Shown: positions 1 through 20,000 of the stretch, in pieces | Numbering within the stretch: position 1 is the stretch's first letter | How the letters are laid out: the number at the start of each line of letters is the position of its first letter | IMG/VR virus record: IMGVR_UViG_3300037166_000075 | Reading direction: 5' to 3' (one strand) | DNA: 20,000 bases | Source: an uncultured virus (IMG/VR IMGVR_UViG_3300037166_000075) | Taxonomy: Duplodnaviria; Heunggongvirae; Uroviricota; Caudoviricetes | Notes under the pieces: generated by a model | What the model was told of the DNA's origin: nothing | Database searches by the model: none | The model's input: the letters and a program-made list of their open reading frames with translations, nothing else | Program-made: the position numbers and the translations under genes

Positions 1-24
1 GCTCCCGCGACGAGGAGACCCCCG

Positions 25-222
25 ATGTCACGTCCCGATCTCACCCTCCAGGCCGCTCTCCGCATCGCCCATTCGGCCGGCACAGACGCCGCGAACCGTT
101 CCGCGCGTCGCGGCGGGCGCAGCGCTTGGTCGGACACCGATCGCGATGCGGCGCAACGGGCCACGGAGACGGCGCTGCGCGGGTTGGGGTTCGGCCAGTT
201 CGTGACATCAGAGGTCGCCTGA
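25..222 (+). CDS. small hypothetical phage protein
   Basis: ATG preceded by GAGGAG RBS; 1-nt spacing to the next ORF; GC3-rich codons. Confidence 0.7.
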   Translation: MSRPDLTLQAALRIAHSAGTDAANRSARRGGRSAWSDTDRDAAQRATETALRGLGFGQFVTSEVA

Positions 223-223
223 G

Positions 224-604
224 ATGCTCACCGGCCTCTGCACCGCTCTTGAAGCCCAGCCGGCCCCGCCGCTGGTGGTGATCCCGCGGCCTTATCCTGA
301 GTTCGCCGGCGACCTCGACCCGGCGAAGTTGCCGGCCACGGGGCTTCCGCGGAGCGACACCTACCAGTCGCTCGCCGCGCGCCGGGTCCGCGAGACCCGG
401 CAATGGGTCCGCGACGCGATCTACGAAGGCCGGCACTACGAGGCCAGCGAAGAGGTCCGGCTCGCGCTACGGGCGCTCCGGTACTGGCAGCGCCGCCTCG
501 TGCTGGCCCCCGTGCACGATGCGATGCGAGAGCAGCGGCGCCTGCAGCGTGTCGTCGATCTGGCGCGGCGCGAGACGCCGGCCGCGCTGCTGGCCGCAGA
601 ATAG
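224..604 (+). CDS. hypothetical phage protein
   Basis: Operonic packing after 25..222; its TAG stop lies within the left copy of the 8-bp target duplication. Confidence 0.65.
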   Translation: MLTGLCTALEAQPAPPLVVIPRPYPEFAGDLDPAKLPATGLPRSDTYQSLAARRVRETRQWVRDAIYEGRHYEASEEVRLALRALRYWQRRLVLAPVHDAMREQRRLQRVVDLARRETPAALLAAE

Positions 605-628
605 GGGAATTATATAGATGACTCCCTC
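605..628. repeat. left terminal inverted repeat
   Basis: 22/24 match to reverse complement of 1259-1282. Confidence 0.95.
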
Positions 629-1252
629 TAATCATTTCAGAATCGGTCTAGTGGCCGAAGCGTCTGAACTGGTGGAACGATTTCACTACAGCGGCCGTGT
701 GCCTGCCAACTTGCAATGCGTTGGGACTTGGCATGCGGATGGCGGACTGTTCGGAGATCAAGGTCAAGTGATAGCCGCGTGCTTCTTTTCTATCCCGCCG
801 ACACGATGGTCCGAAGATGTCTGGGAATTATCGCGTTTGGTGCGCCGGGATGACGCGGCGGTATCGTTGACCGGCCTGATAGCTGCGACCGTGCGTTTCC
901 TGGCCCGTAGGAAGGCCATGGACCTGTTGGTGTCGTTCGCCGATGCCACGCATGGGCACCACGGGGCATCTACCAAGCGGCTTCATGGGCTTATGCGGGG
1001 CAGCGTGAACGGCGACAGGACGGCCTGATGATTAACGGAGTTTTCCATCCTTGTCGATCTTGTAACTCTCGTTGGGGAACGAGTTCCCCAACGAAATTAG
1101 CCATCCGGTTGCCGGATCACACGATTGAACCGCATTGGGATGACGGCAAGCATCTCTATTGGCGAGCATTGAATAAATCTGGTCGTGCAAAGGCTAAAAG
1201 GTTGGGCTTGGAAGCGTTGGCATATCCAAAACCACAATGGGCAGCGTTATGA
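618..1252 (+). pseudogene. mom: Mom-family (GNAT-fold) adenine modification protein, split by a -1 frameshift at the G4 run 963-966
   Basis: Motifs FHYS, WELSRL, LLVSFAD..HGHHG in frame 1; GIYQAASWAYAG, GKHLY and C-terminal YPK in the -1 frame; one extra G restores H-G-G-I-Y-Q-A. Confidence 0.8.
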
Positions 1253-1258
1253 GGGAGC

Positions 1259-1282
1259 GAGGGAGTAATGTATATAATTCCC
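1259..1282. repeat. right terminal inverted repeat
   Basis: 22/24 match to reverse complement of 605-628; contains TATAAT at 1273-1278. Confidence 0.95.
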
Positions 1283-1300
1283 CAGAATAGGGAGATCGTC

Positions 1301-1777
1301 ATGGACACCAACGTCACCGACACCGTTCGGTCGGAAATCACTGACATCATGGTCGGCGCCTGCACGGCCAGCATCTATCGCACCGGCAGCGTCTACCTGC
1401 ACGGCGGCAGCATTGGCGGCGGTTGCACCATCATCGATCCCGAGCACATGGACGACGCCATCACCGCTCTGACCGCTGCGCGCGATGCCAGCGCCGACCT
1501 GAAGCCGTTGCCGGTCGCCATCGCTGAGGCCAGCAAGCTGATCGACCAGGCGAAGAAGCTGCTGCTGCCCGTTGAGCACGATCTCGGTGTCGAAGCCAGC
1601 GCCGCCGGCGATGCCGATGAGGATGTCGCCGGCGCCTACGTGGACGCCCAGACCGACATGGCCAGCGCCCTCGGTGAGCTGGGCGGCGTGCTCGACGGGC
1701 TGCGGCTGATCTCGTCCGGGATCGCCACCGCACGCCGCTACCGCGCCGAGGCGGCGAAGTCGCGCGCCGCGGCCTGA
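1301..1777 (+). CDS. hypothetical protein (helical, Ala-rich)
   Basis: GGGAG RBS at 1290-1294 favours ATG 1301 over 1268, which lies inside the TIR. Confidence 0.7.
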   Translation: MDTNVTDTVRSEITDIMVGACTASIYRTGSVYLHGGSIGGGCTIIDPEHMDDAITALTAARDASADLKPLPVAIAEASKLIDQAKKLLLPVEHDLGVEASAAGDADEDVAGAYVDAQTDMASALGELGGVLDGLRLISSGIATARRYRAEAAKSRAAA

Positions 1778-1812
1778 TCCATCCCCGCCAGTCTCAACGC
1801 AGGATATCCGCA

Positions 1813-1995
1813 ATGTTCCATGATGAGCCCGTCCCTTCTGACGGCGTGATGACCCGGCAACGCATGCGCGCCGCATCGCGTGCCACTGCCAAGGCCGAGC
1901 GCCAGGAGGCCGGGCGCCAGGTTCACCTCGCCCGCCGCAACGCACTGCTGGCACGCCGCCGCGCACGGAACGCCGGCCACAAGGCCGCGGCATGA
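1813..1995 (+). CDS. small basic hypothetical protein
   Basis: AGGA RBS; ATGA overlap with next ORF. Confidence 0.55.
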   Translation: MFHDEPVPSDGVMTRQRMRAASRATAKAERQEAGRQVHLARRNALLARRRARNAGHKAAA

Positions 1996-2815
1996 CTCCC
2001 GCCCTTCCCGCGCGCCCAATCCACGAGGCACTGGACCGGCTCGCGCGAGGGCTTCGCGCCGCTCCCGTTGCTGCTGCGCGCACCCTGGTGGTCACCGACG
2101 AACTGCCGGAGATCGTGGCCGCGATCGCGGATCGCGTGGAACCGGAAGGCCACGCGAGCAGCGCGCAGACTGCGCAGCCCGAGGTCTGCACCGCGGCCGC
2201 GGCCCCCTTGAACCCGCGCGTGCTGCGCGCCGACGTGGAGGCGCTGAACGAGGCGGCGCGGATGTGTGACCGCCGCATCGCGCCGTCCGGCGAACGGCTC
2301 CGGCTGACGGCGATCCATCTCGACATCGTGGCCGAGCAACTGGAGCAGGTTGAGCGCTGCGCCGCCCTGCTGATCAGCTACCGCGACACCCTGGAGGCAC
2401 ACGGCGTCGTCGGGCTGCCGATCGGGGTGCATGACGCGAAGCTGCTGGCGCAGTCCCTCGCCGTGGTGGCGCGGACCCTGGCACCTCAGGCTCCGGGGAC
2501 GAGCGAGTTGCCGGCGGGCGTGGCCCGGCTGCCGATGCGCGAGGAAGCGACGCGCTTGCTGTCGGGGCCGGCTCTCGCCAACGCCAAGCTGGCTGGCGAC
2601 ATCACCGAGCGCATCGTCAAGGAGCTGGCCGATCGCTCCGCCACCGATCGCTGCATGATCCTGACCACCGTCGCGACCGGCCTGGCGATGGACGCGCTGA
2701 TCCGGCGCCGCGATCAGCGCACCGCCACGGCGATGTTCGAGACACGGATCTCGGGCAACTCGAAGCCGACCCCTCCGAGCTCGCGGTCGAGACGGTGCCG
2801 GAGCACGTGAACTGA
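1992..2815 (+). CDS. hypothetical protein; probable frameshift near the 3' end
   Basis: ORF 1992..2810; the -1 frame from about 2753 gives GC3-rich GQLEADPSELAVETVPEHVN* ending in a TGATG overlap with the ATG at 2815. Confidence 0.6.
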
Positions 2816-3222
2816 TGCCCACCCCCCGCAAGATCTGGTGCTGCGGCTGCGGCAAGACGGTCTCCGCGCGCCTGACGAATGGTGCCGAAGTCTACTCAGG
2901 CCGCGCCGATCTTGCGGAACTGCCGTTCTGGCGCTGCGATGTCTGCCGCAACTTCGTCGGCTGCCACCACAAGACAAACAACCCGACGCGCCCGCTCGGC
3001 GTGATCCCGACACCGGAGATCAAGGGTGCCAGGCGGCACATCCACCGCATCCTCGACCCGCTCTGGCAGAGCGGCCGGATGCAGCGCGGAGAAGTCTACG
3101 TGCTGATCTCGGAACGCCTCGGCCGGCAGTACCACACTGCCGAGATCCGCAGCATCGAGGAGGCCCGCGAAGTCTACCGCGTCGTGCAGGCGGTCGCGAA
3201 GGAGTTCCCGGTCCATGCGTGA
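2815..3222 (+). CDS. DUF3268-family zinc-finger protein
   Basis: CCGC...FWRCDVC..FVGCH...PLG...R.HIH..LDPLW..G.M.R..VY..I...LG..YH pattern. Confidence 0.8.
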   Translation: MPTPRKIWCCGCGKTVSARLTNGAEVYSGRADLAELPFWRCDVCRNFVGCHHKTNNPTRPLGVIPTPEIKGARRHIHRILDPLWQSGRMQRGEVYVLISERLGRQYHTAEIRSIEEAREVYRVVQAVAKEFPVHA

Positions 3223-3550
3223 CAACATGCCGCCGCGCCGTGTGGATCAGCCGGAGCCCGGGCTCTTCCGTTGCCGCCTGGTGCGCCGCGGGCCCTGGGT
3301 TCCGGCGGCGATCCGCCACGAAGCCGGCCTGTGGTGGGCCGAACTGAACGGCGAGCGGCTCGAAGCCGCGGCCGATCCCGCGCATGCCCCCAAGGTGTTC
3401 GAGATCTGGCTCAGCGGCCACGTCATCGACCGGGCCGAGTACGAGCACATGCAGCGCGTCCGGGGCTTCGCCGAGCGCTATGCGCCGGCACACCCCGGCG
3501 CGAAGCCGCGCGAGCCGATCGTGCTGGCGCAGCTACCCCCCGTTTACTGA
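3215..3550 (+). CDS. conserved hypothetical phage protein
   Basis: PEPGLFRCRLVRRGPWVPAAI motif typical of alphaproteobacterial phage recombination regions; overlaps upstream stop. Confidence 0.7.
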   Translation: MRDNMPPRRVDQPEPGLFRCRLVRRGPWVPAAIRHEAGLWWAELNGERLEAAADPAHAPKVFEIWLSGHVIDRAEYEHMQRVRGFAERYAPAHPGAKPREPIVLAQLPPVY

Positions 3551-3563
3551 GGACAGGAGAGAG

Positions 3564-4415
3564 ATGGGAACGCAGGAAACGATTGCCGCGACTGTCACCG
3601 AGGCCATCAGCGAAGCCACGGCGACGATCGGCGACAACAGCCGTCATGCCTACATCGACCTCGCGGTCGTGCTGGCACCGGAGTGGTTGAGCGACAACAT
3701 GGAGGCCGGCTACGGCGACCGCCGGAAGCGCGGCGGCGAACTGATGGCCGCCAACCTGCGCTTCCTTGCCGCCAACCCAGACGGCATCAAGGACGACGAG
3801 ACGCAAGGCCGCGCTTCGGCCTTCGCGCGGCAGCTCGGCGACGAGATCAAGTCGCTCGATACCGCCCGCATGGAATCGGGCGCCCCGATCCGTCAGGCTA
3901 CCGGCATCGTCAACAGTTGGTGGGCGGCGCTGATTGATCCGCTGAAGAACGCGCGGGCCGGCGTCATGAGTCACATCGACAAGTACGCCAAGGACCGCGC
4001 CGATGCGGCCCGCAAGACGGCCGAGGAAGAGGCCCAACGCAAGCGGGAAGAAGCTGCGAACCTCGCGGCAATGGCCGAGCGCAGCGGTGACGTCGCCACG
4101 ATGGACCGCGCCATCGAAGCCGAGCAGGCGGCCGAGGACATGCACGCTGCTGCTGCGGCGAGCCCTGCGGCGCTGAGTCGCGTCCGCGGCGACCTCGGTA
4201 CCACCACCAGCCTGCGGACGCGCTGGAGCTGGGCCGAGGATCCCGCCACTGGCGGCCTGATGGCACTCGTGCGCGCCGTGGCTGCGGGCACGCAGCCCTC
4301 GAACCTGCTAGTACCGAACAAGGCCATTCTCGACGCACTCGCCCGCGACAAGAACAGCCGCAGCATCATCCCGGGCATCCGCTGGGTATCCGAACAGAGG
4401 GCGGTCGTGCGGTGA
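3564..4415 (+). CDS. coiled-coil phage protein of the recombination module
   Basis: AGGAGA RBS before ATG 3564; long E/A/R/K helical segment; C-terminal TSLRTRW...IPGIR. Confidence 0.7.
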   Translation: MGTQETIAATVTEAISEATATIGDNSRHAYIDLAVVLAPEWLSDNMEAGYGDRRKRGGELMAANLRFLAANPDGIKDDETQGRASAFARQLGDEIKSLDTARMESGAPIRQATGIVNSWWAALIDPLKNARAGVMSHIDKYAKDRADAARKTAEEEAQRKREEAANLAAMAERSGDVATMDRAIEAEQAAEDMHAAAAASPAALSRVRGDLGTTTSLRTRWSWAEDPATGGLMALVRAVAAGTQPSNLLVPNKAILDALARDKNSRSIIPGIRWVSEQRAVVR

Positions 4416-4747
4416 AAACGCCATACGGCATCTACCTGCCCGGCAAAGCCGAGCCGGAGCGGCGCGACGTCGACTGGCCGCATGATCCCGGCTACGACCG
4501 CATCCGCGATCTCATCAGGCCGCTGCTTGACGGCGGCAAGCTCGAACACGTCACGGTTCTGCACAACGGCAAGCCGGCAGACATGTTCGTCGATGAGGAT
4601 TTCCAAGACAAGGGACTGCCACGGAACGACGCCGCGACCGCGATCTACCGCGCGTACTCGCTCAAGTGCCAACCCGGCACGGATCCCGAAACGCTTCCAG
4701 CAATCGCCGGGCCGGCCATCATCTTTGAGAGGAGAGTTTGGCTTTGA
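4412..4747 (+). CDS. DUF3846-like protein
   Basis: MFVDE..GLPRN..AT..Y....IAGPAII pattern; GTGA overlap. Confidence 0.65.
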   Translation: MKTPYGIYLPGKAEPERRDVDWPHDPGYDRIRDLIRPLLDGGKLEHVTVLHNGKPADMFVDEDFQDKGLPRNDAATAIYRAYSLKCQPGTDPETLPAIAGPAIIFERRVWL

Positions 4748-5340
4748 CCACCACCTACTTTCACTGCGACGTCACCGGCCCGTGGCTCTGGGAGCTGCCT
4801 GCCGATGCGCCGCAACAGCCACACCTGCTGCGTCTCTCTCTGCTCAAGGCGGACAGCGCGGGCGGTGAGGCGACACCCGAGGTGTTGTTCGTCAAGCCCG
4901 AGGCGTCCTGGACGCTCGACGGTGAAACGCTGTTCCACGCCGGACTCGATGGCGTCTACGTGACGCAGTATGGCCAGCCGCAGGCCGTGGTGCTGCGCCG
5001 GTTCCTGGATTACGCGGCCGTCTCGGAGCGTTTCGTCGCGTACAACGCCGAGTTCCATACGCGCGTGCTGCGCCGGACTGCGGCTGACCTCGGCGTGATC
5101 TGGCCAGACATGGAGGTGGAATGTGCGATGCGGCGCTCCACCAACATCGTGCGCGTGCCGAAGATGCAGCCGGGCGGTGGCTTCAAGTGGCCGAAGATGA
5201 GCGAGGCGCACCAGTACTTCGCCGGTACCGACATCCCGCACGGTCAGGGGGCTGAGATCGACGGCGCTGAGCTGGTGATGGCCGTCCGGCTGATCGACAC
5301 CTGCCTCGATTCCGAATTCGCGGAGGTTGAACCCCGATGA
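4744..5340 (+). CDS. DEDDh/DnaQ-like 3'-5' exonuclease homologue with degenerate active site
   Basis: YFHCDVTG (ExoI), VAYNAEFH (ExoII), KWPKMSEAHQYF; GAGGAG RBS with TTG start overlapping the upstream stop. Confidence 0.65.
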   Translation: MTTTYFHCDVTGPWLWELPADAPQQPHLLRLSLLKADSAGGEATPEVLFVKPEASWTLDGETLFHAGLDGVYVTQYGQPQAVVLRRFLDYAAVSERFVAYNAEFHTRVLRRTAADLGVIWPDMEVECAMRRSTNIVRVPKMQPGGGFKWPKMSEAHQYFAGTDIPHGQGAEIDGAELVMAVRLIDTCLDSEFAEVEPR

Positions 5341-7178
5341 GTGGATCAAACGCCTTCGCCCTGGCACCGACGCGCGCCCAGGGCCAGTTTCTTGAAGCGG
5401 TCCGCAGCGGTGGTGGCGGTTTCGACCCTGATGTCTGGCACGTCATGGATGCCAGGGACAATGCCCTGATCGCCACCGAGATCCTGCATGGCGCCGGCTC
5501 GTCCAAGTTCGTCTATTCCTTCCCGATCAAGGGGCAGAAGGACCCCGTTGCCGGCATCTCCGTCATCGGTGCCCGCCATCTCGCCGCCCACTACGGTGGC
5601 CTCAAGCATCGCCTGCTCGGCAGCGTGCAGAAGACGGGCGCACTGCTGACCTTCACCAGCTATCCGGCGCCCGGCGTACCGATGCACGTCGAATGCTCCC
5701 GCATTCCCGAGCTGGCCGACGAGCCCGATTTCTTCGAGGCGGTCTGCGAGGTTGAAGACATCAAGGCCGGCAACGCGGTGCAGATGATCCGCCGCGAACT
5801 GCGCTACGAGACGACGCGCGAGGGCAATCTCTACGATCGGCCGCACTATGCGACGATCGCGCAAAGCAAGGCGTACCGAAACGGCGTGCTCGCGCTGATC
5901 CCGCAGGACGTGCAGATCCAGTGGAAGCTGCAGCAGCTCGCGCTGGGAAAAGATGAGGTTATCACCGGCAGCGTAATCGAGGAGAAGCGCGTCGGTGTCC
6001 TGCAGTTCGCCGCCCGCAAGGGCATCCCGCTCGACCGGCGCGCGATCGAAGCCCTGACCATCGAGCAGATCACCGGGCTGTCGGAGGCGGTGCGCGGCGA
6101 GGGCCTGGACCAATTCCGTGCGTCTGCTCAGGCGCTCGGCATCGTGCAGACCAGGCCGAGCGAGCAGACGCATCCCGGCCTGGTCATGACGGCGAGCTCG
6201 CGGGCACCTTCGGCGCAATCCGGCGGAAATGCCGAACCGCGGCAGCCCCGCCAGGACGTCCAGCAGCAGGCGGCTGCCACCGACGGACCTCCGGCCGGGC
6301 ATCCCGCCAACGGACCGGCAGAGCCTTCGGCTCCGCAGCAGACCCAGCAACAGCCCACCAACAACGCGCAGCCCAGCGCCGGTCAGCAGCCTCAACAGCC
6401 GGCCCCGACCTTCGAGGCTTACGTCGTGGACGAGTTCGGCGAGCTGCAGATGGACGGTGACCGCACTGCCTACTACCGCGATCCCGTCGTGTTCGCCCGG
6501 AGTTTCGTCAACCGTGCCATGACGATCGGCAACCTGCCGACGTTCCTGGAGAACAATGCCGATGCCATCGAGGACGCCCGCAAGGCCAACCCCGAGGCGG
6601 CGAAGATCCTGACCGAACTGGACGCGCTGGTGAAGCCACGGCCGGCCGACGGCGCCGGACAGCAGCAGGCCCCGCAGCAAACCCAGGAGAAGGTGTCGCG
6701 CTGCGTCCAGTTGCCGCAGAAGGGCAACCGGTTCGATCTCGCCGGCTACCTCGTGGCCCTGAAGGCGTCGGCCGACCAGATCACGGATCTCGATGACCTC
6801 ACAGCCTGGTGGACCGAGCAGGAGCCGGTGCGCGCCAAGCTGCCCAGCGTGACGAAGCACGGGGCCGAGCACATCCTCGCCGATCGCCGCAGCGCGCTCT
6901 CGGCGCCGCAGCAGCCCCAGGGCGCCGGGCAGCAACAGGCCCAGCAGCAGCAGCCCGCGGCACCGCAGCCGTCGGGCCCGGACTGGAACGTCATGGCCCA
7001 GGGCATGCTGTCCGACATCCGGGCCTGCAAGAAGCTCGGCGACCTGGACGACATCGAGAGCAACGTCGCGCACCAGTCGCAAATGCGGCGCCTGGAAGCG
7101 GCCGACGCCGGGCTGGCACAGCAGATCCGGGACGCCAAGCAGCATCGCCGTGCCGAGATCGCCGGGGGGAAGCCGTGA
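5337..7178 (+). CDS. putative single-strand annealing protein/recombinase with long Q/P-rich linkers
   Basis: N-terminal VYSFP..G...GISV.GAR.LA..YG...AQSKAYRN..L.LIP pattern; adjacent to exonuclease homologue; low-complexity linkers separate C-terminal helical domains. Confidence 0.5.
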   Translation: MSGSNAFALAPTRAQGQFLEAVRSGGGGFDPDVWHVMDARDNALIATEILHGAGSSKFVYSFPIKGQKDPVAGISVIGARHLAAHYGGLKHRLLGSVQKTGALLTFTSYPAPGVPMHVECSRIPELADEPDFFEAVCEVEDIKAGNAVQMIRRELRYETTREGNLYDRPHYATIAQSKAYRNGVLALIPQDVQIQWKLQQLALGKDEVITGSVIEEKRVGVLQFAARKGIPLDRRAIEALTIEQITGLSEAVRGEGLDQFRASAQALGIVQTRPSEQTHPGLVMTASSRAPSAQSGGNAEPRQPRQDVQQQAAATDGPPAGHPANGPAEPSAPQQTQQQPTNNAQPSAGQQPQQPAPTFEAYVVDEFGELQMDGDRTAYYRDPVVFARSFVNRAMTIGNLPTFLENNADAIEDARKANPEAAKILTELDALVKPRPADGAGQQQAPQQTQEKVSRCVQLPQKGNRFDLAGYLVALKASADQITDLDDLTAWWTEQEPVRAKLPSVTKHGAEHILADRRSALSAPQQPQGAGQQQAQQQQPAAPQPSGPDWNVMAQGMLSDIRACKKLGDLDDIESNVAHQSQMRRLEAADAGLAQQIRDAKQHRRAEIAGGKP

Positions 7179-7891
7179 GCTACTCGGCGGCGTCGGTCTC
7201 CCCGGCCGACGCCTCGCCGCTGCACGGCGGGGATTGGACCGACGAGGAGAAGACGCGTCTCCGCGAACTGTGGAGCGGCCCCAGCTCGTCCGGTGCGATC
7301 GCGCTGCTGATGCACCGCTCGAAGAACGCGGTGGTCGGCATGGTGCACCGTCTCGGGCTGCCCGGCCGGCCATCGCCGATCAAGGGGCACCGTACAACTC
7401 CGGCCCAGCGACTCCCGCACAGCAAGCCGCCGGTGCTGACACTGCCGGTGCTGCCGAGCATGGTGCCGGTTGTCCCGGCCACAGTCGTCGCCCAGCGCGA
7501 GCGGCAGACGCCCACTCCGGAGCCGCCGCCGAAGCCGACCGTGTTCAAGCCGCGCGCCTGCGGTCTTTGCTGCTGGCCGGTCGGCGAGCCCGGCACTCGC
7601 GGCTTCCACTTCTGCGAGGCAGGAACACTGCCGGGCAAGCCGTACTGCGCCGAGCACGCGCGCCTCGCCTACGTGAAGGTCTGGCCTTTCGCCCAGGAGG
7701 TGTCGTGGGACGATGTTGCCCGCGAGGCCCGCCGGGTCGGCATCGTCGCCCGTTCGCCACAGCATGCCATCGCCCAGCTCAACGAACAGCGCCGCGCCAG
7801 GGGCGAGCCCGCGCTGCACGTCGATCCTGTCGCGGCGACGCATTGGATTGCTGCCGCATCGCCCGCTGTACAAGGAGGGCTTCCGGCATGA
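7175..7891 (+). CDS. gcrA: GcrA-family cell-cycle transcription regulator with C-terminal extension
   Basis: WTDEE..RLRELW...S...IA....SKNAVVGMVHRLGL and CCWPVGEP....FHFC......KPYCAEHARLAY; GTG start overlapping upstream TGA. Confidence 0.9.
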   Translation: MSYSAASVSPADASPLHGGDWTDEEKTRLRELWSGPSSSGAIALLMHRSKNAVVGMVHRLGLPGRPSPIKGHRTTPAQRLPHSKPPVLTLPVLPSMVPVVPATVVAQRERQTPTPEPPPKPTVFKPRACGLCCWPVGEPGTRGFHFCEAGTLPGKPYCAEHARLAYVKVWPFAQEVSWDDVAREARRVGIVARSPQHAIAQLNEQRRARGEPALHVDPVAATHWIAAASPAVQGGLPA

Positions 7892-8238
7892 CATCGCCTC
7901 TGACCATTGTCCGGACGATCGCCGCCCAGGCCGCGCAGCACGACCTCAGCTCGCGCCAGCTCGCGGTGTTCGCCGAGGTGTACTGCACCGGCGAACTGCT
8001 GAGCGTGAAGCACCTAGCCGAGCGGCTCGGCTGGCGCGCGAAGTCTCCCGTCACCCGCGCGCTGGACCGGCTTTGCGCGCTCAGCCTCGTGCGGCGCAAG
8101 ATCGACCCGCGGGACCCCCGCATGATCCAGGTCATCAAGACCGATGACGGCAACCGCTACGTCGCAGTGCTGGAGCATGCCGTCGGCAAGGCGCTGTCGG
8201 CAGAGCCCGCGGCGGTACCGCAGAAGCGGGCCGCGTAG
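7888..8238 (+). CDS. MarR-family winged-helix regulator
   Basis: LSSRQLAVF...SVKHLAERLG...KSPVTRALDRL..LSLVRRKIDPRDPR; AGGAGG RBS. Confidence 0.85.
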   Translation: MTSPLTIVRTIAAQAAQHDLSSRQLAVFAEVYCTGELLSVKHLAERLGWRAKSPVTRALDRLCALSLVRRKIDPRDPRMIQVIKTDDGNRYVAVLEHAVGKALSAEPAAVPQKRAA

Positions 8239-8240
8239 CC

Positions 8241-8345
8241 ATGCTCCCTTGGATCAATCGCCACTTCGCCGGCTCCGCGGTCGCATTCGCGGTGGCGGTC
8301 GCTCTCATCGTCGCCGGCGTCATGCTGCTGGGAGAAGGAAGGTGA
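8241..8345 (+). CDS. 34-aa single-TM membrane peptide (not in ORF track)
   Basis: MLPWINRHFAGSAVAFAVAVALIVAGVMLLGEGR*; fills the gap exactly and has a TGATG overlap with the next gene. Confidence 0.65.
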   Translation: MLPWINRHFAGSAVAFAVAVALIVAGVMLLGEGR

Positions 8346-8857
8346 TGAGTGACGATCTCGCGCAGGCGCGCAACCCGGAGCGGCGCACTGATCTACGGTG
8401 GGCGAGCGATGGAGCCGCGCCATCCGCACCCGAGACGGTTGACGCCCGCTACATCGTCAGCCGTCTGTCTGATGCTGGCCGGACGTTGCTCGCGCTCCCG
8501 GCCGGCCCTCACAACATCCACCTGCTGCACGCCTCTATGGAGGTCATGCGCATGGCGGTCGATGCCGCCGATGCGGATGCCGACCGCCTCCGCCCACGCC
8601 CTCCATCGGCAGGGTCGATCGACCTGATGGACGATGCGCTATCCTGGATCTCGCTCATTCCCCGTGACCGATATGTGCTGCGCCGGATCATCGGTTCCCG
8701 GTGCCTGGTTAGCCCGGTCACAGGGCGGCATCTGTATTCGTGGCGCCGACTGGGCACATTGCTTGGTGCTGACCACAAAGCCATCAAACGGTGGCACGAC
8801 CAAGGCATCGACATGATCGTCCGGGCGCTGAACCGGCGCGGCACGAGGAACGGGTGA
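8345..8857 (+). CDS. DUF6362-family protein with C-terminal HTH-like region
   Basis: RL.DAGRTLLALP...PSA..ID.MD.AL.WI...SWRRLG..LG.DHK.IKRWH..GI..I...LN. Confidence 0.75.
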   Translation: MSDDLAQARNPERRTDLRWASDGAAPSAPETVDARYIVSRLSDAGRTLLALPAGPHNIHLLHASMEVMRMAVDAADADADRLRPRPPSAGSIDLMDDALSWISLIPRDRYVLRRIIGSRCLVSPVTGRHLYSWRRLGTLLGADHKAIKRWHDQGIDMIVRALNRRGTRNG

Positions 8858-9222
8858 TGGTCGATCGTCCCATCATCTTCAGCGCGCCCATGATCCGCGC
8901 GCTGTCTGCCGGCCGGAAAACGCAGACGCGCCGGCTGGCAATTCAGCAGGTGAGGCGCCGGGTTCGGGTTGGCGAGCCGACGGTCGTGATCGTTGAACGG
9001 CCGTCGCCATGGCAGAGGGTCAAGCCTGGGGATCGCCTGTGGGTGCGAGAGGAATGGCGGGTTGGTCGTCGCTGGGATGCGACCAAGCCACGCAATCTCC
9101 CTCCACGCGCCATGACAGTGATGTTCGATGCTGGCGGTTCCGTCGCGAATGAAGGTATTGGCAAGGGCTGGCCCAAGGGCCGGCGGCCTGAAGCGACCCG
9201 AAATTGGGAAGAGAGAACATGA
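8857..9222 (+). pseudogene. ASCH/PUA-like phage protein, C-terminally truncated
   Basis: RPIIFSAPMIRAL..GRKTQTRR and PGDRLWVRE present; the usual downstream PSIHMPR..SR.TL....VERLQDI half is absent. Confidence 0.65.
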
Positions 9223-10571
9223 GAAACAGGACTGACCCACTTGAGGCGCGCGCCCGGGAACTGGCGATGGCGGCCGGGAAGAACCCGGATGACCGTGTCA
9301 CCGTTCCCGGTAAGCCGCGCGGCATGCCGACGTGGTGCCTGTACCGCGGCGATGCCCGCGTCGAGCAGAATGCCCGCGAGCAGTCTGCACTGGCAGCGGA
9401 GAACGCCAGTCTTCGCCCGCAGGCGCCGCAATACCAGGATGGCCCGCTTACCGTCCTCGGCGCACACGACTACGCCACCATCGAGCAGATGCGGAACTGC
9501 ATGAAGGTCGGCAACGTCGTGGCCGGCGTGATCTGTGCTGATGGCCATCTCGGCTATGCGCAGCCCGTTGGCGGCGTCGTTGCCTATGAGCGGCAGGTTT
9601 CCATCTCTGGCGTGGGATTCGACATCGGCTGCGGCAACATGGCCGTACGGCTCGACGTTCCGTTCTCGACCATCGAGGATCGGGTCGGCGCGATCATGGC
9701 CGACATTGCGCACGTCGTCTCATTCGGCATCGGACGGCCGAACGGCGAGAGAGTCGAGCACGAGCTGCTGGACGATACCGAAGCGTGGGCGGCCTCCGGG
9801 ATGGAGGAGTACCGGCCGAAGGCGGCGGCGCAGCTCGGCACGGTCGGTGGCGGCAACCACTACGTCGATCTGCTGCGCGACGAGAGCGGCCTGGTGTGGA
9901 TTGGGGTCCATTTCGGCTCGCGTGGCCTCGGCCACACCACCGCGACGAAGTACTTGAAGCTGGCGGGAGGCAAGGACGGCATGAACGTTCCGCCCGCCAT
10001 CGTGGACGAGGACTCCGACGTCGGGCGTGCCTACCTCGCCGCGATGAAGCTTGCCGGGCGCTACGCCTACGCCGGGCGGGAATGGGTGTGCGAGCGTGTC
10101 CGCCGGATCATTGGTGGAACCGTGACGGATACCGTGCACAACCACCACAACTATGCCTGGCGCGAGCGGCACGCCGATCGTGATCTCTGGGTTGTTCGCA
10201 AGGGCGCCACTCCCGCCTTCCCCGGCCAGCGTGGTTTCGTCGGTGGCTCCATGGGCGACGACGCCGTGATCCTTGAGGGCGTCGAGAGCGAGCAATCGAA
10301 GGCAGCGCTCTACTCCACGGTACACGGTGCCGGGCGCTTGTTCGGCAGGAAAGAAGCCAAGCGACGCTTCGCCCGGCCGGAGATGGACTCCTGGTTGCGC
10401 GAGCGCGGCGTCACGCTGATCGGCGGCGATCTCGACGAAAGCCCGATGGCCTATCGCCGGCTGCCGGATGTCCTGTCGGCGTGTGCCGACAGTGTCCGGG
10501 TGCTGCATACCCTGCGCCCGGTCGGCGTGGTCATGGCCGGGGAAGGCGAATTCGACCCCTGGAAGGACTGA
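9219..10571 (+). CDS. rtcB: RtcB-family RNA 3'-phosphate/5'-OH ligase
   Basis: DGHLGY..PVGG, GFDIGCG, LGTVGGGNHY, HFGSRG, HHNY, RKGATPA, STVHGAGR, DESPMAYR all intact. Confidence 0.95.
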   Translation: MRNRTDPLEARARELAMAAGKNPDDRVTVPGKPRGMPTWCLYRGDARVEQNAREQSALAAENASLRPQAPQYQDGPLTVLGAHDYATIEQMRNCMKVGNVVAGVICADGHLGYAQPVGGVVAYERQVSISGVGFDIGCGNMAVRLDVPFSTIEDRVGAIMADIAHVVSFGIGRPNGERVEHELLDDTEAWAASGMEEYRPKAAAQLGTVGGGNHYVDLLRDESGLVWIGVHFGSRGLGHTTATKYLKLAGGKDGMNVPPAIVDEDSDVGRAYLAAMKLAGRYAYAGREWVCERVRRIIGGTVTDTVHNHHNYAWRERHADRDLWVVRKGATPAFPGQRGFVGGSMGDDAVILEGVESEQSKAALYSTVHGAGRLFGRKEAKRRFARPEMDSWLRERGVTLIGGDLDESPMAYRRLPDVLSACADSVRVLHTLRPVGVVMAGEGEFDPWKD

Positions 10572-10640
10572 CGGCCTAGCGCTGCTCAGCGAGCTTCCCG
10601 ATGGCCTGCCGCAATTCCGCGGCAGTTGGAAACAAGGGAC

Positions 10641-10763
10641 ATGAGAGTGTTTAACGACCAAGCGATCGAGGCCGAGATCAAGACCAAGGGACTGAATGCC
10701 CCGCGTCTATCTCCGGACAAGATCGACGCCGTGATCGTCGGCGAGGACTACCACGTCTTTCCC
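10641..10763 (+). pseudogene. N-terminal fragment of Phage Gp49/Gp66-family protein
   Basis: NDQAIEAEIKTKGLNAPRLSPDKIDAVIVGEDYHVFP matches the family N-terminus; the conserved C.LTL.NGF.V.GESAC core does not follow. Confidence 0.7.
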
Positions 10764-10844
10764 GACCCCCGCGAGCCGATTGCGGCTCGCGATCAGGTCT
10801 TAGGTGGTCGTGGGGGCAACCCCGCGGCCGTCATCGTGTCGGGA
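10760..10844 (+). other. predicted three-way-junction structured element (candidate ncRNA or terminator complex)
   Basis: Closing stem TCCCGAC 10760-66 / GTCGGGA 10838-44; 9-bp hairpin 10770-91; 13-bp hairpin 10803-32 with GCAA tetraloop and four G-U pairs on the + strand. Confidence 0.5.
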
Positions 10845-10861
10845 CATCAGCCTCCGTCATG

Positions 10862-11272
10862 TCAGGGCCGCAGGCAGCCACGCACGATCGGAGCGCAGAC
10901 CGCATCGTGCCCGGTAATGCCGTCATCAGCACCCGCATAGCGCAGGGACACCACATGCCAGTCTCGCAACGTTGCTATGGCGCGGCAGTCACCGGAGGTG
11001 CTCAGGGATGTGGACCCGGCGCCTGCCAGACTGATCGGCAGTGATACAGGCAGCAACGCCAAATCGGCGAGCGGCAACGCCATGCTGCGCGATGGTTCGA
11101 CATAGCTCCACATCGCCACCGTCGTGCCGTCGCGGACGTCCGCCTTGTCGGGCGGCCCCATGCACTGCTCAAGGTCCGCGAGCGTGTGGCCTGGTGCCCA
11201 TGTCCGGGCCTCGCGAGCCTGCTGCGCGCCGCAGGATGCCAGAAAGAGGCAAAAAATCAGCGCCAGCCGCAT
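10862..11272 (-). CDS. lipoprotein (SmpA/OmlA-like signature), possible superinfection-exclusion factor
   Basis: MRLALIFCLFLASC lipobox; L..CMGPPD....WSY motif; lone antisense gene. Confidence 0.7.
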   Translation of the reverse strand: MRLALIFCLFLASCGAQQAREARTWAPGHTLADLEQCMGPPDKADVRDGTTVAMWSYVEPSRSMALPLADLALLPVSLPISLAGAGSTSLSTSGDCRAIATLRDWHVVSLRYAGADDGITGHDAVCAPIVRGCLRP

Positions 11273-11279
11273 TTTCCCA

Positions 11280-11312
11280 TTGACGTGCATTGGGGTGTCC
11301 TATATATAGGAC
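11280..11312 (+). promoter_or_regulatory. sigma70-type promoter with overlapping 16-bp palindromic operator
   Basis: TTGACG (11280-85)-N17-TATATA (11303-08); perfect palindrome GTCCTATATATAGGAC 11297-11312. Confidence 0.7.
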
Positions 11313-11363
11313 GGCATAGAGCCGGTCACAGGACCGCTCGGAAGGTCAGCAAGGACCGCCGCC

Positions 11364-11597
11364 ATGATGGATCAGAAAATTCTCGCCAAGTTCGTCGATC
11401 GGGCCGCCGACCGCGCCGACATGATCGACCGCGAGCCAGCCAGCCCGAAGCAGTGCTGGTTCCTGGCCGGCCTGATCGTGAAAGGCGGCGACGAGACACA
11501 GGCAAGCGAGTTCGTTCTGAACACCAGCCTTGTTCTCACGAAACGCATCGCTTCCGGCATGATCGATGGCTATCTGAGCACGCGGAGGGCCGCGTGA
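11364..11597 (+). CDS. small hypothetical protein, first gene of moron
   Basis: AAGGA RBS; contains PASPKQCWFLAGL motif; TGATG overlap with next gene. Confidence 0.7.
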   Translation: MMDQKILAKFVDRAADRADMIDREPASPKQCWFLAGLIVKGGDETQASEFVLNTSLVLTKRIASGMIDGYLSTRRAA

Positions 11598-11983
11598 TGG
11601 ACGACTTCTCAAGTCCATGCACTGGCGATGTGGTCGCCGGCGATACGATCCGGTTCTCGGAGGGCGTATTCGGTGGCTCCTTTCGGCGCTCGCAGTTCCT
11701 GGGCGAGCGCCTCGTCGAGGCGCGGGTTATTCGTGAAAGCTACGGCGCCGACCGACAGCAACACACGTTCACGCTGGGGGTTCTGGCATCTTCCGGCGTC
11801 GAGCCGCTGGCGGCTGGAACGACGATCCGACGCAAGGGCCGGAACGTGTATCGAAACGGTACATGGCGCCAGCCCTGGCCAGATGAAGCCGCGCGGCGGC
11901 TGGTGGCCAGCGAGAAGCATGCTCGGGGCGATGTAGCGCGGGCCGTCCGGCAGGCGCGGCGGGAGGAATACGACGGATACTAA
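11597..11983 (+). CDS. homologue of the conserved domain of plant SAP/CCCH zinc-finger protein 62 (DUF7699-like)
   Basis: CTGDV...ESYGA.RQQHTFT..VL.S.G..PL......KGRN.YR..T.RQ.W.DE..R.....EKH.RG..AR, recalled from the plant family; GGAGG RBS. Confidence 0.65.
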   Translation: MDDFSSPCTGDVVAGDTIRFSEGVFGGSFRRSQFLGERLVEARVIRESYGADRQQHTFTLGVLASSGVEPLAAGTTIRRKGRNVYRNGTWRQPWPDEAARRLVASEKHARGDVARAVRQARREEYDGY

Positions 11984-12443
11984 CGAACTGCACGCCTGTG
12001 GCATGGCGCTCTACGGGCCCGAGTGGCAGTCGCCGCTTGCCCGCGCGCTGGGTGTGAACGCCCGCTCCATTCGATTCTGGGCGTCGGGTTCCCGGCCGAT
12101 TCCGGAGGAGATTGCGGCAAAAATCCGCAACCTGATGGGCGTTGCCGATCCGCTCGACCTGGATCAGCGGCATCCGTTCGACGACTGGATTCTCGGCGAT
12201 GGCGCGAGCGATAGGGAATACCTTATCCACACGCGTCGGCCGCGTTTCATCGCTCGCATCGCTGCGGATGACATGGAATCCGACGACGCTGCTGATCGCA
12301 GCAGCGGAGTGACTTTCCATGGCGGCGGAGATTCGGGCTACACGCTCTGCGAGATCGTCTGGATCGATGCCCCGCCGGGGGCGGGCGAGATGGTGCGTCT
12401 TATGGAAAGCGCGTGCGACGCGGTGGACGCGAGTGTCGAATAG
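11973..12443 (+). CDS. XRE/Cro-like HTH protein with additional C-terminal domain
   Basis: LYGPEWQSPLARALGVNARSIRFWASGSRPIP HTH; GGAGGA RBS at 11962-67 points to an ACG at 11973; first ATG is 12003. Confidence 0.75.
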   Translation, partial: TDTNELHACGMALYGPEWQSPLARALGVNARSIRFWASGSRPIPEEIAAKIRNLMGVADPLDLDQRHPFDDWILGDGASDREYLIHTRRPRFIARIAADDMESDDAADRSSGVTFHGGGDSGYTLCEIVWIDAPPGAGEMVRLMESACDAVDASVE

Positions 12444-12449
12444 CGTCCG

Positions 12450-12770
12450 TTACAGTACCAAAACGGAGAGTGCGAGAATGAGCCATCGTGCTGCCCACAC
12501 GATTGTCCTGATGGCGACGGCAAAGCAGATGCCGGCGCGGACGTACACCCACCACGGCGACGGTGCGTTCGTAAACTGCAGCTCGCAATGATCGCGCTGG
12601 ACAGCCCACGACAGGAACCAGCACATGACGCGTGCCCACCGCTTGCCCTGCCGATTTGCGACGGCGCAGCGCAGCGAGACGGTCTGGTTCGGCAGGCCGC
12701 CAGCGAGCGCGTTGATTTCCTCGTCCGTCATCACGCCGACGGTCTCGGCGTAACGCTAAATCTCGTTCAT
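12450..12770 (-). pseudogene. phage membrane protein, paralogue of 13515..13964, with in-frame TAG at codon 5
   Basis: ATGA-coupled start at 12770, TAG at 12756-58, then same frame as ORF 12450..12734; DEEINALAGG.P.QTVS.R...W....C......DHC plus C-terminal TM. Confidence 0.55.
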
Positions 12771-13525
12771 GCCGCAATCGCCCCCAGCGCCGCATCAAGC
12801 CCGTCGAAATCCAGGTGCGTGGGCGATACCGCCGAGGTGTTCAGCCAGTCGCGGTTGAGCAGCGCGTAGGCTTCTTCGCAGTACTTCTGCCAGAACGCCC
12901 ACGTCATCCGCTGCACCGTGTCCCAGGTGATGCAGGCCAGGCCGTCCTGATCGTAGTCGGTCACCCATACGGCGTGACCGCCCCAAGTTCCGGGTGCGCT
13001 GCCGACGTCCCACACCGGCTGATTCTGGGCGCTATCGGGCAGCAGCAGCCCGACGTAGAGGCCGCCGAAGTGATAGATGGCCTCGCGCACGTCGGCGTCG
13101 TTGCCTGGTTGCAGCGCCGCCCACAGAGTCACGTCCTCGTCCTGCCGCCCAATGTCCCAACCATGCCGCGACCAAGCGCCGAGCACGTCGGTCTCGACGG
13201 CACCCTGGTCGGTCGCCGGCTTGCCGGGCCGATAGCCGGATTGGCCGTAGCGCGCCTCGACGATGGCGTCGGCCACGCGCCAGAGCGCGCCGTTCGCGGC
13301 GGTCCACGTCTGGATCGCGTTCGCCGCTGCCGCAATGGTGCAGTCGCCGATGGCGTCGTTGAGGTGCATTCCCCATTCGGAGATAATGCCGCTGCGCTTG
13401 CACGTAGGCGGCGGAGGCGGCAGCGCACGCCGCCGGAAGTCCGCCAGCTTCGGCACGATCATGCCTGCGTGAGGCGGCCGACGGCCGAGCTTGACGAGAC
13501 GATGATCAGGAAAATCAAGCATCAA
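12767..13525 (-). CDS. papain-like cysteine peptidase/amidase
   Basis: ND.IGDCTIAA (catalytic Cys), WGGHAV (His), ITW; MTW.FW.KYCEEAYA. Confidence 0.7.
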   Translation of the reverse strand: MMLDFPDHRLVKLGRRPPHAGMIVPKLADFRRRALPPPPPTCKRSGIISEWGMHLNDAIGDCTIAAAANAIQTWTAANGALWRVADAIVEARYGQSGYRPGKPATDQGAVETDVLGAWSRHGWDIGRQDEDVTLWAALQPGNDADVREAIYHFGGLYVGLLLPDSAQNQPVWDVGSAPGTWGGHAVWVTDYDQDGLACITWDTVQRMTWAFWQKYCEEAYALLNRDWLNTSAVSPTHLDFDGLDAALGAIAA

Positions 13526-13964
13526 CGTCTCCTTTGCCGGCTGATTTTTTCAACTCGTACAACACGATCTCCAGCGGCTCCCCGCTCCACCGCCAGATGC
13601 GATACCCGCTAGGAGTCCCCGGAGTAATCGCCCAAGTGCAGTGATCCTGGGTCGAGCCGACGAGTCGTCCCGCCATAGTCAAAAGCGTGCATGCGATGCG
13701 AGCCAACCATCCCCACGGCTTGCCACCGTCCTTGCGGCACCATGCAGTACGTTGCGATACAGTTTCGTATGGCGCCCCCAGCAAAACGGTATTCAATGCC
13801 TCGTCGTCCAGGATCAGCGCGTTGATGCCAAACCTTCGGTCGATCAGGGTTAGGAACGCCGCCGCGACGGTCCACGCCGCCAGAATCGGCACGATAATAA
13901 CCCCGACTAGCAGAACGAATAGAGCAAGCACTACGTGGTCAAGAATGTTTTTCAACGCGGGCAT
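13515..13964 (-). CDS. conserved phage membrane protein
   Basis: N-terminal hydrophobic segments; DEALNTVLLG.PYETVSQR...C.LL...DHC motif. Confidence 0.65.
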   Translation of the reverse strand: MPALKNILDHVVLALFVLLVGVIIVPILAAWTVAAAFLTLIDRRFGINALILDDEALNTVLLGAPYETVSQRTAWCRKDGGKPWGWLARIACTLLTMAGRLVGSTQDHCTWAITPGTPSGYRIWRWSGEPLEIVLYELKKSAGKGDVDA

Positions 13965-13968
13965 GCCC

Positions 13969-14253
13969 TTACCAGCGCCCAGCACGCAGCGTCCCCTCCA
14001 CTGATGCCTCGCGATTTTCCAGAGTAGACAAATTTTGTGATTCTTCCGGCCGCCATCCGCATACTGCCGCTCCGTGCTTGTCATGCGCCAGCACCTGCCG
14101 TACCAAGCCGGGAGACATCGCCCCGATATCCGACGCCGCAGGTCGGATCGGTTCCCATCCGGCGCACGGGTCGGGACAGCTAGCGACTACGGCTGGCCCA
14201 GTTGAACAACTCGCGGCGATCGGCAGTATCGCTAGCAGCAGCCACCGCGTCAT
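13969..14253 (-). CDS. Rz1-like outer-membrane spanin (lipoprotein)
   Basis: MTRWLLLAILPIAASC lipobox; CAGWEPI...Q.LAH...G..VCGW; overlaps the upstream i-spanin in another frame. Confidence 0.75.
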   Translation of the reverse strand: MTRWLLLAILPIAASCSTGPAVVASCPDPCAGWEPIRPAASDIGAMSPGLVRQVLAHDKHGAAVCGWRPEESQNLSTLENREASVEGTLRAGRW

Positions 14254-14398
14254 CGGTCTTCTCCCTATCCTCCAGAGCGACCACCGTCGCGGTGGTCTGC
14301 GCTTGCTTGTCCACTGCGCTCTGTGCCGCGTCGCCGGCACGATACCCGGCGAGGTAGAGCAGGAACGCCTTGATTTTGGCCCAAAGCGTGAGCATCAA
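14180..14398 (-). CDS. Rz-like inner-membrane spanin
   Basis: N-terminal hydrophobic segment then short helical periplasmic region; overlapping arrangement with the lipoprotein gene. Confidence 0.65.
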   Translation of the reverse strand: MMLTLWAKIKAFLLYLAGYRAGDAAQSAVDKQAQTTATVVALEDREKTDDAVAAASDTADRRELFNWASRSR

Positions 14399-14967
14399 TG
14401 CCCGGCCGGGAGGCCAACGGCGCGGAACATGGCGGCCTCGGACATCGGAGCCGTCGCGGGAGCCTTGACCGAGCTGACGGACGAGATCAGTGATTGCAGC
14501 AAATTGTATGCGGTAGCCACTGCGTTGATCACGGTGGCGACGGTGGATGCGTCAGCCGATGACAGCTTAGCTTCGATCGGTGCGACGCTCTCCTGCATAT
14601 CGGTCAGGACCGTGCCGACATCGGCGAGCACGGAGTCGAATGCCGCCTTGGCGCCGGTGCCGTCGTAGGTGAAGGTCAGGCTGCCGCTGGTGGCTGTGTC
14701 GAGCGCCTTGAGCGTGCCAGCCAGCGCCGTGCTGGCGGCATTGATGATCACGATGGCGGGGGCGCCGATGACGGACGCGACCGCTGCGATGGACAGCATC
14801 GTCGCGACAGCGGAAATTCCGACCTGAGCGTAGGAGTCCACGGTCTTGGTGTTGATCGTGACGGTGGTCACGCCATTGGTCGTGGTGGTGGTGCATGCCG
14901 CGAGACCGGCGGCTGTCAGGATCGCGGCGGTAGAGATGCCCCCGAGGCCGCGGCGAGAGAGGTTCAT
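14395..14967 (-). CDS. Ala/Thr-rich lipoprotein with twin-arginine-like signal
   Basis: MNLSRRGL...GLAAC; AAGGA RBS; ATGA overlaps on both sides. Confidence 0.75.
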   Translation of the reverse strand: MNLSRRGLGGISTAAILTAAGLAACTTTTTNGVTTVTINTKTVDSYAQVGISAVATMLSIAAVASVIGAPAIVIINAASTALAGTLKALDTATSGSLTFTYDGTGAKAAFDSVLADVGTVLTDMQESVAPIEAKLSSADASTVATVINAVATAYNLLQSLISSVSSVKAPATAPMSEAAMFRAVGLPAGH

Positions 14968-15386
14968 GAATTTTGTCCTTTGATGGTTTCAGCAATCTTC
15001 GTCTGGCCGACGACGAGTTCAGTATGGTTTTCTGCCGACACTGCATCGACGTGAGTATCGCGGGCGACTTGAGTCGTCTGCGCAGTCTTGATAGCCTGAA
15101 CGTCGTGCGCAACGGCCGCAATGTCCGCCATGATGCTAGACGCAGCAGCCCAATTTTTTGTCGCCACGGCGGCAATCATGTCGCCGGCCAACTTGTTCAT
15201 GTCGGCCTGGGTAGTCGGCGCCTCCGGCAGCACCATGGCGATGGCGCCGAAAACTGCCGCCGCAACCCCATGCGCCATTATAGCGTTGCCGTTCACCAGA
15301 TAGGTGACAACGCCGGCGGCAGTGCCGACGAAAAGACTGATACCGATGATGGTAGAGGGCTGCTGCACCCACGTTTTGAAACTCAA
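14964..15386 (-). CDS. putative holin (2 TM)
   Basis: CAGGAG RBS with TTG start; W.QQPST..G followed by two hydrophobic helices; directly downstream of the endolysin. Confidence 0.6.
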   Translation of the reverse strand: MSFKTWVQQPSTIIGISLFVGTAAGVVTYLVNGNAIMAHGVAAAVFGAIAMVLPEAPTTQADMNKLAGDMIAAVATKNWAAASSIMADIAAVAHDVQAIKTAQTTQVARDTHVDAVSAENHTELVVGQTKIAETIKGQNS

Positions 15387-15403
15387 TGGATTCTCCTGTT
15401 GTT

Positions 15404-15991
15404 TCAAGTTTGAGACACGGCACCGATCGGAGCGATAGAAGCCGCTGCGGCCAATTTGATCGCCAGTGCTGTGCAGATGTTTAGGCGGGCAAGCCAACCA
15501 TTGCCATCCTCCGGGAATTTCCGATCACTGCGGTAATCGGCTTCCATCTTGTTGCGAATCTTGATAATGGACTGCCCTGGGGTTCCAAATCCCCTGAGCG
15601 CCAGAAGTGTGATCGGACCAATTTTCCCATCCACTCGGACGTCCAACATTCTCTGCAAGAGTATCGCGGCTGTCTCAGGACCGGCGTTGAGGGCGTGATC
15701 CGACAGCAGCACGTCCACGCCTGCCGGAAGGCCATCTCCGTTCACCACATTCCAGTAGTTCTCGTGAGAAATCTCCTTGATTTCTGACAGCCGAAGAAGA
15801 TCGCGCATGTCGTCGGCGGTTAGGGTCTGGTCGTGACGCCAATCGCGCCATTCAGACAACTCGATGCCACGCCACGTCGGATTTTCCCGCGAGGGATCGT
15901 CGGCATTGAAGCCCCCCTCCTTGCCTCCTGGTGAGGTTTCGCTGACGCCGAATGCAAATTCACACCATGGATCAAACGATGATGCCGCCAT
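15404..15991 (-). CDS. endolysin, glycoside hydrolase family 108 with PG-binding domain
   Basis: EGGF..D....T.RGI, YW....GD.LP.GVD..L.D...NAG, LQR.L.V.VDGKIGP.TL, GWLAR. Confidence 0.9.
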   Translation of the reverse strand: MAASSFDPWCEFAFGVSETSPGGKEGGFNADDPSRENPTWRGIELSEWRDWRHDQTLTADDMRDLLRLSEIKEISHENYWNVVNGDGLPAGVDVLLSDHALNAGPETAAILLQRMLDVRVDGKIGPITLLALRGFGTPGQSIIKIRNKMEADYRSDRKFPEDGNGWLARLNICTALAIKLAAAASIAPIGAVSQT

Positions 15992-15992
15992 A

Positions 15993-16598
15993 TCACCCCT
16001 CCACCAGTTCTTCGGGCACGACGCCCGGTGTCATCGGAATAATTGGCAGGCGCCGACCTGCAAAGAACTTGCGTTCTTCCTCCATCCCGAACGAAATATC
16101 CCAACAAGATGCTCGCAACTGGATCATGCCGCATGCGCACTCCATCATCGGCGCGTCGGCGTTCAGCCAAATGGCGTGCGAATAGGGGTCGATGTGGCCG
16201 TGTTCGGCGATAGGATGACTGTGGGCGATCGGCGAATAGACCTTGACTCCGGCCACGAGAAGACGAGCGGCTTCCTGGCATGCCTGTTCGGCAGCGAGGA
16301 TGCTGACGATCTCATCGAGGCTCGCGTCGTCAGTTTGTACATCTGGTGGCGTGTAGTCCCGCTGTGTGCCGTCTCGGGGCGCATCGGCCGCGCCCGTCAG
16401 CCCCCGCGCTTCGGCCGCCCGCCATCGCCGCAGCACTGCGTCGGGTTTCATCCCGAGTGCCGCCGCCGCCGCCCACACGGCTGATCTGTGGCCGGCGTGG
16501 ACCCGTCCGCCCGGCGGCACGGCGCCCTGTGCCGCGGCATCCTGAACGGCTGCCACAGTGCGATGTAGTTCGGCGGCGGATAGGGGATGAGTTGCCAT
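15993..16598 (-). CDS. fusion of N-terminal HTH and DUF1937/nucleoside-deoxyribosyltransferase-like domain
   Basis: AAAAALGMKPDAVLRR HTH; AARLL..G..VYSPIAHSHPIA...W...D..MM......WD.S.G...E. Confidence 0.65.
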   Translation of the reverse strand: MATHPLSAAELHRTVAAVQDAAAQGAVPPGGRVHAGHRSAVWAAAAALGMKPDAVLRRWRAAEARGLTGAADAPRDGTQRDYTPPDVQTDDASLDEIVSILAAEQACQEAARLLVAGVKVYSPIAHSHPIAEHGHIDPYSHAIWLNADAPMMECACGMIQLRASCWDISFGMEEERKFFAGRRLPIIPMTPGVVPEELVEG

Positions 16599-16658
16599 CA
16601 GGGGGGGGGCCCAAACCGATCACGGAGACGCTGGCGGCCCTCCGTTCTGGTGTCTCGC

Positions 16659-16994
16659 TCACGGCCTGAGCACTCCCGCGTGGAAAAGAATCAGCGTCAC
16701 CAGTCCCCCGACCAGCGCAGGGACTACCCACGTCGCGAGTCGATTCGCGAACCCAAGCGCGCCCTGCCCACGCGCAAGTCGCATAGCAATATCAGTGGTT
16801 TGCGTCGCAAGTTCCTTGAACTTTTCGGAAACTCCCTCGAAACCCCGATCAAGTTTTGTCTCAATGGTATCTATTCTTCGACTTGTAGCATCTTCTCCGC
16901 GTTCTACTTGCTTTTCCAGAGCGACAAGCTGACCCTTGACGAACTCAAGACGTTCCCCAAGAGAAAGAGGCTGAGAATACTGGTCATCTGCCAT
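16659..16994 (-). CDS. coiled-coil protein with C-terminal TM helix (XhlA/holin-associated type)
   Basis: Heptad-rich N-terminal region, C-terminal WVVPALVGGLVTLILF; upstream of endolysin. Confidence 0.7.
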   Translation of the reverse strand: MADDQYSQPLSLGERLEFVKGQLVALEKQVERGEDATSRRIDTIETKLDRGFEGVSEKFKELATQTTDIAMRLARGQGALGFANRLATWVVPALVGGLVTLILFHAGVLRP

Positions 16995-17028
16995 TGCGCA
17001 TCCTTCCAACGGCGCCTTGCGCGTGGGC

Positions 17029-17442
17029 TCAGGTCGGCGGCACAGCCATGAGCGCGTTCACCTGGGCCTGGGTCATATATGACTTCGATACGCAATAGTT
17101 GAGCAGCGTCGCGAGGGCCGGTTGCGTCACATCGACTATGCCGCCGTTCGCCACCACACCGTTCATCCAAGCATTGTAGTTGTCTGCCAAGGTGGTATCG
17201 CTCACCATCTTGGACCACATGCCCAGGCGGATCGCCTGAGGTACCATAGCCATATACTGCGGCAGCGGCATCAACGGAGAAGGCGACGGGCTCGGCAAAA
17301 CCCAGTCTGCTGGAGCCATACCAGAGAAGGCAGCATTTGCTTGAGCTTGACTGCACGGACCTATCGTAATTCCTCCGCGACCCCAAGAGCCGTCAGCGTT
17401 TTCGGTTACGGTCGCACCGAAGGCGTCGATGAATGTGGTCAT
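17029..17442 (-). CDS. putative tail-fibre-associated/chaperone protein
   Basis: AAGGAG RBS; follows tail fibre genes; VD.T.P.L...L......MTQAQ..AL C-terminus. Confidence 0.6.
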   Translation of the reverse strand: MTTFIDAFGATVTENADGSWGRGGITIGPCSQAQANAAFSGMAPADWVLPSPSPSPLMPLPQYMAMVPQAIRLGMWSKMVSDTTLADNYNAWMNGVVANGGIVDVTQPALATLLNYCVSKSYMTQAQVNALMAVPPT

Positions 17443-17626
17443 TACAAGGCTCCTTGCGCAGTAGCGCCTATCCCACCCGTACCGCCAGTGACGCCAGATA
17501 GACCTGCGACGATGTGCCGGAGGGGATGGCCGTGGCCGCGATGAACGGCGGGGGCATCGGCTGCGCCCACACCGGCCCTGCCAGCGGCAGAAGAAGCCCA
17601 AGAGTGGGGAGAAGAAGTCTGCGCAT
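17442..17626 (-). pseudogene. remnant of signal-peptide-bearing Gly-rich tail-region gene
   Basis: GAGAGG RBS then MRRLLLPTLGLLLPLAGPVWAQ..., stop at 17468; out-of-frame Gly-rich tail SGVTGGTGGIGATAQGAL* ends in TAATG coupled to the next gene. Confidence 0.5.
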
Positions 17627-17688
17627 TTTAACCTCTCAAAAGATGCAGACCACAGCCTGCTGTTGCTACCACGCCGTGGCGACGACGA

Positions 17689-20000
17689 TTAATACGTGCT
17701 CAGCGCCGCGCGCTTCCAGGTGTTGGCAGCCGTGCAGGCGTAGACGTAATTGGCGTCCACGCCGACCTGCCCGGCCGTGCAGGTCGCATTGTCAGCAGGA
17801 GTGCCTGGCGTGACGCGCAGGGTATCGGCGGACACGCCTCCGGTCAGAGCCACGCCACCGCTGGTGAGATTGATGGCGCCAGTGCCCGCCGATATGGACA
17901 TGGACGTGTTGAGTATCGCCGTCCCCGTCGCGGTCACATAGCCGGACCCGAACGTGACCGACGGCGCCGTCGTGTAGCCAGAGCCGGCGGCCGTGATCTG
18001 CGTCGTCGCGATGGACATGCCGATACCGCTGGCGGACCCGAGCGTGGGCGGCGTAGTGCAGGTGCCGCCCGTCAGCAGCGCCGGCTGCGCGGGAACGACC
18101 GTATAGTCGATGTCGCCGAAGGTCGGTCCGAACGTCGCGACCGTTCCCCCAGTCCCGATCGTCAACACCTTGAGCCGCTGCGGATTTGAACCGATGTACC
18201 GGCCACCCTGAACAGAAAGGATGTCATTCACCGAGCATCCCGCGCCTAACGACAGAAGATTTGTCGTATTATAAGGCCCGGCAATGAAGACGCTCGTGGT
18301 AACGGCCGTTGCCTGTGTCCCGCCAACCGGGGGCGCACCTAGTGTAATCGACGGAAGGGCTGCCGAGCCGAATGGATAGAAGTATTCTCCACCGCTGTTC
18401 GTGAGATTGATGCTTCCGACGCTGCCGGTGCTGTTTATTGTCCCCACCGTAAGAACAGGCGGCGGGCTCCACGTTGGCGTAGCCTCGTAGCTCTGCCAGC
18501 CCGCGCCGAGGTTCACTTCGCCGGTGAACTCGGCGCTGGTCAGGTTCCAGTTGTTGGCATCGGGAAGCGAGAAATGTCCATCCACGGTCCAAGGGATGGC
18601 GGGGTTGAACATGGTCGCGCCAACAGTATCGACGCCGATCCAGACATTCGCGTCCGTTACCGTGGCGGAGGTGATCCCCGCGTCGCTGCTGAACACGCTG
18701 CCCGTCGCGTAGCTGTGCTGCGTCGCGAGCGTGAACTTCTGCAACAACGGGGTCGGGTTCGTCCCGGTCAGAAAAACCAGGTCCGTGAGGGGCGGCGTTT
18801 CTTCGTAGCCGAGGTCCAGGTCATACACGCGCGAGTTCGGGACCTCGTAGACCGTTACCCCGTGCCTATTCGGCGCGACCGGCAGGAAGTTGATCGATGC
18901 ACCCTGGGCAACCCCGCTTCCCGTCACCGCCTGCGAGAGCGTGAGCGAGGCGCTGTTGATGATCGACGCGATGGTTGTGCCGGCCGGAATATTGGTGCCG
19001 GTCACGGCGAGGCCAGTGAGCAACGTCGATGTCGGCACCGAGAGGGTCGTCCCGGAAGCCGTTGCCGCGGTCGTGGCCAGCGACGTGCCGGCCTGGGAGT
19101 TGCCCATGTAGGTATCGCCCCGGCCGTAGTGGTGCCGGGCGGCGGGGGCCGATTCCCACAATGGCGAACCGCCGCCGCTGGTTTCCAGGGCGCAGTTCGT
19201 GCAGGAAAACTCGTTGAAGCTCGTCGTGCTGCCGTTGTAGTTGACGACCGTCTGGAACGCGCTGGAAATATTCCAGTGATCCAGCCCGTCCTGGATTAGC
19301 GCGTACGCGGTGGGAGAGAGGTATCCATTGCTGGAAAATACCTTGGTGAACTCCGTTCCTTCGGCGGCGCCGTTGTAGATTGCGCCGTTCACGAAATTCC
19401 CGCTCACCGCGACGCTATCGAAGTGGTGCAGGTCCGCGGCGAGTCCCGACGAAATCCGGCCGAACTGAATGCCGTAAAGCGGCGTCGCCGCCGTATCCCC
19501 GTAAACCGAGAAGTCCTTCAGGTGCAGGAACCGGGAACCGAGGGCGTCGATCACCGGGAACGGCGAGAAGCCGACCGTCGCGCCCTGGGCGACGCCTGCC
19601 CCGGTGACCGGCTGCGAGAGCGTGAGCGACGTGCTGTTGATGATCGACGCGATCGCCGATCCCGCGACGATGTTCGCCCCGGATACCGGCATTCCCACCG
19701 CCAGCCCCGTCGTCGGGATGGCGAGCGTCGTGCCCGTCGTCGTGGCGGCCGTGGTGGCGAGCGATGTGGCCGCCGGAGACTTCCCCCAGATCGACGCGCC
19801 CGCGCCGTCGATCATGAAAAGCTGAGACTGAAAGCCCGTCCAGTTGATGCTGGATTTGACGACGGCATGGCACCCGGCCAGCGTCATCGACACCGCGCGC
19901 TGGTTGCCGGTGGTCGCAAGCTGCGTGCGCACGGCCGCCGCCGCCAGGTTGAACGCGCCGCTGTCGTCCGTCGCGTTGTCGCACGCCGCGCCGAACTCGC
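17689..20000 (-). CDS. tail fibre/tailspike-like receptor-binding protein (5' end outside window)
   Basis: Frame is open to the window edge with FGAACDNATDDSGAF (pectate-lyase-like beta-helix start); G/S/T-rich; C-terminal G....D.NYVY.C...NTWKR.AL motif. Confidence 0.8.
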   Translation of the reverse strand, partial: EFGAACDNATDDSGAFNLAAAAVRTQLATTGNQRAVSMTLAGCHAVVKSSINWTGFQSQLFMIDGAGASIWGKSPAATSLATTAATTTGTTLAIPTTGLAVGMPVSGANIVAGSAIASIINSTSLTLSQPVTGAGVAQGATVGFSPFPVIDALGSRFLHLKDFSVYGDTAATPLYGIQFGRISSGLAADLHHFDSVAVSGNFVNGAIYNGAAEGTEFTKVFSSNGYLSPTAYALIQDGLDHWNISSAFQTVVNYNGSTTSFNEFSCTNCALETSGGGSPLWESAPAARHHYGRGDTYMGNSQAGTSLATTAATASGTTLSVPTSTLLTGLAVTGTNIPAGTTIASIINSASLTLSQAVTGSGVAQGASINFLPVAPNRHGVTVYEVPNSRVYDLDLGYEETPPLTDLVFLTGTNPTPLLQKFTLATQHSYATGSVFSSDAGITSATVTDANVWIGVDTVGATMFNPAIPWTVDGHFSLPDANNWNLTSAEFTGEVNLGAGWQSYEATPTWSPPPVLTVGTINSTGSVGSINLTNSGGEYFYPFGSAALPSITLGAPPVGGTQATAVTTSVFIAGPYNTTNLLSLGAGCSVNDILSVQGGRYIGSNPQRLKVLTIGTGGTVATFGPTFGDIDYTVVPAQPALLTGGTCTTPPTLGSASGIGMSIATTQITAAGSGYTTAPSVTFGSGYVTATGTAILNTSMSISAGTGAINLTSGGVALTGGVSADTLRVTPGTPADNATCTAGQVGVDANYVYACTAANTWKRAALSTY
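18880..19767 (-). repeat. two 207-bp (69-aa) internal repeats in the tail fibre: 19561-19767 and 18880-19086
   Basis: TSLATTAAT..GTTL..PT..L..G..V.G.NI.AG..IASIINS.SLTLSQ.VTG.GVAQGA...F.P in both copies, no gaps. Confidence 0.9.

Follow-up and report, generated by a model that had tools for sequence, protein, structure and literature searches.

How a gene related to the DNA-hypermodifying enzyme Mom of phage Mu came to lie almost flush between insertion-sequence ends in a phage operon, and whether it can still serve the phage there, is the question raised by a short segment of the uncultured tailed virus IMGVR_UViG_3300037166_000075, of which a stretch of 20,000 nucleotides (the window) was analysed. 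With a probability that we put at roughly 0.8, the segment would be a non-autonomous cassette of the IS1595 family that was moved in trans, rides a phage operon and is now broken. The features on which the argument turns are the following.

224 to 604, plus strand: phage gene upstream of the cassette, 126 aa, without a family match over cut-off, uninterrupted by the insertion
597 to 604, plus strand: left copy of the target duplication, CAGAATAG, which includes the stop codon of the upstream gene
605 to 628, plus strand: left terminal inverted repeat of IS1595 type, containing the cargo start ATG (618)
618 to 1028, plus strand: Mom-family gene, N-terminal part (Pfam Mom E 6.9e-10; PHROG Mom-like E 1.8e-13)
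963 to 966, plus strand: frameshift site, one base lost in a G run within the conserved HHGGIYQ motif
968 to 1252, plus strand: C-terminal part of the Mom-family gene, read in the shifted frame and closing with the YPKP tail of the family
1259 to 1282, minus strand: terminal inverted repeat on the right, matching the left one at 22/24 positions
1283 to 1290, plus strand: right copy of the target duplication, CAGAATAG
1301 to 1777, plus strand: downstream phage gene, 158 aa, no family, uninterrupted and with its own ribosome-binding site

The 24-bp ends, identical at 22 of 24 positions, and the perfect 8-bp target duplication reported in a preliminary description of this locus were reproduced; the inverted repeat was also detected de novo, and the ends delimit a cassette of 678 bp (605-1282) with a GC content of 54%, compared to 67% in the genome bin and about 70% in the flanks. 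The left duplication copy matches an A/T-rich target pattern seen in 61 relatives. Chance can be excluded as the source of the ends, since a search of the 3.9-Mb bin with up to six mismatches to the 24-mer returned three matches, all on the phage contig C85 (the two cassette ends and one more at C85:39501), and since dozens of unrelated contigs have these ends too, together with exact 8-bp duplications. The TAG that closes the upstream ORF lies within the left duplication, and the downstream ORF opens with the ATG at 1301, preceded by GGAGA; an outward ATG (1268) inside the right repeat is in frame with this next gene. These ORF boundaries agree with the clean junction proposed to arise when the element is removed, a junction that is a reconstruction, the empty allele not having been found. 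The claim that one mom-like gene fills the cassette almost completely holds for the identity of the cargo and fails for a single open frame, which the one-base loss at 963-966 interrupts.

The end motif, ggnnatTAT, is one that we take to be characteristic of the ISNwi1 group of IS1595. An 18-base motif of the cassette ends was found in at least 122 stretches of viral contigs and a degenerate 22-mer in at least 133; the exact 22-mer had 44 matching stretches across 596 billion bases of prokaryote genome sequence, and the degenerate one occurred in none of 300 genomes of the bin's family, which, with patterns that differ between the scans, may point to a phage bias. Defining elements by paired ends and a duplication of at least 7 of 8 bases gave 61 distinct ones and then nine more among the matches listed; flanking DNA was taken for 80 loci per viral scan, and the degenerate 22-mer scan favours short elements because it used short flanks. 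Among the matches listed, 36 of the 70 distinct duplication-flanked elements matched a 305-aa transposase wholly or partly and 34 were without a transposase. All three transposases examined from these elements belong to the IS1595 family (NF033547/PF12762), and six autonomous elements share 45 of 48 end bases with the window cassette, the best end match, so that autonomous IS1595 elements with near-identical ends, which had been named as something to look for, do exist in other contigs. Duplications of 8 bp are usual for IS1595 elements, and monophyly of ISNwi was not recovered, according to PMC8101967.

Within 605-1282 there is a passenger gene and, as originally described, no transposase. 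A cognate transposase was found neither in the circular phage C85 nor in the 81%-complete bin, whose five IS1595 genes were rejected as candidates, being at best 27-32% identical; the one among them with clear ends has different ends. No close autonomous relative was found among cultured phages either (best 35.5%). The notion of a minimal module mobilised in trans is thus upheld for the class, which has matching autonomous elements, but not for a transposase in the same genome or for a working cargo.

The transposase genes of the autonomous relatives (L011:1105-2505, L070:2514-4661, L081:2514-4589 and others) avoid the codons TTA, CTA and TCA: 27 of 31 genes, all related to each other, contain none of them, and CTA plus TCA were seen 12 times with 88 expected. 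The strand opposite these genes is stop-free, and in 15 of the 31 the frame that starts at the ATG of the end covers 92-100% of the element, passengers included; such a frame may make insertions non-polar. Two of four IS1595 genes of the bin that served as controls (GC 64-66%) were also without such stops, and the stop-free opposite frame was therefore rejected as a unique trait of this lineage. That it encodes a separate protein was not supported, as its 1360 cluster matches lie mostly over the transposase. A strand classifier based on dipeptides got 7 of its validation cases right and 31 wrong, left 24 undecided, and was dropped.

C85, filed with the genome bin, is a circular contractile-tailed phage; the contig has 61,912 bp and a 25-base terminal overlap and encodes terminase, portal, sheath, tape-measure, baseplate, helicase and endolysin genes. 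In the window, the cassette lies in a rightward operon of small genes without an assigned family and recombination-type genes, which confirms the phage operon context claimed for it, and by its gene content this operon is probably an early one. A GGGGA ribosome-binding-like site (604-608) stands 9 nt before ATG 618 in the left end, the only start ahead of the point where homologs begin, and translation of the cargo would start there. No forward promoter-like site was found in positions 1-2000 of the window. In the 13 cassettes with scanned flanks, the upstream gene was co-directional with the cargo in 8 of the 9 cases that were informative, the downstream gene in 5 of 7. Contigs from an RNA library cover 654-1135 and 1163-1512, such contigs being no proof of transcription, and contigs of run X19 cover the cassette flanks only. 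Outside the window, the same phage holds a single related end at L131:15502-15860 (C85:39501), next to a truncated N4/N6 methyltransferase that is fused into another phage gene and interrupts it; such a decayed second cassette suggests repeated arrival and loss.

The Mom-like nature of the cargo, proposed from the letters alone, is borne out by the family matches of its two parts and by those of its relatives. The N-terminal part scores 39.3 bits against Pfam Mom PF25680 (cut-off 27.1); the C-terminal part aligns to positions 120-202 of PF25680 at E 9e-4, below the cut-off, and is 53-73% identical to intact phage homologs. Among PDB sequences, a profile of cargo-family proteins matches Mu Mom alone (8BV8, E 1e-5); L156, the intact homolog closest to the window gene, reaches 76.4 bits against PF25680. 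The structure model of L156 (pLDDT 91.6) finds 8BV8 as its best Foldseek match (E 4e-9), followed by a GNAT protein (3e-5), and the intact homolog is accordingly predicted to have a GNAT fold with the Mom-type insertion. The window gene has the family profile, the fold and five key residues in common with Mu Mom (H58, Y59, R111, D149 and Y159), with S124 replaced by T and W181 by F; it differs in being frameshifted and in belonging to a mobile cassette in an early-type operon. Expression of mom in Mu is late and tightly controlled, and an active Mom enzyme makes 6-NcmdA in a reaction that depends on Gly-tRNA. At the position of Mu R151 the window gene has T and other Mom-cassette lineages have S or Q. 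Mutagenesis found R151 to be essential in Mu Mom, and mutation of Y159 drastically lowers the activity of the enzyme, whose modification of adenine blocks restriction (PMC13219725). Since R151 is not kept and the window Mom is only about 20% identical to Mu Mom, the chemistry of the cargo may differ; by analogy with Mu, an intact cassette Mom would most likely modify adenines of phage DNA and so blunt host restriction.

The window copy is another matter. Its N-terminal part is in register to about position 962, after which an out-of-frame tail runs to a stop at 1026-1028, and the lesion was assigned to the G run at 963-966, as the loss of one base, because other homologs are unbroken across HHGGIYQ. 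Separate searches with the two cargo halves matched 7 and 23 viral loci, three of the contigs being the same phage, and all 20 other-phage loci with close homologs have an unbroken gene and no such ends. The frameshift sequence is identical in five other assemblies (L133, L134, L135, L175 and L176, 99.98-100% identical to C85), for which reason a sequencing error was rejected as its source, though the five may share one habitat, peat according to the run listing. The equivalent of Y159 falls after the frameshift, so that the gene as written could not deliver a working enzyme, contrary to the earlier claim that the window cassette delivers a Mom gene. In a codon comparison with L156 (77% identical, 198 codons), pS was 0.84 and pN 0.16, by which the gene appears to have been long under purifying selection and broken recently.

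A cassette that still functions, with the G run acting as a switch that limits a toxic enzyme through slippage, ribosomal frameshifting or halves complementing each other via the TGATG stop/start overlap at 1026-1030, would account for that overlap, for the presence of just one clear lesion in a gene on which purifying selection has otherwise acted in the past and for RNA-library contigs over the gene, with the caveat on such contigs given above. The G run is just four long, however; no length variant appeared in the five other assemblies or in contigs of four sequencing runs (contigs drop rare variants), the two halves would miss the stretch with the Y159 equivalent, all close homologs are unbroken, and a second near-invariant residue is altered in the window copy (G to C in GRSCN). 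We regard a switch of this kind as very unlikely, and the window copy is most likely a dead cassette, an inactive passenger.

Whether the unit has ever moved as such is a separate matter. Empty-site alleles in related phages, which had been suggested as a check, were not found: the right junction pattern returned three viral contigs, all carrying the cassette, the downstream protein returned the same three, 60 relative genomes gave short chance matches only, the upstream protein matched none of 200 family genomes, and contigs of four runs contained no joint skipping the element. A pattern of end plus YPK matched 3 viral and 16 metagenome stretches, including two metagenome copies of the window cassette at the same site, and gave no second site for it; the pattern misses most Mom cassettes, since the L186 and L190 matches are out of frame and were lucky finds. 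Copies at other sites, also suggested at the outset, were not found in these searches for the window cassette itself but do occur for sister cassettes, the C5-methyltransferase pair L022/L084 and the Mom pair L190/L186.

L190 is a 616-bp element with the duplication CTTTTTTA and an intact 188-aa Mom gene. In L186, whose DNA is 90% identical to that of L190, the right flank differs and the left end lies off the contig. Of the 17 viral loci related to L190, 14 have no such ends and L238 has one; the remaining two, L235 and L237, are cassettes flanked by duplications. The left end of L237 is cut to 13 bases, and L238 (2447-3136), 90% identical to cassette L237, has a Mom gene with one end between the copies of a 27-bp direct repeat, possibly an intermediate of capture or of decay. 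A third, distant Mom occupies the 628-bp cassette L296. Intact Mom cassettes are hence found in two other Mom lineages, one of them at several sites, which substantiates the proposed class of Mom-carrying mobile cassettes. In a tree of 34 proteins, which has long branches and unsettled bootstrap values, the label of having ends changes at least four times on well-supported branches, and the grouping of all end-flanked Mom genes in a single clade is rejected (p-AU 0.014), which makes at least three captures of Mom from genes resident in phages most likely.

These data also bear on the alternative that the mom gene was resident, with two insertion-sequence ends or a decayed autonomous element coming to lie around it in place and the unit never having moved. 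The one known site of the window cassette, the homologs that are resident phage genes and the odd intermediate L238 would all suit such a capture in place; yet a single 8-bp duplication round the whole unit is not what two separate insertions would give, the GC content of 54% departs from that of the flanks, and sister cassettes sit at several sites. We consider this alternative most improbable.

Under the preferred reading of a cassette moved in trans, a resident phage mom-like gene would have been enclosed almost flush by two IS1595 ends, and a transposase from an autonomous relative, probably on another, co-infecting phage, would have acted on them. Insertion would have taken place at an A/T-rich 8-mer ending an early phage gene, which is seen duplicated, with both neighbouring genes left intact. 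The left end provides a ribosome site and an ATG, through which the cassette would be expressed from the phage operon, and the intact cassette would have modified adenine as Mu Mom does and so weakened host restriction, until the loss of one base at 963-966 turned it into an inactive passenger.

What the cassettes carry in general was addressed by a census of 33 relatives that lack a transposase and were retrieved solely through their ends (L190, obtained with a Mom-directed pattern, was left out; L283 was unscanned and two had no ORF). Among the matches listed, a DNA modifier exceeded the Pfam cut-off in 10 of the 33 and no such match was seen in 23: Dam in L018, C5 methyltransferases in L022 and L084, N4/N6 methyltransferases in L024, L043, L063, L212 and L305, and Mom in the window cassette and L296. 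L022 and L084 represent a single C5-methyltransferase cassette found at two sites, where the duplications differ. For 6 of the 10, the longest frame begins with the ATG that lies within the left end. Several cassettes other than these ten are of note. The cargo of L192:1783-2532 is PAPS-reductase-like (PHROG 424) and likely a DNA modifier, as are, by a PPC motif recognised by eye, those of L318:1512-2072, which has no Pfam match, and L085. The PPC motif is typical of C5 methyltransferases. The cargo of L258:379-1020 belongs to a viral family without a name (nearest named cluster DUF6610, score 0.92) and was judged by eye to be a putative transglycosylase-like barrel. A TnpB (IS605 OrfB) gene lies between these ends in L303:95-1436, and miniature elements of 171 bp, gene-free but with these ends and 8-bp duplications, were seen at L118:301-471 and L191:949-1119.

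It is conceivable that the cassettes are selfish or neutral, modifier and Mom cargo being common because genes of this kind are dense in the early regions into which the element inserts, or the cargo acetylating something other than DNA, with no anti-restriction benefit. Both cassettes of phage C85, at the window locus and at L131:15502-15860, are broken, many short cassettes hold phage genes of no named function, and R151 is not retained, all of which fits this explanation. It is harder to reconcile with at least three captures of Mom and with DNA modifiers of four enzyme families in 10 of 21 cassettes of at least 500 bp (among the matches listed, and with no background rate for comparison in this census), and we judge it unlikely. 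A wider reading, which we hold tentatively and at a little less than even odds, is that a phage-specialised IS1595 lineage acts as a general shuttle for DNA-disguise enzymes, with 24-bp ends that double as translation signals, and that phages swap anti-restriction chemistry by transposition. Such a shuttle would offer a ribosome site and ATG at one end and stop and restart codons at the other, making a captured early gene a plug-in, non-polar operon unit; its cargo would comprise Mom, at least three times, as well as Dam, C5 and N4/N6 methyltransferases, and its stop-free opposite frame would let ribosomes through.

Cassettes without a transposase are already known, as are inverted repeats around restriction-modification genes, and a Mom-carrying cassette was not found in the literature searched. 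Short inverted ends starting with GG and an 8-bp duplication are shared with IS1595 insertion sequences, transporter ISs and mobile insertion cassettes (MICs), and the autonomous relatives share the DDE transposase with an N-terminal zinc ribbon (PMC8101967); a passenger gene without a transposase is shared with MICs, an established category (PMC3129680). In contrast to these, window-type cassettes were found mainly in phage contigs, their cargo begins inside the end with no subterminal IS DNA and is here a DNA-hypermodification enzyme, and in the autonomous relatives a frame opposite the transposase is kept free of stops. Furuta, Abe and Kobayashi (2010; PMC2853133) described restriction-modification genes that lie between inverted repeats and are accompanied by 8-bp duplications. 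Those units resemble the window cassette in combining DNA-modification genes, inverted repeats and an 8-bp duplication and in possibly being moved in trans, but they are chromosomal restriction-modification genes with 65-bp repeats in Xanthomonas and 26-bp repeats in Neisseria and with demonstrated empty sites, whereas the unit in the window, for which an empty site was not found, consists of one orphan Mom gene of GNAT fold and belongs to a phage. The earlier remark that no described Mom-carrying MIC is known agrees with our finding none in a literature search that had most subscription journals outside its scope; the main text of the Mom paper (PMC13219725) contains neither 'transpos' nor 'insertion sequence'.

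These cassettes offer a concrete, testable route for the spread of orphan DNA-modification genes among phages and widen the cargo of IS1595 cassettes that lack a transposase beyond methyltransferases, to a tRNA-dependent hypermodifier family. Because it is probably dead, the window copy matters mainly as a pointer to others: the intact sisters L190, L235 and L296 are candidates for new adenine chemistry since they lack Mu R151, and the 24-bp ends are a simple hook for mining DNA-modifying enzymes in viral metagenomes.

Other parts of the phage hold further observations. Positions 9204-10571 of the window encode a phage RtcB RNA ligase (Pfam E 4e-66), which could possibly counter RNA-cutting defences. 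The stretch 17987-20000 extends past the end of C85, and the tail-fibre region differs between assemblies, as only about 200 of these bases wrap round to the C85 start (96% identity). At L131:3304-6744, a portal protein of 1147 aa is fused to a DarB-like or lytic domain and a head-morphogenesis domain.
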